DNA of 64,000 bases from Clostridia bacterium (GTDB lineage: Bacteria > Bacillota > Clostridia > Christensenellales > Aristaeellaceae), in assembly GCA_017541205.1 (NCBI GenBank), contig JAFXZO010000082.1:3248-67247 (forward strand), given 5' to 3'. The translations under genes and the position numbers were made by a program. Within the stretch, counting starts at the first letter, position 1. Every line of letters begins with the position of its first letter. This document shows, in pieces, positions 1 to 64,000 of this stretch. Under the pieces are notes generated by a model. The model was not told where the DNA came from, did no database searches, and saw only the letters and a list, made by a program, of their open reading frames with translations.

Positions 1-511
1 CCAGGACGAGGCCATGAGCATTTCGGATATGATCGTGGTGATGAAGGCGGGCGTGATGCAGCAGATGGGCCCGCCCCAGGACGTGTACGATCAGCCCGTG
101 AACCTGTTCGTCGCCACCTTCCTTGGCACGCCGCAGATCAACGTATTCGATGGGGAGGTCAAAAACGGCTGGCTGTACATCGGCGGGGATCGGGTGCTGG
201 AGACGCCGGGGCCCGAGGATCAGAAGGTGTCCGTCGGCATCCGGCCGGAAGGGTTCACGCTGGATGAAAACGGGCCTTTCGCGCTGAACCTGGAACGCGT
301 GGAGGTCATGGGACGGGATACCAGCGTGGTTTCCACCCATCCCGCCAGCCGCAGCGCCTTTATCCGCTCCATCATCCCCGCGAGGAACCGGGTGGACAAA
401 ACGAAGAAAACCGTGCGCTTCCGCCTGATGCCGGACAAGGTGTTCCTCTTTGACGCGAAAACGGAGGAGCGGGTGCCCTTCACGCTTCCGCCCGAGGGGG
501 TGGAGGGATGA
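1..511 (+). CDS. Sugar ABC transporter ATP-binding protein, C-terminal part (MsmX/MalK/UgpC-like); 5' end lies upstream of the window
   Basis: The frame is open from base 2 (..QDEAMSISDMIVVMKAGV..). FLGTPQINVF is followed by a MalK-type C-terminal regulatory domain. The stop overlaps the next start (ATGA at 508-511). Confidence 0.8.
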   Translation, partial: QDEAMSISDMIVVMKAGVMQQMGPPQDVYDQPVNLFVATFLGTPQINVFDGEVKNGWLYIGGDRVLETPGPEDQKVSVGIRPEGFTLDENGPFALNLERVEVMGRDTSVVSTHPASRSAFIRSIIPARNRVDKTKKTVRFRLMPDKVFLFDAKTEERVPFTLPPEGVEG

Positions 512-1398
512 AAAAGAAAAGCATGAAGGGCTGGCTCTATCTGCTGCCCGCCATCCTGTTTTTAGGCTGCTTTATGGTGTATCCGCTGATCGACGTGCTG
601 ATCTACAGCGTGGAGGAGGGGTACAATTCCGCGTCCCAGACGTATTGGGGCGTCGGGCTGTACAATTATTCCTACGTGCTGCGCGATCCGTATTTTCTGC
701 AGGCGGTCAAAAACACGCTGATCCTGGTCGCGATCACGGTGCCGCTCTCAACGGGCTTCGCGCTGCTGATCTCCCTGGGCCTGAACGCCGTAAAACCCCT
801 CCGCAGCCTGTTCCAGACCGTGTATTTCCTGCCCTACGTCACCAATACCCTGGCCGTCGGGCTGGTATTCATGATCCTGTTCAAGAAAACGGCGTACACC
901 GAGGGCCTCGTCAACCTGATGCTGCAATGGTTCGGCGCATCCAGCGTCGATTTTATCGACGGGCCGTACTGGGCCAAGATGTTCGTGCTGTGCTTCTATA
1001 CGATCTGGGTGGTCATGCCCTTTAAGATCCTGATCCTCACCAGCGCCCTGGCCTCCGTGAACCCCGAATACTACAGCGCCGCGCGCATGGACGGCACCCG
1101 CCCCTTCCGCATCTTCTATAAAATCACCCTGCCCATGATTTCGCCCATGATCTTTTATCTGGTGATCACCGGCTTCATCGGCGCGTTCAAGGCGTACAGC
1201 GACGCCGTGGCCCTCTTCGGCACCGATCTGAACGCCGCGGGCATGAACACCATCGTGGGCTACGTGTATGACATGCTCTATGGCAACAGCGGCGGCTATC
1301 CCTCCTTCGCGTCCGCCGCGGCGCTGATCCTGTTCGCGATCGTGCTCACCATCACCTGCGTGAATTTGCTGATAAGCAAAAAAACGTCGGTGAACTGA
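508..1398 (+). CDS. Carbohydrate ABC transporter permease (MalF/UgpA-like)
   Basis: 296 aa multi-pass membrane protein. It is translationally coupled to the ATPase gene and has a binding-protein-dependent permease signature region (..SAARMDGTRPFRIFYKITLP..). Confidence 0.85.
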   Translation: MKKKSMKGWLYLLPAILFLGCFMVYPLIDVLIYSVEEGYNSASQTYWGVGLYNYSYVLRDPYFLQAVKNTLILVAITVPLSTGFALLISLGLNAVKPLRSLFQTVYFLPYVTNTLAVGLVFMILFKKTAYTEGLVNLMLQWFGASSVDFIDGPYWAKMFVLCFYTIWVVMPFKILILTSALASVNPEYYSAARMDGTRPFRIFYKITLPMISPMIFYLVITGFIGAFKAYSDAVALFGTDLNAAGMNTIVGYVYDMLYGNSGGYPSFASAAALILFAIVLTITCVNLLISKKTSVN

Positions 1399-1412
1399 GG
1401 GGAGGCGCGGAT

Positions 1413-2288
1413 ATGGAAAAGAAACTGGATTTTGACCGGATCGAACGCCGCGCAGCCGCCCGGAAAAAAGCGTTCCACGGGGCGGATTACCTGTTCCTGG
1501 CCGTCTGGGCCGTGATCGTGCTGTTCCCGTTCTACTGGATGCTGCTGACCTCCTTAAAGAGCTACAGCGCCTACAACGCGGAATACATCCCCCGGTTCTT
1601 CACCGCGAGCCCGACCCTGCAAAACTATTTCGACGCGTTCTCCGCGGTGTCGCTGGGCCGGTATTTCCTCAATACCATCCTCTTTACCGCGGTGACAACG
1701 GCCATGATGATGCTTGTTATCATTCCCGCGGCGTTCGCGTTCGCCCGGCTGGATTTTCCCGGCAAGCAGATCGCGTTCACGCTGTTTCTGTCCCTCATGA
1801 TGATCCCCAACGAATTGGTGGTCATCACCAATTTCGTCACCATCACCAACCTGCATCTGCGCAACACCTTCACGGGCCTCATCCTGCCCTCCGTCACCAG
1901 CGTGTTTTACATTTACCTGCTCAAAGAAAACTTCGAGCAGATCCCGGACGAGCTCTACAAGGCCGCGCGCGTGGACGGCACCACGGATTTCCAGTATCTT
2001 TTGCAGGTGATGATCCCCATCTGCAAGCCGACGCTGACGACCATCACGATCCTGAAGGTCATCGAGTGCTGGAATTCCTACGTCTGGCCCCGCCTGATTA
2101 CGGATAACCCGCAGTACTATCTGGTATCCAACGGCATCCAGGAGATCCGCGAAAACGGCTTCGGCCGCGAGAACATCCCCGCCATGATGGCGGCGGTGGT
2201 CGTGATCTCCGTGCCGCTGATCGCGCTGTTCCTGATCTTCCATAAAAAGGTCATGGCTGGCGTATCGAGGGGAGGGCTCAAGGGATGA
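1413..2288 (+). CDS. Carbohydrate ABC transporter permease (MalG/UgpE-like)
   Basis: 291 aa membrane protein with an EAA-type loop (..YKAARVDGTTDFQYLLQVMIP..). GGAGG-type RBS upstream. Confidence 0.85.
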   Translation: MEKKLDFDRIERRAAARKKAFHGADYLFLAVWAVIVLFPFYWMLLTSLKSYSAYNAEYIPRFFTASPTLQNYFDAFSAVSLGRYFLNTILFTAVTTAMMMLVIIPAAFAFARLDFPGKQIAFTLFLSLMMIPNELVVITNFVTITNLHLRNTFTGLILPSVTSVFYIYLLKENFEQIPDELYKAARVDGTTDFQYLLQVMIPICKPTLTTITILKVIECWNSYVWPRLITDNPQYYLVSNGIQEIRENGFGRENIPAMMAAVVVISVPLIALFLIFHKKVMAGVSRGGLKG

Positions 2289-3889
2289 AGAAGAGGCAAA
2301 AGCTCCTTTCCCTCTGCGCGCTGCTGATCCTGTGCGCGTTCCTGTCCGCCTGCCACGGCTCCCGGGAAACCAGCGCCTTTGCCGTGCCGGATACGTTTGA
2401 CGAAAGCCGCAGCTATGAGATCACCTTCTGGGCCAAGAACGACACCAACAAGACCCAGACCGCCGTGTATGAAAAGGCCATTGCGGATTTTGAAAGCGCG
2501 TATCCCAACATCCATGTGAACATGCGCCTGTATACCGATTACGGCCGCATCTATAACGACGTGGTCACCAATATCGCGACCGGGACCACGCCCAATGTGT
2601 GCATCACCTACCCGGACCATATCGCCACCTACCTGACGGGCAGCAACGTGATCGCCCCGCTGGACGAACTGTTCCAGCATGAAAAGTACGGCCTGGGCGG
2701 CAGCGAACTGCGCTTTGACGGGCCCAAGCAGAGCGAGATCGTGCCCAAGTTCCTGGAGGAATGCAGGCTCGGCGCGCATTATTACGCCCTGCCCTACATG
2801 CGCTCCACCGAGGCCCTCTACATCAACAAAACGTTTGTGGAGGCCCTGGGCTATACCCTGCCCGACGTGATCACCTGGGATTTTATCTGGGAGGTTTCGG
2901 ACGCCGCGGCGAAAAAGGACGAAAACGGCAATTATCTCCTCAACGGCCAGAAAACCATGATCCCCTTCATTTATAAATCCACCGACAACATGATGATCCA
3001 GATGCTTAAGCAGCTGGACGCGCCGTATTCCACCGCCGAAGGGGACATCCTCATCTTTAACGATACCACCCGCGAGCTCCTTTTGACCGTGCGCGATCAT
3101 GTGCTCACCGGGGCGTTCTCCACCTTCAAGATCTCCAGCTATCCCGGCAATTTTCTCAATGCCGGCCAGTGCGTCTTCGGCGTGGACTCCACCGCCGGGG
3201 CCACCTGGATGGGCCCGAACGCCCCGCACCTGGACATCGCCGCCGATCAGATCCAGGATTACGAATTGGCCGTGCGCCCCGTGCCGCAGTTTGACCCGGA
3301 GCATCCGGCCATGATCTCCCAGGGGCCGTCCGTGTGCGTATTCAACAAGGAAGACCCGCAGGAGGTGCTGGCCAGCTGGCTGTTTGCGCAGTATCTGCTC
3401 TCCGACGGCGTGCAGATCGGCTATTCCCAGACGGAGGGCTATGTGCCCGTGACGCTCAAGGCCCAGCAAAACCCCGCCTATCAGGAATACCTTTCCCGCA
3501 AGGGCGAGGATAACGACCTGTATTACAGCATCAAGATCGAGGCGGCGGAGCTGCTCATGCAGTACACGGACCGCACCTTCGTCACCCCCGTGTTCAGCGG
3601 CTCCGCCTCCCTGCGCGACGCCGCGGGGCAGCTGATCGAGGAAGTCACCAAGGGCGTCCGCCGCAAAAAAACCGTGGACGACGCGTTCGTGGATCAATTG
3701 TTCAGCCAGATCAACTCCCTTTACCGCCTGGACCAGATCAGCGCCCAGGACCTCGCCGCCGCGAAAAAGGACCTGAGCCCCCTCCCCGGCACCGCCGTGG
3801 GCCTGCTCTGCGCCATCGCCGCGGTCTGGGTGCTGATGGGCGTATACTGGGTTTCGCGCGTTATCCGGCAAAAGAAGAAAAAAGCGTGA
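2285..3889 (+). CDS. Extracellular solute-binding lipoprotein of the sugar ABC system, with an extra C-terminal hydrophobic anchor
   Basis: ATGA overlap with the upstream permease. Signal peptide with lipobox (..FLSAC..). Family-1 sugar-binding-protein-like body. The C-terminus is GTAVGLLCAIAAVWVLMGVYWV followed by RVIRQKKKKA. Confidence 0.8.
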   Translation: MKKRQKLLSLCALLILCAFLSACHGSRETSAFAVPDTFDESRSYEITFWAKNDTNKTQTAVYEKAIADFESAYPNIHVNMRLYTDYGRIYNDVVTNIATGTTPNVCITYPDHIATYLTGSNVIAPLDELFQHEKYGLGGSELRFDGPKQSEIVPKFLEECRLGAHYYALPYMRSTEALYINKTFVEALGYTLPDVITWDFIWEVSDAAAKKDENGNYLLNGQKTMIPFIYKSTDNMMIQMLKQLDAPYSTAEGDILIFNDTTRELLLTVRDHVLTGAFSTFKISSYPGNFLNAGQCVFGVDSTAGATWMGPNAPHLDIAADQIQDYELAVRPVPQFDPEHPAMISQGPSVCVFNKEDPQEVLASWLFAQYLLSDGVQIGYSQTEGYVPVTLKAQQNPAYQEYLSRKGEDNDLYYSIKIEAAELLMQYTDRTFVTPVFSGSASLRDAAGQLIEEVTKGVRRKKTVDDAFVDQLFSQINSLYRLDQISAQDLAAAKKDLSPLPGTAVGLLCAIAAVWVLMGVYWVSRVIRQKKKKA

Positions 3890-3974
3890 CAAAAAACAGC
3901 TCCTTTCGGAGGACGATCCGATAGGAGCCGTGCGTATAAAGAGGTCCGGGAGATGAAATCTCCTGGCGCTGGGT

Positions 3975-4006
3975 GCAGGGACCGCGTAAGGCCCCTGCTT
4001 CGTTTT
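3975..4006 (+). terminator. Putative intrinsic terminator after the sugar ABC operon
   Basis: GCAGGG (3975-3980) pairs with CCCTGC (3993-3998) and is followed by TTCGTTTT. It lies between convergent genes. Confidence 0.4.
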
Positions 4007-4728
4007 CACGCCTTGGCGTTCCGGCTCTTGCCCAGATACGCTTCCTTCACCTGCGGGTCATCCAGCAATTCCTTGCCCGTTCCGTGCAGGGTGATGCGTC
4101 CGGTTTCCAATACGTACGCGGAATCGGCGATGCGCAGGGCCGCGTTGGCGTTCTGCTCCACCAGCAGGATCGTGATGCCTTCCTCATGCAGCTTTTCGAT
4201 GATCCGGAAAATATCGCGGATCACCAGCGGCGCAAGGCCCAGGGACGGCTCGTCCATCATCATCAGCTTAGGCCGCATCATCATGGCGCGGCCCACGGCC
4301 AGCATTTGCTGTTCGCCGCCGGAGAGCGTGCCCGCCATCTGCCAGGAGCGTTCCTTAAGGCGCGGGAACATCTGGTATACATGATCGATATCCGGCTGGA
4401 TATCGTCCCTGCGCAGATACGCGCCGACCTTCAGGTTTTCCAGTACGGTCAGGTTGGGGAACACGCGCCGCCCTTCGGGCACCATGCCGATGCCCTCGGA
4501 GACGATCTTCTGCGGGCTTTGGCCGCTGATCACCTGGCCGTCGTAGGTGATGGTGCCTTCCCGCAGGGGCAGCAGGCCCGATATGGCGCGCAGCGTGGTG
4601 GATTTGCCCGCGCCGTTCGCGCCGATCAGGGTCACGATCTCCCCTTTTTCCACGGTCAGGGAAATGCCCTTGATGGCCTCGATGCCGCCGTAGCTCACTT
4701 TCAAATCTTTGATGTACAGCAGGCTCAT
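4006..4728 (-). CDS. livF: Branched-chain amino acid ABC transporter ATP-binding protein LivF
   Basis: 240 aa with Walker A GANGAGKST, LSGGEQQML signature and Walker B MMMDEP. ATGA overlap with livG. Confidence 0.9.
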   Translation of the reverse strand: MSLLYIKDLKVSYGGIEAIKGISLTVEKGEIVTLIGANGAGKSTTLRAISGLLPLREGTITYDGQVISGQSPQKIVSEGIGMVPEGRRVFPNLTVLENLKVGAYLRRDDIQPDIDHVYQMFPRLKERSWQMAGTLSGGEQQMLAVGRAMMMRPKLMMMDEPSLGLAPLVIRDIFRIIEKLHEEGITILLVEQNANAALRIADSAYVLETGRITLHGTGKELLDDPQVKEAYLGKSRNAKA

Positions 4729-5567
4729 TCGTCATTCCCTCCCAAGTAGGCGTCGATGACCGCCTGGTTATTCTGGATCTCCTCCGGGGTGCCCTCGGCG
4801 ATCAGCTTGCCGAACTCGATCACATAGATGCGGTCGGAAATGCCCATGACCAGGTCCATATGATGCTCGATCACGAACACGGTCAGGTTGAAATCCCGCT
4901 TGATCTGCTGGATGAACGCGCCCAGATCGAGCGTTTCCTGGGGGTTCATGCCGGCCGCGGGCTCGTCCAGGAGCAGCAGGCTCGGCTCCGTGGCCAGCGC
5001 GCGTGCGATTTCGAGCCGGCGCTGCTTGCCGTAGGGGAGCGAGGTGGCCTTCTCGTCGGCTACGTCCTCCAGGCCAACGATGCGCAGCAGGTCCATGGCC
5101 TTTTCCCGATTGCGCTTTTCTTCTTTGTAGTTGAGGCCGAAGGCCGCCGTAAAGATGTTGCTGGTGCGGCGCATATGGGTGGCGATCAGGACGTTTTCAA
5201 ACGCGGTCTGGCTCTTAAAGAGGCGGATATTCTGGAAGGTGCGGGCAATGCCCAGCTTTGTGATCCTGTCCGCGGTCATGGAGGTCTGCATGTTCAGGAA
5301 TTTTTCCGGATCGCTGCCCGCGTACATGCGCTTCATTTTGCCGCGGGGGTGATTGGCGGCGATGGGCTTGCCGTGGAAATAGACCGCGCCGTTGGTAGGC
5401 TCATACACGCCGGTGACGCAGTTGAAGGCCGTGGTCTTGCCCGCGCCGTTGGGTCCGATCAGGGCCACGATCTCGCCCTCGTCAATGCGCATGGACAGAT
5501 CGTTGATGGCCACCACGCCGCCAAACTGCATGGTGATGTTTTCCAGGCGCAATACGTTTTCGCTCAT
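4725..5567 (-). CDS. livG: Branched-chain amino acid ABC transporter ATP-binding protein LivG
   Basis: The start was moved to MSENVLRLENITMQFGG (ATG at 5567, ATGA overlap with the livM stop). Walker A GPNGAGKTT. LivG-type insertion and signature are present. Confidence 0.9.
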   Translation of the reverse strand: MSENVLRLENITMQFGGVVAINDLSMRIDEGEIVALIGPNGAGKTTAFNCVTGVYEPTNGAVYFHGKPIAANHPRGKMKRMYAGSDPEKFLNMQTSMTADRITKLGIARTFQNIRLFKSQTAFENVLIATHMRRTSNIFTAAFGLNYKEEKRNREKAMDLLRIVGLEDVADEKATSLPYGKQRRLEIARALATEPSLLLLDEPAAGMNPQETLDLGAFIQQIKRDFNLTVFVIEHHMDLVMGISDRIYVIEFGKLIAEGTPEEIQNNQAVIDAYLGGNDE

Positions 5568-6646
5568 TGCTTTGCCCTCCCCGCTTTTTTTCTGCCGGGC
5601 AGGCGCAGGTTCCATAGCTCCCTGTCGCCCATGATGCCCCGGCGGAAGAAGAGGACCACCACCATGATGACCGCGGAGAACGCGACCATGCGGAAGCCCG
5701 AACGCAGCAGGGGCACCTGGAAGGAGCCGATGAACTGCTCGTTATCCAGGAACCGAAGCCACCATTCGCTGCACGCGATATACAGATAAGAGGCGATCAC
5801 GCTGCCGCTGATGGAGCCCATGCCGCCGATGACCACCATGAGCAGGATATCGTACGTCATGGCGGACTTAAAGGAATTCGCCTGCACCGTGCCCTGGAAC
5901 ATGGCCAGCAGCGCGCCGCCGATGCCCGCGAAGAAGCAGCTGATAACGAAGGCGAGCTCCTTGTGCTTGAACAGGTTGATGCCCATGGCCTCGGCCGCCA
6001 CCTCATCGTCCCGGATGGCCTTGAAGGCGCGGCCATAGGTGGAATTGATGATGAGCAGGATCAGCCCGATACAGACCCCGGCGACGATCATGGGGAAGAG
6101 CACGGTGGTGCCCAATATCTTGGTGCTGGCAAAGGTCGGGTAGGTCTTGAGCAGATTGGAGCCGTTGGTGATCGGGCCCAGGCTGTCCCACTGCACCACG
6201 GCGCGGATGATTTCCGCGAAGCCCAGCGTGGCGATGGCCAGATAATCGCTCTTTAAGCGCAGCACCGGCAGGCCCACCAGCGCGGCCAGGAGCGCCGCCA
6301 CCACGCCGGCGAGGATCAGCGCCACCAGCAGCGGCAATTCAAACTGGATGATGCCGCCGTTGTAATACTGGTATACCGCGGCGTGGCGTTTGAGCGGGAT
6401 GGTGAACACCGCGTATACATACGCGCCCACCAGCATAAACCCGGCCTGGCCCAGGGAAAACAGGCCGGTAAAGCCGTTGAGCAGGTTCATGGATACGGCG
6501 ATCAGGGCGTATACCGCGCCTTTTTTGAGCACCGTGATGAGCATGGAGTTGGTGCCGAGCGCTGTCTCGGCCCACCAGGCGGCCGCGTACAGCAGCGCCA
6601 CCACGGCAAGGGATACGATCAGGCGAGTTGCCGACATTTTTTTCAT
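5564..6646 (-). CDS. livM: Branched-chain amino acid ABC transporter permease LivM
   Basis: Multi-pass membrane protein. The start was placed at ATG 6646 (MKKMSATRL) because GAGGTG lies 6 nt upstream. The ORF track begins at a GTG at 6655. Confidence 0.85.
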   Translation of the reverse strand: MKKMSATRLIVSLAVVALLYAAAWWAETALGTNSMLITVLKKGAVYALIAVSMNLLNGFTGLFSLGQAGFMLVGAYVYAVFTIPLKRHAAVYQYYNGGIIQFELPLLVALILAGVVAALLAALVGLPVLRLKSDYLAIATLGFAEIIRAVVQWDSLGPITNGSNLLKTYPTFASTKILGTTVLFPMIVAGVCIGLILLIINSTYGRAFKAIRDDEVAAEAMGINLFKHKELAFVISCFFAGIGGALLAMFQGTVQANSFKSAMTYDILLMVVIGGMGSISGSVIASYLYIACSEWWLRFLDNEQFIGSFQVPLLRSGFRMVAFSAVIMVVVLFFRRGIMGDRELWNLRLPGRKKAGRAKQ

Positions 6647-6656
6647 CGCGCTCACC

Positions 6657-7535
6657 TCACACCTTCTCGGCGGTCTTTTCGCCGAACAGCCCGGTGGGCC
6701 TGAACAGGAGCACGATGATCAGCAGGGCGAAGGTAAACGCATCGGAAAACGCGGTATAGCCCGCCGCCTTGATGAGATTTTCGCAGATGCCGATGACCGC
6801 CGCGCCGATGACCGCCCCGGGGATGGAGCCGATGCCGCCGAATACCGCGGCAACGAAGGCCTTCAGGCCCGGCATCGCGCCGACGGTCGGGGTCACGGTG
6901 GAATAGTTGGTGAAGTACAGCATGCTCCCGACCGCCGCCAGGCCGGAACCGATGACGAACGTCATTGAAATGACAGAATTGATGCGGATGCCCATGAGCT
7001 GGCTGGTTTCAAAATCATGGGACACGGCGCGCATCGCCATGCCGATCTTGGTATGCTTAATCAGCATCACCAGCGCCACCACCAGCCCGATGGTCAGGAT
7101 GGGGGTCACGATGGTGACCACCTTGGTGGAGGCGGTAAAAACCTGTACGTTATCGCTCAGCCACGGCAGCACGGGGTACTGCTTGGCCAGGCCGCCCGTC
7201 ACATACCACATCAGGTTTTGCAGCAGGTAGGACGCGCCGATGGCGGAGATCATGACCGACATGCGGGGCGCGGAGCGAAGCGGCTTATACGCCACCCTTT
7301 CCAGCAGGAACCCCAGCGCGACCGTCAGCGCGATCACCACCGGCACGGAAACCGTCATCGGCATGGACGCCGTGATATAGACCATAAAGAAGCCCGCCGC
7401 CGTGAATATATCGCCATGGGCAAAGTTGATCAGCCGCAGGATGCCGTACACCATCGTGTACCCCACGGAGATCAGCGCGTATTGACCGCCCACGGAAATG
7501 CCGGCCAGCAGGTAGGGCAGGATTCTGTCAAACAT
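6657..7535 (-). CDS. livH: Branched-chain amino acid ABC transporter permease LivH
   Basis: The start was moved to MFDRILPYLLAGISVGGQYAL (ATG 7535, AAGGTGG RBS). Typical LivH-family membrane protein. Confidence 0.85.
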   Translation of the reverse strand: MFDRILPYLLAGISVGGQYALISVGYTMVYGILRLINFAHGDIFTAAGFFMVYITASMPMTVSVPVVIALTVALGFLLERVAYKPLRSAPRMSVMISAIGASYLLQNLMWYVTGGLAKQYPVLPWLSDNVQVFTASTKVVTIVTPILTIGLVVALVMLIKHTKIGMAMRAVSHDFETSQLMGIRINSVISMTFVIGSGLAAVGSMLYFTNYSTVTPTVGAMPGLKAFVAAVFGGIGSIPGAVIGAAVIGICENLIKAAGYTAFSDAFTFALLIIVLLFRPTGLFGEKTAEKV

Positions 7536-7626
7536 GCGGGGAGCCACCTTTCTTTTGAACTGCGCATATTTATGGAAAAGAACCCGCGTATCTTGCGCGG
7601 GTTCGCCTATCCAATGAGCCATCCCG

Positions 7627-7666
7627 AACGAAAAGAGAGGGAATGCCGCACAGGCGCGGCATTCCC
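7627..7666 (-). terminator. Strong hairpin with a U-rich tail between the binding-protein gene and the permease genes (attenuating terminator)
   Basis: Perfect 11-bp stem: GGGAATGCCGC (7639-7649) pairs with GCGGCATTCCC (7656-7666). On the minus strand it is followed by TCTCTTTTCGTT. Confidence 0.5.
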
Positions 7667-7682
7667 TGATGGGAAACAGCGC

Positions 7683-8852
7683 TTACAGGCCGGCCACGGA
7701 CTGGGTCTTGACGAAGTCGAAGGCGCCGGTTTCGGTGTTGGCCTTCTTGACGTAAGCCATATCCTTGACGGCGTCGCCGATCTCGTCAAAGGCGATGGCG
7801 CCGGTCACGGCGTTTTCATAAACCAGGGAGGGCAGCGCGGCCGCGATGGCGGCGGGATCCGCGGAGCCGGCGGCCTGGATGGCGGCCAGGGCCACGTTGT
7901 AGCCGTCGAAGCCCAGCGCGCTCACGGCAGCGACGATGTCGTTGCCGCCGTTGTTGGTCTTCTTATCGGCGTTCGCGTTCAGCCAGGCCTTGAAGCCGGA
8001 AACGAATGCAGCGGCGGCGGCGCCGTCGTCGTTTTCGTCAAAGAACGTGGAAACATAGACGTCGATGTTCTTGCCCTTGGCGGCTTCCAGGATAACGGAG
8101 GATTCCCAGGTATCGCCGGCCAGCAGGGGGAAGGACACGTTCAGCGCCGCGGCCTGGTCGATGATGAGGGAAGCGTAGGTGGTGGCGCAGGGAGCGAACA
8201 CGCAGTCCGCGCCGGCGTTCACGGCGTTGTTGATGTAAGCGGAGAAATCGCTGGTGCCTTCGGGGAAGGTTTCAGCGACCACTTCGCCGCCCAGGGCCTT
8301 GAACGCGTCGCTGAAATAGTGGCCCAGGCCGTTGCCGTAGTCTTCGCCCAGCATGGTGAGCACATAGGCCTTCTTGCAGCCCAGGGAGTTGGCGAAGTTC
8401 GCCATCACGCTGCCCTGGAAGGGATCCAGGAAGCAGATGCGCCAATAATAATCGCACAGGGTGGTCACGGAGGGGTTGGTGCAGCTCAGGCCGATTGCGG
8501 GCACCTCGGCGGAGGCGAACACGTCGCCGCCGGCCATGGACGCGCCGGAACCGTAGGAGCCCAGCACCACGCTCACGCCCGCGCTGACCAGTTCCTGCGC
8601 CGCGGTGACGGCCTTGCTGGAATCGGACTGGTTATCCACGTTCACCAGCTGAATGGTGTATTCCACGCCGTTGAGGGTAATGGTGGGGGCCAGGCTGTGG
8701 GCATATTCAACGCCCAGCACTTCCTGCTTGCCGCCCGCGCCGTTATCGCCGGAAGAGGGCTCGAACACGCCGATCTTGATGATGTTTTCCGCGCTCGCGA
8801 GCACCGGGATCATCAGAGCCAATACCAATATCAGGGCCAGAACCTTTTTCAT
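7683..8852 (-). CDS. livJ: Branched-chain amino acid ABC transporter substrate-binding protein (LivJ/K-like)
   Basis: Signal peptide MKKVLALILVLALMIPVLASA followed by a type-I periplasmic-binding-fold sequence. The start was placed at ATG 8852, 9 nt after GGAG. The ORF track starts at 8867. Confidence 0.85.
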   Translation of the reverse strand: MKKVLALILVLALMIPVLASAENIIKIGVFEPSSGDNGAGGKQEVLGVEYAHSLAPTITLNGVEYTIQLVNVDNQSDSSKAVTAAQELVSAGVSVVLGSYGSGASMAGGDVFASAEVPAIGLSCTNPSVTTLCDYYWRICFLDPFQGSVMANFANSLGCKKAYVLTMLGEDYGNGLGHYFSDAFKALGGEVVAETFPEGTSDFSAYINNAVNAGADCVFAPCATTYASLIIDQAAALNVSFPLLAGDTWESSVILEAAKGKNIDVYVSTFFDENDDGAAAAAFVSGFKAWLNANADKKTNNGGNDIVAAVSALGFDGYNVALAAIQAAGSADPAAIAAALPSLVYENAVTGAIAFDEIGDAVKDMAYVKKANTETGAFDFVKTQSVAGL

Positions 8853-9002
8853 TTTGGTCATCTCCATTCGTTTGTTTGGGTACCGGATTCTATCTTACTT
8901 GATCTGCGCCGCCTATTCAATAGGAAAACAAAATAAATGCAAAACGGATACAATTTGGGAGCCGCCGTGATCCGCGCAGCTTTCATCACAAACAAAGGGA
9001 AA

Positions 9003-9878
9003 TTATCCCTCGATTGCTTTGATTTCTCCGATGATCGTCTTGACCAGCGCGACCCGGCGGAAGGGGGTCATGATGTAAAAGCCGTCCACGAAGGGGCCGA
9101 TGCGCGCGGCGGTATCGCCGCACAGCTTCCGGGCCAGCGCTTCGCCCCGCTCCCGATCCAGGCCTTCGTAGGCGCGGATCACCTGTTCGTCGATTTGCAC
9201 GCCGTTTACCTCCTTTTGCAGGAAGCGGGCGTTTTTATAGCTCACGATGGGAAAGAGGCCGCCCAGCAAAAAGCCGTGCAGCCGCCCGCGGGCGCGCCGC
9301 ACGTTTTCCTCGGCTTGCGCGCTGCACACGGGCTGGGTCAGAAACGCCTGGATGCCGCATTCCTCCTTGCGCTGGGCGCGGATCAGCTCGGCGTCAAAAT
9401 TCCGGGCGTTGATGTTGAGCGCGCCGCACAGGAAAAAGGGCTGGAGCTGGCCCTCCTTTTCCAGATCGCGCAGGCTTTGCGCCAGCGTGCGGGCGGTCAG
9501 CTGGAACACGCCCTTGATGTGATCGCGGTTTTCTTTTGCGACGGGATCGCCGGTCACGAGCAGCACGCTATGGATGCTTTCCATATCCAGCCCGAGCAGC
9601 AGGGACAGGATCGCGTTCAGGTTCCGGTCCCGGCACGCCATGTGGGGCAGCACCTGCAAGCCGAATTCGCGCTTTAGGCGCGCTGCCAGCATGCACGCGT
9701 TCACGCTGGCCCGGCCGATGGGGCAGTCCGCGATGGTGATGACGTCCGCGCCGCCCCGGCACAGCTCCTGCGCCCCGGCCAGGAAATCCTGCGGGGCCGT
9801 CTGGCGCGGCGGGTCAAACTCCACCAGGATGGGCCGCGCCTTTTGTTCCAATAATTCCTGCAAAGATTTTTCGTTCAT
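9003..9878 (-). CDS. metF: Methylenetetrahydrofolate reductase
   Basis: 291 aa. Motifs typical of the MetF family: ..VEFDPPR.. and ..ITIADCPIGRASVNACMLAARLKREFGLQVLPHMACRDRN..LLVTGDP.. Confidence 0.8.
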   Translation of the reverse strand: MNEKSLQELLEQKARPILVEFDPPRQTAPQDFLAGAQELCRGGADVITIADCPIGRASVNACMLAARLKREFGLQVLPHMACRDRNLNAILSLLLGLDMESIHSVLLVTGDPVAKENRDHIKGVFQLTARTLAQSLRDLEKEGQLQPFFLCGALNINARNFDAELIRAQRKEECGIQAFLTQPVCSAQAEENVRRARGRLHGFLLGGLFPIVSYKNARFLQKEVNGVQIDEQVIRAYEGLDRERGEALARKLCGDTAARIGPFVDGFYIMTPFRRVALVKTIIGEIKAIEG

Positions 9879-9900
9879 ACCGCGCCTCTGCCGTATCGGT

Positions 9901-10746
9901 TCATTCGGTCACGCCGCGCAGAAAGCGAAGCGCGTTCTTCAGCGCCGGCAGGTTTTCCTCCGGCCCTTCAAACTCATAGGATACCACGCCCTGGTACCCC
10001 GCGTCCTTCAGGATCTTCAGGCACCTTCGGATGGGCACCATGCCGTGGCCGGCCACCGTGCCGCGGAGGTAATTGCCGTTTCGGGTGCGGAGCCAGCCCT
10101 CGCCCGGATCGTCGTCCTGAAAGGATTTGAAAAGAAAATCCTTGACGTGCGCATGGAACGCGTAGGGCGCGGCGATGGCGACGGCGCGAAGCGGGTTATC
10201 GTCCGCGCACAGGAAATTGCCGACGTCCACCAGCCAGCCGTAATTGGGATGATCGACCGTGCGGATCAATTCCTCCACGCGCTCGGCGTCCTGCAGGATC
10301 AGGCCGTGGTTTTCCGTGCAGGTGCGCACGCCCTTTTCCGCCGCGTACTGCGTCACCTCGCGGATCAGCGGGGCCGCCTTTTCGACGCCCTGCCGCCAGG
10401 ACATGCCCGCGGGCAGACGCCAGAACGCGTCGTGCCGCAAGACCGGCGCGCCTAAAAGCGCTGCGATGTCCGCCTGCGCCTTGACCGCCTGCACCGCGTT
10501 TTCCCGGTTCAGGAAATCCGCCTTGACCGCGTAGGCGGCGATGGGAAGGCCGAGCTTTTCACAGTGTTCCCGGATCGATCGGGCCAGGGCGGAGAGGCTT
10601 TCCGCCGGCTGCGTTTCCAGGCTGAGATCGATGAACTCGATCGCGTCAAAGCCCATTTCCCTGGCCAGATCGCAGATGGTGAAATAGTCCGCGCGGGTAT
10701 GGTCCATGTATTGCTGGAAGCTGTACGCGGAAACGCCGATCTTCAT
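9901..10746 (-). CDS. Sugar phosphate isomerase/epimerase (xylose-isomerase-like TIM barrel)
   Basis: The start was moved to MKIGVSAYSF (ATG 10746). AP-endonuclease-2/TIM-barrel-like sequence, 22 nt upstream of metF. Confidence 0.75.
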   Translation of the reverse strand: MKIGVSAYSFQQYMDHTRADYFTICDLAREMGFDAIEFIDLSLETQPAESLSALARSIREHCEKLGLPIAAYAVKADFLNRENAVQAVKAQADIAALLGAPVLRHDAFWRLPAGMSWRQGVEKAAPLIREVTQYAAEKGVRTCTENHGLILQDAERVEELIRTVDHPNYGWLVDVGNFLCADDNPLRAVAIAAPYAFHAHVKDFLFKSFQDDDPGEGWLRTRNGNYLRGTVAGHGMVPIRRCLKILKDAGYQGVVSYEFEGPEENLPALKNALRFLRGVTE

Positions 10747-10865
10747 GTGTCCCGTCCCTTTCTTTCGCTTGCCGCTTTTTCGCGGAAAACGGCCGCTTTT
10801 GACCAGTATACCATAGAAGAGCGCCGCATCCAACAAAATTTTCTTCGGAAACGGCTATATTTCAC

Positions 10866-10894
10866 TTGCAATTCCGGGCGGGGAGGCATACAAT
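10866..10894 (+). promoter_or_regulatory. Putative sigma-A promoter for the P-II-like/antiporter pair
   Basis: TTGCAA (10866-10871), 17-nt spacer, TACAAT (10889-10894). Confidence 0.4.
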
Positions 10895-10938
10895 ACGGAC
10901 TGCGCAAAGGCGCAATTCAGATGGAAGGAAGAGGAAAG

Positions 10939-11280
10939 ATGCAGGTATTCGTATTCGTGCTGAACCGAACGGAACACCTGGAAAAATTATTGCAGGAATT
11001 TGCCGGCCACGGCCTCAACGGCGCGACGGTATTGGACAGCAGGGGCATGGCCCGCATCCTGCACAGCGAGGATGAAATGCCGCTGTTTTACGGCCTGCGC
11101 GCCATCATGGAGCCGGAACGCCGCAGCAGCAAAACGATCTTCATGGTGCTTCGGGATGAGCAGGTGGACGTCGCGCGCAAGGTGGTCAATCAGGTGACGG
11201 GCGGGCTGGACGTGCCGGACAGCGGCATCATGTTCGCCCTGCCCCTGACCATGGTGGAAGGACTGGAAAAGAAGAAATGA
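10939..11280 (+). CDS. Small P-II-like (ferredoxin-fold) signalling protein, tentative
   Basis: 113 aa, MQVFVFVLNRTEHLEKLL..GATVLDSRGM.. beta-alpha-beta pattern. AGGAAG-type RBS. The stop overlaps the antiporter start (ATGA at 11277-11280). Confidence 0.5.
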   Translation: MQVFVFVLNRTEHLEKLLQEFAGHGLNGATVLDSRGMARILHSEDEMPLFYGLRAIMEPERRSSKTIFMVLRDEQVDVARKVVNQVTGGLDVPDSGIMFALPLTMVEGLEKKK

Positions 11281-12446
11281 ACACCCTTTTATTGATCGGC
11301 ATCGCGATGGCGGCGGGCCTGCTGGTGAGCCGCGCGGCCAGGGCGGTGAAGCTGCCCAATGTGACGGCGTTTCTGGTGGCCGGGCTGCTGATCGGTCCGT
11401 GCGTGGGCGGGCTGCTCAGCCGCGAGCAGGTCGCCTCCATGGACATTATTTCCGAAGCGGCCCTCGGCTTTATCGCGTACGCCATCGGCGGCGAATTCAA
11501 ACTGGCTTATCTGAAAAAAATCGGCAAAGCGCCGCTGACCATCACGGTTTTCCAGGGCCTGATGACCGCCGTGTGCGTGGACGCGGGCCTGATCCTGTTC
11601 GGGGTGGACGTGCCGCTGGCTTTGCTGCTTGGCGCCATCGCCCTGGCCACGGCCCCGGCCGCGACGCTGATGGTGGTGCGCCAATACAAGGCCGACGGCC
11701 CGGTGACGAGGATGCTGCTGCCCGTGGTCGCGATGGACGACGCGCTGGGCCTGATGGTATACAGCGTTTCCGCCTCCGTTGCCCAGGGCATGCTGGGCGG
11801 CCGGACCTCGTTCCACAGCATGGTTTTGACCCCGCTGATCGAGATCGTGGGCAGCGTGGCGCTGGGCATGGCGCTGGGCGCTGTGCTGGGCTTGTGCGCC
11901 AGGTTCTTCGCCAGCCGCGGCAACAAGCTCGCCCTGTCCATCGCGCTCGTGTTCGCGGGCGTCGGGCTGTGCGATATGCTGAACCTGTCTTCCCTGCTCG
12001 TGTGCATGATGATCGGCGCGGTGATGGTGAACATCAGCCAGCAGCGCGAGGTCCTGATCGAGCAGTGCGACCGGTTTACCCCGCCCCTGTTCCTGCTGTT
12101 CTTCGTGCTTTCCGGCGCGGAATTGGATCTTGGCGTGCTGCCCCAGGTGGGCCTGATCGGCCTGGGATACCTGCTGCTGCGCTCGATCGGCAAATGGGGC
12201 GGCACGATGCTCGGCGCGGTCTGCGTCAAGGCGGATAAAAAAATCAAGCATTACCTGGGCCTGACGCTTTTGCCCCAGGCCGGCGTCGCCATCGGCATGT
12301 CCGCCCAGGTCGCGGCCAAATTCCCGACCCTGGGCGCGCAGGTGAGCACGATCGTGCTGGCGGGCGTGCTGGTGTTTGAACTGGTCGGCCCGGTGATCAC
12401 CAAGATCGCGCTCACCAAGGCCGGCGAGATCCCCGCGGCGAAATAG
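11277..12446 (+). CDS. Cation:proton antiporter (Na+/H+ exchanger family)
   Basis: 389 aa protein with about 11-12 predicted helices and sequence features typical of the CPA family. Confidence 0.8.
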   Translation: MNTLLLIGIAMAAGLLVSRAARAVKLPNVTAFLVAGLLIGPCVGGLLSREQVASMDIISEAALGFIAYAIGGEFKLAYLKKIGKAPLTITVFQGLMTAVCVDAGLILFGVDVPLALLLGAIALATAPAATLMVVRQYKADGPVTRMLLPVVAMDDALGLMVYSVSASVAQGMLGGRTSFHSMVLTPLIEIVGSVALGMALGAVLGLCARFFASRGNKLALSIALVFAGVGLCDMLNLSSLLVCMMIGAVMVNISQQREVLIEQCDRFTPPLFLLFFVLSGAELDLGVLPQVGLIGLGYLLLRSIGKWGGTMLGAVCVKADKKIKHYLGLTLLPQAGVAIGMSAQVAAKFPTLGAQVSTIVLAGVLVFELVGPVITKIALTKAGEIPAAK

Positions 12447-12466
12447 CCGCGCCCCGTTGCTTTCCT

Positions 12467-13174
12467 TCACCGCAGCAGCGTATAGCGGCCCTCCCGGAGC
12501 ACGCGCAGCAATTCCCCGTTGTCCCGGACGCGTTCATCCGTCAGGATGCCGCCGCACGCGGGATCGTCGGAGCGGTGATAATCGCTGCCGCTGGTTTTGA
12601 TTTTGCGCTTCATTTCCGCCCAGGCGTTTGCAAGATCGTTGTGCGAATCGTGGCGGAGATTGCCGTTGAAAACCTCGTATCCGTCAAAATACCGCGGGTC
12701 CTGCATGACCGTATCGCAGCGGAAGGGATGGGCGTGCACGAGGAGAAGGCCCGCCGCGCGCACGGACTGGCTCAGCGCTTCCAGGCTCATGCGCCGTACG
12801 TCTCCGGTCTCAAAAAGCCATTTTTCCGTTACGCCGTACACCAGATAATCGTTGGGATAATAGTGCATCCAGCCCCGGGAAAGGTATTCCCCGGGCAGCG
12901 GCTCAACGGGCGAAAGGTTGATCTCGCACCCCAGCAGCACGTCCAGATCCCGCCCGGCGGCGGTTTTGAGCGCTTCGTAGCCCCGGATAAAACGCTCCGC
13001 TTTCTTCTCCCACGGCGCGTCCTCCATGCCGCCGTATGTGCCGCGGTTGATATGGTTGGTGGATACGACCCCGCTGTATCCCGCCGCGCGGTAAGCGTCG
13101 ACCAATTCCCGGGCCGAGGCGGTCGCGCAGGCGCTGACCTCCCGGTTATGGCAGTGAAGCTCCAGCTTGTACAT
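12467..13174 (-). CDS. PHP-domain metal-dependent phosphoesterase
   Basis: The start was moved to MYKLELHCHN (ATG 13174, GAAGGAG 6 nt upstream). HxH motif at the N-terminus and further His/Asp ligand positions. Confidence 0.7.
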   Translation of the reverse strand: MYKLELHCHNREVSACATASARELVDAYRAAGYSGVVSTNHINRGTYGGMEDAPWEKKAERFIRGYEALKTAAGRDLDVLLGCEINLSPVEPLPGEYLSRGWMHYYPNDYLVYGVTEKWLFETGDVRRMSLEALSQSVRAAGLLLVHAHPFRCDTVMQDPRYFDGYEVFNGNLRHDSHNDLANAWAEMKRKIKTSGSDYHRSDDPACGGILTDERVRDNGELLRVLREGRYTLLR

Positions 13175-13567
13175 GGCAGGCTCCTTCATCATTTGGCTTT
13201 TTCCCGGCGCTTGCGGGCCGGGCGAAAGCCTTTTTTTCTTGTGTTTGCAGCCGTTCCCCGGCGTCAGATCTGCTTCATCCGCATTCGGATTGTTAAAAAT
13301 CCGAATAAAAAGAACGGAATGATATTTCAAAAGATCATCGGCCGGCGACCGATCCCGATTTGATGTTTCAATCTTAACACAAGAAAAGCGAAAAGAAAAG
13401 GGCGCAATCATTCACCGTGTCGGTGAAATTGCGTCCTTGCGTTTTATCGCTGACTGCATGCAACCGGGCCCGCAGGCCCTTCGATTCTGATCCGCAGGGG
13501 CCCGAAGCGCCCGGAAAACCTGCCATTAGCTGTCTTTCAACGACAGAGATTTTTTATGGGCAGGAGG

Positions 13568-13816
13568 TTATTCCCCCCGAATCTTGCGAACGATCAGCAG
13601 CAGCAGGCAAGCGCCGCCCACGGCGACCAGCAGGCTGTAGGGATTAAAGCCGGTCACGCCGGTCCCGCCGAGCAGGGAGGCCGCAAAGCCGCCGATGTTC
13701 GCGCCCAGGATGCCGATGAGCATGTTGGCCAGAAAGCCGCGCTTTTCATTTCCCATGATCTTCCCCGCGATGAATCCGGCCAAAGCGCCGAGCACAATCC
13801 AAAGCAGAATACTCAT
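13568..13816 (-). CDS. GlsB/YeaQ/YmgE-family small stress membrane protein
   Basis: 82 aa, MSILLWIVLGALAGFIAGKIMG.. with Gly-rich helices. AAAGGAG RBS. It sits inside a longer ORF in the track. Confidence 0.8.
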   Translation of the reverse strand: MSILLWIVLGALAGFIAGKIMGNEKRGFLANMLIGILGANIGGFAASLLGGTGVTGFNPYSLLVAVGGACLLLLIVRKIRGE

Positions 13817-13976
13817 GTTTTTTCTCCTTTCAGAATCTCGGATCCCGAGGTGATCCACCTGATATTGTATGCCATTCCCGAAAAAAAGCAACCGTATTTT
13901 TATAAATCTTTTTCCGAATGGCTCCCCGGGGCTGCTGCTTGATGATTTTTCTTTGTCCGTTTGCCGCAAACCGCTC

Positions 13977-14005
13977 TTGACAAGACGGAAGGGCAGACGT
14001 ATAAT
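13977..14005 (+). promoter_or_regulatory. Consensus sigma-A promoter of the LacI-headed operon
   Basis: TTGACA (13977-13982), exactly 17 nt, TATAAT (14000-14005). Confidence 0.55.
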
Positions 14006-14058
14006 AATGAAAAAGTAACCGCTTAACCTGACCACAAAAGACATGAAAGGAGCTTTTC

Positions 14059-15087
14059 ATGTCCTACAGCATTGCAGATATCGCGCAGCGCGCAGGCGTT
14101 TCCACGGCGACGGTGTCCCGGGTCATCAACCATATCTCCAAAGGCGTGGGCGAAGAAACGCGGGAGAGGGTGCTTTCGGTGATCCGCGAGATGAACTACC
14201 GGCCCAATCTCCAGGCCCGGGCCATCGCCAAAGCCCGCAGCGGCATCATCGGCGTCATCATCCCGGACGTGGGCAATCTGTTTTATCCGCAGGTGCTGCG
14301 GGGGATCGACGACTGCCTGAAGGAGCAGGGGTACGCCATGCTGCTGTGCAATTCCGATTCCGATCCGGAGCAGGAAAAGCGGGAGCTATTGTTCATGGTG
14401 GATCATCGGGTGGAGGGCGTGATCCTGTGCAGCGGCGTGAGCAACGAAAGCTTCCTGAAAACCTACCGCGCCTACGAGATCCCGCTGGTGATGATCGGGC
14501 GCACCTTCGACAGCCCGTACGCCGACGGCTGCATCTGCGGCGATAACGAATCGGGGATGTACCGTTCCGCCTCCTACCTGATCGGCCACGGGAACCGCCG
14601 GATCCTGTATCTGGACGGGCCCGCCAACGTGGCCGGGCCCATGCAGCGGCTGGCAGGCTACCAAAAAGCGCTGGCCGCGCACGGCATCGCCCCGTCGCCC
14701 GCCCTGATCCATCAGGGGGAATTCTCCATCCGGTACGGCATGGACTGCGTGAACAGGCTGCTGCGCGAAGGGGTTTCCTTCTCCGCCGTCGCCGCGGGGA
14801 GCGACCTGATCGCCATCGGCGCGGTCAAGGCGCTGCTGGGGCGCGGGATCAAAGTCCCGTGGGATGTGGAGGTCATCGGCTTTGACAACATTGACTTAAG
14901 CAGCATTTTCGATCCGAACCTGTCCACCGTTTCCAAGCCGCACGGCGCGATGGCCGAGCAGGCCGCCCGCATGCTGCTGGGCATCATCCGGGGCGAACCG
15001 CCCGGCGAAAAACGCGTTACGACCGCTTCGGAGCTGATCCTCCGCGGCACGACCCGACCGGACCCCAAAGGAGATGAGAAGCCATGA
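14059..15087 (+). CDS. LacI-family transcriptional regulator
   Basis: N-terminal HTH (YSIADIAQRAGVSTATVSRVIN) followed by a periplasmic-binding-fold sensor domain. ATGA overlap with the next gene. Confidence 0.9.
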   Translation: MSYSIADIAQRAGVSTATVSRVINHISKGVGEETRERVLSVIREMNYRPNLQARAIAKARSGIIGVIIPDVGNLFYPQVLRGIDDCLKEQGYAMLLCNSDSDPEQEKRELLFMVDHRVEGVILCSGVSNESFLKTYRAYEIPLVMIGRTFDSPYADGCICGDNESGMYRSASYLIGHGNRRILYLDGPANVAGPMQRLAGYQKALAAHGIAPSPALIHQGEFSIRYGMDCVNRLLREGVSFSAVAAGSDLIAIGAVKALLGRGIKVPWDVEVIGFDNIDLSSIFDPNLSTVSKPHGAMAEQAARMLLGIIRGEPPGEKRVTTASELILRGTTRPDPKGDEKP

Positions 15088-16025
15088 CCGCCCTGGCCGC
15101 CAAGACGGAAAAGCCCGCAGAAAAAAAGCCCGCAAAATCCCTTTGGCGCAGGATCTGGGATTACCGCGTGATCTACCTGATGCTGCTGCCGACGATCCTG
15201 TACTTCGTGCTGTTCAAATGCCGGACCGTATGGGGCATGAAGCTCGCCTTCTACGATTACCGGCCCCGGGGGGAGGACGTCTTCGCCGGATGGAAGTTTT
15301 TCCAGCAGGTGTTTTCCTCCCCGACCTTCGGCACCATCATCTTCAACACCATCAAGATCAACCTGATGCGCACGCTGCTCAACTGGTTTTTCCCGGTGGC
15401 GTTCGCCATCATGCAGCACGAGGTGCAGCGCAAGGCCTTCCGCAAGACCGTGCAGGTGGTGTCGTACCTGCCGCACTTTTTGAGCTGGGTGGTCATTTAC
15501 GGCATCTGGGCCAGCGCCCTGCAATACAACGGCCTGCTCAACAACCTGTATGATCTCTTCGGCGCGGAATACAAAAACCTGCTCCTTCGCAGCGATACCA
15601 TCGTGGGCGTCATCGGCGCTTCCTCCCTGTGGCGCAACATCGGGTGGGATTCCATCATCTATCTGGCCGCCATCCTGGCCATCGATACCACCCTTTACGA
15701 CGCCGCCACGGTGGACGGCGCGTCCCGCTGGCAGATCATCCGGCACATCATCCTGCCCGCCCTGGTGCCCACCATGGCCACCATCCTGATCCTCAACTGC
15801 GGCTACATCATGGACGCCGGGGTGGACCAGATCCTGGTGTTCCAGAACACGGCGGTGCAGAACAAGATCGAGGTGCTGGATACCTACGTCTACCGGGTGG
15901 GCCTGCTGCAGGGCAACTATTCCTTTTCCTCCGCCGCGGGCCTGTTCAAGAGCGCCGTGGGGCTCGTGTTCGTGGTGGCGGCCCGCACCGCCTCCCGCAG
16001 CCTGACCCAGTCGGGCGGCCGATAA
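15084..16025 (+). CDS. Sugar ABC transporter permease (LplB/YteP-like)
   Basis: 313 aa membrane protein with permease loop ..YDAATVDGASRWQIIRHIILP.. Confidence 0.85.
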   Translation: MTALAAKTEKPAEKKPAKSLWRRIWDYRVIYLMLLPTILYFVLFKCRTVWGMKLAFYDYRPRGEDVFAGWKFFQQVFSSPTFGTIIFNTIKINLMRTLLNWFFPVAFAIMQHEVQRKAFRKTVQVVSYLPHFLSWVVIYGIWASALQYNGLLNNLYDLFGAEYKNLLLRSDTIVGVIGASSLWRNIGWDSIIYLAAILAIDTTLYDAATVDGASRWQIIRHIILPALVPTMATILILNCGYIMDAGVDQILVFQNTAVQNKIEVLDTYVYRVGLLQGNYSFSSAAGLFKSAVGLVFVVAARTASRSLTQSGGR

Positions 16026-16044
16026 AGAAAGGAGGCGTCGGATC

Positions 16045-16947
16045 ATGCGTACGGATTCTTCTTCCGCCCGGAAAAATCCTTTCCGCGGCTTAAGCGTCGG
16101 CACGGTGCTGGTCGGCCTGTTCATGGTGCTGCTGTGCCTGGTCATCCTGGTTCCGCTGCTGAACCTGGTGGCCAAATCCCTGTGCGATCCTTTGCAGGTC
16201 AGCCATATGACGGGCTACCAGATCTGGCCCAACAAATTTTCCCTGGTGCATTATCAGGTGATCCTGAGCACGGATTCCATCTGGAGGGCCGTGATGAATT
16301 CCCTGATCATCACCCTGACCGGCACGGCGCTGAGCGTGGTGCTCACCTGCTCCAGCGCCTATGCCCTCACCCGCCCCGGCCTGCCCGGGAAAAAGCTGCT
16401 GATGGGGTTTTTCCTGGCCATGATGGTGCTTTCCGCCCCCATCCTGCAATGGTATCTGGTCATGAAGGGCTATAAGCTGATCAACAACCGCCTTTCCATG
16501 ATCCTCTACGGCTGCGTGGACGTATACAACATGATCCTGCTTATGCGCTTTTTTGAGGAAACGCCCAAGGCTATCCTGGAAGCGGCCCGGGTGGACGGCG
16601 CGGGGGACTGGACGCTGCTGTTCCGCATCTTCATCCCGCTCAACAAGGTGCCCATCATCACCATCATGCTGTTCTATATCGTGCCCAAATGGAATGAATA
16701 CTTTGCCAGCGGCGTGTTCCTGCCCGATACCAGCGTGCGCGTGCTGCAATGCTATCTGAGGGAATTCGTGGTCAACAACAATTCGGAGGCGCTGAGCAAG
16801 GATATTTACGCCATGTTCCGCGATCTCAACCTCTCCGCCCTGCAGAACGCCACCATCGTCATCAGCATCCTGCCGCTTTTGTGCCTGTATCCCACCATCC
16901 TCAAATACTTCACCAGCGGCGTGCTCGCCGGCGGCGTGAAGGAATAA
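16045..16947 (+). CDS. Sugar ABC transporter permease (LplC/YtcP-like)
   Basis: 300 aa membrane protein with ..LEAARVDGAGDWTLLFRIFIP.. GGAGG RBS. Confidence 0.85.
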   Translation: MRTDSSSARKNPFRGLSVGTVLVGLFMVLLCLVILVPLLNLVAKSLCDPLQVSHMTGYQIWPNKFSLVHYQVILSTDSIWRAVMNSLIITLTGTALSVVLTCSSAYALTRPGLPGKKLLMGFFLAMMVLSAPILQWYLVMKGYKLINNRLSMILYGCVDVYNMILLMRFFEETPKAILEAARVDGAGDWTLLFRIFIPLNKVPIITIMLFYIVPKWNEYFASGVFLPDTSVRVLQCYLREFVVNNNSEALSKDIYAMFRDLNLSALQNATIVISILPLLCLYPTILKYFTSGVLAGGVKE

Positions 16948-17060
16948 CCCCGTTCCCATCCGCACGGGAAAAAGCCGGGCGCGATCCGCGGCGCTTTGCT
17001 TCTACCGTAAGGAAAGCGGATTTCATCTATGCTCAGCGGAGAAAGAATAGGAGGAACAGT

Positions 17061-18515
17061 ATGAAAAAGATCCTGGCTCTCGCACTTGTCTGCATCCTGG
17101 CCCTCGGCCTGACGGGCGCCGCCCTGGCCGCGGACGACGTGACCACCCTGAAGGTGCTGGTACGCACGGGCGACCTAAGCGGCTATCAGCCCGGCATCGA
17201 CGCGCTGAACGAAAAGCTGGCCCAGGCCGGCATCAAGGCAAAGCTCGAATGGATCGGCCAGGCCTCTTCCGGCTATCCGGACTTCGTCAACAACATGCTT
17301 TTGACCTGGGACGAAAACGAGGTGTACGACCTGATCTACGTCCAGGGCACCGCCATCGATCCCGGCTATCTGGGCTCTCTGGGCCTGCTGGTCGATATGA
17401 CCGATCTGCTGGCCGCCTCCAAGAACGCCAAGGCCGTCTATGACGCCAATCCCATCCTGCAGGCCCAGTTCGCCAGCTGCCCCTATCTGATGTGACCCTC
17501 CCAGGTCAACAAGGTGCTGCAGTTCCGCACCGACGCCCTGAAGGCCTGCCCCAGCTACGAAGCGTTCCTGGCAAAGCCCGATCAGGACGCGTACGCGAAG
17601 CTCTTTGAAGAGCTGGCCGCCCAGAGCTATGAAGGCGCGCTGACCACCCAGGGCATCGATTATCTGTTCGATACCGGCATCGACGGCGGCTTCGGCATCA
17701 CCGCGACCTGGCTCAGGCAGGAGGACGGCTCCTATGTGTACAGCCGCGTCAGCGACAACTTCCTCAAGGAGCTGCAGTGGTGGCGTCAATTGTACGTGAA
17801 CGGCTCGCTGCACGCCAACTTTGCCACCGATAACTGGGAGAGCATGGAAAACGCGCTGTATACCGGCAAGGTGGCCGGCATCGCCATGAAGGGCGGCGCG
17901 TACACCGTGTACTATGATACCAACACCGTGCAGAACTACGGCGAGGACGCGACCCTCACCATCCTGCCCCCCATGGTATCCGAAGCCGGCGATCAGCAGT
18001 ACAAGATCACTTCCAATAAGTTCGACCGCGGCTGGGTGATCTCCACCACCTGCAAGGATCCGCAGCTGGCCTTCGACGTGCTGGACTTCATGCTGAGCGA
18101 GGAAGGCCGCAAGTTCGACCTCTTCGGCATCGAGGGCACCGACTACACCCTGAACGGGGACGGCACCTATAACCTCCTGGTCAACTCCTCCGAAACCAGC
18201 ATCTACCGCATCTTCGACGCTGACGTGTTCGGCGGCATCGACGTGCAGGCCATCACCACCGGCGTGCCCTATTGGCCCGCCCCCAGCTTCGCTTCCTCCG
18301 AAATGACCGCCAAGTACGGCAAGGCCGACAATGACTTCGTGATCCCCGAAGAATACGTCACCGCCTGGACCGCCTGCGAAGCGCTGTGGAAGGAATTCGC
18401 CACCCAGTACATCCTGGGCGAGAAGACCGACGCCGATTGGCAGGCCTTCGTGGACACCTGGAACAGCTACGGCGGAAACCAGGTTGCCGCCTACGCCGCC
18501 ACCGTCATCAAATAA
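17061..18515 (+). pseudogene. LplA-like extracellular solute-binding protein gene interrupted by one in-frame TGA (17493-17495)
   Basis: AGGAGG RBS and signal peptide MKKILALALVCILALGLTGAALA. The two track ORFs (ending 17495 and starting 17514) are in the same frame: ..SCPYLM*PSQVNKVLQFRTD.. Confidence 0.7.
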
Positions 18516-18526
18516 TCAACGTTTAC

Positions 18527-18560
18527 GGCCGGGACGGGCCTGCGCCTGTCCCGGCCTTTG
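18527..18560 (+). terminator. Putative intrinsic terminator after the binding-protein gene
   Basis: GGCCGGGAC (18527-18535) pairs with GTCCCGGCC (18548-18556), followed by TTTG (weak U tract). Confidence 0.45.
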
Positions 18561-18571
18561 CAAGCGCAGCA

Positions 18572-19330
18572 ATGAAGAAAGATTTTTCCGCCGTCCGCCT
18601 GCTGGCCTTTGATCTGGACGGCACCCTCCTGCCCCCCGACAAGCGCCTGACGGAGCGTACACTGCGGGCTTTGGACGCCTGCCGGGAAAGAGGGCTGCTC
18701 CTGGCCTTCGCCACCGGACGGACGGAGCTGGGCGCCAAAGCGTATCTTGACGCGGTGCGGCCCGACGCCGCCGTGCTCAGCTACGGCAGCCATGTGATCG
18801 TCCGGGGGCGCACGGTGTTTCGGCGCTTCCTGTCCCCCAAGGTCGCCACCCGGGTGATGCGAAGGGCGAAGGACGCCAGCAGCCTGCGCTGCCAGACGGA
18901 GGACGGCGTGCGCCTCACCTGCGGCCGGGAGGAAATAGGCTGCCTGCCCCTGGACAGGGACGCGCCCATCACCCGGCGGGTGGATTACCTCAGCGCCTGG
19001 GATCTGCCGCAGGAACAGGCCAGGCTTATCGCCCGGGAGGAAAGATGCTGCCTGAGCCAGCTGTGCGCCTCCCGATGGTGCAATTTCAACCCTTACGGCT
19101 GCAGCAAGGGCAGCGGGATGCGCCGGGCGTTCGAGGCCCTGGGGCTCCCTTTTGGCGCGGGCCTCGCCTTCGGAGACGAGGACTGCGATTTGGCCTTCTT
19201 CCGCGTGTGCGGGATGGGCGTCGCCATGGCAAACGGCGATGAAGCCACCCGCGCAAAGGCGGATTTTATTGCGGAAAGCTGCGGGGAAGACGGCGTCGCC
19301 GCGTTCCTCGAAAGATATATCCTGCTGTAA
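18572..19330 (+). CDS. HAD-superfamily (Cof-type) phosphatase
   Basis: Start at [20 protein letters not shown] (DxDGT motif I). C-terminal GDEDCD motif. Confidence 0.8.
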
Positions 19331-19344
19331 AGGAGGATGATTCG

Positions 19345-20337
19345 ATGCTGACACGGAAGCAATTGCAGGAAAACCCTGCGCTGCTCAGCGACAAGGCCCG
19401 GGGCGCGCTGTGCGGCCTTGCCATCGGCGATTCCTTCGGCGACGCCGCCCGCAAGCCGGAATACCAGCGGGACTACGGCATCACCACCGATTTTCACCCC
19501 GGCGAAGCCTGGAGCACGGACGATACGGAATTCGCCCTGATGGTGGCGGAAACCATCCTGGAGGCGGGCGGGGATTTCACCGCGGAGGACGTGGAGCGCA
19601 TGTGGCGCAGGCACGTGGTGGTGCAGGACGAGCTGAAAAGGGGCGGCGTGAGCGAAATGGACGCCGCTTCCAACCTGCGCAGGGGCATGCACGCGCCGCA
19701 GTCCGGCATGTTCGGCACCCACACCTTTTCCGACGGCGCGGCCATGCGCTGCGGCCCGATCGGTATTTTCTGCGCGGGTCAAATCGACCGGGCGAAGGAG
19801 CTGTGCCGCATCGACGCGGAAATCAGCCACTGCCGGGACGGCGTCTGGGGCGCGCAGATGGTGGCGGTCGCCGTTGCGCTGGCGATGGCGGACGCGCCGT
19901 TTGATCTGATCTTCGAGGAAGCGCTCAAATGCGCGCCCGCGGATTCCTGGATGCGCATGAAGCTCCAGGAGGCCTATGATATCGTGGACGAAGCGCACGG
20001 CGAAATGACGGACGCCTGGATGCCCCTGCACGACCGCCTGTTCTGCTCCTACCGCGCCGCCACGCCGGAAGCCATCGCCGAAGCCTTCGGATGCCTGCGG
20101 CTGGCGCACGGTTCGTTCAAGAGCGGCGTGCTGCTCGCGACCAACTTCGGCCGGGACGCGGACACCATCGGCGCGGTGGTCGGCTGCATCCTGGGCGCGC
20201 GGTACGGCGCGTCCTCCATCCCCGCGCACTGGCTGGAGCATACCCGCTACCCCTCCGGCACCTGCCTGCAATTCACAAAAGGGATCGACCTGTTCGATAA
20301 AGCGGAAGCGCTGGCGCAGCTGGTCATGAAAGCTTAA
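19345..20337 (+). CDS. ADP-ribosylglycohydrolase-family protein
   Basis: 330 aa with [17 protein letters not shown] and [20 protein letters not shown] motifs of the ARH/DraG fold. AAGGAGG RBS. Confidence 0.85.
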
Positions 20338-20349
20338 CAGGAGAAGCAT

Positions 20350-22485
20350 ATGAGCAGGATTTCCTCGGATTATATGGAGCGCGTGTACGCCGGCTGGCTG
20401 GGCAAGATGATCGGCGTCCGCCTGGGCGCGGCGGTGGAGGGCTGGGAATACGAGCGCATCCGGCAGCTTTACGGCGAATTGACGGATTATCCCGCCACAT
20501 ACAAGCATTTTGCCGCCGACGACGATATCAACGGCCCGCTGTTTTTGCTGCGCGCCCTGGAGGACAAGCGGGGCGATACCCTGACGCCCCGGGACGTTGG
20601 CGAAGCGCTGCTCAACTACGCCCCCTTCGAGCACGGGTTTTTCTGGTGGGGCGGCTGGGGCGTATCGACGGAGCACACGGCGTACCTGAACCTGCGCAGG
20701 GGCATTCCCGCGCCCCGCAGCGGCTCGGCGGAGCTGAACACCCTGGCTGTCGCGGAGCAGATCGGGGGGCAGATCTTCGTTGATTCCTGGGGCCTGGTCG
20801 CCCCGGGCGATCCCGCCCTGGCGGCGGACCTGGCGGCCAAGGCCGCTTCCGTCACCCATGACGGCAACGGCGTTTACGGCGGCATGTTCGTCGCCGCGGC
20901 CATCAGCGCCGCTTTCGTGGAACGGGATATCCGAAGGGTGGTCGATATCGCCCTGTCCTTGATTCCCGCCGACTGCGAATATACCCGGGCGGTACGGGCC
21001 GTGCTGGATTTCCACGACAGCCGTCCCGACGCTTCCTGGCGGGACTGCTTCCGCTTCGTCCACGATCATTTCGGCTATGACCGCTATCCGGGCGCGTGCC
21101 ACATCATCCCCAACTGCGCGGTGATGGCGCTGGCCCTGGCGTACGGAAACGGCCGCTTTGACGACACCCTGAACATCTGCAACATGTGCGGCTGGGACAC
21201 GGACTGCAACGTGGGCAACGTGGCCTGCATCATGGGCGTACTGTGCGGCCCGGACGCCATCGACACGGGAAAATGGATCCGGCCCATCAACGATCTGTGC
21301 ATCCGCTCCGGCGTGCTGGGGGACATGAACATCGTCGATATTCCCTACGGCGCGGCGTATATCGCCCGTCTGGCCTACCGCCTGGCCGGCGAAGAGCCGC
21401 CGGAAAGCTGGCAATATATTCTGGGCAGGGGCATCCATGACTGCCACTTTGAATTCCCCAAGAGCACCCATGCCCTGTGCGTCCGCTCCGACGGGCCCGC
21501 GAACACCGCGCACCTCGTCAACACCGACGAGGACGCCCATACCGGGAAAAGGTGCCTCCGGTTTTTCGCCACCAGGCTCCTGGAGGGCCAGCGGTTTTTC
21601 CTGTACAAAAAAACCTACTACTGGAAAGAGGATTTCGACGATTCCCGCTACGATCCGGCGTTTTCCCCCGTCCTGTATCCCGGCCAGACCGTGGAAGGCT
21701 GGCTGCGGGCGCCGGATTACGGAAGCGATACCTGGGGCTGCGCCTACGCGCGGGATTCGAGGCGGGACAAAACGGTGTACGGCGAAAAGGTCCGTCTGCA
21801 AAGCGGCGGGCAATGGCGGAAGGTAGAGGTGCAGATCCCTCCCATGGACGGCGGGCTGATCGACGAAGCGGGCTTTTGCCTGGAAACGCCGGACGAAAAA
21901 ACAAAGAAGGGCTATCAGCTGGTCGTGCTGGCGGACGGCCTGCGCTTCACGGGCCAGCCGGATTATTCCCTGCAATTCAAAAACGAAAAAACGGAAATCT
22001 GGAACGAAAAGCACGTGGAGATCACCCAGCTTTCCCGCATGAAGGGCCGTTCGGAGCTCAAAGACGGCCTGCTGCATATTGCCTGCGAGGACGAGGGCGA
22101 ATGGTACACCGGCTCCTGTGAATGGGAGGATTATACGGCGGCCTTTACCCTGATCCGGGAAAGCGGAAGCCGTCACGAGGCGCTGGTCCGCGTCCAGGGC
22201 GCGATCCGCAGCTATGCCGTGGGCTTTGACGGCGACTTGCTGTGCATACGCAAAAATGACAACGGCCTACGCACCCTGGCGAAAACGCGGTGCCCCGTGC
22301 CCCTGGGCGAAAAAGTATCGCTGAGCGTCGCCGTCCGGGGCGGCAGGATCACCGCGAATTGCGGCGGCGTCTCGCTTTCCTGCGAGGATAAGGAGCATCC
22401 GTACCTGCATGGCGCGGTGGGCGTGGCCGTCCGGGAGGGCAGCACGGCGCTGGTGGAAAGCATTCGGGTGCGGGGAGAAGGATAA
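20350..22485 (+). CDS. ADP-ribosylglycohydrolase-family domain fused to a ~350-aa C-terminal extension
   Basis: The N-terminal ~350 aa carry ARH-like motifs (..AADDDINGPL.., ..GWDTDCNVGNVACIMGVL..). The C-terminal half is beta-rich, and I did not recognise a catalytic motif in it. Confidence 0.8.
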   Translation: MSRISSDYMERVYAGWLGKMIGVRLGAAVEGWEYERIRQLYGELTDYPATYKHFAADDDINGPLFLLRALEDKRGDTLTPRDVGEALLNYAPFEHGFFWWGGWGVSTEHTAYLNLRRGIPAPRSGSAELNTLAVAEQIGGQIFVDSWGLVAPGDPALAADLAAKAASVTHDGNGVYGGMFVAAAISAAFVERDIRRVVDIALSLIPADCEYTRAVRAVLDFHDSRPDASWRDCFRFVHDHFGYDRYPGACHIIPNCAVMALALAYGNGRFDDTLNICNMCGWDTDCNVGNVACIMGVLCGPDAIDTGKWIRPINDLCIRSGVLGDMNIVDIPYGAAYIARLAYRLAGEEPPESWQYILGRGIHDCHFEFPKSTHALCVRSDGPANTAHLVNTDEDAHTGKRCLRFFATRLLEGQRFFLYKKTYYWKEDFDDSRYDPAFSPVLYPGQTVEGWLRAPDYGSDTWGCAYARDSRRDKTVYGEKVRLQSGGQWRKVEVQIPPMDGGLIDEAGFCLETPDEKTKKGYQLVVLADGLRFTGQPDYSLQFKNEKTEIWNEKHVEITQLSRMKGRSELKDGLLHIACEDEGEWYTGSCEWEDYTAAFTLIRESGSRHEALVRVQGAIRSYAVGFDGDLLCIRKNDNGLRTLAKTRCPVPLGEKVSLSVAVRGGRITANCGGVSLSCEDKEHPYLHGAVGVAVREGSTALVESIRVRGEG

Positions 22486-22489
22486 GAAC

Positions 22490-23380
22490 ATGGCAACGAG
22501 CTGGGAAATGTGGAACGGCGCTTTCGCCGTGCCCGCGATCGACGAAATCAGGCGGGCGCTGGCCGGGCAGGCTGTCCGGGCCGCGGAATGGCGCTTTGAG
22601 GAGGGCAGGGCCCGGGTCTGCCTGACGGAAGGCGCGCCCTTGGCCCGCCCGGAGCCGCTCCCGGATCGGGACGGCCTGTTTGCCGCGGTCACGGACGGCG
22701 CGGAATACCCCTATCTTCTCTTTCTGCCCCGGACGTACGATCCCACGCGCCCCTGCCGCACAATGCTGTTTCTGCACGGCATCGGGGAGCGGGGCCGCAA
22801 TCCCCGCGTGCTGGCGAATTTCGGGCCTTTCCAGTATATCCTGGACGGACACGCGGATTTCCCGTGGATCGTGATTGCGCCGCAGCTGGAAGAAAACGAT
22901 CATTGGACCGAAGGCGCGGACGGCGCGGAAGAGGACGATCAGATGATTCGGCTGCTCCGCTTCCTTGAACAGATGCGCGCCGCCTATGCCGTCGATCCCG
23001 GGCGGCTGTGCCTGACCGGGCTCAGCATGGGCGGCAAGGGCGGCTTCAAGCTGTGCTGCTTCGCCCCCGGCCTGTTTTCCGCCGCGGCGCTGTGCTGCGG
23101 AAGGGCGTCCCCGCGGAATGAACCGGAAGCGTTCCTGTATCCGATGGACAGGATGGCCGGCCTTCCGCTGTGGCTGTTTCACGGGACGGAGGACGCCACG
23201 GTTGCGCCCGCGCATTCCATCAGCGCCCTGAACCGATTGAACCGCCTGGACCCCGCCGCGGACCGGCGTTTGACGCTGTATCCCGGCGTCGCCCACGGCA
23301 GCTTCCATATCGCCTACCGCGACGGCAGGCTGTATGGCTGGCTCCGATCCTATACCGACCGGAAAGAAGGGATCCTATGA
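22490..23380 (+). CDS. Alpha/beta-hydrolase esterase
   Basis: Start at MATSWEMW (GGAGAAGG RBS). LFLHGIGERG, nucleophile elbow GLSMGG, ..FHGTEDATV.. Confidence 0.7.
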   Translation: MATSWEMWNGAFAVPAIDEIRRALAGQAVRAAEWRFEEGRARVCLTEGAPLARPEPLPDRDGLFAAVTDGAEYPYLLFLPRTYDPTRPCRTMLFLHGIGERGRNPRVLANFGPFQYILDGHADFPWIVIAPQLEENDHWTEGADGAEEDDQMIRLLRFLEQMRAAYAVDPGRLCLTGLSMGGKGGFKLCCFAPGLFSAAALCCGRASPRNEPEAFLYPMDRMAGLPLWLFHGTEDATVAPAHSISALNRLNRLDPAADRRLTLYPGVAHGSFHIAYRDGRLYGWLRSYTDRKEGIL

Positions 23381-24291
23381 AAGCGCTGGTTTTCGGCTCC
23401 TTGAATATCGACCGCACCTACCGGGTGTCCCATCTGGTGCGCCCGGGCGAAACCATCTCCGCCCAAAGCATGGAATCATTCTGCGGCGGGAAAGGGTTCA
23501 ATCAGGCTGTCGCCCTGCGGCGGGCGGGCCTTGAAACGGCCTTTTCCGGCGCGGTGGGGCAGGACGGCGGCATGCTGCTGGACGCGCTGGACAAAAACGG
23601 CATTGACCGGGAAAACGTGCTGCGCCTGACGCAGAGCACGGGCCACGCCATCATCGAGGTGGATGAAAACGGGCAGAACAGCATCCTGATCCTGGCGGGC
23701 ACGAACGGGCTGATCTCGCGCGAGAGGATCGCGCAGGTGCTTTCGGGCTGCGCCCGGGGCGATTTGCTGGTGGCGCAGAACGAAATATCCAACGTGGATT
23801 TCCTGCTCGGGGAAGCGGCGGCGAAGGGCCTGGTGATCGCCTTCAATCCCTCCCCCTTCAACGAGAAGATCGCCGCCTGCGATTTAGCGGCCGTGGATTA
23901 TCTGCTCATCAACGAAACCGAAGGGCGGGAGCTGACCGGGGAGGAGGAGCCCGGCCGCATCCTGGACGCGCTGTGCGGCCGGTATCCGAAGATGAACGTG
24001 GTTTTGACGCTGGGCGAAAACGGCAGCGTATACCGGGACCGGGAGGGCAAAACCGTTCAGGCGGGCATCTATCCCGTTCAGACGGTGGACACGACGGCGG
24101 CAGGCGATACCTTTACGGGCTTTTTCCTGGAGGCCGTCTGCCGGGGCCAAAGCGCCTCTGCCGCGCTGAAGCGGGCGTCCGTCGCGGCGGGCATCGCGGT
24201 ATCCCGGAAGGGGGCCGAGCCCTCCATCCCCACGGCCCGTGAGGTCGATCAAGCCCTGCGGGCCCTGGAAAAGGAAGGAGCGGCGCCATGA
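23377..24291 (+). CDS. rbsK: Ribokinase (PfkB family)
   Basis: Start at MKALVFGSLNIDR (ATGA overlap with the esterase stop). GGKGFNQAVA, NETE and DTTAAGDTFTG motifs. Confidence 0.8.
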   Translation: MKALVFGSLNIDRTYRVSHLVRPGETISAQSMESFCGGKGFNQAVALRRAGLETAFSGAVGQDGGMLLDALDKNGIDRENVLRLTQSTGHAIIEVDENGQNSILILAGTNGLISRERIAQVLSGCARGDLLVAQNEISNVDFLLGEAAAKGLVIAFNPSPFNEKIAACDLAAVDYLLINETEGRELTGEEEPGRILDALCGRYPKMNVVLTLGENGSVYRDREGKTVQAGIYPVQTVDTTAAGDTFTGFFLEAVCRGQSASAALKRASVAAGIAVSRKGAEPSIPTAREVDQALRALEKEGAAP

Positions 24292-25643
24292 AAACGACTT
24301 TGATCCTTTCCCCCTGCGGCATCCTGGGCTACGGCTTCCCTCTCAAATCCCTGGAAAGCGCCCTGCGGGAACAGCCGGACGCCATCGTGGTGGACGCGGG
24401 CAGCACCGACGCCGGGCCCCACAAATTGGGCGCGGGCACGGCCATCGTGAGCCGCCTGGCGGCAAAAAAGGACCTTTCCGCCCTGATGGACGGCGCGCGG
24501 CGGCTGGGCATTCCCCTGATCGTGGGCTCCGCCGGCGGCTCCGGCGCGCGCAAGCATACCCTGTGGACGCTGGACATCGTGAAGGAAATCTGCCAGGAAA
24601 CGGGCTGGAAGCCAAAGCTCGGCGTGATCTGGGCGGATATTCCCAAAGAAGATATCTGGGCGGCCTGCCAAAGGGGAGACGTGGAAAAAATGTCCCCCAA
24701 CGTGCCGGACATCACGCAGGAAACGCTGGAGGAAACCAACGGCGTGGTGGCGCAGATGGGCGCGGAGCCCATTTTGGAGGCCCTGAGGCAAAAGCCGGAT
24801 ATCCTGATCTGCGGCCGGGCTTACGATCCCGCGCCGTTTGCCGCGGTGGGCATCCTGGCGGGGCACGACCCGGCGCTTTGCTATCATCTGGGCAAGATCC
24901 TGGAGTGCGGCACCCTGTGCGCCGAGCCCGGCACCGCCAAGGACGTGATGCTGGGCCGGCTGGATGATACGGGGTTTGAGGTTTGGGCGGCTGATCCCAG
25001 GCGCAAATGCACGCCTGTTTCCGTGGCGGCGCATACCTTCTATGAAAAGGATCATCCGTATTTGCTCAAGGGCCCCGGCATCCTGCTGGACCTGGAAAAG
25101 TGCCGTTTTGAGCAGGTATCGGAGGGCCGCGTCCGGGTGGAGGGCAGCCGGATATCTTATCCGCCGTACTGCATCAAGCTCGAAGGCGCGCGCAAGGCGG
25201 CGTACCGCACCTTCGTGCTCGCGGGCATCCGGGACCCGCTTTTGATCGGGCAAATGGACAGCGTGGAAGCGGCGGTCGTCCGATCGGTGCGGGAATACTA
25301 TGCCGACATCCCCAAGGACAGCTACCAGATCCGCTTTTCGCACTACGGCCTGGACGGCGTGATGGGCCCGCTGGAGCCCGACCGTACGCTGCCCCACGAA
25401 ATCGGGCTGATGTTCGAGGTGATCGCCGATACCCAGGAAAAGGCCGACGCCATCTGCGCGACCACCCGCTCCGCCTATCTGCATTACGGGTATCCGGGCC
25501 GCAAATCCACGGCGGGCAACCTGGCCTTTCCCTTCGCGCCCAGCGATATTTCCTTTGGCCCGGTATACGTCTTTTCCGTGTACCACCTGATGCGGGTGGA
25601 TTCCCCGACGCGGTATTTCCCGCTGGAATGGCTGGAGGTGTGA
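24288..25643 (+). CDS. AtuA-like (DUF1446) family protein, tentative
   Basis: 451 aa with ATGA overlap to rbsK. It is immediately followed by a DUF4387-like partner, the usual pairing for this family. The assignment is from memory of the family and is not verified. Confidence 0.6.
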   Translation: MKTTLILSPCGILGYGFPLKSLESALREQPDAIVVDAGSTDAGPHKLGAGTAIVSRLAAKKDLSALMDGARRLGIPLIVGSAGGSGARKHTLWTLDIVKEICQETGWKPKLGVIWADIPKEDIWAACQRGDVEKMSPNVPDITQETLEETNGVVAQMGAEPILEALRQKPDILICGRAYDPAPFAAVGILAGHDPALCYHLGKILECGTLCAEPGTAKDVMLGRLDDTGFEVWAADPRRKCTPVSVAAHTFYEKDHPYLLKGPGILLDLEKCRFEQVSEGRVRVEGSRISYPPYCIKLEGARKAAYRTFVLAGIRDPLLIGQMDSVEAAVVRSVREYYADIPKDSYQIRFSHYGLDGVMGPLEPDRTLPHEIGLMFEVIADTQEKADAICATTRSAYLHYGYPGRKSTAGNLAFPFAPSDISFGPVYVFSVYHLMRVDSPTRYFPLEWLEV

Positions 25644-25646
25644 GGC

Positions 25647-25955
25647 ATGAAACTGTTTGAACTGGCGCATGTTTTGCGCTCCAAAAACAGCGGGCCCTTC
25701 GCCGTGACGCTGGATATCCTCTTTGATGATCCCAAAGCGTACGAACGCGTGGTCGGCAGCGGCAGGATCACGCCCGCGTCCGTCGCCGCGCTGTACGGCG
25801 TCCCGCTGGAAGCGATCACCGATTTTGCCCTGTATCCCCCGGGGCTTGGCATCAAGATCACGCTGCTGCGCGGCGTTTCCTCCGGCACGGTGGGGGACCG
25901 CGACGTGTACGGCGCGCAGCAGCACGCGCCGCTGATGGAGCTGGAGATCCCCTGA
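25647..25955 (+). CDS. DUF4387-like small protein
   Basis: 102 aa with ..LRSKNSGPFAVTLDILF.. and ..GDRDVYGAQQHAPL.. signature stretches. GAGGTG RBS. Confidence 0.65.
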   Translation: MKLFELAHVLRSKNSGPFAVTLDILFDDPKAYERVVGSGRITPASVAALYGVPLEAITDFALYPPGLGIKITLLRGVSSGTVGDRDVYGAQQHAPLMELEIP

Positions 25956-26007
25956 ACGCGCCGCCGTCGGGCGGCCATGCACAGCGTTTCGGAAGCAAGG
26001 ATGACAT

Positions 26008-26388
26008 ATGATCGGCATGGAAGAATACAGAAAAATCGTTTCAGAGCTGCTGGATGAACTCCCGGACGCGTTTTTCAGGGAGCTTTCCGGCGGGGTGATC
26101 GTGTCGGAGGAGACCGTGATCCCGCCGTACGCCCATGGGAATGATCTGTATACCATGGGGCTGTACAAGGTTTTTTCCGGCGTCCGCCAGATCATCCTGT
26201 ACAAGGGCTCGTTTGACCGTGCGCACCCGCAGGCGGACGCGGAGCAGACGCGGACGCTCCTGCGCGGCATCCTGCGCCATGAATTCCGCCACCATCTCGA
26301 ATTTTTGAGCGGCATCCATGACGAAACCTCCTTGGAGGCGGAGGATAGACGCGCGAAGCACGCATACCTTGCGCGCTTCAGGAAGTGA
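26008..26388 (+). CDS. Small zincin-like metallopeptidase-family protein (DUF1025-like)
   Basis: 126 aa with a C-terminal HEFRH (HExxH) motif and the family-typical ..LDELPDAFFRELSGGVIV.. N-terminus. Confidence 0.65.
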   Translation: MIGMEEYRKIVSELLDELPDAFFRELSGGVIVSEETVIPPYAHGNDLYTMGLYKVFSGVRQIILYKGSFDRAHPQADAEQTRTLLRGILRHEFRHHLEFLSGIHDETSLEAEDRRAKHAYLARFRK

Positions 26389-26413
26389 ACCGCCTTCACA
26401 GGCAGAAAACGAC

Positions 26414-26477
26414 CCCTCCGCATTGAGCAGGTCTGCCGATGACGGCTTGCCCCATGCGGAGGGTTTTTCTGTGTTTT
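26414..26477 (+). terminator. Putative intrinsic terminator
   Basis: CCCTCCGCA (26414-26422) pairs with TGCGGAGGG (26455-26463), followed by TTTTTCTGTGTTTT. The loop is large. Confidence 0.5.
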
Positions 26478-26613
26478 CGATGGGATCGCGGACAAAAATC
26501 AAAGGACGATGCGGCAGCGCTCCGCCCCGGGAAGGCGGACGGCTTCCTTGCGTTTCATTCCGAATTATGGTAAAATCAAACAAAACAAAGCATATCCATT
26601 CTGCGGAAAGGGC

Positions 26614-26862
26614 GTGAAGGAAACCGTGAAGGACTATATTGAAGCCGTGCTTTCTCCCCGGATCCAGGCGGACGGCGGATGGGTGGAATTCGTTTCTTTG
26701 GAGGGCGAAAACCTGACGCTTTTGTTCCGGGGCGAATGCTCCAAGTGCCTGATCCTGGACCGCTGCGTTTCCTGGATCGCCCAAAAGATAAGGGAAGACC
26801 TGGGGCGCGACGTGCGGATTACGGCGGTGCGGAAAAAACCGTTCTTTTGGGACAGAGCGTAA
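26614..26862 (+). CDS. NifU C-terminal (Nfu-type) Fe-S scaffold domain protein
   Basis: ..IQADGGWVEFVSLEGENLTLLFRGECSKC.. with a CxxC motif. The start is uncertain (GTG 26614 or GTG 26626). The ORF track starts further upstream without an RBS. Confidence 0.6.
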   Translation: MKETVKDYIEAVLSPRIQADGGWVEFVSLEGENLTLLFRGECSKCLILDRCVSWIAQKIREDLGRDVRITAVRKKPFFWDRA

Positions 26863-26880
26863 AAGGAGGGCGATTGACAG

Positions 26881-29865
26881 ATGGCACATGTGAAAGTCGT
26901 GCGCCGTTCCATGCGGCCCGAGGAATGGACGGACCTGCGCTTCGGCTGGCTCCGGCGGGGCATTGTTGAAGAAAAGGAAGAAATCACGGAGCTGACCATC
27001 CTGGACGCCCGGCAGATCTCCGAAAACGAATATGAATACCTGGACGGCGGGGAGAGGCCGCTGAAAAACGGCGACCTGTATTTCACGCCGGACGGCACCG
27101 CGTTCATCAAAGGCCATGCCGTCATTCCGCCTGCGTTCAAAGGGCGGGACGTGTATTTTTTCCTGAAAACCGCGGCGGAAATGATCGTGAAGATCAACGG
27201 GAAATTCGTGGGCGGCATCGACCCCAACCGGGACAGGGTTTTATTGAATCCCTATATCGACCGGGATGAATTATTCATCGAAATCGAAGCCTACAACCGC
27301 TCCAAGCCGGACGACGAGCGCAACGACGCCGTGATCGGCAAGCGCGGCTGCCGCCAGATATTTGAAGGGGCGTACCTGTGCACCATCCGGGAAAACGTGC
27401 AGTCCCTGATCTATGATTATACCCTGCTCATGGACGTCGCCCACAGCGAATACTTTCACGAGGACTACCGGAAATTCCTGTTTTCGGAGCTGAGCCGCGG
27501 CCTGGACAAGATCGATTTCGACACCTGGGAGGGCGTGGACGAGGCGGCGGCCTATATTCAAAAGCATATTTTCGAGAACACCGATTTTAAGGGCAGCGGC
27601 GACGTGGCGCTGGTGGGCCATTCCCACCTGGATATCGCCTATTACTGGCGGCGCATCCACGCGGTGCAGAAAAACGCCCGCACCGTATTGATTCAATTGC
27701 GGTTGATGGACAAATATCCGGAATTCCGCTACACCCACACCCAGGCGTACACCTATGAAACGCTGGAAACATACTATCCGGAGCTGTTTGCGGAGCTCAA
27801 GGAAAAAGTGGCCTCCGGGCAGTTTGAGCCGGTGGGGGCCATGTATATCGAGCCGGACTGCAACGTGCCCGCCGCCGAAAGCCTGATCCGCCAGTTTTTG
27901 TACGGCCAGCATTATTTCCGGGAAAAGTTCGGCCAAACGGTGGACAACGCCTGGCTGCCGGATGTGTTCGGCAACAGCTGGATCATGCCCCAGATCATGA
28001 AAAAATCCAAAGTGGATTACTTCGTATCCAACAAAATGTCCACCTGGAACGACACCAACCGCTTCCCCCACAACAATTTCATCTGGAAGGGCATCGACGG
28101 GAGCCGGGTCTATGCCTGCGTGCCGCCCACGCACTTCATCACCTGGAACATGCCCAGCCAGATCCAGGAAAACTGGGAAGCCTACCAGGACAAGGAAACC
28201 GGCGGGCAGACCCTGTCCATGTACGGCTACGGTGACGGCGGCAGCGGCGTGACGGAAGAAATGCTGGAAATGGCGCGGCGGTTTGATAAGCTGTCCGTCA
28301 TGCCCAAGACGGAAATGACCGGCGGGGCGGACTTCCTGCATAAGAATTTGAAGGACAATAAGAAGCTAACTGTCTGGGATGGGGAATTGTATCTGGAGAT
28401 GCACCGGGGCACGTTCACCACCAAAGCCAACCTGAAAAAAATGAACCGCCTGCTCGAATTCAAGCTGCGGGAAGCGGAAATGCTCTGCGCCTTCGCCGCC
28501 TGGAGGGGTGCGGACTATCCCGCCGATGAATTGCGGGCCTGCTGGAAAAAGCTGCTGCTGAACCAATTCCACGACATCCTGCCCGGCTCCCACATCCATC
28601 CCGTGTACGAGGACGCCATGGCGGATTACATGGAGATCGGCCGGAGGCTGGACGCGATTTTGGCAAAGTACGCCGCCGATACCTGGTTCAATTCCCTGCC
28701 CTTTGAACGGGACATGCTCACCTTCATTCCCGACGAAAACGGCCCCGTCGTCCGGGAAGGCGTGAAGGGCTTCTGGGCGCGGCCGCATCTGCCCGGCCTG
28801 ACCGCCGGCGGGGCGGAACCGCTGGCGGGCGGGGACAACTGGCTGTCCATCTCCCCTTTGCTTCATGAAGGCGATTTGCTCATCGTTACGCCCCTGTACC
28901 GCCTGTGCCTGCATAAAGACGGCAGCATTTCCGGCTGGTGGGAGAAAGATGGGAGCCGTCAGTGGGTGCGGGACGATCACCGCTTGAACAAGCTGCACCT
29001 GTGGGCCGACAATCCCGGCATGTACGACGCCTGGGACATCCTGCCCAACTATAAGGACGTGGAAATCGATCTGCCGATTAAAGAAAAAACCCGCCTGACT
29101 TATCAGGACGGGGTTTCCGCGGAATTCACGGTGGATTTCGCCACGGAAAAGAGCACCTGGCGCATGATCGTCCGGCTGTTCAGGGACAGCCGGGAAATCG
29201 AAGTGGAGCACATCGCGGACTGGCAGGAAAAGCACCGGCTGATGAAGGTGAATTTCGGCCCCAATATCCTCACCCGGGAGCTCATCTGCGATACCAGCGC
29301 GGGCTTCGTCAAGCGTCCCCTGACGAAAAACACCACCTGGGAGCAGGCCCGTTTCGAGGTCTGCCACCACAAGTGGTTCGATCTAAGCGAAACCGGCGCG
29401 GGGGTGGCGGTCATCAACAGCGGCAAGTACGGCGTGGGCATCGAGGACGGCGAAGTGAGCCTGAGCCTGCTGCGCTCCACCATCCGGCCCGACATCACCA
29501 GCGACATGGGACGGCATCATATCAAATACCTGATCGTGCCCCACGGGGGCGACGCCGTGCAGGCGGGCATCAACCGCCTGGCCTTCGCCTATAACGTGCC
29601 GCTTGCCAAGGCCGCGCCGGCGCTTCCCGAAGCGTGGCGCAAGGCCCTTTGCGAAAGCGGCCTGTGGCTGCAGAGCGTGAAGGTATCCGAGGATGGGAAA
29701 TACCTGGTGCTGCGCATGAGCGAACAGGACGGCAGGCGCGCCTTGGTCCGCTTCCCCCAGGGCGTATATGCGATGAATATGTTAGAGGACGCGGACGGAG
29801 AACCCTTCGACGCAAAATATGTATCGCCCTTTGAAATCGTGACCGTGGGCATCCCGTTGCTTTGA
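26881..29865 (+). CDS. GH38 alpha-mannosidase
   Basis: 994 aa. GHSHLDIAYYW, ..FEPVGAMYIEPDCNVP.. and ..WLPDVFG.. are classic GH38 N-terminal catalytic-domain motifs. AAGGAGG RBS. Confidence 0.9.
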   Translation: MAHVKVVRRSMRPEEWTDLRFGWLRRGIVEEKEEITELTILDARQISENEYEYLDGGERPLKNGDLYFTPDGTAFIKGHAVIPPAFKGRDVYFFLKTAAEMIVKINGKFVGGIDPNRDRVLLNPYIDRDELFIEIEAYNRSKPDDERNDAVIGKRGCRQIFEGAYLCTIRENVQSLIYDYTLLMDVAHSEYFHEDYRKFLFSELSRGLDKIDFDTWEGVDEAAAYIQKHIFENTDFKGSGDVALVGHSHLDIAYYWRRIHAVQKNARTVLIQLRLMDKYPEFRYTHTQAYTYETLETYYPELFAELKEKVASGQFEPVGAMYIEPDCNVPAAESLIRQFLYGQHYFREKFGQTVDNAWLPDVFGNSWIMPQIMKKSKVDYFVSNKMSTWNDTNRFPHNNFIWKGIDGSRVYACVPPTHFITWNMPSQIQENWEAYQDKETGGQTLSMYGYGDGGSGVTEEMLEMARRFDKLSVMPKTEMTGGADFLHKNLKDNKKLTVWDGELYLEMHRGTFTTKANLKKMNRLLEFKLREAEMLCAFAAWRGADYPADELRACWKKLLLNQFHDILPGSHIHPVYEDAMADYMEIGRRLDAILAKYAADTWFNSLPFERDMLTFIPDENGPVVREGVKGFWARPHLPGLTAGGAEPLAGGDNWLSISPLLHEGDLLIVTPLYRLCLHKDGSISGWWEKDGSRQWVRDDHRLNKLHLWADNPGMYDAWDILPNYKDVEIDLPIKEKTRLTYQDGVSAEFTVDFATEKSTWRMIVRLFRDSREIEVEHIADWQEKHRLMKVNFGPNILTRELICDTSAGFVKRPLTKNTTWEQARFEVCHHKWFDLSETGAGVAVINSGKYGVGIEDGEVSLSLLRSTIRPDITSDMGRHHIKYLIVPHGGDAVQAGINRLAFAYNVPLAKAAPALPEAWRKALCESGLWLQSVKVSEDGKYLVLRMSEQDGRRALVRFPQGVYAMNMLEDADGEPFDAKYVSPFEIVTVGIPLL

Positions 29866-30075
29866 AACGGGCGCGGCGGGGCCGTTCACACCCATCCCCA
29901 CCCCCAATGCAGCCCTGTGCCGTCCGGCAGGTTCAGCTGCTCGGCGGAGGGGGAAAGCGCATCGCGGCGCCTTCCGGCCTGCCCCATGGCACGGCCTGCC
30001 TGGAAAAAGGCGCGCTGCCGGATATCTTTACGCCGATGCGCGAGGATTTCCCGACAAAGCGAGCGTGCGCCCGGC

Positions 30076-30870
30076 TTAAGCGTCCGCGGGGATCCTGTTC
30101 ATTTCGTCCGTGATCGCGGCGGGCTTGGCCGTCATTTCCACCCACGCCGGAATAAAGCCGCTCTTTACGGCGTTGCGGACGGAGCGGATGTTCGACCAGG
30201 CCGAGCAGTAAAACGGCACTTTTTGGCGCGCGAGGATTTCCCGGGCCAGGCGGCTGGTGAGCGCGGAGGCAATGCCGCGCCGCCTGTATTCCGGCAGCAC
30301 GTCCACGCCGATCTGCCACATGTCCCCGCAGTCCGCCGAGCACGCCGCCAGGCCGATCAGCCCGCCCTGCCAGTAGGCGCCTATGCCCAGCACGTCCAGC
30401 TGCCTGCGCTTTTCGCACAGGGCGTTGCTCCACTGCGGAAGGTACAGCCCCTGAAAATCCTCGGGGCCCAAAATGCGCGTTTCGTATCCGACCGTCAGCT
30501 CCGGGAGGCCGTTCACATCCGGCAGATAGTATTCCGCCATGAAGCAGATCTTGTGGCCCCGGGCCATGAGCCGCTCATTCAGCCAGTGCATGTTGGGCGT
30601 TTCAAAGCAATGGTAGAACGTGTACCGCCCAAGGTATTCCTCCACGAGCTCCCGGACCTCCTCCGACGCGGCCGCCACGATATTATTGCCATAGGAAACA
30701 AGATTGCAGGTGATGGGCAGCTCCAGATATTTCCGCGCGCCCGCGCCAAGATGAAAAGGGACCACCCTGTTTTGGCCCGCGAGGAAATCCTCCCCCCGGC
30801 AGCCCATATCCTCGGCGGACTGCGCCATGGCGATCCGCAGCATTTCCTGATTCGTCACCGCTTTTTTCAC
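30076..30870 (-). CDS. GNAT-family N-acetyltransferase
   Basis: C-terminal acetyl-CoA-binding pattern (..VLPEYRRRGIASALTSRLAREIL..). Start uncertain: GTG at 30870 has no clear RBS. Confidence 0.7.
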   Translation of the reverse strand: MKKAVTNQEMLRIAMAQSAEDMGCRGEDFLAGQNRVVPFHLGAGARKYLELPITCNLVSYGNNIVAAASEEVRELVEEYLGRYTFYHCFETPNMHWLNERLMARGHKICFMAEYYLPDVNGLPELTVGYETRILGPEDFQGLYLPQWSNALCEKRRQLDVLGIGAYWQGGLIGLAACSADCGDMWQIGVDVLPEYRRRGIASALTSRLAREILARQKVPFYCSAWSNIRSVRNAVKSGFIPAWVEMTAKPAAITDEMNRIPADA

Positions 30871-31013
30871 CTCAAAATCTTTTTCAAATTTATGCAGCCA
30901 TGCATAGTATACGCACCTTTGGGCGGGATGTAAAGCGGGCGAGCAGGACCTTTCCCCGGAAAACGAACGCCAAACAGCGAATGAGGTTCACGCTCATCAA
31001 AACAAATTCCATC

Positions 31014-31182
31014 GCGCGAAGCGCATATCACGCCCCGAAGGGGCATATCGAACGCGTCAGCGTATATCGAAACGCTTTAGCGTTATATCGAAATGATGAT
31101 GCGCTTCGCGCTCGATATGGCTTCGCCTCGATATCCCCTTACGGGGTCGAGATACGCTTCGCGTACGATATGCGCTTCGCGC
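31014..31182. repeat. Hairpin-array palindromic repeat element, copy 1 (nine mini-hairpin units)
   Basis: Left arm: GCGCgaaGCGC, CCCCgaaGGGG, ACGCgtcaGCGT and ACGCtttaGCGT, each followed by (A)TATCGA. Centre: AAATGATGAT. Right arm: GCGCttcGCGC, GGCttcGCC, CCCCttacGGGG, ACGCttcGCGT and GCGCttcGCGC, separated by TCGATAT-type spacers. Confidence 0.8.
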
Positions 31183-31296
31183 GAGTGAGAAAGAGAAAGC
31201 GCATGAGAACGGAGGGCAAAAAAGTCAAATTGGGCGTTCTTTGGCCGGAACGCCCTGTTTTTGCGCGAAAAATTTGTCAAAATACGAGAAAACTTT

Positions 31297-31325
31297 TTGA
31301 CAGCGTGTTGTATATATGATATAAT
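31297..31325 (+). promoter_or_regulatory. Consensus extended -10 sigma-A promoter of the Opp-like operon
   Basis: TTGACA (31297-31302), 17 nt ending in TGa, TATAAT (31320-31325). Confidence 0.55.
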
Positions 31326-31376
31326 GATACAACCCGTTAAAAACGTGGGAAGAAAAAGATAGGAGGAAACCATTTC

Positions 31377-33833
31377 ATGAAAAAGGCTGTATCCCTGCTG
31401 CTGATCCTGGCGCTGATGCTGGGCTGCGTATCCGCCCTGGCTGAAAACGCGCAGGCGCCCGCGACTTATACGTATCATTCGTATGCGAGTTCTCTGGGCA
31501 ACAACTGGAACCCCCATACCTGGGAAACCAGCGGTGACAGCGACATCCTGGACTATCTGAGCACCCCCCTGGCCACCATGCAGGTGAAGGATTCCGAGAA
31601 CGGCATCTATCAGTGGATCTTTGAAGCCGCCACCGAGATCAACGATGTGACCGCCGAACATCAGGACGACCTGACCACCTATCAGTGCACGCTGCCCGAA
31701 GGCAAGACCGCCGCGGACATTACCGAGAGCTACGTATACGAGATCAAGCTGAATCCCGAAATGCGCTGGGAAAACGGCACGCCCATCAATGCCGATACCT
31801 ACATCTATTCCATGCGCGTGATGCTGGATCCCGCCATGAAGAACTACCGCGCCAACCTGTACTACGCGGGTGAATCCGCCGTGGCCGGCGGCGAGCGGTA
31901 CTACTATGCCGGTTCCACCGCTTACCTGGACAACGGCGCGAACGCCGCCTACACCGTGGCTGACCTGGTGAAGGACGACGAAGGCAACTACAACACCGCC
32001 GACGGCGCGCAGGTTTATGTCACCCTGAAGGACAACCTGGCCTGGCTGGGCGGCAGCAACTGCCTGGCGGACTATGCGGAAGCCTACGGCGCCAAGTACT
32101 TTGGCATGGAAGATTACGATAAGCTGGCCGCCAAGGCGGACGAAAACGGCCATATCCGCCTGAACGACGAATCCCTGGCTGAAATCATCGGCGTCATCAC
32201 CGCCGTGGCCGACTGGGGCGAATCCGACGCGGAAGCCATCAACTACCTGGTTTATACCAAGGAATATCCCGTTGTGGAATATGACGGCGTGGTCGGCTGC
32301 TACAAGGTGGACGATTACACCATCCGCTATGTGTGCCAGACCGCTCTGGACCGCAACTACTTCCTGACCAGCTGCACCAGCAACTGGCTGGTGTACGAAG
32401 ACCTGTACGAAGCGGGCAAGGACACCACCGGCTCCCTGGTGACCACCAACTACGGCACCTCGATCGAAACCACCATGTCCTACGGCGCTTACAAGCTGGC
32501 CTCCCTGCAGAAGGATAAGCAGATCGTTTTCGTGCAGAACGAACAGTGGTACGGCTTTGAAAAGCAGGAAGACGGCTCTCTGCTCTCCATCACCCCCTAT
32601 GAGGTGGACGGCGAACATATCCAGCGCTACCAGACCACTTCCGTCGTGATCGACGTGATGGACAACGCCGCCGCCAAGCAGGCCTTCCTCAAGGGCGACC
32701 TGAGCGTGTGGAGCCCCGACGCCGACGACCTGGTGACCTATTCCACCTCCGAACAGCTCTACAAGGTTGACGAAACCTACACCCAGTCCTTCTTCTTCAA
32801 CTGCGGCCTGGACAACCTCAAGGTCATGGACGAGAGCAAGGGCAACCAGAATTCCGTGGTCCTGTCCAACCTGAACTTCCGCAAGGCCATGAGCCTGGCC
32901 ATCGACCGTCAGGAATACGTGTCCGCCACCGAAGGCTTCAAGCCCGCGTATTCTCTGCTCAACAGCCTGTACTACTACGATGTGTACAATGATCCCACTT
33001 CCTCCTACCGCAACAGCGACGAAGCCATGACCGCCATCGTGAACCTGTACGAAGTGCAGTACGGCGAAGGCACCCCCTATGCCACCCTGAAGGACGCCTA
33101 TCAGTCCATCAACGGCTACAACCTGACCGAAGCGCAGCTGCTCTTCACCAAGGCCTGCGAAGAACTGGTTGCCGCTGGCCTGTACACCGCCGGCGATCCC
33201 ATCCACATCCGCATCGGCTATAAGAAGGGCGCTTTGGACTCCAGCGACAACAAGGTTGTCGAAATCATCAACAAGCAGCTGAACGCCGCGCTGGAAGGCA
33301 CCGGCTTTGGCAAGCTCGAACTGGAAGCCATCGGCAACATCAACGACCGCTACGGCGACACCGCCAAGGGCGAATACGCCATCGGCTACGGCGCTTGGGG
33401 CGGCGCTGCGTTCTATCCCTTCCGCAACTTCCAGGTCTACTGCGATCCCGATCAGTACAGCATCCATGAAGCGGGCTGCTGGGATCCCAAGAGCGAAACC
33501 CTCACCCTGAAGGTGAACGGTGAAGAAGTCACCATGACCTGGCAGCTGTGGTCCCAGTCCATGGTTGGCACCGGCCCCTATGCGGACGCCGATTTCGCCA
33601 CCAAGCTGAGCATCCTCAGCCAGATGGAAGAGCAGTACCTCAAGAAGTACTACCGTATCCCCCTGGCCGGCACCACCGCCTGCACCATGCTGGCTTACCA
33701 GCTGAACTACTACACCGAAGACTATAACATCATGTATGGCTTCGGCGGCCTGGAACTGATCAATTACAACTACAACGACGCCGAGTGGACCGCTTTCGTG
33801 GCTGAACAGGGCGGCGAACTGAGCTACGAGTAA
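31377..33833 (+). CDS. Large (818 aa) family-5 (peptide/oligosaccharide-type) ABC substrate-binding lipoprotein
   Basis: AGGAGG RBS and lipobox LMLGC. The sequence is Asp/Tyr/Asn-rich and resembles Opp/Dpp-type binding proteins but is ~250 aa longer than usual. Confidence 0.8.
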   Translation: MKKAVSLLLILALMLGCVSALAENAQAPATYTYHSYASSLGNNWNPHTWETSGDSDILDYLSTPLATMQVKDSENGIYQWIFEAATEINDVTAEHQDDLTTYQCTLPEGKTAADITESYVYEIKLNPEMRWENGTPINADTYIYSMRVMLDPAMKNYRANLYYAGESAVAGGERYYYAGSTAYLDNGANAAYTVADLVKDDEGNYNTADGAQVYVTLKDNLAWLGGSNCLADYAEAYGAKYFGMEDYDKLAAKADENGHIRLNDESLAEIIGVITAVADWGESDAEAINYLVYTKEYPVVEYDGVVGCYKVDDYTIRYVCQTALDRNYFLTSCTSNWLVYEDLYEAGKDTTGSLVTTNYGTSIETTMSYGAYKLASLQKDKQIVFVQNEQWYGFEKQEDGSLLSITPYEVDGEHIQRYQTTSVVIDVMDNAAAKQAFLKGDLSVWSPDADDLVTYSTSEQLYKVDETYTQSFFFNCGLDNLKVMDESKGNQNSVVLSNLNFRKAMSLAIDRQEYVSATEGFKPAYSLLNSLYYYDVYNDPTSSYRNSDEAMTAIVNLYEVQYGEGTPYATLKDAYQSINGYNLTEAQLLFTKACEELVAAGLYTAGDPIHIRIGYKKGALDSSDNKVVEIINKQLNAALEGTGFGKLELEAIGNINDRYGDTAKGEYAIGYGAWGGAAFYPFRNFQVYCDPDQYSIHEAGCWDPKSETLTLKVNGEEVTMTWQLWSQSMVGTGPYADADFATKLSILSQMEEQYLKKYYRIPLAGTTACTMLAYQLNYYTEDYNIMYGFGGLELINYNYNDAEWTAFVAEQGGELSYE

Positions 33834-33994
33834 TGCCAAAAAGCAAGCCCGCGGCTTTGGAGCCTTGAAGGCCCCGGCCGCCGGGCCTTATGCCGCGGCA
33901 TGACCGAAGTTACCCTTGGACGAGGGGACGGGAGGATTTCCTCCCGCCCCTCGAATTTTCCGTATGACGGCTGGGCGAAGGAGTCGATTGGAAC

Positions 33995-34954
33995 ATGGGC
34001 AAATATGTACTGAAGCGCGTGCTGCTGATGCTGCTCACATTCTTCATCATCACCACGATGGAATTTGTGCTGATCCGCATGCTGCCGCGTGAGCTGCCAC
34101 AGGACAAGGTGCAGGCAGCTGCCATCGCATCCCGCTGGGAGGCGCTGGGCTACAATCAGCCGCTGCTTGTGCAGTATGGCATTTATCTCAGAAACATCGT
34201 GACCAGTTGGGATTTCGGTACGTCCTGGTATATCGAATTTCGCGAGCCGGCCTGGAACGTGCTGACCAAGCGGCTGCTCCCAACGATCCTGGTGAATCTG
34301 TATTCGCTCGTGTTCTCGATCCCGCTGGGGATCGGGCTTGGCATATACGCCGCCATCCGGAAAAACAAATGGCAGGACCAGGTCATTTCCGTCATGGTCA
34401 TGCTGTTTGTTTCCATTCCGTCGTACGTGTACGCTTTCCTGGTGCAATATTTCTTCTATTTCAAATGGGGCCTGCTGCCGCTGCAGGTCTATTCGCTCGC
34501 GGACGCAGGCAATTCCTGGGTCAGCAGCAAAATGTTCGTATCCATGATCGCGCCGGTATTGGCCCTGTCCTTTGGCGAAATCGCCGGGCTGTGCCGTTTT
34601 ACCCGCGCGGAGCTGACGGAGACGCTGACCTCCGATTACATGCTCCTGGCCCGCACCAAGGGCCTCACCAAAGCCCAGGCGACCGTGCGCCACGCGCTCA
34701 AAAACGCCATGGTGCCCATCCTGCCCATGCTGATTTCCAGCTTCATCGGGATCCTGGGCGGCTCCTTCATCATCGAGCAGATTTTCTCCATCCCCGGCGT
34801 CGGGCAATTGTATCTGCGCTCCATTAACCTCTTTGACTACGATGTGTTCATGATGGATGGCGTGTTCTATACGTTCATCAACCTGCTGGCAGGCATCATG
34901 GTGGACATCAGCTACGGATTCATTGATCCGCGGATCAGAATGGGGGAGAGATAA
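33995..34954 (+). CDS. ABC transporter permease (OppB/DppB-like)
   Basis: 319 aa starting MGKYVLKRVLLMLLTFFII.., with a typical OppB N-terminus and permease loop. Confidence 0.85.
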   Translation: MGKYVLKRVLLMLLTFFIITTMEFVLIRMLPRELPQDKVQAAAIASRWEALGYNQPLLVQYGIYLRNIVTSWDFGTSWYIEFREPAWNVLTKRLLPTILVNLYSLVFSIPLGIGLGIYAAIRKNKWQDQVISVMVMLFVSIPSYVYAFLVQYFFYFKWGLLPLQVYSLADAGNSWVSSKMFVSMIAPVLALSFGEIAGLCRFTRAELTETLTSDYMLLARTKGLTKAQATVRHALKNAMVPILPMLISSFIGILGGSFIIEQIFSIPGVGQLYLRSINLFDYDVFMMDGVFYTFINLLAGIMVDISYGFIDPRIRMGER

Positions 34955-34955
34955 T

Positions 34956-36533
34956 ATGGCGAAAGAAGTGTTTGATTCCATGAATCTCTCCAGGGAAAGC
35001 TTCACCTTCGTGCATGAGGGCGAGCGTATTACCGATAAAATTTTTGAAGATAAGCCGGTCAGCTACATGAAGGACGCCTGGCGTCGGTTCTGCAAGAACA
35101 AGGCCAGCGTCGCGGCTGCCGTCATCATTATATGCATCGTGCTCTATGCCTTCGTCGTTCCTATGGTCAGCCCTCTGAACAGCCGCTTCATGGACAGCTA
35201 TTATTCCAAGAAGGCCCCCCGGAGCGAGCTGCTCCGCCCCATCGGCATCCTGGACGGCGGCGTGGACCGCGCGTTCAGCGAAAAGGGCCTGGTGCGCGCC
35301 GTGGGCATCGGCGTGGGCGCCGTGGACTGGGAGGGCAAGGGCACGGTCTCCGTTGCCGAATCCCTCGATTCCAAGTATCAGCCCATGATGAGCATCAGCG
35401 ATCCGGTGGAAAAGCTGAACGCCAAAAAAGAAGTGACCCGCTCGTACACCGGCCATATCGACGTGTATCTGGAAGTCGGGTTCATGTACCAGTCCGTTTC
35501 CCAGAAGGAATATGAGCGCATCCGGGCGTTTGAACAGGAAAGCGGCCTGCACGTGCTCTACCCCCTGGTGGAGGACAACCAGTGGAACGTGGACGCCACC
35601 GACGCCAACAACTGGTTCAAGACCAAGAAAAACACCCCCGTCCGCATCAATGAAAACGGCAAGGCCGTGGCCATGGATTACGGCCCGGATCTGGTGCTGG
35701 AGGACAACTATAAGCGCGACGCCGAAGGCAACCCCATCTACTACGAGTTTACCGGCGGCGGCAACCTGGAAACCGCGCAGTACAAGGTGCGCGTGCTGTA
35801 TTACAACTATTACGTATACAAAAACGGCTTTGAGCCGTACTACCTCTTCGGAACGGACAGCCAGGGCTATGACCTGGCGCTGCGCCTGGCCGGCGGTATC
35901 AAGCTGAGCCTGCTGGTCGCCGTGTGCGTATCGATCATCAACTTCACCATCGGCGCGCTCTACGGCGCGGTGGAAGGCTATTACGGCAGCTGGGTGGATA
36001 TGCTCATGGATCGCATCAGCGAGGTATTGGGCGGCATGCCGTTCATTGTGGTGGCAACGCTGTTCCAGATCCACTTTGCCAACCAGGTCGGCCCGGTGGT
36101 GAGCCTTTTGTTCGCCTTCGTTCTGACCGGCTGGCTTGGCACGGCGTACCGCGTGCGTACCCAGTTCTACCGCTTCAAGAACCAGGAATACGTGCTGGCC
36201 GCCCGCACCCTGGGCGCCCGCGATCGGCGCATCATCTGGCGCCATATTTTCCCCAACTCCCTCGGCACCATCATCACCTCCAGCGCCCTGGTCATCCCGG
36301 GCGTGATCTCCAGCGAGAGCATGCTGTCCTTCCTGGGCATCATCAAGCTGGGCAGCGCCGGCGTCACCTCCCTGGGCACTTTGCTTGCCGATTCCTCCTC
36401 GATCTGGACCAATTATCCCCATCTGATGATCTGCCCGGCCATCGTGCTTTCGCTGCTGATGATCTGCTTCAACTTGTTCGGCAACGGGCTTCGGGACGCG
36501 TTCAACCCGTCGCTCCGCGGTGTGGAGGATTAA
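34956..36533 (+). CDS. ABC transporter permease (OppC/DppC-like) with a ~250-aa extracytoplasmic insertion after TM1
   Basis: The start was moved to MAKEVFDSMN (ATG 34956). TM1 is followed by a long soluble segment, then the OppC core (..ARTLGARDRRIIWRHIFPN..). Confidence 0.85.
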   Translation: MAKEVFDSMNLSRESFTFVHEGERITDKIFEDKPVSYMKDAWRRFCKNKASVAAAVIIICIVLYAFVVPMVSPLNSRFMDSYYSKKAPRSELLRPIGILDGGVDRAFSEKGLVRAVGIGVGAVDWEGKGTVSVAESLDSKYQPMMSISDPVEKLNAKKEVTRSYTGHIDVYLEVGFMYQSVSQKEYERIRAFEQESGLHVLYPLVEDNQWNVDATDANNWFKTKKNTPVRINENGKAVAMDYGPDLVLEDNYKRDAEGNPIYYEFTGGGNLETAQYKVRVLYYNYYVYKNGFEPYYLFGTDSQGYDLALRLAGGIKLSLLVAVCVSIINFTIGALYGAVEGYYGSWVDMLMDRISEVLGGMPFIVVATLFQIHFANQVGPVVSLLFAFVLTGWLGTAYRVRTQFYRFKNQEYVLAARTLGARDRRIIWRHIFPNSLGTIITSSALVIPGVISSESMLSFLGIIKLGSAGVTSLGTLLADSSSIWTNYPHLMICPAIVLSLLMICFNLFGNGLRDAFNPSLRGVED

Positions 36534-36536
36534 AAG

Positions 36537-38708
36537 ATGGATACGATATTGGAAGTTAAACATTTGAAAGTCGCATTCCGCACCACGGGCGGCACGCTCA
36601 AAGCTGTCCGGGATATTTCCTTTGACCTGAAAAAAGGCAAAACGCTGGCCATCGTGGGCGAATCCGGCAGCGGCAAATCCGTTACCTCCCGCGCCATCAT
36701 GGGCATCCTGGCGGGCAACGCCATCGTGGAGGGCGGCGAGATCTTCTTCGACGGCAAGGATCTGATGCACATTTCCGAAAACGAAATGCAGAAGATCCGC
36801 GGCGACAAGATCTCCATGATCTTCCAGGATCCCCTTTCCTCCCTGAACCCCATCGTCCAGATCGGCCCCCAGATCACGGAAGCCACGCTGCTCAAAAACC
36901 GCACCAGCCGCCACGAAGCCAAGCGGGAATTCAACAGCATGCTTTCCGAGCTGAAATCCAACATGAAGGCGGCCGCCCCGGCGGAGGATCAGGCGAAGAT
37001 CGACCAGGCGGTGGACGAATTGAACCGCTTTATCAGCGAAGCCACCAGGATGGAAAGCAAATTCAACGCGTCCATGGAAAACGTCCAGGCCGCCGCGATC
37101 GCCATCGACGATATCAAGTACCGGGTCGGCAAAGCCCCGGTGGACCTCAAATCCTCGCTGCACAAGGTAACGGAAAAATTAAAGCGGGTCAACGATCCCT
37201 TCGCCATCGGCAAGAACCAGACGGCGCTGGACGAATGCCGCCAGACGCTTGACAGGCTCGCGCAGACCGGGGAAAAGCTGGGCGAGGGCAAGGACGTGGC
37301 CCTGCCGGAAAAAACCGAGGCCGCCCTGGACAGCGCGAGCGCCCTGCTGCGCGGCATCCTCAATGAAGAGCGGCCCGATTTCGTCGCCATCAGCTATTAT
37401 TTGCAGCATCATCCCCATGAACAGCTTTCCCAGCTTCCCGTGCAGCAGCTGAACGCGGAAACGGAGCAGGCCCTGGACGCCGGGTTTATGCAGTCCTTCT
37501 ACGAAAAGATGGAAAAGGGCGTTGCCTATTCCGAGAACAAAGCGCTGGAAAACAAGCGAAAGATCCTGCCCAAGCTGAAGGCCGAAATGGAATACTACCG
37601 GGGCGAATTCACCCACCGGGACGCCCTGCGCCGCAGCAGGGAGCTTTCCAAAGACGTCAAGGGCTGCATCGACCGCCTGGAAGTGAATAAGGATAACGCC
37701 GCCTATGCCTTTGACAGCAGCATGACCGGCGCGATCAACCGCTTCTTTTATGTGAAGGCCCATAACCCCAAGGAGGAAGCCCGCTTTGCCCGCCAGTCCG
37801 CGCGGCGCAGCAGGCTGATCGCCCGCGGCAAGAACGTTACCTGGAAGGTCGTGCCCAAGAACGTGTACGATCTGGAGGACCTGCGCGGCAACATTACCAA
37901 CATCGTCAGCCGCCTGGACGAGCACTTTACCGAAAGCGTGAACAGCGAAAGCCGGGCCGATCTGCACGCCCGGTGCCTGAACATCATGGATTACCTGAAA
38001 AAGCGGGCCTCCCAGATGGTGGCGCGCGTCACCAAGACCATGGCCCGCGAGCGCGCGCTGCAATTGATGGAAGAGGTCGGCATCAACAACCCGCGCGAGC
38101 GCTTCAACCAGTATCCCTTTGAATTCTCCGGCGGCATGCGGCAGCGCATCGTCATCGCCATCGCCCTGGCGGCGGACCCGGATATCCTGATCTGCGACGA
38201 GCCCACCACCGCCCTGGACGTGACCATCCAGGCGCAGATCCTGGAGCTTATCAACAAGCTCAAGGCGGAGCGCAACCTATCCATTATCTTTATCACGCAC
38301 GATTTGGGCGTCGTCGCCAACATGGCGGACGATATCGCCGTCATGTACGCCGGCAAGATCGTGGAATATGGCACGGCGGAAGAAGTGTTCTACGCGCCCG
38401 CGCACCCCTACACCTGGGCCCTGCTGGCCTCCATGCCCGATCTGGAAACCAAGGAAAAGCTCGAAGCCATCCCCGGCACGCCGCCCAACATGATCTATCC
38501 GCCCAAGGGCGACGCCTTTGCCGACCGCAACCGCTACGCCATGCAGATCGATTTCGAGCAGCAGCCCCCCGAATTCCCCGTCAGCGATACGCACTGGGCC
38601 GCCACGTGGCTTTTGCACCCCTACGCGCCCAAGAGCGAGCCGCCCAAGGCCGTCACCGAGCGTATCGCCAAAATGAAAGCAAGACTGGAGGAGCAAGCTC
38701 ATGCCTAA
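36537..38708 (+). CDS. OppD-like ABC ATPase (723 aa) with a ~390-aa insertion inside the nucleotide-binding domain
   Basis: Walker A GESGSGKS and Q-loop MIFQDP near the N-terminus. Signature FSGGMRQR and Walker B LICDEP appear only after about aa 510. An oligopeptide-type C-terminal extension is present. Confidence 0.85.
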   Translation: MDTILEVKHLKVAFRTTGGTLKAVRDISFDLKKGKTLAIVGESGSGKSVTSRAIMGILAGNAIVEGGEIFFDGKDLMHISENEMQKIRGDKISMIFQDPLSSLNPIVQIGPQITEATLLKNRTSRHEAKREFNSMLSELKSNMKAAAPAEDQAKIDQAVDELNRFISEATRMESKFNASMENVQAAAIAIDDIKYRVGKAPVDLKSSLHKVTEKLKRVNDPFAIGKNQTALDECRQTLDRLAQTGEKLGEGKDVALPEKTEAALDSASALLRGILNEERPDFVAISYYLQHHPHEQLSQLPVQQLNAETEQALDAGFMQSFYEKMEKGVAYSENKALENKRKILPKLKAEMEYYRGEFTHRDALRRSRELSKDVKGCIDRLEVNKDNAAYAFDSSMTGAINRFFYVKAHNPKEEARFARQSARRSRLIARGKNVTWKVVPKNVYDLEDLRGNITNIVSRLDEHFTESVNSESRADLHARCLNIMDYLKKRASQMVARVTKTMARERALQLMEEVGINNPRERFNQYPFEFSGGMRQRIVIAIALAADPDILICDEPTTALDVTIQAQILELINKLKAERNLSIIFITHDLGVVANMADDIAVMYAGKIVEYGTAEEVFYAPAHPYTWALLASMPDLETKEKLEAIPGTPPNMIYPPKGDAFADRNRYAMQIDFEQQPPEFPVSDTHWAATWLLHPYAPKSEPPKAVTERIAKMKARLEEQAHA

Positions 38709-39891
38709 TCAGAATGAAGAAGTGCTGCTAAGGGTTGAGCATCTTTGCCAGTACTTTAAGAGCACCAAAGCCGTGGACGATATCAGCTTCGATATCAAGA
38801 AGGGCGAGGTCTTCGGCCTGGTGGGCGAAAGCGGCTGCGGCAAAACCACCACGGGCCGCTCCATCATCAAGCTCTACGATATCACCTCCGGCAACATCTA
38901 TTTCAAGGGCAAGCGCATCGCCGCCGGCACCCTGTCCTATAAGGAGGCCATCAAGAAAGCGCGCGAGGAAATGAAATCGGCTTCGCCGGACCGCCAGGCC
39001 GAGCTCAAAGGGCTGATCGACGAGCAGCGCCAATTGATGAAGGAAGCCAAGCACGATCACAAGCACTGCGATCAAATGTACGCGGATGAGATCGCCAAGG
39101 AAGTCGCGGCCAAATATGAACCGCTGCTTGCCGCCGCCCCGGATGCGGAAAAGCCGGAGCTGAAAAAGCGCTACCTGGACGAAATGCGCGTGGCGAAAAA
39201 ACAGCGCTTCATCACCCAGATCCAAATGATCTTCCAGGATCCCATCGCCTCCCTGGACCCCCGCAAAACCGTGTATGAAACCATTGCGGAGGGCCTGGTG
39301 ATCCGCGGCGAAAAAGACAAAAAGGTGATCGACGATAAGGTGTATTCCGTGCTGGAGACCGTGGGCCTGGTGCGCGAGCACGCGAGCCGCTATCCGCACG
39401 AGTTTTCCGGCGGCCAGCGCCAGCGCATCGGCGTGGCGCGCGCGGTGGTCATGAACCCTGAAATGATCATCGCGGACGAGCCCGTGTCCGCCCTGGACGT
39501 GTCCATTCAGGCCCAGGTCATTAACCTGCTCAACGACCTAAGGCATCAATTGGGCCTGACCATCCTGTTCATCGCGCATGACCTTTCCGTGGTCAAGTAT
39601 TTCTCCGACCGCATCGGCGTGATGTATTACGGAAAAATGGTGGAATTGGCGACGTCGGACGAATTGTTCGCGCATCCTTTGCACCCCTACACCCAGTCGC
39701 TGCTCTCCGCCATTCCGCTGCCTGATCCGCTCTATGAACGGCAGCGCGTGCGCATCAAGTACGATCCCCTGTCCGCCCATGATTATTCCGAGGAAAAGCC
39801 CACGCTGCGGGAGATCGCGCCCGGCCATTTCGTCAGCTGCAACACCCGGGAATATGAAGCCTATCTGGCCCAAATGAAAGCAAAGCCATGA
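38701..39891 (+). CDS. OppF-like ABC ATPase (396 aa) with a ~95-aa insertion between Walker A and the Q-loop
   Basis: GESGCGKTT ... (charged insertion) ... MIFQDP, FSGGQRQR, IIADEP. 8-nt overlap with the upstream gene. Confidence 0.85.
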   Translation: MPNQNEEVLLRVEHLCQYFKSTKAVDDISFDIKKGEVFGLVGESGCGKTTTGRSIIKLYDITSGNIYFKGKRIAAGTLSYKEAIKKAREEMKSASPDRQAELKGLIDEQRQLMKEAKHDHKHCDQMYADEIAKEVAAKYEPLLAAAPDAEKPELKKRYLDEMRVAKKQRFITQIQMIFQDPIASLDPRKTVYETIAEGLVIRGEKDKKVIDDKVYSVLETVGLVREHASRYPHEFSGGQRQRIGVARAVVMNPEMIIADEPVSALDVSIQAQVINLLNDLRHQLGLTILFIAHDLSVVKYFSDRIGVMYYGKMVELATSDELFAHPLHPYTQSLLSAIPLPDPLYERQRVRIKYDPLSAHDYSEEKPTLREIAPGHFVSCNTREYEAYLAQMKAKP

Positions 39892-40298
39892 AAGAGGGCA
39901 AACCAAATCCGTTTTTGCGTTTCCTGATCGCGTTTTTTTCCGGCGCGGCGGCCGGCGTGCTGATCGCCCTGCTCCGCGGCCTTGGCGGCGGCAAAACGGC
40001 GCAGCAAAACGCGGCGCTGCTCAGCGACGGTTTTTTCGTGGCGGGCGTGATGCTCGCGGGCGTTGGCGCGCTGCTTCTCATCTCCGGCAAGACGGATTTT
40101 TTTGACATGTTCGCCTACGGCTTCAAGAGCCTGGCCGTTCTGTTTACCCCCTTCAAGAATCCTGGAAAGCATCCGCGGTTTTACGAATACAAAAAGCAGC
40201 GTCAGGAAAAACGCAAGGCCCCGCCGCCCTTCCTGCTCTTCGCCGGGCTTGCGCTGATCCTGGCCGCTGCTTTATTGCTGCCGTTCTGCGGGCTGTAA
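39888..40298 (+). CDS. DUF3899-like small membrane protein
   Basis: 136 aa with three hydrophobic helices. ATGA overlap with the OppF-like gene. Confidence 0.6.
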   Translation: MKEGKPNPFLRFLIAFFSGAAAGVLIALLRGLGGGKTAQQNAALLSDGFFVAGVMLAGVGALLLISGKTDFFDMFAYGFKSLAVLFTPFKNPGKHPRFYEYKKQRQEKRKAPPPFLLFAGLALILAAALLLPFCGL

Positions 40299-40312
40299 GC
40301 GAGGGGGAAAGC

Positions 40313-41191
40313 ATGTACGTTTCTTCGTTTTTTTTCCCCACGGAGGATGAGGAATGGGCAAGGCGGCTTTCGCTCAAGGAGACGTGCTACCAGAGCATGT
40401 ACCCGTATTTTGTGCTTTCCAAGGCGGGCCTGACGGAGATCATCTTCCGGCCCGTCACCATTCTTTACGGCGGCAACGGCAGCGGAAAGAGCACGGCGCT
40501 CAACGTGATCGCCGAAAAGCTGCGCCTCAGGCGCTCCAGCGCCTATAACCGCTCCAGCTTCTTTGAAGAATATGTGGATCGGTGTGAGGCGAATCTGGAG
40601 GAGGCCGTTCCCCCGGAAAGCCGCATCATCACCAGCGACGACGTGTTCGATATGATGCTGAACATCCGCAGCGTGAACGAAGGCATCGACCGCAGGCGCG
40701 AGGAAATCATCGAAGAATACTATCAGCTTCGGGGGGAAAAATTCACCCTGCGCTCCATGGCGGATTATGAACGCCTGCACCGCGTCAACCAGGCCCGGAG
40801 CAAAACCAAGAGCCGCTTCGCGGACCAGGAAACGGGCCGGAATATCCGCGAGCGGTCCAACGGCGAAAGCGCCATGATGTATTTTCGGCAGCAGATCGAA
40901 AACGATACCCTGTGCCTGCTGGATGAACCGGAAAACAGCCTGAGCCCGGAAAACACGCTGCTCCTGGCGGATTTCCTCCGGGAAGGCGTGCGCTACTGCG
41001 GGTGCCAATTGGTCATCAGCACGCATTCGCCCTTCCTGCTCGCCCTGCCCGGCGCCAAGATCATCGACCTGGACCATGGCGCCCGCATCGTGAACAGCTG
41101 GACGCAATTGAGCAACCCGCGCACATATTACGAATTCTTCAAACAGCACGCGAATGAATTCGAGTACGGCGCGGGCGACGAAAGCGATTGA
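40313..41191 (+). CDS. AAA/ABC-like ATPase (stand-alone)
   Basis: Walker A GGNGSGKST, Walker B LLDEPENSLSP, ..ISTHSPFLL.. Confidence 0.7.
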   Translation: MYVSSFFFPTEDEEWARRLSLKETCYQSMYPYFVLSKAGLTEIIFRPVTILYGGNGSGKSTALNVIAEKLRLRRSSAYNRSSFFEEYVDRCEANLEEAVPPESRIITSDDVFDMMLNIRSVNEGIDRRREEIIEEYYQLRGEKFTLRSMADYERLHRVNQARSKTKSRFADQETGRNIRERSNGESAMMYFRQQIENDTLCLLDEPENSLSPENTLLLADFLREGVRYCGCQLVISTHSPFLLALPGAKIIDLDHGARIVNSWTQLSNPRTYYEFFKQHANEFEYGAGDESD

Positions 41192-41196
41192 TCTGA

Positions 41197-41232
41197 GGGG
41201 GGAGGCTCACGAGCCTCCCTCTGTTTTGTTTA
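41197..41232 (+). terminator. Intrinsic terminator between convergent genes
   Basis: GGGAGGCT-cacg-AGCCTCCC (41200-41219) followed by TCTGTTTTGTTT. Confidence 0.6.
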
Positions 41233-42102
41233 TTCGATGAATCCCATCACGTCCACGATCCGCTGGCCCGCGCCGTAGATCAGCTTCAGGGTCTTTTTGC
41301 CCTGCAAACGACGGAATAGCGCGGAGGACGGGCCGCCGTCCAGATCGTAGATCCACTGCGGAGAAAACTCGCCCATCAGGAATTCGTTGGCTTCGATCAG
41401 CGTCAGGCCGTGGGAGGAGGTAGCGGTGAGGATCAGGTAGGCATTCTCTTCGCTCAATTTGCAGATGATGGTGCGGATGGCGCGGCGGTTGGCAAAGGCC
41501 CAGTCATGGTCCAGCAGGTCCACGCCGTTCTCCGCCATGGGGCAGCCCTCGTAGAACGACCAGGTCTGCAATGGTTCATGGCGCAGCACCTCTTCGTTGT
41601 CCTCGCCGTGGTACATGTGCAGGCCGTCCGCTTCGAGGGTCAGGCCGTAAAACGGGACGCCCTCTAAGTTTCGGTATATTTCTCCGTCCACCACCGTGAG
41701 CGAGCCCAGGGGCGTGTAATAATAATCCGCGCTCGTGCCGGGGTATTCGTCCGGGATCTCGGGATAGGTGGGGCTCACATAGCCGCTGCCGTTGACGACG
41801 ATCGCCGCGCCCTTGATCTTGTCCGCAAGCTCCTGCGCGCCGGCCAGGGACTTATGCCAGGGCGAAATGGCTTTTTTGATCTGCCGCGCCGGATCGGCGA
41901 TCCAGAGCCTGGTAAGATAGCAGACGGTCCCGTTCACCTTGCAGCTCGTCAGCGTATAGGTCAATGTCTCGCTTTCATAGCGGGCCATTTCTTTTTGGCC
42001 GGTATAGGTATATTCTGCCGCCTGCTCGGCAAGGCCCGCGATGGGCAAAAGGCATAAAAGCAGCAGCGCGCTCAGCGCCCGGATGAAGCTCCGCGTCATC
42101 AT
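41230..42102 (-). CDS. Secreted phosphodiester glycosidase-family (DUF2233/NAGPA-like) protein
   Basis: Signal peptide, ..VVNGSGY.. and C-terminal ..DLDGGPSSAL.. motif. Confidence 0.7.
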   Translation of the reverse strand: MMTRSFIRALSALLLLCLLPIAGLAEQAAEYTYTGQKEMARYESETLTYTLTSCKVNGTVCYLTRLWIADPARQIKKAISPWHKSLAGAQELADKIKGAAIVVNGSGYVSPTYPEIPDEYPGTSADYYYTPLGSLTVVDGEIYRNLEGVPFYGLTLEADGLHMYHGEDNEEVLRHEPLQTWSFYEGCPMAENGVDLLDHDWAFANRRAIRTIICKLSEENAYLILTATSSHGLTLIEANEFLMGEFSPQWIYDLDGGPSSALFRRLQGKKTLKLIYGAGQRIVDVMGFIE

Positions 42103-42134
42103 TGTCCCTCCCGTCGATTCTTTCTGTGTAATTG

Positions 42135-42295
42135 ATACTAAAGCCCATCTAAAAGCTTGAATCTTCGGGCGTGTTTTCCGCCCTGGCGTCGCTTCACTCC
42201 GGTCAACGTAGCGCTGCTACGTCTCCCTTCGTTCAGCTTAGCCAGGACGAAAAACCCATCCCGAATCTTTCAATCTTTTAGAAGGTCTTTAGTAT
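42135..42295. repeat. 161-nt long imperfect palindrome (MITE-like element or structured RNA)
   Basis: ATACTAAAG..CTAAAAGCTTGAA..CTTCGGG..CCCTGGC (left) pairs with GCCAGG..CCCGAAT..TTCAATCTTTTAG..CTTTAGTAT (right). A central ACGTAGC-gct-GCTACGT hairpin is present. Confidence 0.7.
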
Positions 42296-42532
42296 GATTC
42301 GCAAGGCAGGCGGTTTTTCCTTCCTGCGGACGGGATTTTCCGTAAATTTCCCGGACGGGTGTCTTCCTGCCGCGCGGAGGGCAGGAACGGGCGGATATGT
42401 CCTAAATGGTTACCATTCATCCAAAAACAAACATTGTATTCAATGGTTTCCTGTGATATGATAAGTTTTGTGTGGGATTATTTTCCTACGCTTGATATGA
42501 AGTGCGCAGCGTGCGCGAAAGGAAGAGTCAGG

Positions 42533-42760
42533 ATGAAAAAGGTTATTTGCAAAGTGGAATACGATACCGAAGCCGCCGAACTGATCCAGAAGAAAACCTT
42601 CGGCTACTACGGCGATCCCGCTGGCTATGAAGAGTGCCTGTTCAAGACCCAGGACGGCAAGCTGTTCCTGTATGGCGCGGGCGGCTCTGAATCCCCCTAT
42701 GCGGAAGAAACCATCAAGCGTATTTCCGCCGCCAAGGCCGAAGAATGGCAGAAGGCGTAA
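42533..42760 (+). CDS. Hypothetical small protein (75 aa)
   Basis: MKKVICKVEYDTEAAELIQKK.. with an AGGAAG RBS and a terminator downstream. I recognised no family. Confidence 0.5.
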   Translation: MKKVICKVEYDTEAAELIQKKTFGYYGDPAGYEECLFKTQDGKLFLYGAGGSESPYAEETIKRISAAKAEEWQKA

Positions 42761-42787
42761 GCTTTCCCCAGAACGCGTCGGCAGCAG

Positions 42788-42839
42788 CATCCCGTTGGCA
42801 AGACCGCTTCGGTCCCGCCGGCGGGATGTTCATTTTTTT
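42788..42839 (+). terminator. Putative intrinsic terminator
   Basis: CATCCCG (42788-42794) pairs with CGGGATG (42822-42828), with inner GC hairpins, followed by TTCATTTTTTT. Confidence 0.5.
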
Positions 42840-43001
42840 GGGAAACGGAAGCGGACGCCTCCTCCCTGGTAAAAATTTTTCCGTTTCATCCAAATTGGCA
42901 GGAATTTAACATTTTCCGTCGAATACCTGCATCAGAAACAAAAGAGATGAAAAAAGAAAACCGGAGGGCTCCGGCGATATAACGAGAGAGGAGTTGTTCC
43001 T

Positions 43002-43541
43002 ATGAAGACCACCATCACTGCCAAGAACATGGTTGTGACCCCTGGCATTTCCAACCGGATCATGAAAAAGACCTCCACCATGGAGCGGTATTTGAAGCCG
43101 GACACGGAAATGATCGTCCGCCTGCGCAGGGAGCGGGACGAACGCATCTGCGAAATCACCGTTCCCATGAACGGGGTTACGATGCGCGCGGAATCCTCCA
43201 GCCGGGATAACCTGTTCATGGCCATCGACAGCGCCCTGGCCAAGCTGGAGCGCCAGATCCTGCGCCACCGCACGAAGCTCGAAAAACGGCTGCGTGAAGG
43301 CGCATACAAGGAGGAAACCCCCGAATATATCGAAGACATTTCCGCTTATGGCACCGGCGAACGCCAGATCGTGCGCACCAAGGAATTCCCCGTGCGCCCC
43401 ATGGCCGTGGAGGACGCGATTTTGCAGATGGAACTGCTGGGCCATAGCTTCTTCGTCTTCGTCAATATCGAAACCGAACGCACCAACGTGCTGTACCTGC
43501 GCAAGGACGGCAATTTGGGCTTAATGGTGCCGGAAGCCTGA
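43002..43541 (+). CDS. hpf: Ribosome hibernation-promoting factor, long form
   Basis: 179 aa. The N-terminal sigma-54-modulation/RaiA fold (MKTTITAKNMVVTPGI..) is followed by the C-terminal dimerisation domain (..RTKEFPVRPMAVEDAILQMELLGHSFFVFVN..). Confidence 0.9.
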   Translation: MKTTITAKNMVVTPGISNRIMKKTSTMERYLKPDTEMIVRLRRERDERICEITVPMNGVTMRAESSSRDNLFMAIDSALAKLERQILRHRTKLEKRLREGAYKEETPEYIEDISAYGTGERQIVRTKEFPVRPMAVEDAILQMELLGHSFFVFVNIETERTNVLYLRKDGNLGLMVPEA

Positions 43542-43561
43542 TGTTTTTATCGCGTATGCAG

Positions 43562-43596
43562 CGGGGGCAGGATCCGTTTCCTGCCCCCGTTTTTTA
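43562..43596 (+). terminator. Intrinsic terminator after hpf
   Basis: CGGGGGCAGG (43562-43571) pairs with CCTGCCCCCG (43580-43589), followed by TTTTTT. Confidence 0.7.
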
Positions 43597-43606
43597 TAGG
43601 CCGTAT

Positions 43607-44047
43607 TTATTCCGTTGGGCACCCCTGATACTTTTTTACCAGGGCGGCCGTCAGCGCCCAGAATGCTTCGTCGTTCCCGATGGCGTAATTCTTCATGCCG
43701 CCGATTTCCAGCCAATGTGCGTCAAAGCAGACGTTGAAATGGCTTCCGTCGGAGAGGAAGAACACGATCTGCGGATACCAATCCGTGATAAAGGTGCCGA
43801 CCTCTTCCAGGAGCGTGATTTGGCTGAGCGCTTCCCACAGCAGGGCGATTTCCGTTTCATCCTCCGTGGTGAATTCGCTGATCGAAAAGCCGTAGCCGTC
43901 GGTGTAGAAAACGCGGTCGATCGTAACGCCCCGGTCAAGCAGCGCCTGCGTTTCATCAAGCTTCGTCAAAGACGGGAACGTTTCCTCCGCGCCGGCGATC
44001 GACATGCACAGCATGAGCACGGCGGCAATGGAAAGCAGTTTTTTCAT
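43607..44047 (-). CDS. Hypothetical secreted protein (146 aa)
   Basis: Signal peptide MKKLLSIAAVLMLCMSIAGA. Acidic body, family not recognised. Confidence 0.55.
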   Translation of the reverse strand: MKKLLSIAAVLMLCMSIAGAEETFPSLTKLDETQALLDRGVTIDRVFYTDGYGFSISEFTTEDETEIALLWEALSQITLLEEVGTFITDWYPQIVFFLSDGSHFNVCFDAHWLEIGGMKNYAIGNDEAFWALTAALVKKYQGCPTE

Positions 44048-44134
44048 AAGACCCGGACCCCCTTCGTAAAAATCATTCTTCGTTCTGCCTGATTAGACGA
44101 AGGGCGGAGGAAAAAGTTCCATGGGGAGGAAAAC

Positions 44135-45316
44135 TTATTTGCCGCGCCTGCCGTGGCCGTTGTTTGCGCCCCCGAAACCGTTGGGGGTCGCGCCGGTGGC
44201 TGTGTCCCAGCCGCCGCGGCCGCCGCCCATCATCTGGTTGGGGATGTAGGAAATCTGCTGGCCGTTGGCGATGATGGTGCCGCCGTTGTACTGCGCGCTG
44301 CCGTCATAGTCAAAGGTGCTGTTGCCGTTGACGCGGATGGTGCCGCCGTTGACGATGATGCTGCCGTTGGAATCGACGCCGTCGGTATCGCCGCTGCTCA
44401 TGTTCACGGTGATGTCGCCGCCGTTGATCTCCACGGTGGGCGTGTAGGCGCTGGACTTGCGGGCGGCGTTGATGCCGTCGTCGTTGCTTTGGATATTGAT
44501 GGTGCCGCCGTTGATCTGCACATAGGTGCCTTCGATGCCTTCCTTGGCCTGGATGGTGAAGGAGCCGCCGTCGATCTGGACGACGCTGTTGGCGTGGATG
44601 CCGTCGTCGCCCGCCTGAATGTCGAAGACGCCGCCGCCGATATAGATATAGCCCAGGGTATCGTCTTCGCTGTTTTCGGCGTGCAGGCCGTCCGTGCCCG
44701 CGGTCAGGGTAAAGGCGCCATCCGCGATCCGGATGGAATCGTTCGCTTCAACGGCTTTGGATTTTGCGTTTATCACATAGGTCCCGCCGGTGATTTTGAG
44801 GTCGTCCTTGCACACGATGCCGTTATCCGAGGAGGAAATGGTCAGCGCCGCGCTGCCGTTCAGGGTCATATCCGATTTGGAGAAAATGACGCCGTCCAGC
44901 TTGACGCTTCCATCCGCCTGGAACGCGCCGGTGACGGAAAGGCTGCTGTCGCCGCTCACCGTCACGAAGACCTTGTCCGCGGACTGCACGTAGATGACGG
45001 GGGCGGACGCGTTGGCGACGGTCAGGCCGTCCAGCACGAGCTGCACCTTGGCGTCCTTGTCCGCTTCCACGTACACGGTCACGTCGGAGGCCGTGCCGCT
45101 GAGCACATAGACGCCCGCTTCGGCAATGTGAATGTCCTCGCCGTCGGAAACGGTATAGGCGGCCGCTTCGCTCAGGTCCGCCGTCTGCGTTAAGTCTCTG
45201 GAGGAAAACAGGTCGTCTCCGGAGTAAACGGGGGTCCCCGTTTGGGCCATGGTACTGGCCGCAAATACCATAAGGAGCGCAAGCGCTAACGCGAGTACGT
45301 TGAAGAATCGTTTCAT
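44135..45316 (-). CDS. Secreted beta-helix protein of the Cthe_2159-like carbohydrate-binding family
   Basis: Signal peptide, then repeated ..DGI.A......I.GG.. units (e.g. GDDGIHANSVVQIDGGSF, NDDGINAA) and a Gly-rich tail. Confidence 0.7.
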   Translation of the reverse strand: MKRFFNVLALALALLMVFAASTMAQTGTPVYSGDDLFSSRDLTQTADLSEAAAYTVSDGEDIHIAEAGVYVLSGTASDVTVYVEADKDAKVQLVLDGLTVANASAPVIYVQSADKVFVTVSGDSSLSVTGAFQADGSVKLDGVIFSKSDMTLNGSAALTISSSDNGIVCKDDLKITGGTYVINAKSKAVEANDSIRIADGAFTLTAGTDGLHAENSEDDTLGYIYIGGGVFDIQAGDDGIHANSVVQIDGGSFTIQAKEGIEGTYVQINGGTINIQSNDDGINAARKSSAYTPTVEINGGDITVNMSSGDTDGVDSNGSIIVNGGTIRVNGNSTFDYDGSAQYNGGTIIANGQQISYIPNQMMGGGRGGWDTATGATPNGFGGANNGHGRRGK

Positions 45317-45505
45317 TTCGTAACACCTTCCTTTCTTGGTTACGGCCTTAGCGTAAACCGGGAGGCTTAAAGATACCTTAATGCCTCAAAATCTTTTATT
45401 CTTTTTTCTAAAGCCCGCGCAATCGGGGAAAACGCTTGCTTTCAGGCCTGTTTTGTGATATGTTTTTCCTGTTTCTTTTATGCTGTGGAAAGGAGGCGCG
45501 GGGAG

Positions 45506-46897
45506 ATGCGGAACAAAGAGCTGGAAATGGCCGGCAGGGTCGCGCTTAAGGTGCGCGAAGCGGGCGGCCGCACGTTTTTCGTGGGCGGCTATGTACGGGA
45601 CCGGCTGCTGGGCCGGGAAAACAAGGACATTGATATCGAAGTGCACGGCATAACGCCCGACGCCCTTGCCGCCATCCTGGATACCCTGGGCGAACGCACC
45701 GAAATGGGCGCAAGCTTTGGCATCATGGGCCTTCGCCACTGCGATTTGGACATTGCCATGCCGCGCAAGGAAAAGGCGACGGGCCGCGGGCACAAGGATT
45801 TCGATGTGAGCGTCGATCCCTTCATCGGCCCGCGCGGCGCCGCCATCCGCAGGGATTTTACCATCAACGCGCTCATGCAGGACGTTTTGACCGGCGAGAT
45901 CCTGGACTTTTTCGGCGGGCGGGAGGATCTGAAGCAAGGGCTGATCCGCCACGTAAACGATGAAACCTTCCAGGAAGACCCGCTGCGCGTGCTGCGCGGC
46001 GCGCAGTTTGCCGCGCGCTTCGGCTTCCGCATCGCGCCGGACACGGTTTCCCTTTCCAAATCGATGCATTTGGACGCGCTGTCTAACGAGCGCATCATGG
46101 GCGAAACGGAAAAAGCGCTGCTCAAAGCCCCCGCGCCTTCCGTGTTTTTCGAGGAACTCAGGAAAATGGAGCAGCTTTCCTTCTGGTATCCGGAGGTGGA
46201 AGCGCTGATCGGCGTGCCCCAGGAACCGGAATACCACCCGGAGGGCGACGCGTGGGCGCACACCATGCAGGTCGTGGACGAAGCCGCGCTGCTCAAAGAC
46301 CGTACCGCGCATCCCCTCTGGTTCATGCTCACCGCCCTGTGCCATGACCTGGGCAAAGCGCAGGCGACCGAGATCCTGCGCGGCCATATCCACGCCTATG
46401 GCCATGACACCCTTTCGCTGCCCCCGGCCCAAAAGCTGATAAGACGCCTGACCGCGGAAGTGGAGCTGCTCAAATACGTGCTGAACCTGACAAAGCTGCA
46501 CATGGAGCCGGACCTCAAAATCAGGATGGGCAGCGGCAGGAAGGCCTTCATGCACATGTACGACCAGGCCGTTGCCCCGGAGGACCTTTTGCTCCTCTCC
46601 AAGGCCGATCACCTGGGCAAGAAAGCGCCGGGCGATCCTCAGGCCAGGGAAAAGCTGCTCAAAAGCTGGGAGGGAAAGGAAAAGCGGCTGTACGAAATGC
46701 TGCGCCTGTACCAGGAATACATGTCCCGCCCCGGCGTTCGCGGGCAGGATCTGCTGGACGCGGGCTTGAAACCCGGGCCCCAGTTTTCCCTGGGCCTTTC
46801 CTACGCGCATAAGCTGCGCCTGGCGGGCGTCGAAAGGGAAAGCGCCCTGCGGCAGACGCTGACCTATCTGAACCGGATGAACAAAAAAAAGAGGTGA
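45506..46897 (+). CDS. cca: CCA-adding tRNA nucleotidyltransferase with HD domain
   Basis: Start at MRNKELEMAGR. GGYVRDRLLGRENKDIDIEV, RRDFTINAL and ..DPLRVLRGAQFAARFGF.. head-domain motifs. A downstream HD region (LCHDLGK) is present. Confidence 0.8.
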   Translation: MRNKELEMAGRVALKVREAGGRTFFVGGYVRDRLLGRENKDIDIEVHGITPDALAAILDTLGERTEMGASFGIMGLRHCDLDIAMPRKEKATGRGHKDFDVSVDPFIGPRGAAIRRDFTINALMQDVLTGEILDFFGGREDLKQGLIRHVNDETFQEDPLRVLRGAQFAARFGFRIAPDTVSLSKSMHLDALSNERIMGETEKALLKAPAPSVFFEELRKMEQLSFWYPEVEALIGVPQEPEYHPEGDAWAHTMQVVDEAALLKDRTAHPLWFMLTALCHDLGKAQATEILRGHIHAYGHDTLSLPPAQKLIRRLTAEVELLKYVLNLTKLHMEPDLKIRMGSGRKAFMHMYDQAVAPEDLLLLSKADHLGKKAPGDPQAREKLLKSWEGKEKRLYEMLRLYQEYMSRPGVRGQDLLDAGLKPGPQFSLGLSYAHKLRLAGVERESALRQTLTYLNRMNKKKR

Positions 46898-46903
46898 AGC
46901 ACC

Positions 46904-47827
46904 TTGCTCGATATCACTTTATTGGGCACGGCGGCCCTTTTTCCCCTGCCGGAGAGGGCCCTGACCGCAGCCGCGCTCGAATGCGCCGGCCGCGTCCTGC
47001 TGTTTGACTGCGGCGAGGGCACGCAGGCTGCCGCGCGCGGGGCGCATGTGAGCCTGATGAAAGCCGACGTGATCGCCCTCACGCATTACCATGGCGACCA
47101 TATTTTCGGCCTGCCGGGCCTCATGCAGACGATGACCTGCATGGGCCGCACCGACCCGCTGTACCTGTGCGGGCCGCAGGGACTGGAGCAGGCCATGGGC
47201 CCGATCCTGCAGCTGGCGGGGTGGCAAAGCTATGATGTCCGGCTGCTGACGCTGCCCAAGGAGGGCGTCCGCCTTGCGGAGCTCATGCCCCTTTGGCCCG
47301 TGGAGGCCAGGCTTTCCGCCTTTCCCACCGAGCACCGGGTGCCGAGCCAGGGCTATTGCTTTTCGCTTGGACGCGCGGGGAAATTCCTGCCCGAGAAAGC
47401 GCGGGCCCTCGGCGTGCCCATGCAGCAGTGGGCGTTTTTGCAGAAAGGGCAAACGGTGGAGGTCAACGGGCAGGCCGTTGCGCCGTCTCAGGTGCTCGGG
47501 CCGGAACGCAAGGGCCTGAAGGTCGTCTTTTCCGGGGATACGATGGCCTGCGATTCGCTGACGGACGCCGCGTTCCGCGCCGATCTTCTGATTTGCGAAG
47601 CAACGTACGGCGAAAACGAACAGGCGGCCCTGGCCATCGACCATGGGCACATGAATTTTGCCCAGGCCGCCAGAACCGCCGCGGACGCCGAAGCGCAGGA
47701 GCTGTGGCTTTGCCACTATTCCCAGATGATCGAGGACCCGGAAGCGTATCTGCCTCTGGCCCGGCAAATCTTCCCGAACGCCCAATGCGGCCGGGACGGG
47801 ATGCGCGTGACGCTCCGATTTGAATAA
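46904..47827 (+). CDS. rnz: Ribonuclease Z (metallo-beta-lactamase fold)
   Basis: TTG start with GAGGTG RBS. LDITLLGT.., LFDCGEGTQ and the HYHGDH motif. Confidence 0.8.
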   Translation: MLDITLLGTAALFPLPERALTAAALECAGRVLLFDCGEGTQAAARGAHVSLMKADVIALTHYHGDHIFGLPGLMQTMTCMGRTDPLYLCGPQGLEQAMGPILQLAGWQSYDVRLLTLPKEGVRLAELMPLWPVEARLSAFPTEHRVPSQGYCFSLGRAGKFLPEKARALGVPMQQWAFLQKGQTVEVNGQAVAPSQVLGPERKGLKVVFSGDTMACDSLTDAAFRADLLICEATYGENEQAALAIDHGHMNFAQAARTAADAEAQELWLCHYSQMIEDPEAYLPLARQIFPNAQCGRDGMRVTLRFE

Positions 47828-48011
47828 TAGTATTGTTATTTTATCAATGGGAAAAAATAGATTTCTCTGAAAGGGGCGTGGGGGAAACGTCTCTTCGGAG
47901 TCTCTTCGCACGGCCCGCGCTTCTGATCCCATCATACTGGGAGGTCAGCGCGGCAGGCGTCTAAAGCCGCCTGCCTGAAAGAGCGGTTTCCCCTACTTTT
48001 TCTTCCGTTTT

Positions 48012-49193
48012 TTACTTCGTCCCGCTATAGGAGCCTGCGGTATCGGCGAAGACGGCGACGCCGCCGGTTTTGCGGCGGGAGGTGGCGGCGCGTTTCATGA
48101 GCTCGTTATAATAGAGGTCTTCGTCGAAGGGCAATTCCACCTGCTTGCCCAGGAAGGCGGACAAGTGCATCGCGTTGGAGAGCATGAGGCCATTGATGCC
48201 TTCTTCGCCGCCCGCGACCAGGGGTTCGCCGCGCAGGATGGCCCCGGCCCAGGCCTTCAACACGCCCTGATGCTGCGGGTTCAATCCGTCCATTTCCACC
48301 TCCACCGCATGGGAGGGCACCACGCCGAAGGAGGCGGTATTGGTCTTGGTCCAATCCTGCTCCAGCTGCTCCAATTCGATCAGGAGCAGCTTTTCATTTT
48401 CGGCGATGATCTGCGCGCCGTCCATCTGCACCTCAAAGCGGTTGGAGCCGTGCGGATCGCCGGTGGAGGTGATGAAAACGCCGGTATGCCCGTCCTCATA
48501 TTCCATGAGGGTGGTCACATCGTCCTCCACCTCGATATCGTGCCACTGGCCATAGCGCATGAAGGACTGCACCTTCTTGGGCATGCCCAGGATCCACTGC
48601 CACAGGTCGAGCTGATGCGGGCACTGGTTGAGCAGCACGCCCCCGCCCTCGCCGGACCAGGTGGCGCGCCAATCGCCGCTGTCATAATAGAACTGGCTGC
48701 GGTACCAATTGGTGATGAGCCAATTGGCGCGGCGCACGCGGCCGTATTTGCCGCTCTGCACCAGCTCGCGCATTTTGCGGTAGAGGCAGTTGGTGCGCTG
48801 GTTGAACATCATGCCGAAGACGACCTCGGGGTGCTTTTTCGCCTCCTCGTTCATTTCGCGCACCTGCTTGGTGTACACGCCCGCGGGCTTTTCGCACATC
48901 ACGTGGATGCCGCGCTTCATGCATTCGACGACATATTTGGGATGGTCGTAATGCGGGATGGAAACGATGCAGGCGTCGATCAGGCCGCTGTCCAGCATTT
49001 GGACGGCGTCCTCAAAGCAGGCGACGGACGCGGGCAATTCCTGCCGGGCCCAGGTCAGGCGGGCGGGATTGATATCCGCGACGGCGGTCAAATGGATTTC
49101 CGGGCACCAGTCCTTTTCCTTGGTGAGATGCCTGGCGTAGCCGGACCCCTGATTGCCGATGCCGATGATCCCCAGACGAATGATATCAGTCAT
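48012..49193 (-). CDS. Gfo/Idh/MocA-family oxidoreductase
   Basis: N-terminal Rossmann motif LGIIGIGNQG, ..CEKP.. motif. AAAGGAG RBS. Confidence 0.85.
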   Translation of the reverse strand: MTDIIRLGIIGIGNQGSGYARHLTKEKDWCPEIHLTAVADINPARLTWARQELPASVACFEDAVQMLDSGLIDACIVSIPHYDHPKYVVECMKRGIHVMCEKPAGVYTKQVREMNEEAKKHPEVVFGMMFNQRTNCLYRKMRELVQSGKYGRVRRANWLITNWYRSQFYYDSGDWRATWSGEGGGVLLNQCPHQLDLWQWILGMPKKVQSFMRYGQWHDIEVEDDVTTLMEYEDGHTGVFITSTGDPHGSNRFEVQMDGAQIIAENEKLLLIELEQLEQDWTKTNTASFGVVPSHAVEVEMDGLNPQHQGVLKAWAGAILRGEPLVAGGEEGINGLMLSNAMHLSAFLGKQVELPFDEDLYYNELMKRAATSRRKTGGVAVFADTAGSYSGTK

Positions 49194-49293
49194 GATGAAT
49201 GATCTCCTTTGTTTCTGGTTTTATAATTGTTCTGTCGTTCTGTTGATAGATGCGTGAAGTGAGAAGCGGTATTGCAAAAACGCTATCTCTCTT

Positions 49294-49404
49294 GCGCGAA
49301 GCGCATATCGAGGAGAAGTCCTATCGAATCCGAAGGATATATCGACAAGGTTATGCGCCTTGCGGCGCTCGATATACCCTTCGGGTCCGATATGCGCTTC
49401 GCGC
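49294..49404. repeat. Hairpin-array palindromic repeat element, copy 2 (six mini-hairpin units)
   Basis: GCGCgaaGCGC-atatcga, GGAgaagTCC-tatcga, ATCCgaaGGAT-atatcga, centre CAAGGTTAT, GCGCCttgcGGCGC-tcgatat, ACCCttcGGGT-ccgatat, GCGCttcGCGC. The flanks resemble the inverted flanks of copy 1. Confidence 0.8.
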
Positions 49405-49478
49405 AGGGAGAGCTTGTGCATGTTTTATGCCTAATTCATCGTGCCTTTTTTAGCATCAACGAAACACATACGCTGGTT

Positions 49479-50228
49479 TTATTGGAATCCCCAGGAGCGC
49501 AGGAATTGATACGAGCGGCGCAGGCAATCGACGGGGTCCTCCCCGTTGCAGTCGTCCTGCTCGACGAGCATATACTTCGTGCCGCCGGCCTCGGCCTTTT
49601 CAAACACGCGGGCAAAATTGATGTTGCCTTCGCCCACCACGGCCATTTTGCGGCCGTAGGAAAAATCCTTCAGATGGATGCAGGGGACGCGTCCGCTGAG
49701 CTTCTCCAGCCATTGGGCCGGGTCTGCGCCGCCGGCCTGCACCCAGAAGGTGTCCACGGTGAAGCCCATTTCGTCCGCGGGCACGGCCTCCATCAGCTTT
49801 TCCATGATGAGCTTCCCGCCGATCTTTTTGAATTCCTGATCGTGGTTATGGTACATGAACAGCTTGCCCGCCTGCGCGATCTTCTTCGCGATGGGCGGGA
49901 AAGTCTCCATCCACTGTTCCCAGCTCATGTTCTTTTCCGGATCGAACGCCCACCAGCCCAGGCCGATATAATCACAGCCGAAAATGCTGTGCTCCGCGAT
50001 CACCTGATCGAGCGCCCCGGTCAAAAGCGGCACGGGGATATGCGTGAGCACGCACTTTAGGCCGTTCTTGTCCAGGTTTTCCTTCAGCCATTCGGCGGGA
50101 TAGGGGCAGGTGCCGGAAATCTGCACGTTGCGATAGCCGATATCGGCGACCCTTTTCAGGGTTTCCGCGAAATCATTCAGGTTCTGGCAGGTTTGCCGGA
50201 CGGTGTAAAACTGAGCGCCAATTTCCAA
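49479..50228 (-). CDS. Sugar phosphate isomerase/epimerase (TIM barrel)
   Basis: The start was placed at TTG 50228, preceded by GAAGGAGAG at 6 nt and just after the stop of the upstream gene. Xylose-isomerase-like TIM-barrel sequence. Confidence 0.7.
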   Translation of the reverse strand: MEIGAQFYTVRQTCQNLNDFAETLKRVADIGYRNVQISGTCPYPAEWLKENLDKNGLKCVLTHIPVPLLTGALDQVIAEHSIFGCDYIGLGWWAFDPEKNMSWEQWMETFPPIAKKIAQAGKLFMYHNHDQEFKKIGGKLIMEKLMEAVPADEMGFTVDTFWVQAGGADPAQWLEKLSGRVPCIHLKDFSYGRKMAVVGEGNINFARVFEKAEAGGTKYMLVEQDDCNGEDPVDCLRRSYQFLRSWGFQ

Positions 50229-50247
50229 ATCGATCTCTCCTTCGTCA

Positions 50248-52239
50248 TTACCACAGGATGTTTTCGGCGTCGTCCGCGGAGGCAAACGGCCCGGGCAGGG
50301 CGTTTAGGCCGCGGTGATTGCCAAAGTAGTCGCGGTCAAAGGTGATGGCGGAGCCGTCGGGGTTTTCAAAGCGCTGCTCCGGCTCGAAGGCGCAGCCCAA
50401 GATATCGCTGGTGACGATGCCGGCGGCAAAGTCCCCGAGCAGGCCGTACACGTTGGTTTTCAGGGCGGGCCGCCCGTCCTTTTCGATCAGCTCCGCCTTC
50501 GCCCGGTTCTTTTCATCGATCAGGTGCTTCTTTTCATGCTTGCAGACGGTGGCGCCGTTGAAGTACGCGTTGCCCTCCACCCACACGGGCAAATGGCCGA
50601 AGTGATACTGCGCAAGATACCCCATGTCCGGCTCCTGCCCCATCATGAAGTGGGAGATCCATTCCTCGTAGGTGGGGAATATATCGAAAGGCGCGGTGCC
50701 CACTATCTGATAATCGCTGTCAGTGGGCTTTTTCTCGGGATCGTCGATGGGATACTGCTGGATGAAAATATTATTGTAGATGCGGTCGTCGCCGTGCAGG
50801 ATGGTCATGAACCCTGCGACCTCCGTGCGGTGGCGGATGTGGTAGGGGGTGTAGCGCGGCTCGCGCTGGCCGTTCACGACGCTGTCCACGCCCGAATTGA
50901 TGAGGGAGAACGCGCCCAGCATCAGGTTATGCACGCAGGCGATGCCTTCGCTGGGGATGGTGACGGACACGGGCGAAAGGAGCAGGTTGTTGTCGATCAG
51001 CGTGGGGCCGTGGCCGACCTCGATGAACACGTCGCAGGAGAACATCGCGCCCCGCGCGTGCTGCGCGCCCTTGGGGGGCCAGTTATCGTGCATCAGGTTC
51101 TGGGTGATGCGCGCGCCCTGGGCCTGCCAGTCGCACCAGACGCCCATGATGCAGTTGTGGATGTGGTTGCGCCGGATGGTCACGTCGATGGCAGCGTGCA
51201 GCTTGATGCCGGCGGTTTCCGCGCCGCCCAGCTGCTGGGAATTGCAGATGTGGTGGATATGGCAATCCTCGATCGTGGAGAACACGCCGCCCATGCGGCC
51301 CACGATGCCGGTCTGCTCGCAGTGATGCACTTCGCAGCGGCGGATGATATGGCCGCCCACCTTTTCCTTCAGCCATCCGTGGTACTGCCCGCGGCATACG
51401 GCGTCGCGCTCCATCTGGGTGGGGGATTTGACGTGCTTGGTGTAAAAATACATGTCGTTTTCCGGATCGCGGTACTTGCCCAGGGAAATGCCGCAGCATT
51501 TGCTGTTGCTGATCTCGCAGTCCTCGATGATCCAGCCGCGGCTCCAGTGCGGGCCGATCATGCCGTCCTGGTACGCGGCGGGCGGGGCCCAGGTGGTGGC
51601 CGCTTTGGTGATGAGGAAGCCGCTGACGGTAATATAGCCGACGCCCGTCTTGTCCGGCATAAAGCAGTTGCGGCGCACGTTGATTTCGATGTGCTGCGTG
51701 TTGGGGTCCAGGCCCTGGAAGTTGGCGTACAAAACGGTCACGCCTTTTTCCTGCTCGGTGTACCACTTATAGCGGGATTCCTCCGGCTGCCAGGAGCAGG
51801 GGTCGATTTCGCCGTTCAGGCATTCCTCCAGGGTGACGGCTTCGTACATCATCCGGTCGTTCAGATACACCGCGCCGGTATGGCGCACGGTGGGGGCAAA
51901 ATACCAATCGCCGCATACAAAAGTGGTGTAGGGGTTATACGCGCCGAACACGCCGTTATCCACCCGCGCCATCCAGACGTTGCCCTGGAATTTTTTCCAG
52001 CCCGTCAATTCCTCCGCGCCGGTGATCACCGCGCCCAGAGGCTTTTCGGAACGGTACACGATGCGCCTGTCCTCGGTGCCGGCGTTCTTCGGGTTCACGT
52101 ATTCCCGATAAATGCCGGGGGATACGACTACTTCATCGCCGGGAAGGGCGATCTTTGCCGCGTCGTCGATGTGCCGGAAAGGCATTTCCCGGCTTCCGTT
52201 GCCATCCCGGGAGGCCTGGGCGTTCACATAGTAAATCAT
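50248..52239 (-). CDS. Right-handed parallel beta-helix repeat protein (probable carbohydrate-active enzyme)
   Basis: 663 aa. N-terminus MIYYVNAQASRDGNGS..PF..I..A..A.PGDEVVV.PGIY, typical of pectate-lyase-fold proteins, with repeated ..H.C...GI.. coils. No signal peptide. Confidence 0.6.
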   Translation of the reverse strand: MIYYVNAQASRDGNGSREMPFRHIDDAAKIALPGDEVVVSPGIYREYVNPKNAGTEDRRIVYRSEKPLGAVITGAEELTGWKKFQGNVWMARVDNGVFGAYNPYTTFVCGDWYFAPTVRHTGAVYLNDRMMYEAVTLEECLNGEIDPCSWQPEESRYKWYTEQEKGVTVLYANFQGLDPNTQHIEINVRRNCFMPDKTGVGYITVSGFLITKAATTWAPPAAYQDGMIGPHWSRGWIIEDCEISNSKCCGISLGKYRDPENDMYFYTKHVKSPTQMERDAVCRGQYHGWLKEKVGGHIIRRCEVHHCEQTGIVGRMGGVFSTIEDCHIHHICNSQQLGGAETAGIKLHAAIDVTIRRNHIHNCIMGVWCDWQAQGARITQNLMHDNWPPKGAQHARGAMFSCDVFIEVGHGPTLIDNNLLLSPVSVTIPSEGIACVHNLMLGAFSLINSGVDSVVNGQREPRYTPYHIRHRTEVAGFMTILHGDDRIYNNIFIQQYPIDDPEKKPTDSDYQIVGTAPFDIFPTYEEWISHFMMGQEPDMGYLAQYHFGHLPVWVEGNAYFNGATVCKHEKKHLIDEKNRAKAELIEKDGRPALKTNVYGLLGDFAAGIVTSDILGCAFEPEQRFENPDGSAITFDRDYFGNHRGLNALPGPFASADDAENILW

Positions 52240-52440
52240 GGGAAAGCGCTCCTTTCAGTTGTGTGGTGCCGTCTGCCGTATTCATGAATTTTCGCATGAC
52301 CCAGGGTATAAGAAGCCCAAGAAAACCAGCCCCGGGTTCCGGGAAAAACATAGCATAAAATGATGCGGCTGTCAATCGTTCCGGTGGGCGGAAGCGCAAG
52401 AAAAAACTCCGCTTTCCCGACGGAAAACGGAGAGGGCTTG

Positions 52441-53238
52441 TTATCGGCTTCCGACCCCCAGGAGCATCCGGTCGTTATCCAGGGCTTTGCCGCTGGCTTG
52501 GCGGAATTTATCGGTCAGATCGTGGATGGTAAGGCGGGATCGTTCCTCGCCCGTCACGTCGTAAATGATACGGCCCTGATCCATCATCAGGGTGCGGTTG
52601 CCAAGATCGAGGGCGGATTGCATGTTGTGGGTGATCATGAGGCAGGTGATCCGGTGATCCTCCACGATGCTGCGGGTCAGGGCCAGCACCTTTTCGGCGG
52701 TGCCGGGGTCGAGGGCGGCGGTATGCTCGTCGAGCAGGAGCAGCTTGGGCACGTGGTAGGTGGCCATGAGCAGGGTCAGCGCCTGGCGCTGCCCGCCGGA
52801 GAGCAGGCCGACCGGCTGCTTCATCCGGTCCTCCAGGCCCATGCCCAGCAGGGACAGCTTCTCCCGGAACGCCTTTTTATCCGCCGCGGAGACCCGGCTG
52901 AGCCATCCGCCATTCCCGGCCGCGAGGGCCAAATTCTCCTCGATGCTCATATCCGGCGCCGTGCCGCGCATGGGGTCCTGGAACAGGCGGCCGATCTGTT
53001 TGGCGCGTTCGTGCTCGGGCAGCATGGTCACGTTGCGCCCGTCCAGGAAAACGGACCCGGTGTCCGGGTAAAAGCTGCCGCAGATCGCGTTGAAGAGCGT
53101 GGATTTGCCCGCGCCGTTCGCGCCGATGATGGAGACAAAATCGCCCTTATGTATGTGCAGCGTCAATTTGTCCAGGGCGAGCTTCGCGTTCACGGTGCCG
53201 GGGTTGAAGGTTTTGGAAATATGGTTCAGCTTCAGCAT
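52441..53238 (-). CDS. ABC transporter ATP-binding protein (COG1101-type)
   Basis: Walker A GANGAGKST, LSGGQRQAL, Walker B LLLDEH. Overlaps the permease stop. Confidence 0.85.
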   Translation of the reverse strand: MLKLNHISKTFNPGTVNAKLALDKLTLHIHKGDFVSIIGANGAGKSTLFNAICGSFYPDTGSVFLDGRNVTMLPEHERAKQIGRLFQDPMRGTAPDMSIEENLALAAGNGGWLSRVSAADKKAFREKLSLLGMGLEDRMKQPVGLLSGGQRQALTLLMATYHVPKLLLLDEHTAALDPGTAEKVLALTRSIVEDHRITCLMITHNMQSALDLGNRTLMMDQGRIIYDVTGEERSRLTIHDLTDKFRQASGKALDNDRMLLGVGSR

Positions 53239-54182
53239 TTGCCCGCGCCTCCTTCCGCCATGCCGCGCCTGGCCTGAAGGCTCTTGACCACGATGGGCAG
53301 CTGCTTTCTCAGGTACGGGCCGGAAATGGCCAGCACCACGATCACGGAGGACACAGCCTTGAGCATGAACGCGGGCATATCCACCCGCAGCGCCAGCGCG
53401 TACACGAGCCGGAACAGGAACGCGCCCAGCACCGCGCCGACGGCGCGAAGCGGCACGCTGCGGTGACGCCCGAAAAACACGCCGCCGATCAGGAGCGAGG
53501 CCAGCGCCACCGTGACCATGCCGCTGCCCATGTTGACCTCATAGTTTTTCTGCTGCTGCGCCATCAGACATCCGGAAAGGGCGGTGAACGCGTTGGATAC
53601 GCACAGGCCCACGGTGGTGGTGAAGGCGGGATTGATGGAGGAGGAACGCACCATGTCCGCGTTGCTGCCCGTCGCGCGGATGGCAAGGCCCAGCTTCGTG
53701 CGCAGGAAGAAGCACAGGAACAATACCACCAGCGCCACCACGACCAGCATCACGATCAGGACGTACTGGCCGGCAAAGGGCGTCTCCTTGAGCAGGCCCT
53801 TGGCGAAAACAAAAATGGTGGGGGTCTTGTTCATGGGCAGGGTCGCCTTGTTTCCCGTCAGGGCCATGTTGACCGAATACAGCGCCGTATTCACCACGAT
53901 GCCGGCCAGCAGGCTCTGCACGCCCATGCGCATTTGCAGCGTGGCCGTCACAAAGCCGGAAATGCTGCCCGCCAGCATGGCCGCGGGGATCGAAAGCCAG
54001 GGATGCCCGGACACCGCCACCAGCGCGCCGACCGCCGCGCCCAGGGTAAAGCACCCGTCGGTCGAAAGATCGCACACGTTCAGCATGGAATAGGAAAGGA
54101 ACAGGGCCAGCACCGTCAGCGCGTTCACCAGGCCCAATTCCAGCGCCGTCTGGCCCAGGGCAAGAAATTTGTCAAGCGTCAT
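53232..54182 (-). CDS. ABC transporter permease (COG4120-type)
   Basis: 316 aa multi-pass membrane protein between the methyltransferase and ATPase genes, with 4-nt overlaps at both ends. Confidence 0.85.
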   Translation of the reverse strand: MTLDKFLALGQTALELGLVNALTVLALFLSYSMLNVCDLSTDGCFTLGAAVGALVAVSGHPWLSIPAAMLAGSISGFVTATLQMRMGVQSLLAGIVVNTALYSVNMALTGNKATLPMNKTPTIFVFAKGLLKETPFAGQYVLIVMLVVVALVVLFLCFFLRTKLGLAIRATGSNADMVRSSSINPAFTTTVGLCVSNAFTALSGCLMAQQQKNYEVNMGSGMVTVALASLLIGGVFFGRHRSVPLRAVGAVLGAFLFRLVYALALRVDMPAFMLKAVSSVIVVLAISGPYLRKQLPIVVKSLQARRGMAEGGAGKC

Positions 54183-55021
54183 GATTGCATTTCTCCGTCC
54201 GTGTGATGAATTGATCCCGTATTTTCACCGTCCATCGGCTTTTTCGCCAAGTACAAAACATAGGTATCGCTGAAGACGATGCGGTTGCCCGCCTCCAGGA
54301 CCGCGTTTTTCAGGCCCTCGAAAAATTGGCTCTTCTCCGGCTCCGGGATCACGATATGGTCGCAGTGCGTGCCGCAGAAGGCCGCGTATTCCTCCGCGGT
54401 AAAGACCCGCTGCCCGGGATATTCCCGCTTTTCAAAGCCGGCGTAGCCGTAATTCACCGCGTTGGCATATTGGAACGCGCCGTGCGGATAGGGCGTTTCC
54501 GGCTTAAAGTACGCGGCGTATACCTTCTGGATGTTCTGATAGAGCGCTTCGTTCGGCGTGCGGTAATCCCCCCGGGTCAGCAGCATCGCCAGCGTTCCGC
54601 CGGGCCTGAGCAGCGAAAAGGTCTTGGAAAAGGCGATTTCCTCGGGGATCCATTGGATGGTCGCCGCGGAATAGATCAGGTCGAACCGCGCGCCGCCGAA
54701 ATCATGGGTGATAAAATCATCGTTCACGATATGGAAATTGGGGAATCGGCCGTACTTCTCCTTCATCTTTTCAAACAGATGCTCGCCCAATTCGATCGCG
54801 TGATAATCGCACCCGGTTTTGAGGATCGGGTCCGTCGCCTGTCCGGTGCCGGGGCCGAGCTCCAGCACGGTTTTATCCTTCCCGATCCCGGCATACGCGA
54901 TCAGATCCGCAAACAGCGCTTCGCTGTAGCGCGGCCTGTATCTGTCGAACTGCTCGGGGATCGTATCGAACACCTTCCTGAATTCCACCGGCGCATCCTC
55001 CTCTCGTTCGATCGCGCGCAT
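54179..55021 (-). CDS. Class I SAM-dependent methyltransferase
   Basis: The start was moved to MRAIEREED (ATG 55021, GGAGGA 9 nt upstream). Motif I VLELGPGTGQAT and post-I/II regions. Confidence 0.75.
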   Translation of the reverse strand: MRAIEREEDAPVEFRKVFDTIPEQFDRYRPRYSEALFADLIAYAGIGKDKTVLELGPGTGQATDPILKTGCDYHAIELGEHLFEKMKEKYGRFPNFHIVNDDFITHDFGGARFDLIYSAATIQWIPEEIAFSKTFSLLRPGGTLAMLLTRGDYRTPNEALYQNIQKVYAAYFKPETPYPHGAFQYANAVNYGYAGFEKREYPGQRVFTAEEYAAFCGTHCDHIVIPEPEKSQFFEGLKNAVLEAGNRIVFSDTYVLYLAKKPMDGENTGSIHHTDGEMQS

Positions 55022-55056
55022 GTAGTTTTTTTCCTCCGCGCTTTTTGATAAACGTG

Positions 55057-55084
55057 CCAAAAGCCTTCCCTCAAAAGGGAAGGC
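55057..55084 (-). terminator. Hairpin with a U tract directly after the binding-protein gene (attenuating terminator)
   Basis: GCCTTCCC (55063-55070) pairs with GGGAAGGC (55077-55084). On the minus strand it is followed by TTTTGG. Confidence 0.45.
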
Positions 55085-55165
55085 AGCCCGCGCGGAGGCC
55101 GGCAGGGAAGGAGGGGGCCCTGCGGCCTCGCGCGAACGGAATACAGCGCCTCGAACGAGATTCGC

Positions 55166-56188
55166 TTACAGGTCGTCAAAGCTTTCCGCCGTGGTGATGG
55201 GCTGCACGGTGGTACACAGGGGGGCGAAGGCTTCCGCGATGGCGTCGTAGTCAAAGCCGATGGCTGCGCAGGTTTCGGTATTCACGGTGGCGGTGCCGTT
55301 GTCAAAGGTCATGACGGGGGTGGAAGCGATGTCCGCCTTGTCCAGCAGGATCAGGGCGATCATGTTGGCCGTTTCCTTGCCCAGGTTCGCGTAGTCCACG
55401 CCGTAGCCCAGGAACGCGCCGTTCAAGGCGAAGGAGTCCGCGCCGGTATAATGGGGGATCTTTGCTTCGGCAAACTTTTCATAGATCGAAAGCTCGGCGG
55501 CCATGATGGTGTTGTCGGTGGGGGTGAAGACGGCGTCCATGCCATCCGCCACAATGGCGTCCGCGGCCAGCATGACTTCGGAAATGCTCGCGCCGGAATA
55601 TTCCTTGTAGGAAACGCCTTTCGCGGCCAGGATCTCTTTGGCGGCGGCGATCGGCGCGGTGGACGCGTCCTCGGAGGGGTTATAAAGCAGCGCGATCTTG
55701 GAAGCGTCGGGGTTCGCGGCGAAGATCAGGTTCAGCACAGCGCCCGTGTCCAGATAGTCGCTGGTGCCGGTGATATTCGCGCCGGGGGCTTCCAGGCTTT
55801 CGACCAGGCCCGCGCCGACGGGATCGGAGACCGCGGCGAACACCACGGGAATCTGGTTGTCCTCGGTCATGCCCTGCATGGTCATGGCCACCGGCGTCGC
55901 GATGCCCACCATCAGGTCCACTTCCTCGGCGATGAAGTCGGCGATGATCTGCTGCATCACGCTGCCGTCCAGGTTGCAGTTGTCTTCCTTGATTTCAAAG
56001 GTCACGCCCCGTTCCGCTTCGATCGCTTTGAGCTGCTCACGGATATTGGCGATGATCTGGTTCAGGGACGCGTCGTCCACAAAGTTGCAGATGCCGATTT
56101 TGAAAGTCGTTTTTTCTTCCGCCTGCGCGCAAACGCACAGGGAAAGAGCCATCATCAGGGACAGTACCAGCGCGATCATCTTTTTCAT
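55166..56188 (-). CDS. ABC transporter substrate-binding lipoprotein (COG2984 / ABC_sub_bind family; probable tryptophan-related uptake)
   Basis: Start at ATG 56188 (AGGAAGG RBS). Lipobox LSLC. ..FKIGICNFVDDASLNQI.. is typical of this family. It lies downstream of a Trp T-box. Confidence 0.85.
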   Translation of the reverse strand: MKKMIALVLSLMMALSLCVCAQAEEKTTFKIGICNFVDDASLNQIIANIREQLKAIEAERGVTFEIKEDNCNLDGSVMQQIIADFIAEEVDLMVGIATPVAMTMQGMTEDNQIPVVFAAVSDPVGAGLVESLEAPGANITGTSDYLDTGAVLNLIFAANPDASKIALLYNPSEDASTAPIAAAKEILAAKGVSYKEYSGASISEVMLAADAIVADGMDAVFTPTDNTIMAAELSIYEKFAEAKIPHYTGADSFALNGAFLGYGVDYANLGKETANMIALILLDKADIASTPVMTFDNGTATVNTETCAAIGFDYDAIAEAFAPLCTTVQPITTAESFDDL

Positions 56189-56254
56189 GTTCAAGCCTTC
56201 CTTTCAAATTTGGTTTTTGCCGCTTGGCGTTTGGTTTTCCGGGCGATCGATCGT

Positions 56255-56520
56255 ATAAAAAACGCCCCGGCGCGCTTTTTACTGCGCGCTGAGGCGGAAT
56301 TTCCGCGGTGCCACTCAGCTTCGCTTCCCTCATCGGGAAGCAATCTCATCCGCATACCCATGATATGCGCCGCGTGGATAACGGGTGCGTTCCCGTCGCT
56401 GCCTACTCGTTTCCTTTCGGAGCGCCCTCCGGAGTCCATTCGCTTTCCGCCCGCGCGCCGCCGTCTCACTCTCAGCGGCTCCCTTTGCCGTGGATCAGGA
56501 AAGGTACTCTTCTCCATCGC
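56255..56520 (-). promoter_or_regulatory. T-box riboswitch leader, Trp (UGG) specifier
   Basis: On the minus strand, Stem I base GCGAUGGAGAAGAGUAC. Specifier loop CGAA-UGG-A (codon at 56438-56436). Stem III CUUCCC-gauga-GGGAAG. T-box core GAGUGGCACCGCGG (56303-56316). Antiterminator GCUGAG/CUCAGC. Terminator stem plus UUUUUU (56257-56262). Confidence 0.85.
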
Positions 56521-56534
56521 CGGTTTGTGCAATT

Positions 56535-56563
56535 ATCATACCTTCCCGCGCCGAAAAAGTCAA
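56535..56563 (-). promoter_or_regulatory. Sigma-A promoter driving the T-box leader
   Basis: On the minus strand: TTGACT (56563-56558), 17 nt, TATGAT (56540-56535). Confidence 0.5.
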
Positions 56564-56695
56564 TACCCCGAAATGTATTTGGAATGTTTTTTCAGATGCC
56601 CTGCAAAAGCTCCGGTTTGCACAAAATGCCAGCGTATTTTTCCGTGCGCCGGTCAAAATAGCAGTGATCCCGGATCAAAGGAGGTGAAAAAGCAA

Positions 56696-56910
56696 TGAAC
56701 CAGTCTGGCAGCAATTCCGGCAGCCGGGTCAACGTGCCCGACGCCCGGGGCGCCCTGGACAACATGAAGTTTGAGATTGCCCGCGAACTGGGCATCAACT
56801 TCAAGCAGGGCTACAACGGCGACCTGACCAGCCGTGAAAACGGCTATGTGGGCGGGTACATGGTCAAACGTCTGATCGAACAGGCAGAAAAGCAGATGGC
56901 GGGTAAGTAA
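56696..56910 (+). CDS. Alpha/beta-type small acid-soluble spore protein
   Basis: 71 aa. ..VPDARGALDNMKFEIARELGI.. and ..NGYVGGYMVKRLIEQAEKQM.. are the two conserved SASP blocks. AAAGGAGG RBS. Confidence 0.9.
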
Positions 56911-57245
56911 CGGATAAGAAAAGCGGCGGCATGCATACAGGGCTGCGCATTGCTGAAAGGTCGGATACGATCCGCCCGAAGCAAGGAGGGCAGCCAGGTT
57001 TCCTGACAGCGAAAAACGGATCAAGGGAGAGGCCTGGCGGACAGGAAAGCGAAACGCTGCGCCCGGATGGCGCAAAGGCCGATCCTCCTTGAATGCGTTC
57101 AAACGACTGTCAGGCTCGGGCGGATGGTATCCGCGCTTTCGCCGTCGTTTTCTGCTCTTGTCGGGGAGCGGCCCGCGCCGCATGATCCGGCCCGCCGAAA
57201 GAGTTATTGACGCAGCCTATCAACAACAAAATGGAGGGAATAGCC

Positions 57246-57539
57246 ATGTTTAATTCCAACAACGGTTCCACTTCTTCTTCCAGCAACAGCAACCGCGCCA
57301 ACGTTCCCGAAGCCCGCGCCGCGCTGGACAACATGAAATATGAAATCGCCAGTGAGCTGGGCATCAACCTGAAGCAGGGCTACAACGGCGATCTGCCTTC
57401 CCGTCAGGCTGGCTATATCGGCGGCTACATGGTCAAGAACATGTGGCCCGTACGGCCCAGAATGTTTGAGTTCGGGCACAGGATCGTGGAGGGGCGGTTA
57501 GGCAAGGTGAAATATCAGGTCAGGCTGACTGTTTCATAA
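57246..57539 (+). CDS. Alpha/beta-type small acid-soluble spore protein with an aberrant, extended C-terminus (possible 1-nt frameshift)
   Basis: Start at MFNSNNGS (GGAGGG RBS). SASP blocks ..VPEARAALDNMKYEIASELGI.. and ..AGYIGGYMVKNM are followed by 31 unrelated residues. Confidence 0.75.
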   Translation: MFNSNNGSTSSSSNSNRANVPEARAALDNMKYEIASELGINLKQGYNGDLPSRQAGYIGGYMVKNMWPVRPRMFEFGHRIVEGRLGKVKYQVRLTVS

Positions 57540-57554
57540 GCATTGGTATGGATA

Positions 57555-57583
57555 TTGATGGCAGGATGATCTTGTGATACAAT
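57555..57583 (+). promoter_or_regulatory. Putative extended -10 sigma-A promoter
   Basis: TTGATG (57555-57560), 17 nt ending in TGa, TACAAT (57578-57583). Confidence 0.45.
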
Positions 57584-57676
57584 ATGCCCGGAAATGACGT
57601 GGGGGAGAGGCGGGCGCAATGCTCCCCAAACGCGCGTCATACCAGAAACGCGAATGCTTTCCGGGAGGGAATCGGT

Positions 57677-58423
57677 ATGCAGGTGATGCAGCAGTTATCG
57701 TCTCCGGTCATTTACCTGATCTGCGGCGGCATCGTGGCCTTTGTGGCTGCGGTGTGCGTGGTGTTCGCCGTCCGCGCCTGGCGGGCGGGCAAGGCCATCG
57801 GCATGGACACGGCGGTGCTCCGGCGCGTGGTCACGTCTTCCGCGTCGTTTTCCGTGCTGCCGGCAGTGGCTATCCTGCTGGGCGTTATCGCCCTGTCCGG
57901 CTCGCTGGGCATCCCGTGGCCATGGCTGCGGCTCAGCGTCATCGGCGCGCTGCACTATGAAACCCAGGTGGCCCAGGGCGCGGCGGAGCAGGTGGGCATT
58001 CACCTCTCCGGCAGCGAAATGACCGCGTCGGCCTTTGCCACCATCGCGCTGCTCATGTCCGTGTGCATCATGTGGGGCATGATCCTGAACCTGTTCCTCA
58101 ACAAAAAGTACACCAACCGCCTTTCGCGGAATGCCGGAAAATCCGGCCCTTCCTTCGGCGACCAGGCCATGTCCGCCATGTTCATCGGGCTGGTCAGCGT
58201 GTATATGGGCTCCTATCTCGGGCAGTGGATTTCCGGGAACGGGCGGTTCGCCTTCGCGGGCAGCCCCCTGCCGCTGCTCACCTCCCTGTGCGCCGCCGCG
58301 GTGATGGCGGGGCTGACCTGGATCGCGGAAAAGAAGCAGCTCAAATGGCTGGAGGATTTCTCCCTGGCCATTGCCATGCTGGCCGGGATGGCCTGCGCGG
58401 TGCTGCTGAACGCCGTGATGTGA
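57677..58423 (+). CDS. Multi-pass membrane protein (DUF5058-like, tentative)
   Basis: Start at MQVMQQLSSPVIYL (GGGAGGG RBS). About six hydrophobic helices. Confidence 0.6.
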   Translation: MQVMQQLSSPVIYLICGGIVAFVAAVCVVFAVRAWRAGKAIGMDTAVLRRVVTSSASFSVLPAVAILLGVIALSGSLGIPWPWLRLSVIGALHYETQVAQGAAEQVGIHLSGSEMTASAFATIALLMSVCIMWGMILNLFLNKKYTNRLSRNAGKSGPSFGDQAMSAMFIGLVSVYMGSYLGQWISGNGRFAFAGSPLPLLTSLCAAAVMAGLTWIAEKKQLKWLEDFSLAIAMLAGMACAVLLNAVM

Positions 58424-58436
58424 GAGGAGGATCGCC

Positions 58437-59111
58437 ATGAACAGAGAAGATATGATCGCCCGCTACGAGCGCGGTACCCATCGCATCGGCAAAATCGTTT
58501 CTTTGGTCACACTGATCCTGCTGATCGGCGCGCCGTTCCTGATCGGCTCAGTGCTGGGCGCGATGCCGGACCTGCCCGCCGTGGCCCGGGGCTTCCTGGC
58601 CGTGGGGCTGGTGTGGACGGCCTCCTCCGTAGTGGAATTTCTGGTGTACACCCCCATGCTGGGCTCCGGCGGCAGCTATCTGGCCTTTATCACCGGAAAC
58701 CTGATTAATATGAAGATCCCCTGCGCCATCAACGCCAGGGATCTGGCCGGGGTGAAGGCCGGAACCAAGGAAAACGAGATCGTGTCCACCCTTTCCATCG
58801 CCGTTTCGTCCCTGGTGACCATCCTGGTGCTGGCCCTGGGCGTGCTGCTTTTGCAGCCCTTGCAGCCCATCCTGCAAAGTCCTGCCCTGCAGCCGGCCTT
58901 TGACCAGGTGGTGCCCGCGCTGTTCGGGGCCATGGCCTACAAGTATTACCGCAAGAACCTGAAGCTGGCCGTCTGGCCGCTGCTGCTGATGAGCGCGGTG
59001 TTTATCCTTTTGCCCTCTCTGCAGAGCCAGACCAGCATCCTCATCATCCCCGGGGGCGGGCTTGCCATCCTGCTGGCCTATCTCAAGTATCGGAAGGAGA
59101 AAAAGCAGTGA
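58437..59111 (+). CDS. Multi-pass membrane protein, function unknown
   Basis: 224 aa with GAGGAGG RBS. The stop overlaps the GTG start of the peptidase gene. Confidence 0.6.
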   Translation: MNREDMIARYERGTHRIGKIVSLVTLILLIGAPFLIGSVLGAMPDLPAVARGFLAVGLVWTASSVVEFLVYTPMLGSGGSYLAFITGNLINMKIPCAINARDLAGVKAGTKENEIVSTLSIAVSSLVTILVLALGVLLLQPLQPILQSPALQPAFDQVVPALFGAMAYKYYRKNLKLAVWPLLLMSAVFILLPSLQSQTSILIIPGGGLAILLAYLKYRKEKKQ

Positions 59112-60538
59112 TCGTTCTTTGGATCGTTCTGGGCATAATTGTTGCGCTGCTTTTGATCGCCCTGGTCCGCGCACTGCTGGCGCCGAAGAAAACGGCGTCG
59201 TATCAGGCGCCGAAAGCGGATCAGCGGGCGGAGGAATACGCGCGGAAGCTCAGCCGCATGGTGGCCTTTGACACGGTGAGCGTGCCGGAAACCAACCAGC
59301 GGGAAAAATTCCTGCCCTTCCATGCATTGCTGGCAGAGCTGTTTCCCTTGGTGCATGAGAAGCTGGAAAAAACGGAAATCGACGGCAATCTGCTGTTTCA
59401 TTGGAAAGGCAAACGGGCCGACCGGCCTCTGGTGCTCATGAGCCATCAGGACGTGGTGCCCGCCGAGGGCGAATGGCTGCACGGCCCGTTTTCGGGAGAC
59501 ATCGCCGATGGGAAGGTCTGGGGCCGCGGCGCGTCCGACACCAAATGCAGCGTGATGGCCTTCTTCCAGGCCGCGGAGGAATTGCTGAAGGAAGGGTATA
59601 TCCCCGAAAACGACGTGTATCTTTCCTCCTCCTGCACGGAGGAATGGGCCGGCGACGGCTGCCCCAAGCTGGTGGAATACCTGGAAAAGCAGGGCGTCCG
59701 CCCCTTCCTGGTGTGCGACGAGGGCGGCGGGATCATCACGGACCCCGTGGGGGGCATCAAGGGCAATTTCGCCATGGTGGGCGTGTTTGAGAAAGGCAAG
59801 GCCGACGTACGCCTGACGGCCAAATCCACGGGCGGCCATGCCAGCGCCCCGGGGAAGCATACGCCGGTGGCCAGGCTATCGGATTTCGTGGGCGAGTTTG
59901 AGCATCATTCGCCCTTCAAGCGCAAAATGTCCCGGGAAGTGCAAGCGCTCTTCGAGCAGCTGGCCCCCTACGCGCCGTTTTACATGAAGCTGCTGTTTTG
60001 CAACATGTGGCTTTTCCGCCCGCTGCTGATCCGCGCCCTGCCCATGATCAGCGCCCAGGCGGGGGCCATGCTGCAAACCACCATCGCATTCACCATGCTT
60101 AAGGGCTCGGACGCCTACAACGTGCTGCCCCAGGAGGCGGTGCTGGGGGCCAACATGCGCTTCATCCCCCACCAGGGCATGGAGCAAAGCCTCGAAATCC
60201 TCCGGCGGATCGCGAAAAAGCATCAGATCGACGCGGAGGTGTTCCACGCCGTGGACGCCTCCCGCAGCGTGGACATTCACGGGGAAGGCTTCTCCCTGGT
60301 GCAGCGCGTGATCGGCCAAACCTTCGCCGGCCTGGAAACCTGCCCCTACGTGATGACCGGCGCAACGGACGCCCGGAATTACGAGCGCATCGCGGAGCAC
60401 GTCGTCCGCTTCGCCCCCGTGATCTACGGCCCGGAGCAAATGAAGGGCATGCACGGCCTGAACGAAAACATCGAATATAACTGCCTCCCCGGCGCGGTGG
60501 ACTTTTATAAGCATCTGATTGCTGCAAATAATGGATGA
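59108..60538 (+). CDS. Membrane-anchored M20-family metallopeptidase/carboxypeptidase
   Basis: GTG start with AAGGAG RBS and an N-terminal TM helix. ..LMSHQDVVP.., ..GRGASDTKC.. and ..CDEGG.. M20 metal-ligand motifs. Confidence 0.85.
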   Translation: MIVLWIVLGIIVALLLIALVRALLAPKKTASYQAPKADQRAEEYARKLSRMVAFDTVSVPETNQREKFLPFHALLAELFPLVHEKLEKTEIDGNLLFHWKGKRADRPLVLMSHQDVVPAEGEWLHGPFSGDIADGKVWGRGASDTKCSVMAFFQAAEELLKEGYIPENDVYLSSSCTEEWAGDGCPKLVEYLEKQGVRPFLVCDEGGGIITDPVGGIKGNFAMVGVFEKGKADVRLTAKSTGGHASAPGKHTPVARLSDFVGEFEHHSPFKRKMSREVQALFEQLAPYAPFYMKLLFCNMWLFRPLLIRALPMISAQAGAMLQTTIAFTMLKGSDAYNVLPQEAVLGANMRFIPHQGMEQSLEILRRIAKKHQIDAEVFHAVDASRSVDIHGEGFSLVQRVIGQTFAGLETCPYVMTGATDARNYERIAEHVVRFAPVIYGPEQMKGMHGLNENIEYNCLPGAVDFYKHLIAANNG

Positions 60539-60620
60539 GGGTTCCGCCACACGATTCGCAATGATATTCAGGTGATGGAGCTGAAAAAGTTGGTGTTTCA
60601 CCAGTCGGATTTTCTAAACT

Positions 60621-61043
60621 TCACTTTTTCATAGTTGCTGTAAAAATATGAATCCCAGAACAGCCATAGGACAGTACCAACTCACCTCTGTCCGCTTCCA
60701 CCCAGAACAGGTATCGGTTCATGGTTTTCGCCAGGTCTTCAAGCTCTGTGCCGAGGGCTTGGAGATCCCGGATCTGCTGAGTGGTCTTTCCGTATCGAGA
60801 GCGGGCTTCCAGCATCGTATAGACGTTTGCGGCCTTCAGCACAGCGCCCGCCATCTCCTTCACCAGCTGAAAACCGCCGTCCGTGTCCTCGAAGAAGAAT
60901 CGCTCCGTGTCCTGGCTGTCCGCGCCGTTTACCATCTGCCGGACAACCTGCGCCTGGATGTTGCCGAACAAGGCGTCCGTCGCAGTCCGCACAGCGAGTC
61001 CGCTGTCGTCCATGTAGCCGTATGAACGAGGCAAATGCGTCAT
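60621..61043 (-). CDS. Hypothetical protein (start uncertain)
   Basis: Open frame in the AT-richer region. No convincing RBS at any of the candidate ATGs and no family recognised. Confidence 0.3.
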   Translation of the reverse strand: MTHLPRSYGYMDDSGLAVRTATDALFGNIQAQVVRQMVNGADSQDTERFFFEDTDGGFQLVKEMAGAVLKAANVYTMLEARSRYGKTTQQIRDLQALGTELEDLAKTMNRYLFWVEADRGELVLSYGCSGIHIFTATMKK

Positions 61044-61113
61044 CGGATGCGCAGAATAGCAAAAGTGTATATTTATTCGCCGTCTATACAACTTTATGTT
61101 ATTTGTAGCTAAC

Positions 61114-61233
61114 TTAGCTGCGGGCATAGACGTAGCCAAACCGCGTCCTGCCCTTCTCCGTTCTGCCGATCACATACCGGCCTTCGTATCGCCCGTCCCG
61201 TCGCTTATAGATGTTTTCTCCTCGCTTCGCCAT
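61114..61233 (-). pseudogene. Remnant of a tyrosine-recombinase (phage-type integrase) N-terminal arm/AP2-like DNA-binding domain (39 codons)
   Basis: A GGGAGG RBS precedes MAKRGENIYKRRDGRYEGRYVIGRTEKGRTRFGYVYARS, followed by TAA. The ..IYKR.DGR.E.RY..G...GK..Y.Y.. pattern is the usual integrase N-terminus. No catalytic domain follows. Confidence 0.55.
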
Positions 61234-61370
61234 GGTTATATCCTCCCTAACTTTTTGACGGCTCATCTGACGGCTCATACGTGCCGCTGCCTGTACGAAA
61301 ATTGTAGAGGGTCAGGGCGAAAAAAGTAAATGACTGTAGGAAAATAAAGGGAATGGAATGGTGGTTTTCG

Positions 61371-61399
61371 TTGACAAGAACCTATATATATGATAAAAT
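61371..61399 (+). promoter_or_regulatory. Near-consensus extended -10 sigma-A promoter upstream of the NusG-paralog gene
   Basis: TTGACA (61371-61376), 17 nt ending in TGa, TAAAAT (61394-61399). Confidence 0.55.
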
Positions 61400-61630
61400 A
61401 CGCCCGTATATCCGACAGGATGTACAATGTTTGGGTGTCCCGAATTCCTATGTTCTTCGCAATCTTTCGGTTATTGCGAAGGGACAGCGAGAGGGTGACA
61501 GCCTTGGCAGAGCGTAAGGGGGCTCCGGCCGGGAATGGGCATACAGGATCGCCGCCGCGGGCAATGAACGGCAGAGACGCTTCGGCGTCGACGTGTGTTG
61601 CGGTGCGGCAGTGGATCAACAGCTGCAAAT

Positions 61631-61674
61631 AAACAGGGGACGCGCGCGGCGATGCCGGCAGCGTCCTGTTTGTG
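61631..61674 (+). terminator. Terminator-like hairpin in the leader upstream of the NusG-paralog gene
   Basis: AAACAGG[GG]ACGC (61631-61643) pairs with GCGTCCTGTTT (61661-61671), followed by GTG. The U tract is partly inside the stem. Confidence 0.35.
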
Positions 61675-61824
61675 CTGGAATGCCCTGCTGTTTCCTTCTC
61701 TCTACAAAAGGCTTTTGGACCCGTTCATGCCATAGCATGGCGGACAGAAAGCCGGTCAAAAACGGTGTTCCGCCGCGCTGCGTGAAGCGCGGATGGCGAA
61801 GCCTTGCCATCGGGAGGAATCATC

Positions 61825-62349
61825 ATGGAGCCATACGTGCGGTGCGCGTTCTGCCTGACGGGCAACGAAAGAAGCGTAGCCCGGAAGATCGAGCAGAAGG
61901 GCCTGGGCCGCGTCCTGATCCCGCAAAAAGTCAAGCCCTTCCGGGTGAACGGCCAATGGATCGACAAAACCGAGCTGCTGATGCCGGGCTACCTGTTCGT
62001 GTTTTCGGACGAAGCGTACCCCTTCTGGACGCTGAAAAAGGTGGACGGCGTGATCCGTGTGCTGACATACGGGGAAAAAGACGAGGAAGGTTACCTGACC
62101 GGCAGCGATCTCGATTTTGCCGCCTGGCTGGAGAGGGAAAACGGCTTAATCGGCAAGCTGGACGCTATCCAAGAGGGTGATTTCGTCCGGATCACCGACG
62201 GCGCCCTGCAGGAAATGCAGGGGAAGGTCATCGCCATGAACCGCCACCGCCATACGGTGCAGGTTGAAGTCACGCTGTTCAACGCCAAACGCACGGTGTG
62301 GCTGGGGTATGAAGTGGTGGAGAAACGGGAAACGGAAAAAGCGGAATGA
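61825..62349 (+). CDS. NusG-family specialised paralog (LoaP/RfaH-like transcription antiterminator)
   Basis: Start at MEPYVRCAF (GGGAGG 7 nt upstream). NGN-like N-domain (..LMPGYLFVFSDE..VDGVIRVL..). C-terminal KOW (GDFVRITDGALQEMQGKVIAMN..VQVEVTLFN). Confidence 0.8.
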   Translation: MEPYVRCAFCLTGNERSVARKIEQKGLGRVLIPQKVKPFRVNGQWIDKTELLMPGYLFVFSDEAYPFWTLKKVDGVIRVLTYGEKDEEGYLTGSDLDFAAWLERENGLIGKLDAIQEGDFVRITDGALQEMQGKVIAMNRHRHTVQVEVTLFNAKRTVWLGYEVVEKRETEKAE

Positions 62350-62717
62350 TGGAAATAAATGTGATCTGTTGGAAGCGTTGCTTCATTGGCAACAAATTCT
62401 TCACTGTCGGAGCGCACAAAAATGACGCCTATTTAGCGGCCTAATGGGGGGATAAACTGTGCAGAATAAACAAAGGTTAGAATTACATCCTCCTGGCAGT
62501 CCGTTTCAGACAGGTTTTTCCTTGTTTTTGGCTCTTTTTTCAAGCCTCTCCCCGACCTCGAACAGGCTAACGATTCATAAGGTTTCATAGTTAGGAGCTT
62601 ATTGACCGAGTTCTCAACTCCCCATATTTTGCCGGTTACAAAGTTTGGAGCTATTCAGACAGCCGGAAGGCTGAAAACTGTAACCGCCGAGATAGTGATT
62701 AACTTGTTAGCGTACCC

Positions 62718-62975
62718 GATAAAGACAGTCAAATGGTAGTGAGAACCTTATTACCATAGTGGGTAGAGACAGTCAAAGGTGGTCAAAACCTTATTGCCAA
62801 AGCGGGTACTAACATTCAAAGGTGGTTAAAACCTTATTACCAATGTAGATAGCGACATTGATAGGTAGTGAGAACCTTATTACGGATGTCGGTAGAAACA
62901 GTTATAGGTGGTTAGAAACTTATTGGTGTAAGAGTTCAGACAGTCAGAGGTAGTGAGAAACTTGGTGCTGCTGGC
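62718..62975 (+). repeat. Six tandem 43-nt direct repeats in the non-coding leader
   Basis: Units at 62718-62761, 62762-62804, 62805-62847, 62848-62890, 62891-62933 and 62934-~62975, with a degenerate copy at ~62687-62717. Conserved blocks are GGTAGAGACAGTCAAAG and GTRGTNARAACCTTATTRCC. Confidence 0.85.
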
Positions 62976-63118
62976 TGTATGTTATAGATAAAGGTTTATT
63001 TATGTTGGTGAGCTTCCTCAAGTGTGCTTTGTCATTACTGGAAGCATGTGTGTTGTTGGTTCCGTGCCTCTACCCTGTGCTCTCCTTTCCAGGGACTGAG
63101 GTATTTTCAGATAGACTC

Positions 63119-63141
63119 GCTGGCGTCTGCCAGCTTTCTTT
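63119..63141 (+). terminator. Terminator-like hairpin 36 nt upstream of the aminotransferase start
   Basis: GCTGGC-gtct-GCCAGC (63119-63134) followed by TTTCTTT. Confidence 0.45.
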
Positions 63142-63176
63142 AGTTGACAGAAACGACAGGCAAGGATGGTTGATTG

Positions 63177-64000
63177 ATGAACAATTTTCTTTCTGATCCA
63201 CGATTTACCGGGATCGAACCTTTCAAGTCCAAAGTATGGCTTTCCTCTCCCACGATGCACGGTGACGAGCAGCGCTGGGTGGATGAGGCTATCCAAACAA
63301 ACTGGGTCTCTACCGTCGGAGAGAATGTCGACACCGTAGAAAAAGAGATGGCTGCCTATATCGGCAGCAAATGTGCCGTGGGTCTGTCCTGCGGCACGGC
63401 TGCGTTACACCTCGCCACCAAACTGGCCGGAGAAAAACTGTACGGTCAGGCGAGACCGAACCAAGGCACCTTGCAGGGTCACCGGGTTTTCTGTTCGGAT
63501 ATGACCTTCGACGCTTCCATCAACCCAGTTGCCTATGAAGATGGCGAGGCAGTTTTTATCGATACAGAACGCGACTCCTGGAACATGGACCCTGTTGCGC
63601 TGGAAAAGGCGTTTGAACTGTATCCCGACGTAAAACTCATTGTAATCGCCCATCTCTATGGCACTCCCGGTAAAATTGACGAGATTAGAGCCATCGCAGA
63701 TAAACACGGCGCCTTGATCGTTGAGGATGCCGCGGAGTCACTGGGCGCCACCTATAAAGGTGTTCAAACTGGCATTTTCGGGGATTACGGGGCTATTTCG
63801 TTTAACGGAAATAAGGTGATCACAGGCTCCGCAGGAGGGCTGTTCATCACCAATTCTCAGGAAGACGCAAACAAAGTCCGCAAGTGGTCCACCCAAAGCC
63901 GCGAAGCAGCCCCGTGGTATCAGCATGAGGAGATTGGCTACAACTATCGCATGAGCAATATTATCGCAGGTATTGTTCGTGGCCAAATCCCTTATTTGGA
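63177..64000 (+). CDS. DegT/DnrJ/EryC1/StrS-family sugar aminotransferase; 3' end lies beyond the window
   Basis: MNNFLSDPRF..LSSPTMHGDEQRWVDEAIQTNWVS..GTAALHLA..VEDAAESLGATYKG..ISFNGNKVITGSAGG (Schiff-base Lys region). Not in the ORF track because no stop is reached. Confidence 0.85.
   Translation, partial: MNNFLSDPRFTGIEPFKSKVWLSSPTMHGDEQRWVDEAIQTNWVSTVGENVDTVEKEMAAYIGSKCAVGLSCGTAALHLATKLAGEKLYGQARPNQGTLQGHRVFCSDMTFDASINPVAYEDGEAVFIDTERDSWNMDPVALEKAFELYPDVKLIVIAHLYGTPGKIDEIRAIADKHGALIVEDAAESLGATYKGVQTGIFGDYGAISFNGNKVITGSAGGLFITNSQEDANKVRKWSTQSREAAPWYQHEEIGYNYRMSNIIAGIVRGQIPYL

Follow-up and report, generated by a model that had tools for sequence, protein, structure and literature searches.

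A stretch of 64,000 nucleotides from an uncultured rumen Clostridia bacterium (the window, whose positions are used throughout) encodes a specialised NusG paralog whose nearest family is LoaP, and directly before the paralog gene lies R1, a covariation-supported structured RNA that is tied to this LoaP-like gene and is newly described here. We read the region, with a probability of about 0.6, as an operon-embedded LoaP-type antitermination unit comprising the control region and the first gene of a polysaccharide locus. The features on which this reading is built are all on the + strand and are as follows.

61371-61399 (+): sigma-A-type promoter with extended -10, TTGACA-17-TGaTAAAAT (consensus match 11/12 plus TG)
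61406-61425 (+): stem-loop where the transcript is predicted to begin, GUAUAUCC-GACA-GGAUGUAC, present in the minimum-energy fold
61455-61481 (+): 9-bp hairpin with UUCG within its loop (-12 kcal/mol, z -3.6)
61576-61589 (+): GACGC-UUCG-GCGUC hairpin with a canonical UNCG tetraloop, from sequence and fold
61629-61674 (+): terminator-like hairpin with A-tract, GC-rich stem and interrupted U-tract UGUUUGUG (-24.7 kcal/mol, z -2.4)
61700-61824 (+), core 61704-61803: conserved structured RNA R1, four helices plus the tail GGAUGGCGAAGCC, from covariation
61812-61817 (+): Shine-Dalgarno sequence of the paralog gene, GGGAGG
61825-62349 (+): gene of the 174-aa LoaP-like NusG paralog, NGN plus KOW (NCBIfam, Pfam, AlphaFold2)
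62346-62444 (+): 32-codon open reading frame overlapping the paralog stop, from about 62383 a tail remnant from a truncated DegT-type gene
62480-62722 (+): conserved non-coding block, about 90% identity among four copies (one in the window, two in L010, one in L024)
62492-62530 (+): weak hairpin in the block (-6.4 kcal/mol, z +0.6)
62602-62630 (+): promoter-like TTGACC-17-TATTTT in the block (9/12 match)
62623-62697 (+): strong stem-loop in the block (-27.6 kcal/mol, z -4.4)
62680-62980 (+): C-poor 43-nt tandem repeat array of about seven units (TRF and core-motif search)
63119-63141 (+): intrinsic-terminator-like hairpin GCUGGC-GUCU-GCCAGC followed by UUUCUUU (-11.6 kcal/mol)
63177-64000 (+): 5' portion of the first biosynthetic gene, for a sugar aminotransferase of DegT/LegC type (Pfam, NCBIfam)

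An initial annotation of this DNA had proposed a processive-antitermination module of eight parts, and all eight are present where it placed them, though they are unequal in strength. The near-consensus promoter, the 9-bp hairpin, the terminator-like hairpin (given as 61631-61674), the 174-aa protein with NGN and KOW domains, the 43-nt array and the GC hairpin with TTTCTTT in front of the first biosynthetic gene are all borne out by the values listed above and the comparisons below. As an inventory, however, the list was incomplete: R1, the sole cis element conserved family-wide, is absent from it.

The assignment of the protein rests on profile scores, structure prediction and gene neighbourhood. 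Among NCBIfam models it scores 87.2 bits against LoaP, 40.3 against NusG, 36.4 against UpxY and 20.9 and 18.9 against RfaH; the LoaP score lies below the cut-off of that family (NF033641, 125 bits; the cut-offs are 135.7 for NusG, TIGR00922, and 100 for UpxY, NF033644), yet the other families score far lower, and LoaP matches all 21 aligned family members, the window and 20 relatives, with the best E-value. The NGN domain exceeds its Pfam cut-off (27.8 against 22.2 bits) and the KOW matches are weak and below cut-off, but both domains are present in the AlphaFold2 model (pLDDT 78), which predicts a beta-barrel KOW with strands at 120-161 and not an alpha-helical C-terminal domain as in RfaH. 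Of the solved structures, 8f5g, a 'NusG-RNA complex', is the closest in sequence and is also among the top structural matches. On the contig of one relative, L021, a true NusG gene (TIGR00922, 162.6 bits) followed by rplK and rplA lies about 4 kb 5' of the paralog gene, and because that contig has both, the paralog must be a specialised one, as the annotation had supposed; the profile scores do not place the protein with housekeeping NusG, the outcome that the annotation had named as speaking against its reading. The window paralog is 25% identical to a relative's true NusG, and the 64-kb window encodes no other NusG.

R1 has a core of about 100 nt that ends 21 nt before the ATG of the paralog gene and 8 nt before its Shine-Dalgarno sequence, a position that also suits a translational operator or a riboswitch. 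Its model contains 23 pairs, 11 of them with compensatory changes; 91% of alignment cells are paired, as against 81% in shuffles and 30-44% when the partners are slid, and the model also detects sequences left out of its training. Each locus has a single copy, which adjoins the paralog start in every relative; at L013, R1 and the paralog gene lie 18 nt behind a capD-type gene, within a run of genes on the same strand. No second copy was found within the 64-kb window, the spacer after the paralog gene included, and an Rfam scan of 60500-64000 at E <= 1 returned no match. A pattern search for the main R1 hairpin retrieved two already-known genomes and partial chance matches only, and thus gave no evidence of extra R1 copies at other operons. 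Another pattern, GCCGCG..CGCGGAKGGCGRAGC, was tried on genome contigs and set aside, since it produced only chance matches in GC-rich genomes, where the R1 model fitted just the part fixed by the pattern. Given the one-to-one linkage with the gene across the family and a related RNA tail after phage LoaP genes (see below), R1 is most likely an RNA that recruits or controls the paralog, which would then bind it.

The window transcript is predicted to start from a strong promoter. In a promoter scan, 61371-61399 is the sole match of 11/12 plus TG quality in the window region, L007 and L010 each have their sole match of this quality at the equivalent site, and the loci become similar from the -35 hexamer onward. 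Inverted repeats of the invertible-promoter type were sought around it in the window and none was found. The stem-loop at 61406-61425, which is retained with changed pairs in L007, L010 and L014, would be a 5' stabiliser. The 9-bp hairpin keeps its stem in L007 and L010 (wobble changes only) but not its loop, and the UUCG hairpin at 61576-61589, 40 nt 5' of the terminator-like hairpin, has a GUUG loop in L010 and is lost to a deletion in L007. The terminator-like hairpin itself, whose inner stem was flagged by a terminator scan, is conserved in the close relatives L007 and L010 only.

The genomic context links the family to surface glycans. Among relatives with 40-92% identity, the paralog heads or sits within a polysaccharide locus in every case with enough flank, with downstream genes for DegT, glycosyltransferases, Wzy, a flippase, Bac_transf, LytR-CpsA, Wzz, CpsD, CpsB and EpsG. 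The polysaccharide-type locus of the initial annotation is thus seen in the relatives, whereas the window itself shows just its first gene, at 63177 (Pfam DegT_DnrJ_EryC1, E 3e-58; best NCBIfam match the LegC family). This gene runs past the window end; same-strain contigs give its product as 431 aa, and the three independent assemblies of that strain end at most about 210 nt beyond the gene. The other neighbours of the paralog gene are SASP and peptidase M20 genes; a 54-aa open reading frame at 61117-61278 (-), considered as a possible integrase arm-binding N-terminus, has no Pfam match. The clade is known only from metagenomes, mostly of rumen and gut, and its hosts are Clostridia MAGs: a single-protein scan of species-representative genomes gave no match, a profile scan retrieved three rumen or uncultured Clostridia MAGs only, and a metagenome scan four loci.

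Terminators provide the putative substrate for such a protein. The hairpin at 63119-63141 (stem 63119-63134) is separated by 36 nt from the first biosynthetic gene, and of its equivalents in L010 copy a has the compensatory pair GCUGGU/ACCAGU and copy b keeps the stem and loses the T-run. Of 11 loci, 8 (the window, L007, L010, L021, L023, L024, L025 and L029) have a terminator-like hairpin in the gap that separates the paralog gene from its next neighbour, non-homologous among loci, although a terminator 3' of the paralog is equally expected for a stand-alone gene. In L020, L026 and L028 the gap is 26-81 nt and holds no terminator, so that co-transcription is likely there. To call the module 'terminator-studded' was an overstatement: its non-coding parts contain only two + strand terminator-like hairpins, and in relatives the operons that follow have no excess of them (15 in L007 against 12±4; 18 in L010 against 13±3.5).

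On the preferred reading, the single strong sigma-A promoter would produce a structured leader of about 420 nt whose last 100 nt are R1, and the paralog would join the elongating RNA polymerase on its own transcript. Polymerase modified in this way may resist intrinsic terminators, including the hairpin at 63119-63141, so that the glycan genes would be reached from this promoter only when the paralog is present, which would make a positive feedback loop. The leader hairpin at 61629-61674 may be suppressed as well; it lies upstream of R1, however, and R1-dependent loading could therefore not suppress it.

Compared with known systems, this proposed unit has the layout of UpxY and a protein of LoaP type. 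LoaP of Bacillus velezensis acts in trans on dfn and mln. Like the window paralog it is built of two NusG-type domains, the C-terminal one a beta-barrel, belongs to the Bacillota and adjoins a long biosynthetic operon, with a structured RNA in the leader and intrinsic terminators on the way of the polymerase. A hairpin of the leader RNA is bound by LoaP, which opposes NusA at intrinsic terminators (PMC12691694). Its known ligand, a small hairpin with a UNCG tetraloop, lies in the leader of the target, 3' of loaP, whereas the window has an RNA of about 100 nt and four helices 5' of the paralog; the target is a polyketide locus for LoaP and a glycan locus here. The order of hairpin and then terminator in the dfn leader (PMC12691694) resembles that of 61576-61589 and 61629-61674, which we take as a lead only. 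It counts against a LoaP-type unit that the LoaP score is below cut-off and that the UNCG-type leader hairpins (61576-61589 and the UUCG within 61455-61481) are not conserved in L007 or L010.

UpxY, which works with UpxZ in Bacteroides capsule synthesis, is encoded at the very head of the operon that it targets and has its site of action in the leader, 5' of its own gene (PMC7819879, PMC11685472); a paralog inside the leader of its own target, which the initial annotation had pointed out, is thus not unusual. The window resembles UpxY in having the paralog as first gene with its own polysaccharide operon as putative target and a cis requirement that would lie in the leader 5' of its own gene. 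It differs in the score of 36.4 bits (cut-off 100), in phylum (Bacillota, not Bacteroidota), in having DegT or another biosynthetic gene in place of a UpxZ-like second gene, and in the lack of inverted repeats flanking the promoter. RfaH is likewise a specialised paralog that enables full transcription of long glycan operons, a function that the window paralog would share, but RfaH is encoded away from its targets, its models (TIGR01955/NF006534) give about 20 bits, and the C-terminal domain predicted here is a beta-barrel and not alpha-helical. An ops-like pattern has 60 matches as against 68.6 expected, with one chance-grade match in the leader. A further parallel is EAR (eps-associated RNA), likewise a structured RNA within an exopolysaccharide operon of the Bacillota, eps of Bacillus subtilis; it helps polymerase to read processively past terminators, reportedly without a dedicated NusG paralog; no Rfam match, EAR included, was found in the window region besides a weak one to RAGATH-28.

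RAGATH-28 (RF03052), an orphan motif of Rfam type sRNA, shares with R1 the succession of hairpin, linker and hairpin and an identical 3' tail, GGAUGGCGAAGC; R1 differs in an extra enclosing helix, another linker and scores of only 14.5-23 bits. Full-length matches, all at the equivalent position, were obtained in the window (21.0 bits), L029 (22.9), L033 (14.5) and L168 (23.1), all of which, like those at all 12 phage loci, are below the gathering score of 45.3 bits. The window, L029 and L033 are three divergent loci, and a match also falls on a phage contig beside a bona fide LoaP gene. An 18-nt tail pattern occurs 85-420 nt 3' of a NusG/LoaP-like gene, on the same strand, in 12 of 74 viral contigs (about five sequence groups), and one of these LoaP-like genes exceeds the LoaP cut-off at 154.9 bits; the strict RAGATH-28 consensus pattern had no match in viral contigs, and the literature searched yielded no mention of RAGATH-28. 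The loci L160-L239, intended as a control for the frequency of NusG-like genes, share a 13-nt tail and are therefore not valid as such, so the association is argued from adjacency and strand instead. It may tentatively be suggested, with more doubt than conviction, that R1 belongs with the RAGATH-28-like RNAs in a single class of leaders responsive to LoaP and that the 43-nt array is a second tuning platform of variable copy number. An RNA of about 100 nt with several helices, ending in GGAUGGCGAAGC(Y)AUGCC, would then be the general loading or control site of a large LoaP-type branch, covering glycan loci of gut and rumen Clostridia and their phages and differing from the small UNCG hairpin of Bacillus LoaP, and the C-poor array would tune the amount of modified polymerase that reaches the glycan genes.

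How much of the 827-nt spacer between the paralog and DegT genes is regulatory at all needs to be weighed. The initial annotation had treated it as one long leader, but it is a mosaic, partly recombination debris, of a pseudogene remnant, a conserved non-coding block, an array of variable copy number and one terminator. The remnant that opens it ends in FIGNKFFTVGAHKNDAYLAA before the stop, as against NKFFTVGAHKNDACLAA in the truncated genes of L010 and L024, and the gene from which it derives is intact in relatives; the block is found elsewhere too. The weak hairpin at 62492-62530 exists as described but is no better than shuffled sequence, and the possible second promoter at 62602-62630 is present but at chance level (four 9/12 matches in the region, 3.0 expected), with a -35 conserved in all four block copies and a -10 that is not. 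The array is real: its core motif has six matches where 0.02 are expected, and TRF reports 4.7 copies at 62723-62924 with 77% match. That these three features are without regulatory role and were left behind by recombination and replication slippage in a rapidly evolving glycan locus is a serious possibility, if somewhat short of an even one. It accords with the pseudogene remnant, with the tandem duplication of the block and a 5' DegT fragment in L010, with repeat numbers of 1, 4 and 5 in relatives and about 7 in the window, and with a GC content that falls to 0.39-0.45 from about 0.64 in housekeeping genes. L007, 91% identical, has an unrelated 286-nt spacer with a terminator only; a consensus fold within the 43-nt unit was sought and none was found, and an Rfam scan of the spacer alone (E <= 10) gave no match. 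Against it, the non-repeat block keeps about 90% identity in L024 despite a very different paralog there, the unit core is strongly conserved over 17 units, and the terminal hairpin carries a compensatory change.

A less probable alternative concerns R1, which might be an expression platform for the paralog, either as an autoregulatory operator at which the protein represses its own translation or as a ligand-responsive riboswitch controlling access to the Shine-Dalgarno sequence. Its end so close to that sequence would suit this, as would an alternative hairpin, GAUGGC...GCCAUC, that adjoins GGGAGG in the window, L007 and L010, the several highly conserved unpaired stretches within a multi-helix architecture, and the fact that R1-type RNA always precedes a start codon, phage contigs included. 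On the phage contigs, however, the related RNA precedes a gene other than the LoaP-like one, which pure autoregulation fails to explain; moreover, R1 has no family-wide conserved terminator or clear sequestering helix and matches no Rfam riboswitch family. We consider this reading unlikely.

Two transcription units are more improbable still. The paralog gene would then stand alone, transcribed from the strong promoter and closed by a terminator, and the glycan genes would have their own promoter, at 62602-62630 or elsewhere, with the paralog acting in trans on a second leader, like B. velezensis LoaP on dfn and mln, through the 43-nt repeats or the stem-loop at 62623-62697. The -35 kept in four copies and the 10/12 score of the equivalent site in L010 copy a are compatible with such a promoter, but the window site is a chance-level 9/12 match, its -10 is not conserved, and its -35 falls within repeat-unit-like sequence (family D5). 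The block also follows an alanine dehydrogenase gene and truncated DegT genes (L010, L024) with no paralog directly before it, terminators follow the paralog in most loci, and the phage RNA tail is 3' of the LoaP-like gene, all of which a separate unit would accommodate; yet neither the spacer nor the rest of the window has a second R1, and gaps of 26-81 nt leave no space for a promoter and leader. Finally, although the window protein has NGN and KOW domains, that it is the housekeeping NusG of its host is already refuted for the family by its 40 bits against a cut-off of 135.7, by the lack of secE, rplK and rplA nearby, and by the true nusG-rplK-rplA cluster that a relative carries besides its paralog.

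Specialised NusG paralogs decide whether long and costly operons for surface glycans and antibiotics are transcribed in full, and to our knowledge their mechanism is understood only for RfaH and, recently, for one Bacillus LoaP. Should R1 not be what the paralog recognises, the locus represents a known regulatory layout and nothing out of the ordinary. Should it be, the LoaP family would have a second RNA ligand of different structure, the orphan Rfam motif RAGATH-28 would gain a likely function, and a simple sequence signature would be at hand by which paralog-controlled glycan loci and phage operons could be recognised in metagenomes.

The data are consistent with an operon-embedded LoaP-type unit, whose parts would follow one another in the order strong promoter, structured leader, conserved RNA, paralog gene, terminator checkpoint and glycan genes. 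The parts list of the initial annotation is largely right but lacks the most informative element, a conserved four-helix RNA (R1) directly before the gene of the NusG paralog.

Features of the unit, in window positions
61371-61399 (+): promoter
61455-61481: leader hairpin
61576-61589: UUCG hairpin
61629-61674: terminator-like hairpin
61704-61803 (+): core of R1
61825-62349 (+): NusG paralog, 174 aa, NGN+KOW
62346-62444: 32-codon ORF, pseudogene remnant
62480-62722: non-coding block
62623-62697: stem-loop in the block
62723-62924: 43-nt repeat array
63119-63134: GC hairpin, then TTTCTTT
63177..64000 (+): DegT/LegC-type sugar aminotransferase gene (DegT), first biosynthetic gene

The promoter proposed at the head of the unit, composed of TTGACA, a 17-nt spacer and TAAAAT with a preceding TG (11 of 12 bases), is the sole match of such quality in the region, as it is again the one 11/12+TG match in two close relatives, L007 and L010. 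When upstream regions are aligned, similarity among close relatives runs from the -35 hexamer through to the ATG; upstream of the promoter, no relatedness was found among the aligned loci, and the sequence differs in every relative examined. In the relative with 86% identity (L010 8638-9414, with equivalents in L011 and L012), the direct 5' neighbour of the promoter is a HigB-like toxin and HTH antitoxin pair. In the window, a 54-aa ORF (61117-61278, - strand) without a Pfam match diverges from the promoter, with 1.9 copies of a 12-nt unit, TGACGGCTCATC, at its start (61256-61278). The entire leader (61406-61830) folds far more stably than its shuffles (z -5.0), and both hairpins proposed within it hold, namely that at 61455-61481 (-12 kcal/mol, z -3.6) and the terminator-like hairpin (-24.7 kcal/mol, z -2.4), whose A-tract pairs with an interrupted U-tract. 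The perfect GACGC-UUCG-GCGUC hairpin stands 40 nt 5' of the latter, in the same hairpin/terminator order as in the B. velezensis dfn leader, and is not kept in the closest relatives.

The glycan genes may have a separate promoter. Two parts listed between the paralog and DegT proved to be noise: a second promoter at 62602-62630, a 9/12 match of a kind found four times in the region against 3.0 expected, and a weak hairpin at 62492-62530, whose stability does not exceed that of shuffled sequence (z +0.6). The -35 surroundings of the former (GTTAGGAGCTTATTG, 62590-62604) resemble part of the 43-nt unit at 62911-62925, so the apparent -35 may be a degenerate repeat unit; a downstream stretch, TTCAGACAGCCGGA (62654-62667), also resembles the unit part at 62935-62948.

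The protein has the predicted architecture, with a Pfam NGN match above cut-off, weak KOW matches, and an AlphaFold2 model (pLDDT 78) consisting of NGN and a beta-barrel KOW domain. Among NCBIfam models LoaP scores highest, with 87.2 bits against a cut-off of 125, followed by NusG (40.3), UpxY (36.4) and RfaH (20.9), and LoaP is likewise best for all 21 aligned relatives. By sequence, the nearest solved chain is 8f5g, whose deposited title is 'NusG-RNA complex'; it also ranks among the best structural matches of the AlphaFold2 model. No second NusG was found in the 64-kb window. In the relative L021, positions 1-1791 hold a housekeeping nusG, cut off by the contig end, and after it rplK and rplA; the nusG fragment reaches 162.6 bits with the NusG equivalog model, above its cut-off of 135.7, and the paralog and glycan genes of the same contig begin only about 3-4 kb downstream. 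The protein is therefore, by sequence and predicted structure, a specialised NusG paralog, LoaP-like but diverged.

Family-wide conservation upstream of the paralog is limited to the last ~125 nt, where R1 lies. In an alignment of 12 sequences, R1 has four helices, and compensatory changes occur in 11 of its 23 pairs; its paired cells stand at 91.3%, a level that none of 500 shuffles attains (80.9%), against 30-44% with partners slid, and its covariation score is 0.355 versus 0.171 in a control. The covariance model finds exactly one copy per locus, in every case ending at the paralog's start, with no further copy in the window. It also recovers sequences outside the training set (L028, 65 bits; truncated L025, 28 bits; L024, 16.7 bits), and the 3' half is detected before 40%-identity paralogs (L033, E 6e-5; L030 and L032, E 3e-4). 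In L013, a capD-type gene and then the paralog stand within a run of same-strand genes. R1 begins there 18 nt past the capD stop codon, which indicates an element that works within a transcript rather than as a promoter. As an alternative to a recruitment site for the paralog, R1 may be a translational operator or a riboswitch.

With a short query, Rfam aligned 61725-61802 to the full length of RAGATH-28 (RF03052) below threshold (21.0 bits, gathering score 45.3; E 0.15). Both RNAs consist of hairpin, linker and hairpin, and their 3' tail, GGAUGGCGAAGC, is identical. L029 and L033 give matches at the equivalent place, of 22.9 and 14.5 bits respectively, also below the gathering score; none was found in L030, and RAGATH-28 is not mentioned in the literature searched. 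A pattern search of viral contigs found the 18-nt tail pattern CGGAKGGCGAAGCYRTGC on 74 contigs; in 12 of these (about five sequence groups) the tail is preceded on its own strand, at a distance of 85-420 nt, by a NusG/LoaP-like gene. The contigs were selected by the tail itself, so the raw count of 12/74 is no evidence, and the evidence lies in the consistent adjacency and strand. One of these phage genes exceeds the LoaP cut-off (154.9 bits). The R1 model aligns at full length, with weak scores, to several phage tail sites, and none of the phage loci reaches the RAGATH-28 gathering score. Twister-sister ribozymes above the Rfam gathering score occur on viral contigs L297 (547-641), L298 (1595-1689), L304 (7271-7365 and 8977-9092) and L317 (5180-5274), the same contigs that have a NusG/LoaP-like gene and then the GGAGGGCGAAGCUAUGCC tail, which accords with the origin of the RAGATH name.

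All homologues found come from metagenome assemblies and MAGs, and belong to uncultured Clostridia, mostly of the rumen.

Relatives: identity to the window protein and gene neighbourhood
L007, L008: 91%; paralog, DegT, glycosyltransferase, Wzy, flippase, Bac_transf, GT2, ATP-grasp
L010: 86%; paralog, alanine dehydrogenase, DegT fragment, DegT, Bac_transf and more
L020, L021, L023, L025, L026, L028: 55-77%; EpsG, LytR-CpsA, Wzy, Polysacc_synt and similar
L030, L033: 40-44%; classic LytR-Wzz-CpsD-CpsB-Bac_transf loci

Three independent assemblies of the same strain, with an identical paralog (L001-L003), stop 9-211 nt past the DegT stop codon (locus positions 12657-12859). As the contigs end within about 210 nt, this strain's operon is readable no further, and the shared ends suggest that the DNA immediately following the first biosynthetic gene is repeated or varies between strains. 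Among 44%-identity relatives, a divergent tyrosine recombinase gene lies ~560 nt upstream of the paralog (- strand; L030 4377-5489, L031 1437-2549, L032 236-1348), with two serine recombinase genes farther upstream in L030. Such genes could mean that the promoter is invertible or the locus mobile; the inverted repeat in L030 is only weak (5325-5339 / 6095-6109), and none of the invertible-promoter kind was found in the window. Across window 60000-64000, GC is ~0.64 in the housekeeping genes on the upstream side but lower in DegT (0.50-0.55) and in the spacer (0.39-0.45), a drop consistent with horizontal exchange of the glycan locus.

Terminator-like hairpins, mutually unrelated in sequence, separate the paralog from the next gene in the window and in L007, L010, L021, L023, L024, L025 and L029. 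None follows the paralog in loci with a gap under 100 nt (the gap is 26-81 nt in L020, L026 and L028), and no terminator enrichment was found in operon bodies. In the window, the GC hairpin has the clean 6-bp GC stem proposed for it (-11.6 kcal/mol), and one L010 copy of the hairpin (63119-63141) shows a compensatory change. The 827-nt spacer is a mosaic. The 32-codon ORF overlaps the paralog stop codon and from ~62383 matches the tail of truncated DegT-type genes of 228-232 aa (L010 12486-13184, L024 2776-3462), which share the foreign tail ..NK(F/L)FTVGA(H/N)KNDACLAA*; it is a pseudogene remnant in which the window retains only that tail. The ~240-nt block behind it is ~90% identical among four copies (window, two in L010, L024), all behind a truncated DegT-type gene or remnant; it is present in L024, where the paralog is very different, and is tandemly duplicated with the 5' gene fragment in L010. 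Its stem-loop is strong (-27.6 kcal/mol, z -4.4). The 43-nt array is real, with 4.7 copies by TRF and about seven units across 62680-62980 (core motif, 6 matches versus 0.02 expected), and numbers 1 to 7 units among block copies. It is C-poor (GC 0.39-0.43) and has no consensus pairing inside the unit; each unit carries an invariant TTATT, a possible counterpart of TTNTTT, the motif at which NusG makes RNA polymerase pause in B. subtilis. The spacer may have no function; that of L007 (91% protein identity) is unrelated, 286 nt long, and has a strong terminator.

In the operon-embedded LoaP-type unit, the paralog would be recruited through R1 and act in antitermination, with feedback. The general scheme of the initial annotation is plausible, but the layout it deemed unusual is already known: the unit has the layout of UpxY (PMC7819879, PMC11685472) and the protein type of LoaP (PMC12691694). 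The locus would be of more interest if the link between the RNA and the paralog is true.

Follow-up and report, generated by a model that had tools for sequence, protein, structure and literature searches.

In the spacer between a NusG-paralog gene and a surface-polysaccharide operon of an uncultured rumen Clostridia bacterium we found an array of seven head-to-tail units of 42 or 43 nt, which is a real non-coding element under purifying selection. Within a conserved, non-coding module of approximately 600-790 nt, the array forms the middle domain. Regarding its function, we tentatively propose that it is a transcribed, multivalent RNA element that gates read-through of the terminator before the DegT gene, a reading that we regard as possible rather than probable. 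The analysis covered a stretch of DNA of 64,000 nt (the window), in which the elements of interest are located as follows.

61371-61399, plus strand: near-consensus sigma-A-type promoter, TTGACA-17-TAAAAT with TG (11/12 matches)
61692-61829, plus strand: structured RNA element directly 5' of the paralog start, distantly RAGATH-28-like (aligned in 10 loci)
61825-62349, plus strand: LoaP-like NusG paralog, 174 aa (Pfam NusG NGN domain; LoaP is the top NCBIfam model)
62382-62441, plus strand: remnant of the tail (FIGNKFFTVGAHKNDAYLAA*) of 'DegT-A', a truncated copy of DegT (matched by tblastn to the DegT-A tails in loci L019, L031, L038 and L029)
62508-62527, plus strand: weak AU-rich hairpin AGACAGG-UUUUUC-CUUGUUU, then a U-rich run (from the alignment; conserved in most leaders)
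62589-62619, plus strand: hairpin, conserved and including G·U pairs: AGUUAGGAGCUU / GAGUUCUCAACU (RNAalifold)
62687-62975, plus strand: the array of seven units (TRF, repeat search, unit profile)
62691-62711, 62735-62755, 62778-62798, 62821-62841, 62864-62884, 62907-62927 and 62949-62969, plus strand: 21-nt unit cores
63012-63045, plus strand: 3'-domain hairpin GCUUCC...GGAAGC, in the 'long' leader variant only
63066-63102, plus strand: hairpin GCCUC..CCCUG / CAGGG..GAGGU (U-A to C-G compensation in L025)
63119-63141, plus strand: intrinsic-terminator-like hairpin GCUGGC-GUCU-GCCAGC + UUUCUUU, ending 36 nt before the DegT ATG
63155-63179, plus strand: ribosome-binding region and start codon of DegT (GACAGGCAAGGAUGGUUGAUUGAUG)
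63177-64000, plus strand: DegT/LegC-type aminotransferase, running past the end of the window (431 aa when read from the full contig)
63807-63827, plus strand: site 'S' in DegT (GGAAATAAGGTGATCACAGGC), which encodes GNKVITG with the PLP-binding lysine

The array was delineated by three kinds of search. TRF reported a period-43 array at 62723-62924 (4.7 copies, 77% matches), a repeat search gave six in-register copies at 62725-62979 with spacings of 43, 43, 43, 43 and 42, and a unit profile search recovered seven copies at 62687-62973 with E values of 2.6e-5 to 1.5e-3. The tandem 43-nt repeats of the original prediction are thus real, with seven units counted by the profile search, and GGTAGTGAG lies, as it had stated, at 62735, 62864 and 62949. 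Also as described there, the array occupies a spacer in an operon that begins with a NusG paralog (LoaP-like by our analysis), the paralog stop is at 62349 and the DegT ATG at 63177, and 62418-63001 holds no ORF of at least 60 aa (the biggest have 51, 45 and 43 aa). Each unit consists of an imperfect hairpin on the plus strand, GGUAGUGAG-AAC-CUUAUUACC, followed by a linker of ~22 nt (consensus ..AAUGUGGGUAGAGACAGUCAAA). With up to three mismatches allowed, the core GGTRGTNARAACCTTATTRCC has five matches, all of them in the array, at 0.01 expected by chance. No unit copies were found outside the array within the 64-kb window. Scanning one genome per GTDB species for the exact core returned four single, unrelated matches only, taken to be chance matches, and a scan of IMG/VR for the unit returned no match. 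Rfam covariance models, including JUMPstart, EAR, STAXI and RAGATH-28, had no match on 62350-63180 at E up to 10, nor did Rfam match the array in the homologous leaders of eight related loci at E up to 1. A CRISPR array is ruled out, as the units abut and only ~6 variable nt separate the conserved blocks.

Six further places, from five additional metagenomic locus families, have a homologous leader 5' of a close DegT homologue. These leaders contain 4 and 5 units in the two copies of L019, 4 in L025, 2 in L029 and 5 each in L031 and L038; with the window included the copy number ranges from 2 to 7, and the gaps between loci comprise whole units. Individual units are orthologous from locus to locus at a constant spacing of 42-44 nt, and the first unit as well as a last type-B unit are retained in all seven leaders. 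All seven leader copies are oriented alike, and the position of the array 5' of DegT is constant. The window, L019a and L025 have the 'long' leader variant, and in L019 the leader module is duplicated in tandem. Identity of leader and array between loci amounts to 69-87%, compared with 34-55% at the four-fold degenerate sites of the adjacent DegT. Since the identity of the units exceeds that of the four-fold sites, the array is under selection.

On the plus strand only, each unit can fold into an imperfect, G·U-rich hairpin of 9 bp. In the observed register 81% of the stem cells pair, compared with 28-59% in slid registers, and the opposite strand would pair at only ~52%, because 51 of the 179 stem cells are G·U. 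Fold z-scores were negative for the plus strand and positive for the minus strand in all six arrays, the values for the array alone being modest (-1 to -2 in five of six). Conserved arms flank a variable centre of 3 nt: stem columns carry 0.40 changes each versus 0.89 in the loop, and the information content is highest in the arms. Covariation within the unit hairpins was not significant, with 79.6% paired after column shuffles compared with 81.0% observed, and one-sided substitutions in the unit stems preserved pairing in 16 cases and broke it in 17. The original prediction had leaned toward a DNA-level site. The pairing potential is, however, specific to the plus strand through its G·U pairs.

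The remaining parts of the module are conserved as well. Its left edge is formed by the DegT-A tail remnant, within which 62384-62408 is an inverted unit-like sequence (minus-strand profile match, 11 bits, E 0.2). For the AU-rich hairpin at 62508-62527 the terminator scan flags the homologue in L019a, not the copy in the window, and the window scan found no canonical terminator between the paralog stop and the array. The hairpin at 62589-62619 shows one compensatory and several one-sided changes (RNAalifold). Every leader closes with a conserved intrinsic-terminator hairpin 25-40 nt 5' of the DegT start codon; the scan flags its homologues in L031, L019a and L025, and C-G to U-A compensation is seen in L019a and in L029. 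This places a conserved terminator just 3' of the array, where a NusG-paralog antiterminator would act, in line with the paralog setting of the original prediction. Inspection by eye revealed no alternative, anti-terminator pairing between the last unit and the terminator that is consistent across the leaders. Because no such conserved pairing is seen, passage of the terminator is most likely factor-dependent. Further upstream, the sequence at 61371-61399 is likely the operon promoter, ~420 nt 5' of the paralog start codon, as judged from its near-consensus hexamers, which recur identically and at equal distance from the paralog in L019 (5554-5582).

Several other candidates in this region were rejected. 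A conserved promoter at 62602-62630 was dismissed, given that its -10 box varies and its TTGACC -35 box lies in the loop of the conserved hairpin at 62589-62619. The small ORF at 62459-62590 is not coding: although frame and length are kept in 4-5 loci, differences are distributed 68/63/68 over the codon positions. The ORF at 63002-63196 does not persist as a reading frame in L019a, and for a 54-aa ORF on the minus strand (61117-61278) a Pfam search gave no match.

To what extent the array belongs to the neighbouring paralog was judged from the protein family and from the distribution of both elements. The best NCBIfam model for the paralog is LoaP (87.2 bits, E 1.3e-24, full length; cut-off 125 bits), ahead of UpxY with 36 bits (cut-off 100) and RfaH with 19-21 bits (cut-offs 124-144). 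The protein is therefore nearest to LoaP, not to RfaH, whose family cut-offs it misses, and the RfaH analogy of the original prediction is not supported. LoaP binds a leader RNA hairpin 5' of a NusA-enhanced terminator and promotes read-through (PMC12691694). A UNCG loop closed by a stem of at least 4 bp is absent from 62350-63180 and from the homologous leaders, and a single UUCG hairpin was seen, in the window alone and far upstream (61576-61589). The link between array and paralog is loose. Seven locus families of the paralog have no array, paralogs that are 76-91% identical adjoin unit-free leaders, some of them just 26-40 nt long, and in L038-L041 array and terminator are present with no paralog within 3.8 kb upstream. 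Of the expected link between unit and paralog, the variable copy number (2-7) was found, while the constant pairing with a paralog gene was not. An element of the 61692-61829 type, on the other hand, was located by nhmmer before every paralog and nowhere else. Compensatory changes support 11 of its 24 predicted pairs (12 loci), and at the homologous place in two loci there are sub-threshold Rfam RAGATH-28 matches of 21 and 30.6 bits. Judged from these alignments, it is a better candidate than the array for the recruitment site of the paralog.

The RNA-gate mechanism that we tentatively propose would operate as follows. The plus strand of the module would be transcribed as part of the polysaccharide operon, with a transcript that presumably runs from the promoter at ~61371-61399 through a 420-nt structured leader, the gene of the LoaP-like paralog and the module into DegT and the downstream genes. 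Each unit would present an imperfect, G·U-rich hairpin with strongly conserved arms and a purine-rich linker, and these hairpins may serve as multivalent RNA sites for a trans-acting protein, for which the LoaP-like NusG paralog would be the leading candidate. The intrinsic terminator at the module end, immediately before the DegT ribosome-binding site, would be the gate; bound protein would promote read-through of the terminator at 63119-63141 and of later ones, and 2-7 unit copies would tune the efficiency of capture. Selection, the strand-specific pairing potential, the compensatory changes in the flanking parts and the upstream promoter conserved with L019 support such a gate. Against it count the missing covariation, the modest z-scores, the lack of a UNCG hairpin, the dissociation of array and paralog and a start site that is predicted. 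That the array constitutes a multivalent loading or retention platform on the RNA for a LoaP-type paralog or, alternatively, inverted copies of the DegT lysine segment that drive recombination or antisense control, we consider unlikely.

Other explanations place the function at the DNA level or deny it. In the original prediction, RNA polymerase pauses at the units, read as ops-like sites from the non-template DNA strand, and takes up the neighbouring paralog at multiple phased sites. The array indeed adjoins a NusG paralog 5' of a polysaccharide operon, and GGTAG recurs inside the units, but its A alternates with G between unit types. The resemblance to ops does not exceed chance: the 9-mer GGTAGCGTG at up to two mismatches occurs 141 times in the window compared with 172 expected. 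The 12-nt ops consensus is GGCGGTAGnnTG; no array position comes within three mismatches of the 12-nt GGCGGTAGCGTG, for which the window holds 81 such matches versus 87 expected. Phasing does not hold either, as 43 bp correspond to 4.1 helical turns and thus to a drift of ~34 degrees per unit, and homologous arrays mix 42- and 43-nt units. A hairpin of 21 nt is moreover too large for the transcription bubble. With a paralog that is LoaP-like rather than RfaH, with array and paralog dissociating in both directions, and with LoaP binding the single-stranded DNAs tested only non-specifically and at low affinity (PMC12691694), the ops model appears extremely unlikely. Somewhat better, yet still distinctly unlikely, is a double-stranded-DNA operator or upstream activating array, in which a DNA-binding regulator on the ~21-bp cores would govern an internal promoter located at the array's 3' end. 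Conserved arms around a variable centre of 3 nt are found in many operators, the constant spacing of 42-44 nt is about four helical turns, the region is AT-rich (41% G+C versus 60% for the window), and in the short leader variants a promoter-like TTAAGA/TTAGGA-17-TATGAT overlaps the last unit. This site is, however, missing from the long variant, including the window, and as DNA the type-B cores lack palindromic symmetry (Watson-Crick pairs at 4 of 9 positions, versus 7 of 9 pairs as RNA). The phase drift per 43-bp unit and the RNA-type compensatory changes in the flanking parts of the module speak against an operator as well. A functionless tandem repeat that was expanded by slippage and hitch-hikes with the conserved leader would be compatible with the whole-unit variation in copy number and with the lack of covariation. 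It is very unlikely in view of units that are orthologous between loci, of 69-87% identity where synonymous sites are near saturation, and of the first and a last type-B unit being kept in 7/7 leaders.

Two further explanations involve the relation of the units to DegT itself. The reverse complement of the type-A core encodes GNKVLTT, compared with GNKVITG at site S. Among all 21-mers S is the best antisense match (14-15/21) for 4/7 window units, 4/5 units of L031 and 2/5 units of L038. For the units of L019b, L025 and L029, S does not stand out, and 15/21 identity to S alone has a P of ~0.1 relative to codon-shuffled DegT. Outside the arrays, the unit profile matches the minus strand almost exclusively at S sites and at the tail site of DegT-A. 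Among 20 truncated DegT proteins, two of which look cut by contig ends, most lose DegT homology within a few residues of the catalytic-lysine codon, and most of the tails end ..AA*; of the best 120 matches ~85 are truncated to that DegT length range. The DegT-A fragments are still protein-like with saturated synonymous sites, and a tblastn comparison of the remaining families of truncated-DegT tails with the loci analysed yielded noise, except for GNKVLTT on the antisense of the units. The units could accordingly be inverted copies of the DegT segment at S that, together with S and 62384-62408, are substrates or scars of recombination. Truncated DegT fragments before the module would be accounted for by an exchange, duplication or inversion at the 5' end of this polysaccharide locus, and the antisense match to S, the concentration of minus-strand profile matches, the shared break point at the lysine codon and the state of the DegT-A fragments all point this way, as do the tandem duplication in L019 and the fact that assemblies break around the module. 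There is also a precedent in Eggerthella lenta, where capsule loci change their position with respect to loaP through inversions bounded by short inverted repeats (PMC13131767). We nevertheless hold this reading to be doubtful: besides the weak significance of the identity to S and the three loci that do not single it out, all seven leader copies have one orientation, three Logan contigs cross 62384-62408 unbranched, no recombinase gene is consistently nearby, and purifying selection on the units is hard to explain if they are scars only.

Alternatively, the units may act as RNA without the paralog, namely as an mRNA stabiliser or insulator after intercistronic processing, as a ribosome stand-by site or decoy via their Shine-Dalgarno-like AAAGGUGGU boxes, or as an antisense of DegT that would set its translation or stability. 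The evidence from strand specificity and selection applies here just as to the RNA gate, and the array does occur without an adjacent paralog in L038-L041. Type-B units contain AAAGGUGGU, and the true ribosome-binding region GACAGGCAAGGAUGGU, like the initial 16 nt of 63155-63179, is similar to the 5' half of a unit; type-A units, in contrast, are poor Shine-Dalgarno matches. Predicted unit-S duplexes reach -17 to -20 kcal/mol, with S as the best DegT site for 4/7 window units, but the complementarity to S is lost in 3/6 loci. Processing sites are not indicated by the present data, and none of the three roles explains the conserved terminator just downstream, which leaves also this alternative with a low probability.

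The proposed RNA gate shares features with several known systems. In the LoaP leaders of the Bacillus velezensis dfn and mln operons the paralog gene likewise adjoins its target operon, and the spacer contains a region with an RNA hairpin and, after it, an intrinsic terminator to be read through (PMC12691694); here, too, an intrinsic terminator, at 63119-63141, precedes the first biosynthetic gene. The LoaP element is, however, a single hairpin with a UNCG-type tetraloop, compared with 2-7 tandem units with tri-loops here. The present paralog scores below the LoaP cut-off (87 vs 125 bits), its binding to the array is a proposal, and most loci with a paralog of this family have no array. With UpxY and opsX of Bacteroides capsule loci, the polysaccharide operon also begins with the paralog gene; a promoter and a long conserved leader precede it, with a conserved cis element 5' of the paralog gene (PMC11685472). 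The site that UpxY recognises is a single extended DNA sequence at a polymerase that has paused, with a pause hairpin. In contrast, the UpxY model gives just 36 bits here (cut-off 100), and our array is located 3' of the paralog gene rather than in that leader. With RfaH and ops (and JUMPstart) of Gammaproteobacteria only the general idea is shared, that a NusG paralog acts on polysaccharide operons via a cis site in the leader. There ops is single-copy and read as non-template DNA, whereas here the 12-nt ops is absent, the paralog is not RfaH-like and Rfam JUMPstart does not match.

Structured elements outside these systems resemble the array in part. The EAR (eps-associated RNA) of Bacillales is reportedly a structured intercistronic RNA, located in an exopolysaccharide operon and connected with processive antitermination, as described by Irnov and Winkler in 2010. 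It is a single pseudoknotted element, unlike the tandem array, for which Rfam gives no EAR match up to an E of 10. In Streptococcus pneumoniae, BOX elements consist of boxA-boxB(n)-boxC, with conserved ends and variable tandem units of ~45 nt, and can fold as RNA. The array is of similarly modular build; BOX is dispersed in ~100 copies per genome, however, whereas the array occurs once in 64 kb and always before DegT. Shufflons and invertons (R64 sfx; Bacteroides and Eggerthella capsule) also have short similar sites in both orientations at the junction of constant and variable parts of a surface-structure locus, to which the inverted unit-like sites at 62384-62408 and S (63807-63827) correspond here. 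They differ from the present locus, where a single orientation is observed in all seven leaders and no recombinase gene is linked. We know of no dense 43-nt tandem site arrays in shufflons or invertons.

Specialised NusG paralogs switch on long and costly surface-polysaccharide and antibiotic operons. To our knowledge, target finding by Gram-positive LoaP is established for one Bacillus hairpin only. The present locus offers a selected leader element of variable copy number beside a conserved terminator and, separately, a covarying RNA before every member of the paralog family. If the array were a loading platform for the paralog, it would represent the first case of a NusG-family factor with a recruitment element in multiple copies, with its copy number tuning antitermination. 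If the units instead marked a recombination hotspot at the DegT lysine codon, this would help to explain the diversification of capsule loci in rumen Clostridia and why these loci break metagenome assemblies. So far the array is known from a narrow group of uncultured ruminant-gut Clostridia only.

The array occupies the spacer between a NusG-paralog gene (61825-62349) and a gene for a DegT/LegC-type aminotransferase. Tandem Repeats Finder reported a period-43 array at 62723-62924, a repeat search of the window gave six in-register copies from 62725 to 62979, and a profile built from the units placed seven copies between 62687 and 62973. All three bear out the tandem 43-nt repeat of the original prediction, which was also right about the ends of the flanking genes, the absence of ORFs of at least 60 aa at 62418-63001 and the positions of GGTAGTGAG. 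Within the 64 kb searched, the 21-nt core GGTRGTNARAACCTTATTRCC had five matches with at most 3 mismatches, exclusively in the array (0.01 expected by chance). The G+C content of the array region is 41%, compared to 60% for the window. Type-A units (GGTAGTGAG...ATTACC) alternate with type-B units (GGTGGTTAG...ATTGGC), which makes a dimer of about 86 nt the older repeat.

Homologues of the paralog and of DegT served as starting points and led to the same leader, i.e. the conserved non-coding spacer that holds the array, in six places besides the window.

Units per leader (L handles denote retrieved contigs or loci; a and b are the two leader copies of L019)
Window: 7 units
L019 copy a: 4 units
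L019 copy b: 5 units
L025: 4 units
L029/L030: 2 units
L031-L033: 5 units
L038-L041: 5 units

Whether copy number varies among relatives can thus be answered positively: arrays of 2 to 7 units differ by entire units, each 42 or 43 nt long in every locus, and no leader lacks the first unit or a last type-B unit. Between loci, identity is 69-87% in aligned columns of the array but only 34-55% at four-fold degenerate sites of the adjacent DegT, and we conclude that purifying selection acts on the units, which are not a drifting repeat. Both the existence of the element and selection on it are clear; its host range is narrow.

The best family model for the paralog was LoaP, with 87 bits, short of the curated cut-off (125), and scores for UpxY and RfaH were far lower. 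The array adjoins the paralog in the window, as the original prediction had it, but the expected link turned out to be one-sided, since each occurs without the other. In L011, L013, L014, L015, L023, L024 and L028 paralogs of 56-91% identity are followed by other leaders or almost no spacer, and in L038-L041 the 3.8 kb upstream of array and terminator contain no paralog; the unit does not always lie shortly downstream of a NusG-paralog gene. A different element lies directly 5' of the paralog gene:

61692-61829: conserved structured RNA element of about 130 nt

Its counterpart precedes every paralog, in the seven loci with other leaders as well as in L019, L025, L029 and L031, and across 12 loci compensatory changes occur in 11 of the 24 predicted pairs. 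This element rather than the array is the cis partner travelling with the paralog, and a candidate recruitment site or attenuator for the paralog family. Sub-threshold matches to Rfam RAGATH-28 (21 and 30.6 bits, cut-off 45.3) were found at the homologous place in two loci; a literature search on RAGATH-28 returned no match. In L037 an uncalled, distant NusG-like frame (4638-4967, 32% identity to the paralog) lies directly 5' of an array-less DegT; in front of this frame stands the upstream element's 3' motif, ATGGCGAAGC. Upstream of the paralog-less polysaccharide locus of L038 lies an AT-rich region of 817 nt (2960-3800) in which AAAAAGGTTGAATTRA..GCCG recurs several times, resembling a set of protein-binding repeats.

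The surroundings of the spacer contain the following signals:

61371-61399 (L019 5554-5582, same hexamers): near-consensus promoter TTGACA-17-TAAAAT with TG
63119-63141: intrinsic-terminator-like hairpin with U-run, 36 nt 5' of the DegT start

The promoter lies about 420 nt from the paralog in both window and L019, which implies a long structured 5' leader. No canonical terminator was found between paralog and array in the window; the array is thus best seen in the intercistronic spacer of one transcript, which presumably starts upstream of the paralog. Each leader closes with this terminator-like hairpin, in which a compensatory change from C-G to U-A is seen in L019a and in L029. In some relatives a strong intrinsic terminator stands immediately 3' of the paralog gene (L019 6592-6612; L015 about 6616-6640), and in such loci the polysaccharide genes may be reached only if the paralog reads through its own terminator. 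The long leader 5' of the paralog also contains a perfect GACGC-UUCG-GCGUC hairpin (61576-61589), replaced in homologous loci by hairpins with other stems and loops. The ribosome-binding region of DegT (63155-63170, GACAGGCAAGGATGGT) is similar to the 5' half of the unit (GACAGTCAAAGGTGGT), and type-B units contain the Shine-Dalgarno-like AAAGGTGGT. The stop of a DegT remnant is overlapped by a 43-codon ORF (62459-62590) with a strong ribosome-binding site; in 4-5 loci this ORF is free of indels and retains its frame and length. We rejected it as protein-coding, the differences being even across codon positions (68/63/68); the constraint probably acts on nucleic acid.

Each core can fold into a 9-bp hairpin with a 3-nt loop, GGUAGUGAG-AAC-CUUAUUACC. 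In the true register 81% of stem cells are paired across 20 units, compared to 28-59% in slid registers; because 51 of 179 cells are G·U, pairing on the complementary strand would drop to about 52%. Fold z-scores were negative for the plus strand and positive for the minus strand in 6 of 6 arrays, most of them just -1 to -2. Type-B cores match at 4 of 9 Watson-Crick positions as a DNA palindrome but form 7 of 9 pairs as RNA, and the hairpins flanking the array show RNA-type compensatory changes. Column shuffles still gave 79.6% pairing, and the unit hairpins therefore show no covariation beyond composition; 16 one-sided stem substitutions keep pairing and 17 break it. The arms are more conserved than the loop, which would fit sequence-specific hairpin recognition but also a DNA site. 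With pairing specific to the plus strand and rich in G·U, we lean tentatively towards units acting as RNA, reversing the slight preference for a single-stranded or DNA-level site in the original prediction.

We tentatively propose that the units are RNA hairpin sites within the transcribed spacer, which would bind a trans-acting factor and thereby let RNA polymerase pass the conserved terminator 5' of DegT; the LoaP-like paralog would be the most plausible ligand. In Bacillus, LoaP binds a single UNCG hairpin and a NusA-enhanced terminator is read through (PMC12691694). The array locus has the same order, running from the paralog through a hairpin region and a terminator to the first biosynthetic gene, and agrees in leader terminator and gene adjacency, but the array leader has no UNCG hairpin and the paralog scores below the LoaP family cut-off. 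A cis element accompanying the paralog upstream of its gene resembles UpxY systems (PMC11685472). No Rfam family matched the array element, and none of the LoaP and UpxY papers covered (PMC12691694, PMC11685472, PMC7819879) describes a multi-copy leader array for a NusG paralog. The array would join the cis elements in leaders of antitermination-controlled polysaccharide operons, a proposal open to testing. Non-template DNA sites like ops, the E. coli element recruiting the NusG paralog RfaH, are extremely improbable: matches at 7 of 9 positions to GGTAGCGTG occur 141 times in the window (172 expected), no unit lies within 3 mismatches of the 12-mer ops, and the A of GGTAG is G in all type-B units. 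Membership in the ops/RfaH system was rejected on the missing 12-mer and the far lower RfaH score. Purifying selection makes a functionless repeat very improbable. An array of double-stranded-DNA operators, with which the conserved arms would agree, is improbable; the type-B cores are poorer as palindromes than as RNA stems.

Two further readings draw, one of them in part, on an unexpected likeness between units and DegT. The reverse complement of the type-A core reads GNKVLTT, and the catalytic-lysine segment of DegT (site S, 63807-63827) reads GNKVITG. Truncated DegT copies precede the module:

62382-62441: tail of a truncated DegT copy (..FIGNKFFTVGAHKNDAYLAA, stop), left edge of the module
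L019 8486-9184, L031 3747-4445, L038 3795-4445, L029 4184-4561: truncated DegT copies before the module

In these four loci the FIGNKFFTVGAHKNDAYLAA tail ends a DegT fragment of 125-232 aa, and the first 21-25 nt of the tail are an inverted unit-like sequence (window 62384-62408). Such truncation appears to be common in the protein database, where about 85 of the 120 best matches are 221-263 aa long. In most of 20 such proteins examined, DegT homology stops within a few residues of the lysine codon; two of the 20 seem to be truncated by the end of their contig. Most carry family-specific tails ending in AA and a stop. The fragments have stayed protein-like despite saturation at synonymous sites, which holds even in comparison with the full-length DegT of their own locus. 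A recombination element or scar tied to site S would account for antisense likeness and truncation points, but we consider it rather unlikely: neither the leader alignment nor contigs crossing the region revealed an alternative orientation or junction, a 15/21 identity of unit to S by itself has P of about 0.1 against codon-shuffled DegT, and the units of three loci do not single out S. The statistical support for this likeness is only moderate. A paralog-independent RNA role (stability, decoy Shine-Dalgarno boxes or antisense) also seems rather unlikely; 4 of 7 window units, and likewise several in L031 and L038, have site S as their best 21-mer match and their best predicted RNA duplex site, but the same three loci count against antisense pairing. 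Serine recombinase/resolvase genes lie near some loci, not consistently (L026 659-2335, minus strand; L037 1109-1723).

The window derives from a ruminant-gut Clostridia MAG (GCA_017530275.1). Every contig identical to the window ends just after DegT, and three independent Logan contigs (L004, L005, L006) end at one identical base inside the leader, 62606, directly after the unit-like GTTAGGAGCTTATTGAC. The shared end point hints at a second copy of the module or at a strain variant present alongside; the two module copies of L019 differ at the equivalent base. A second, different tandem array follows the DegT stop at L001 12650-12859 (about 64474-64683 in window-equivalent positions, past the window end), with units of about 33 nt (GTAGATAYGCATCTGC..CATGCAT.AG) that each form a small hairpin. 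All three assemblies of the genome break within or just past it.
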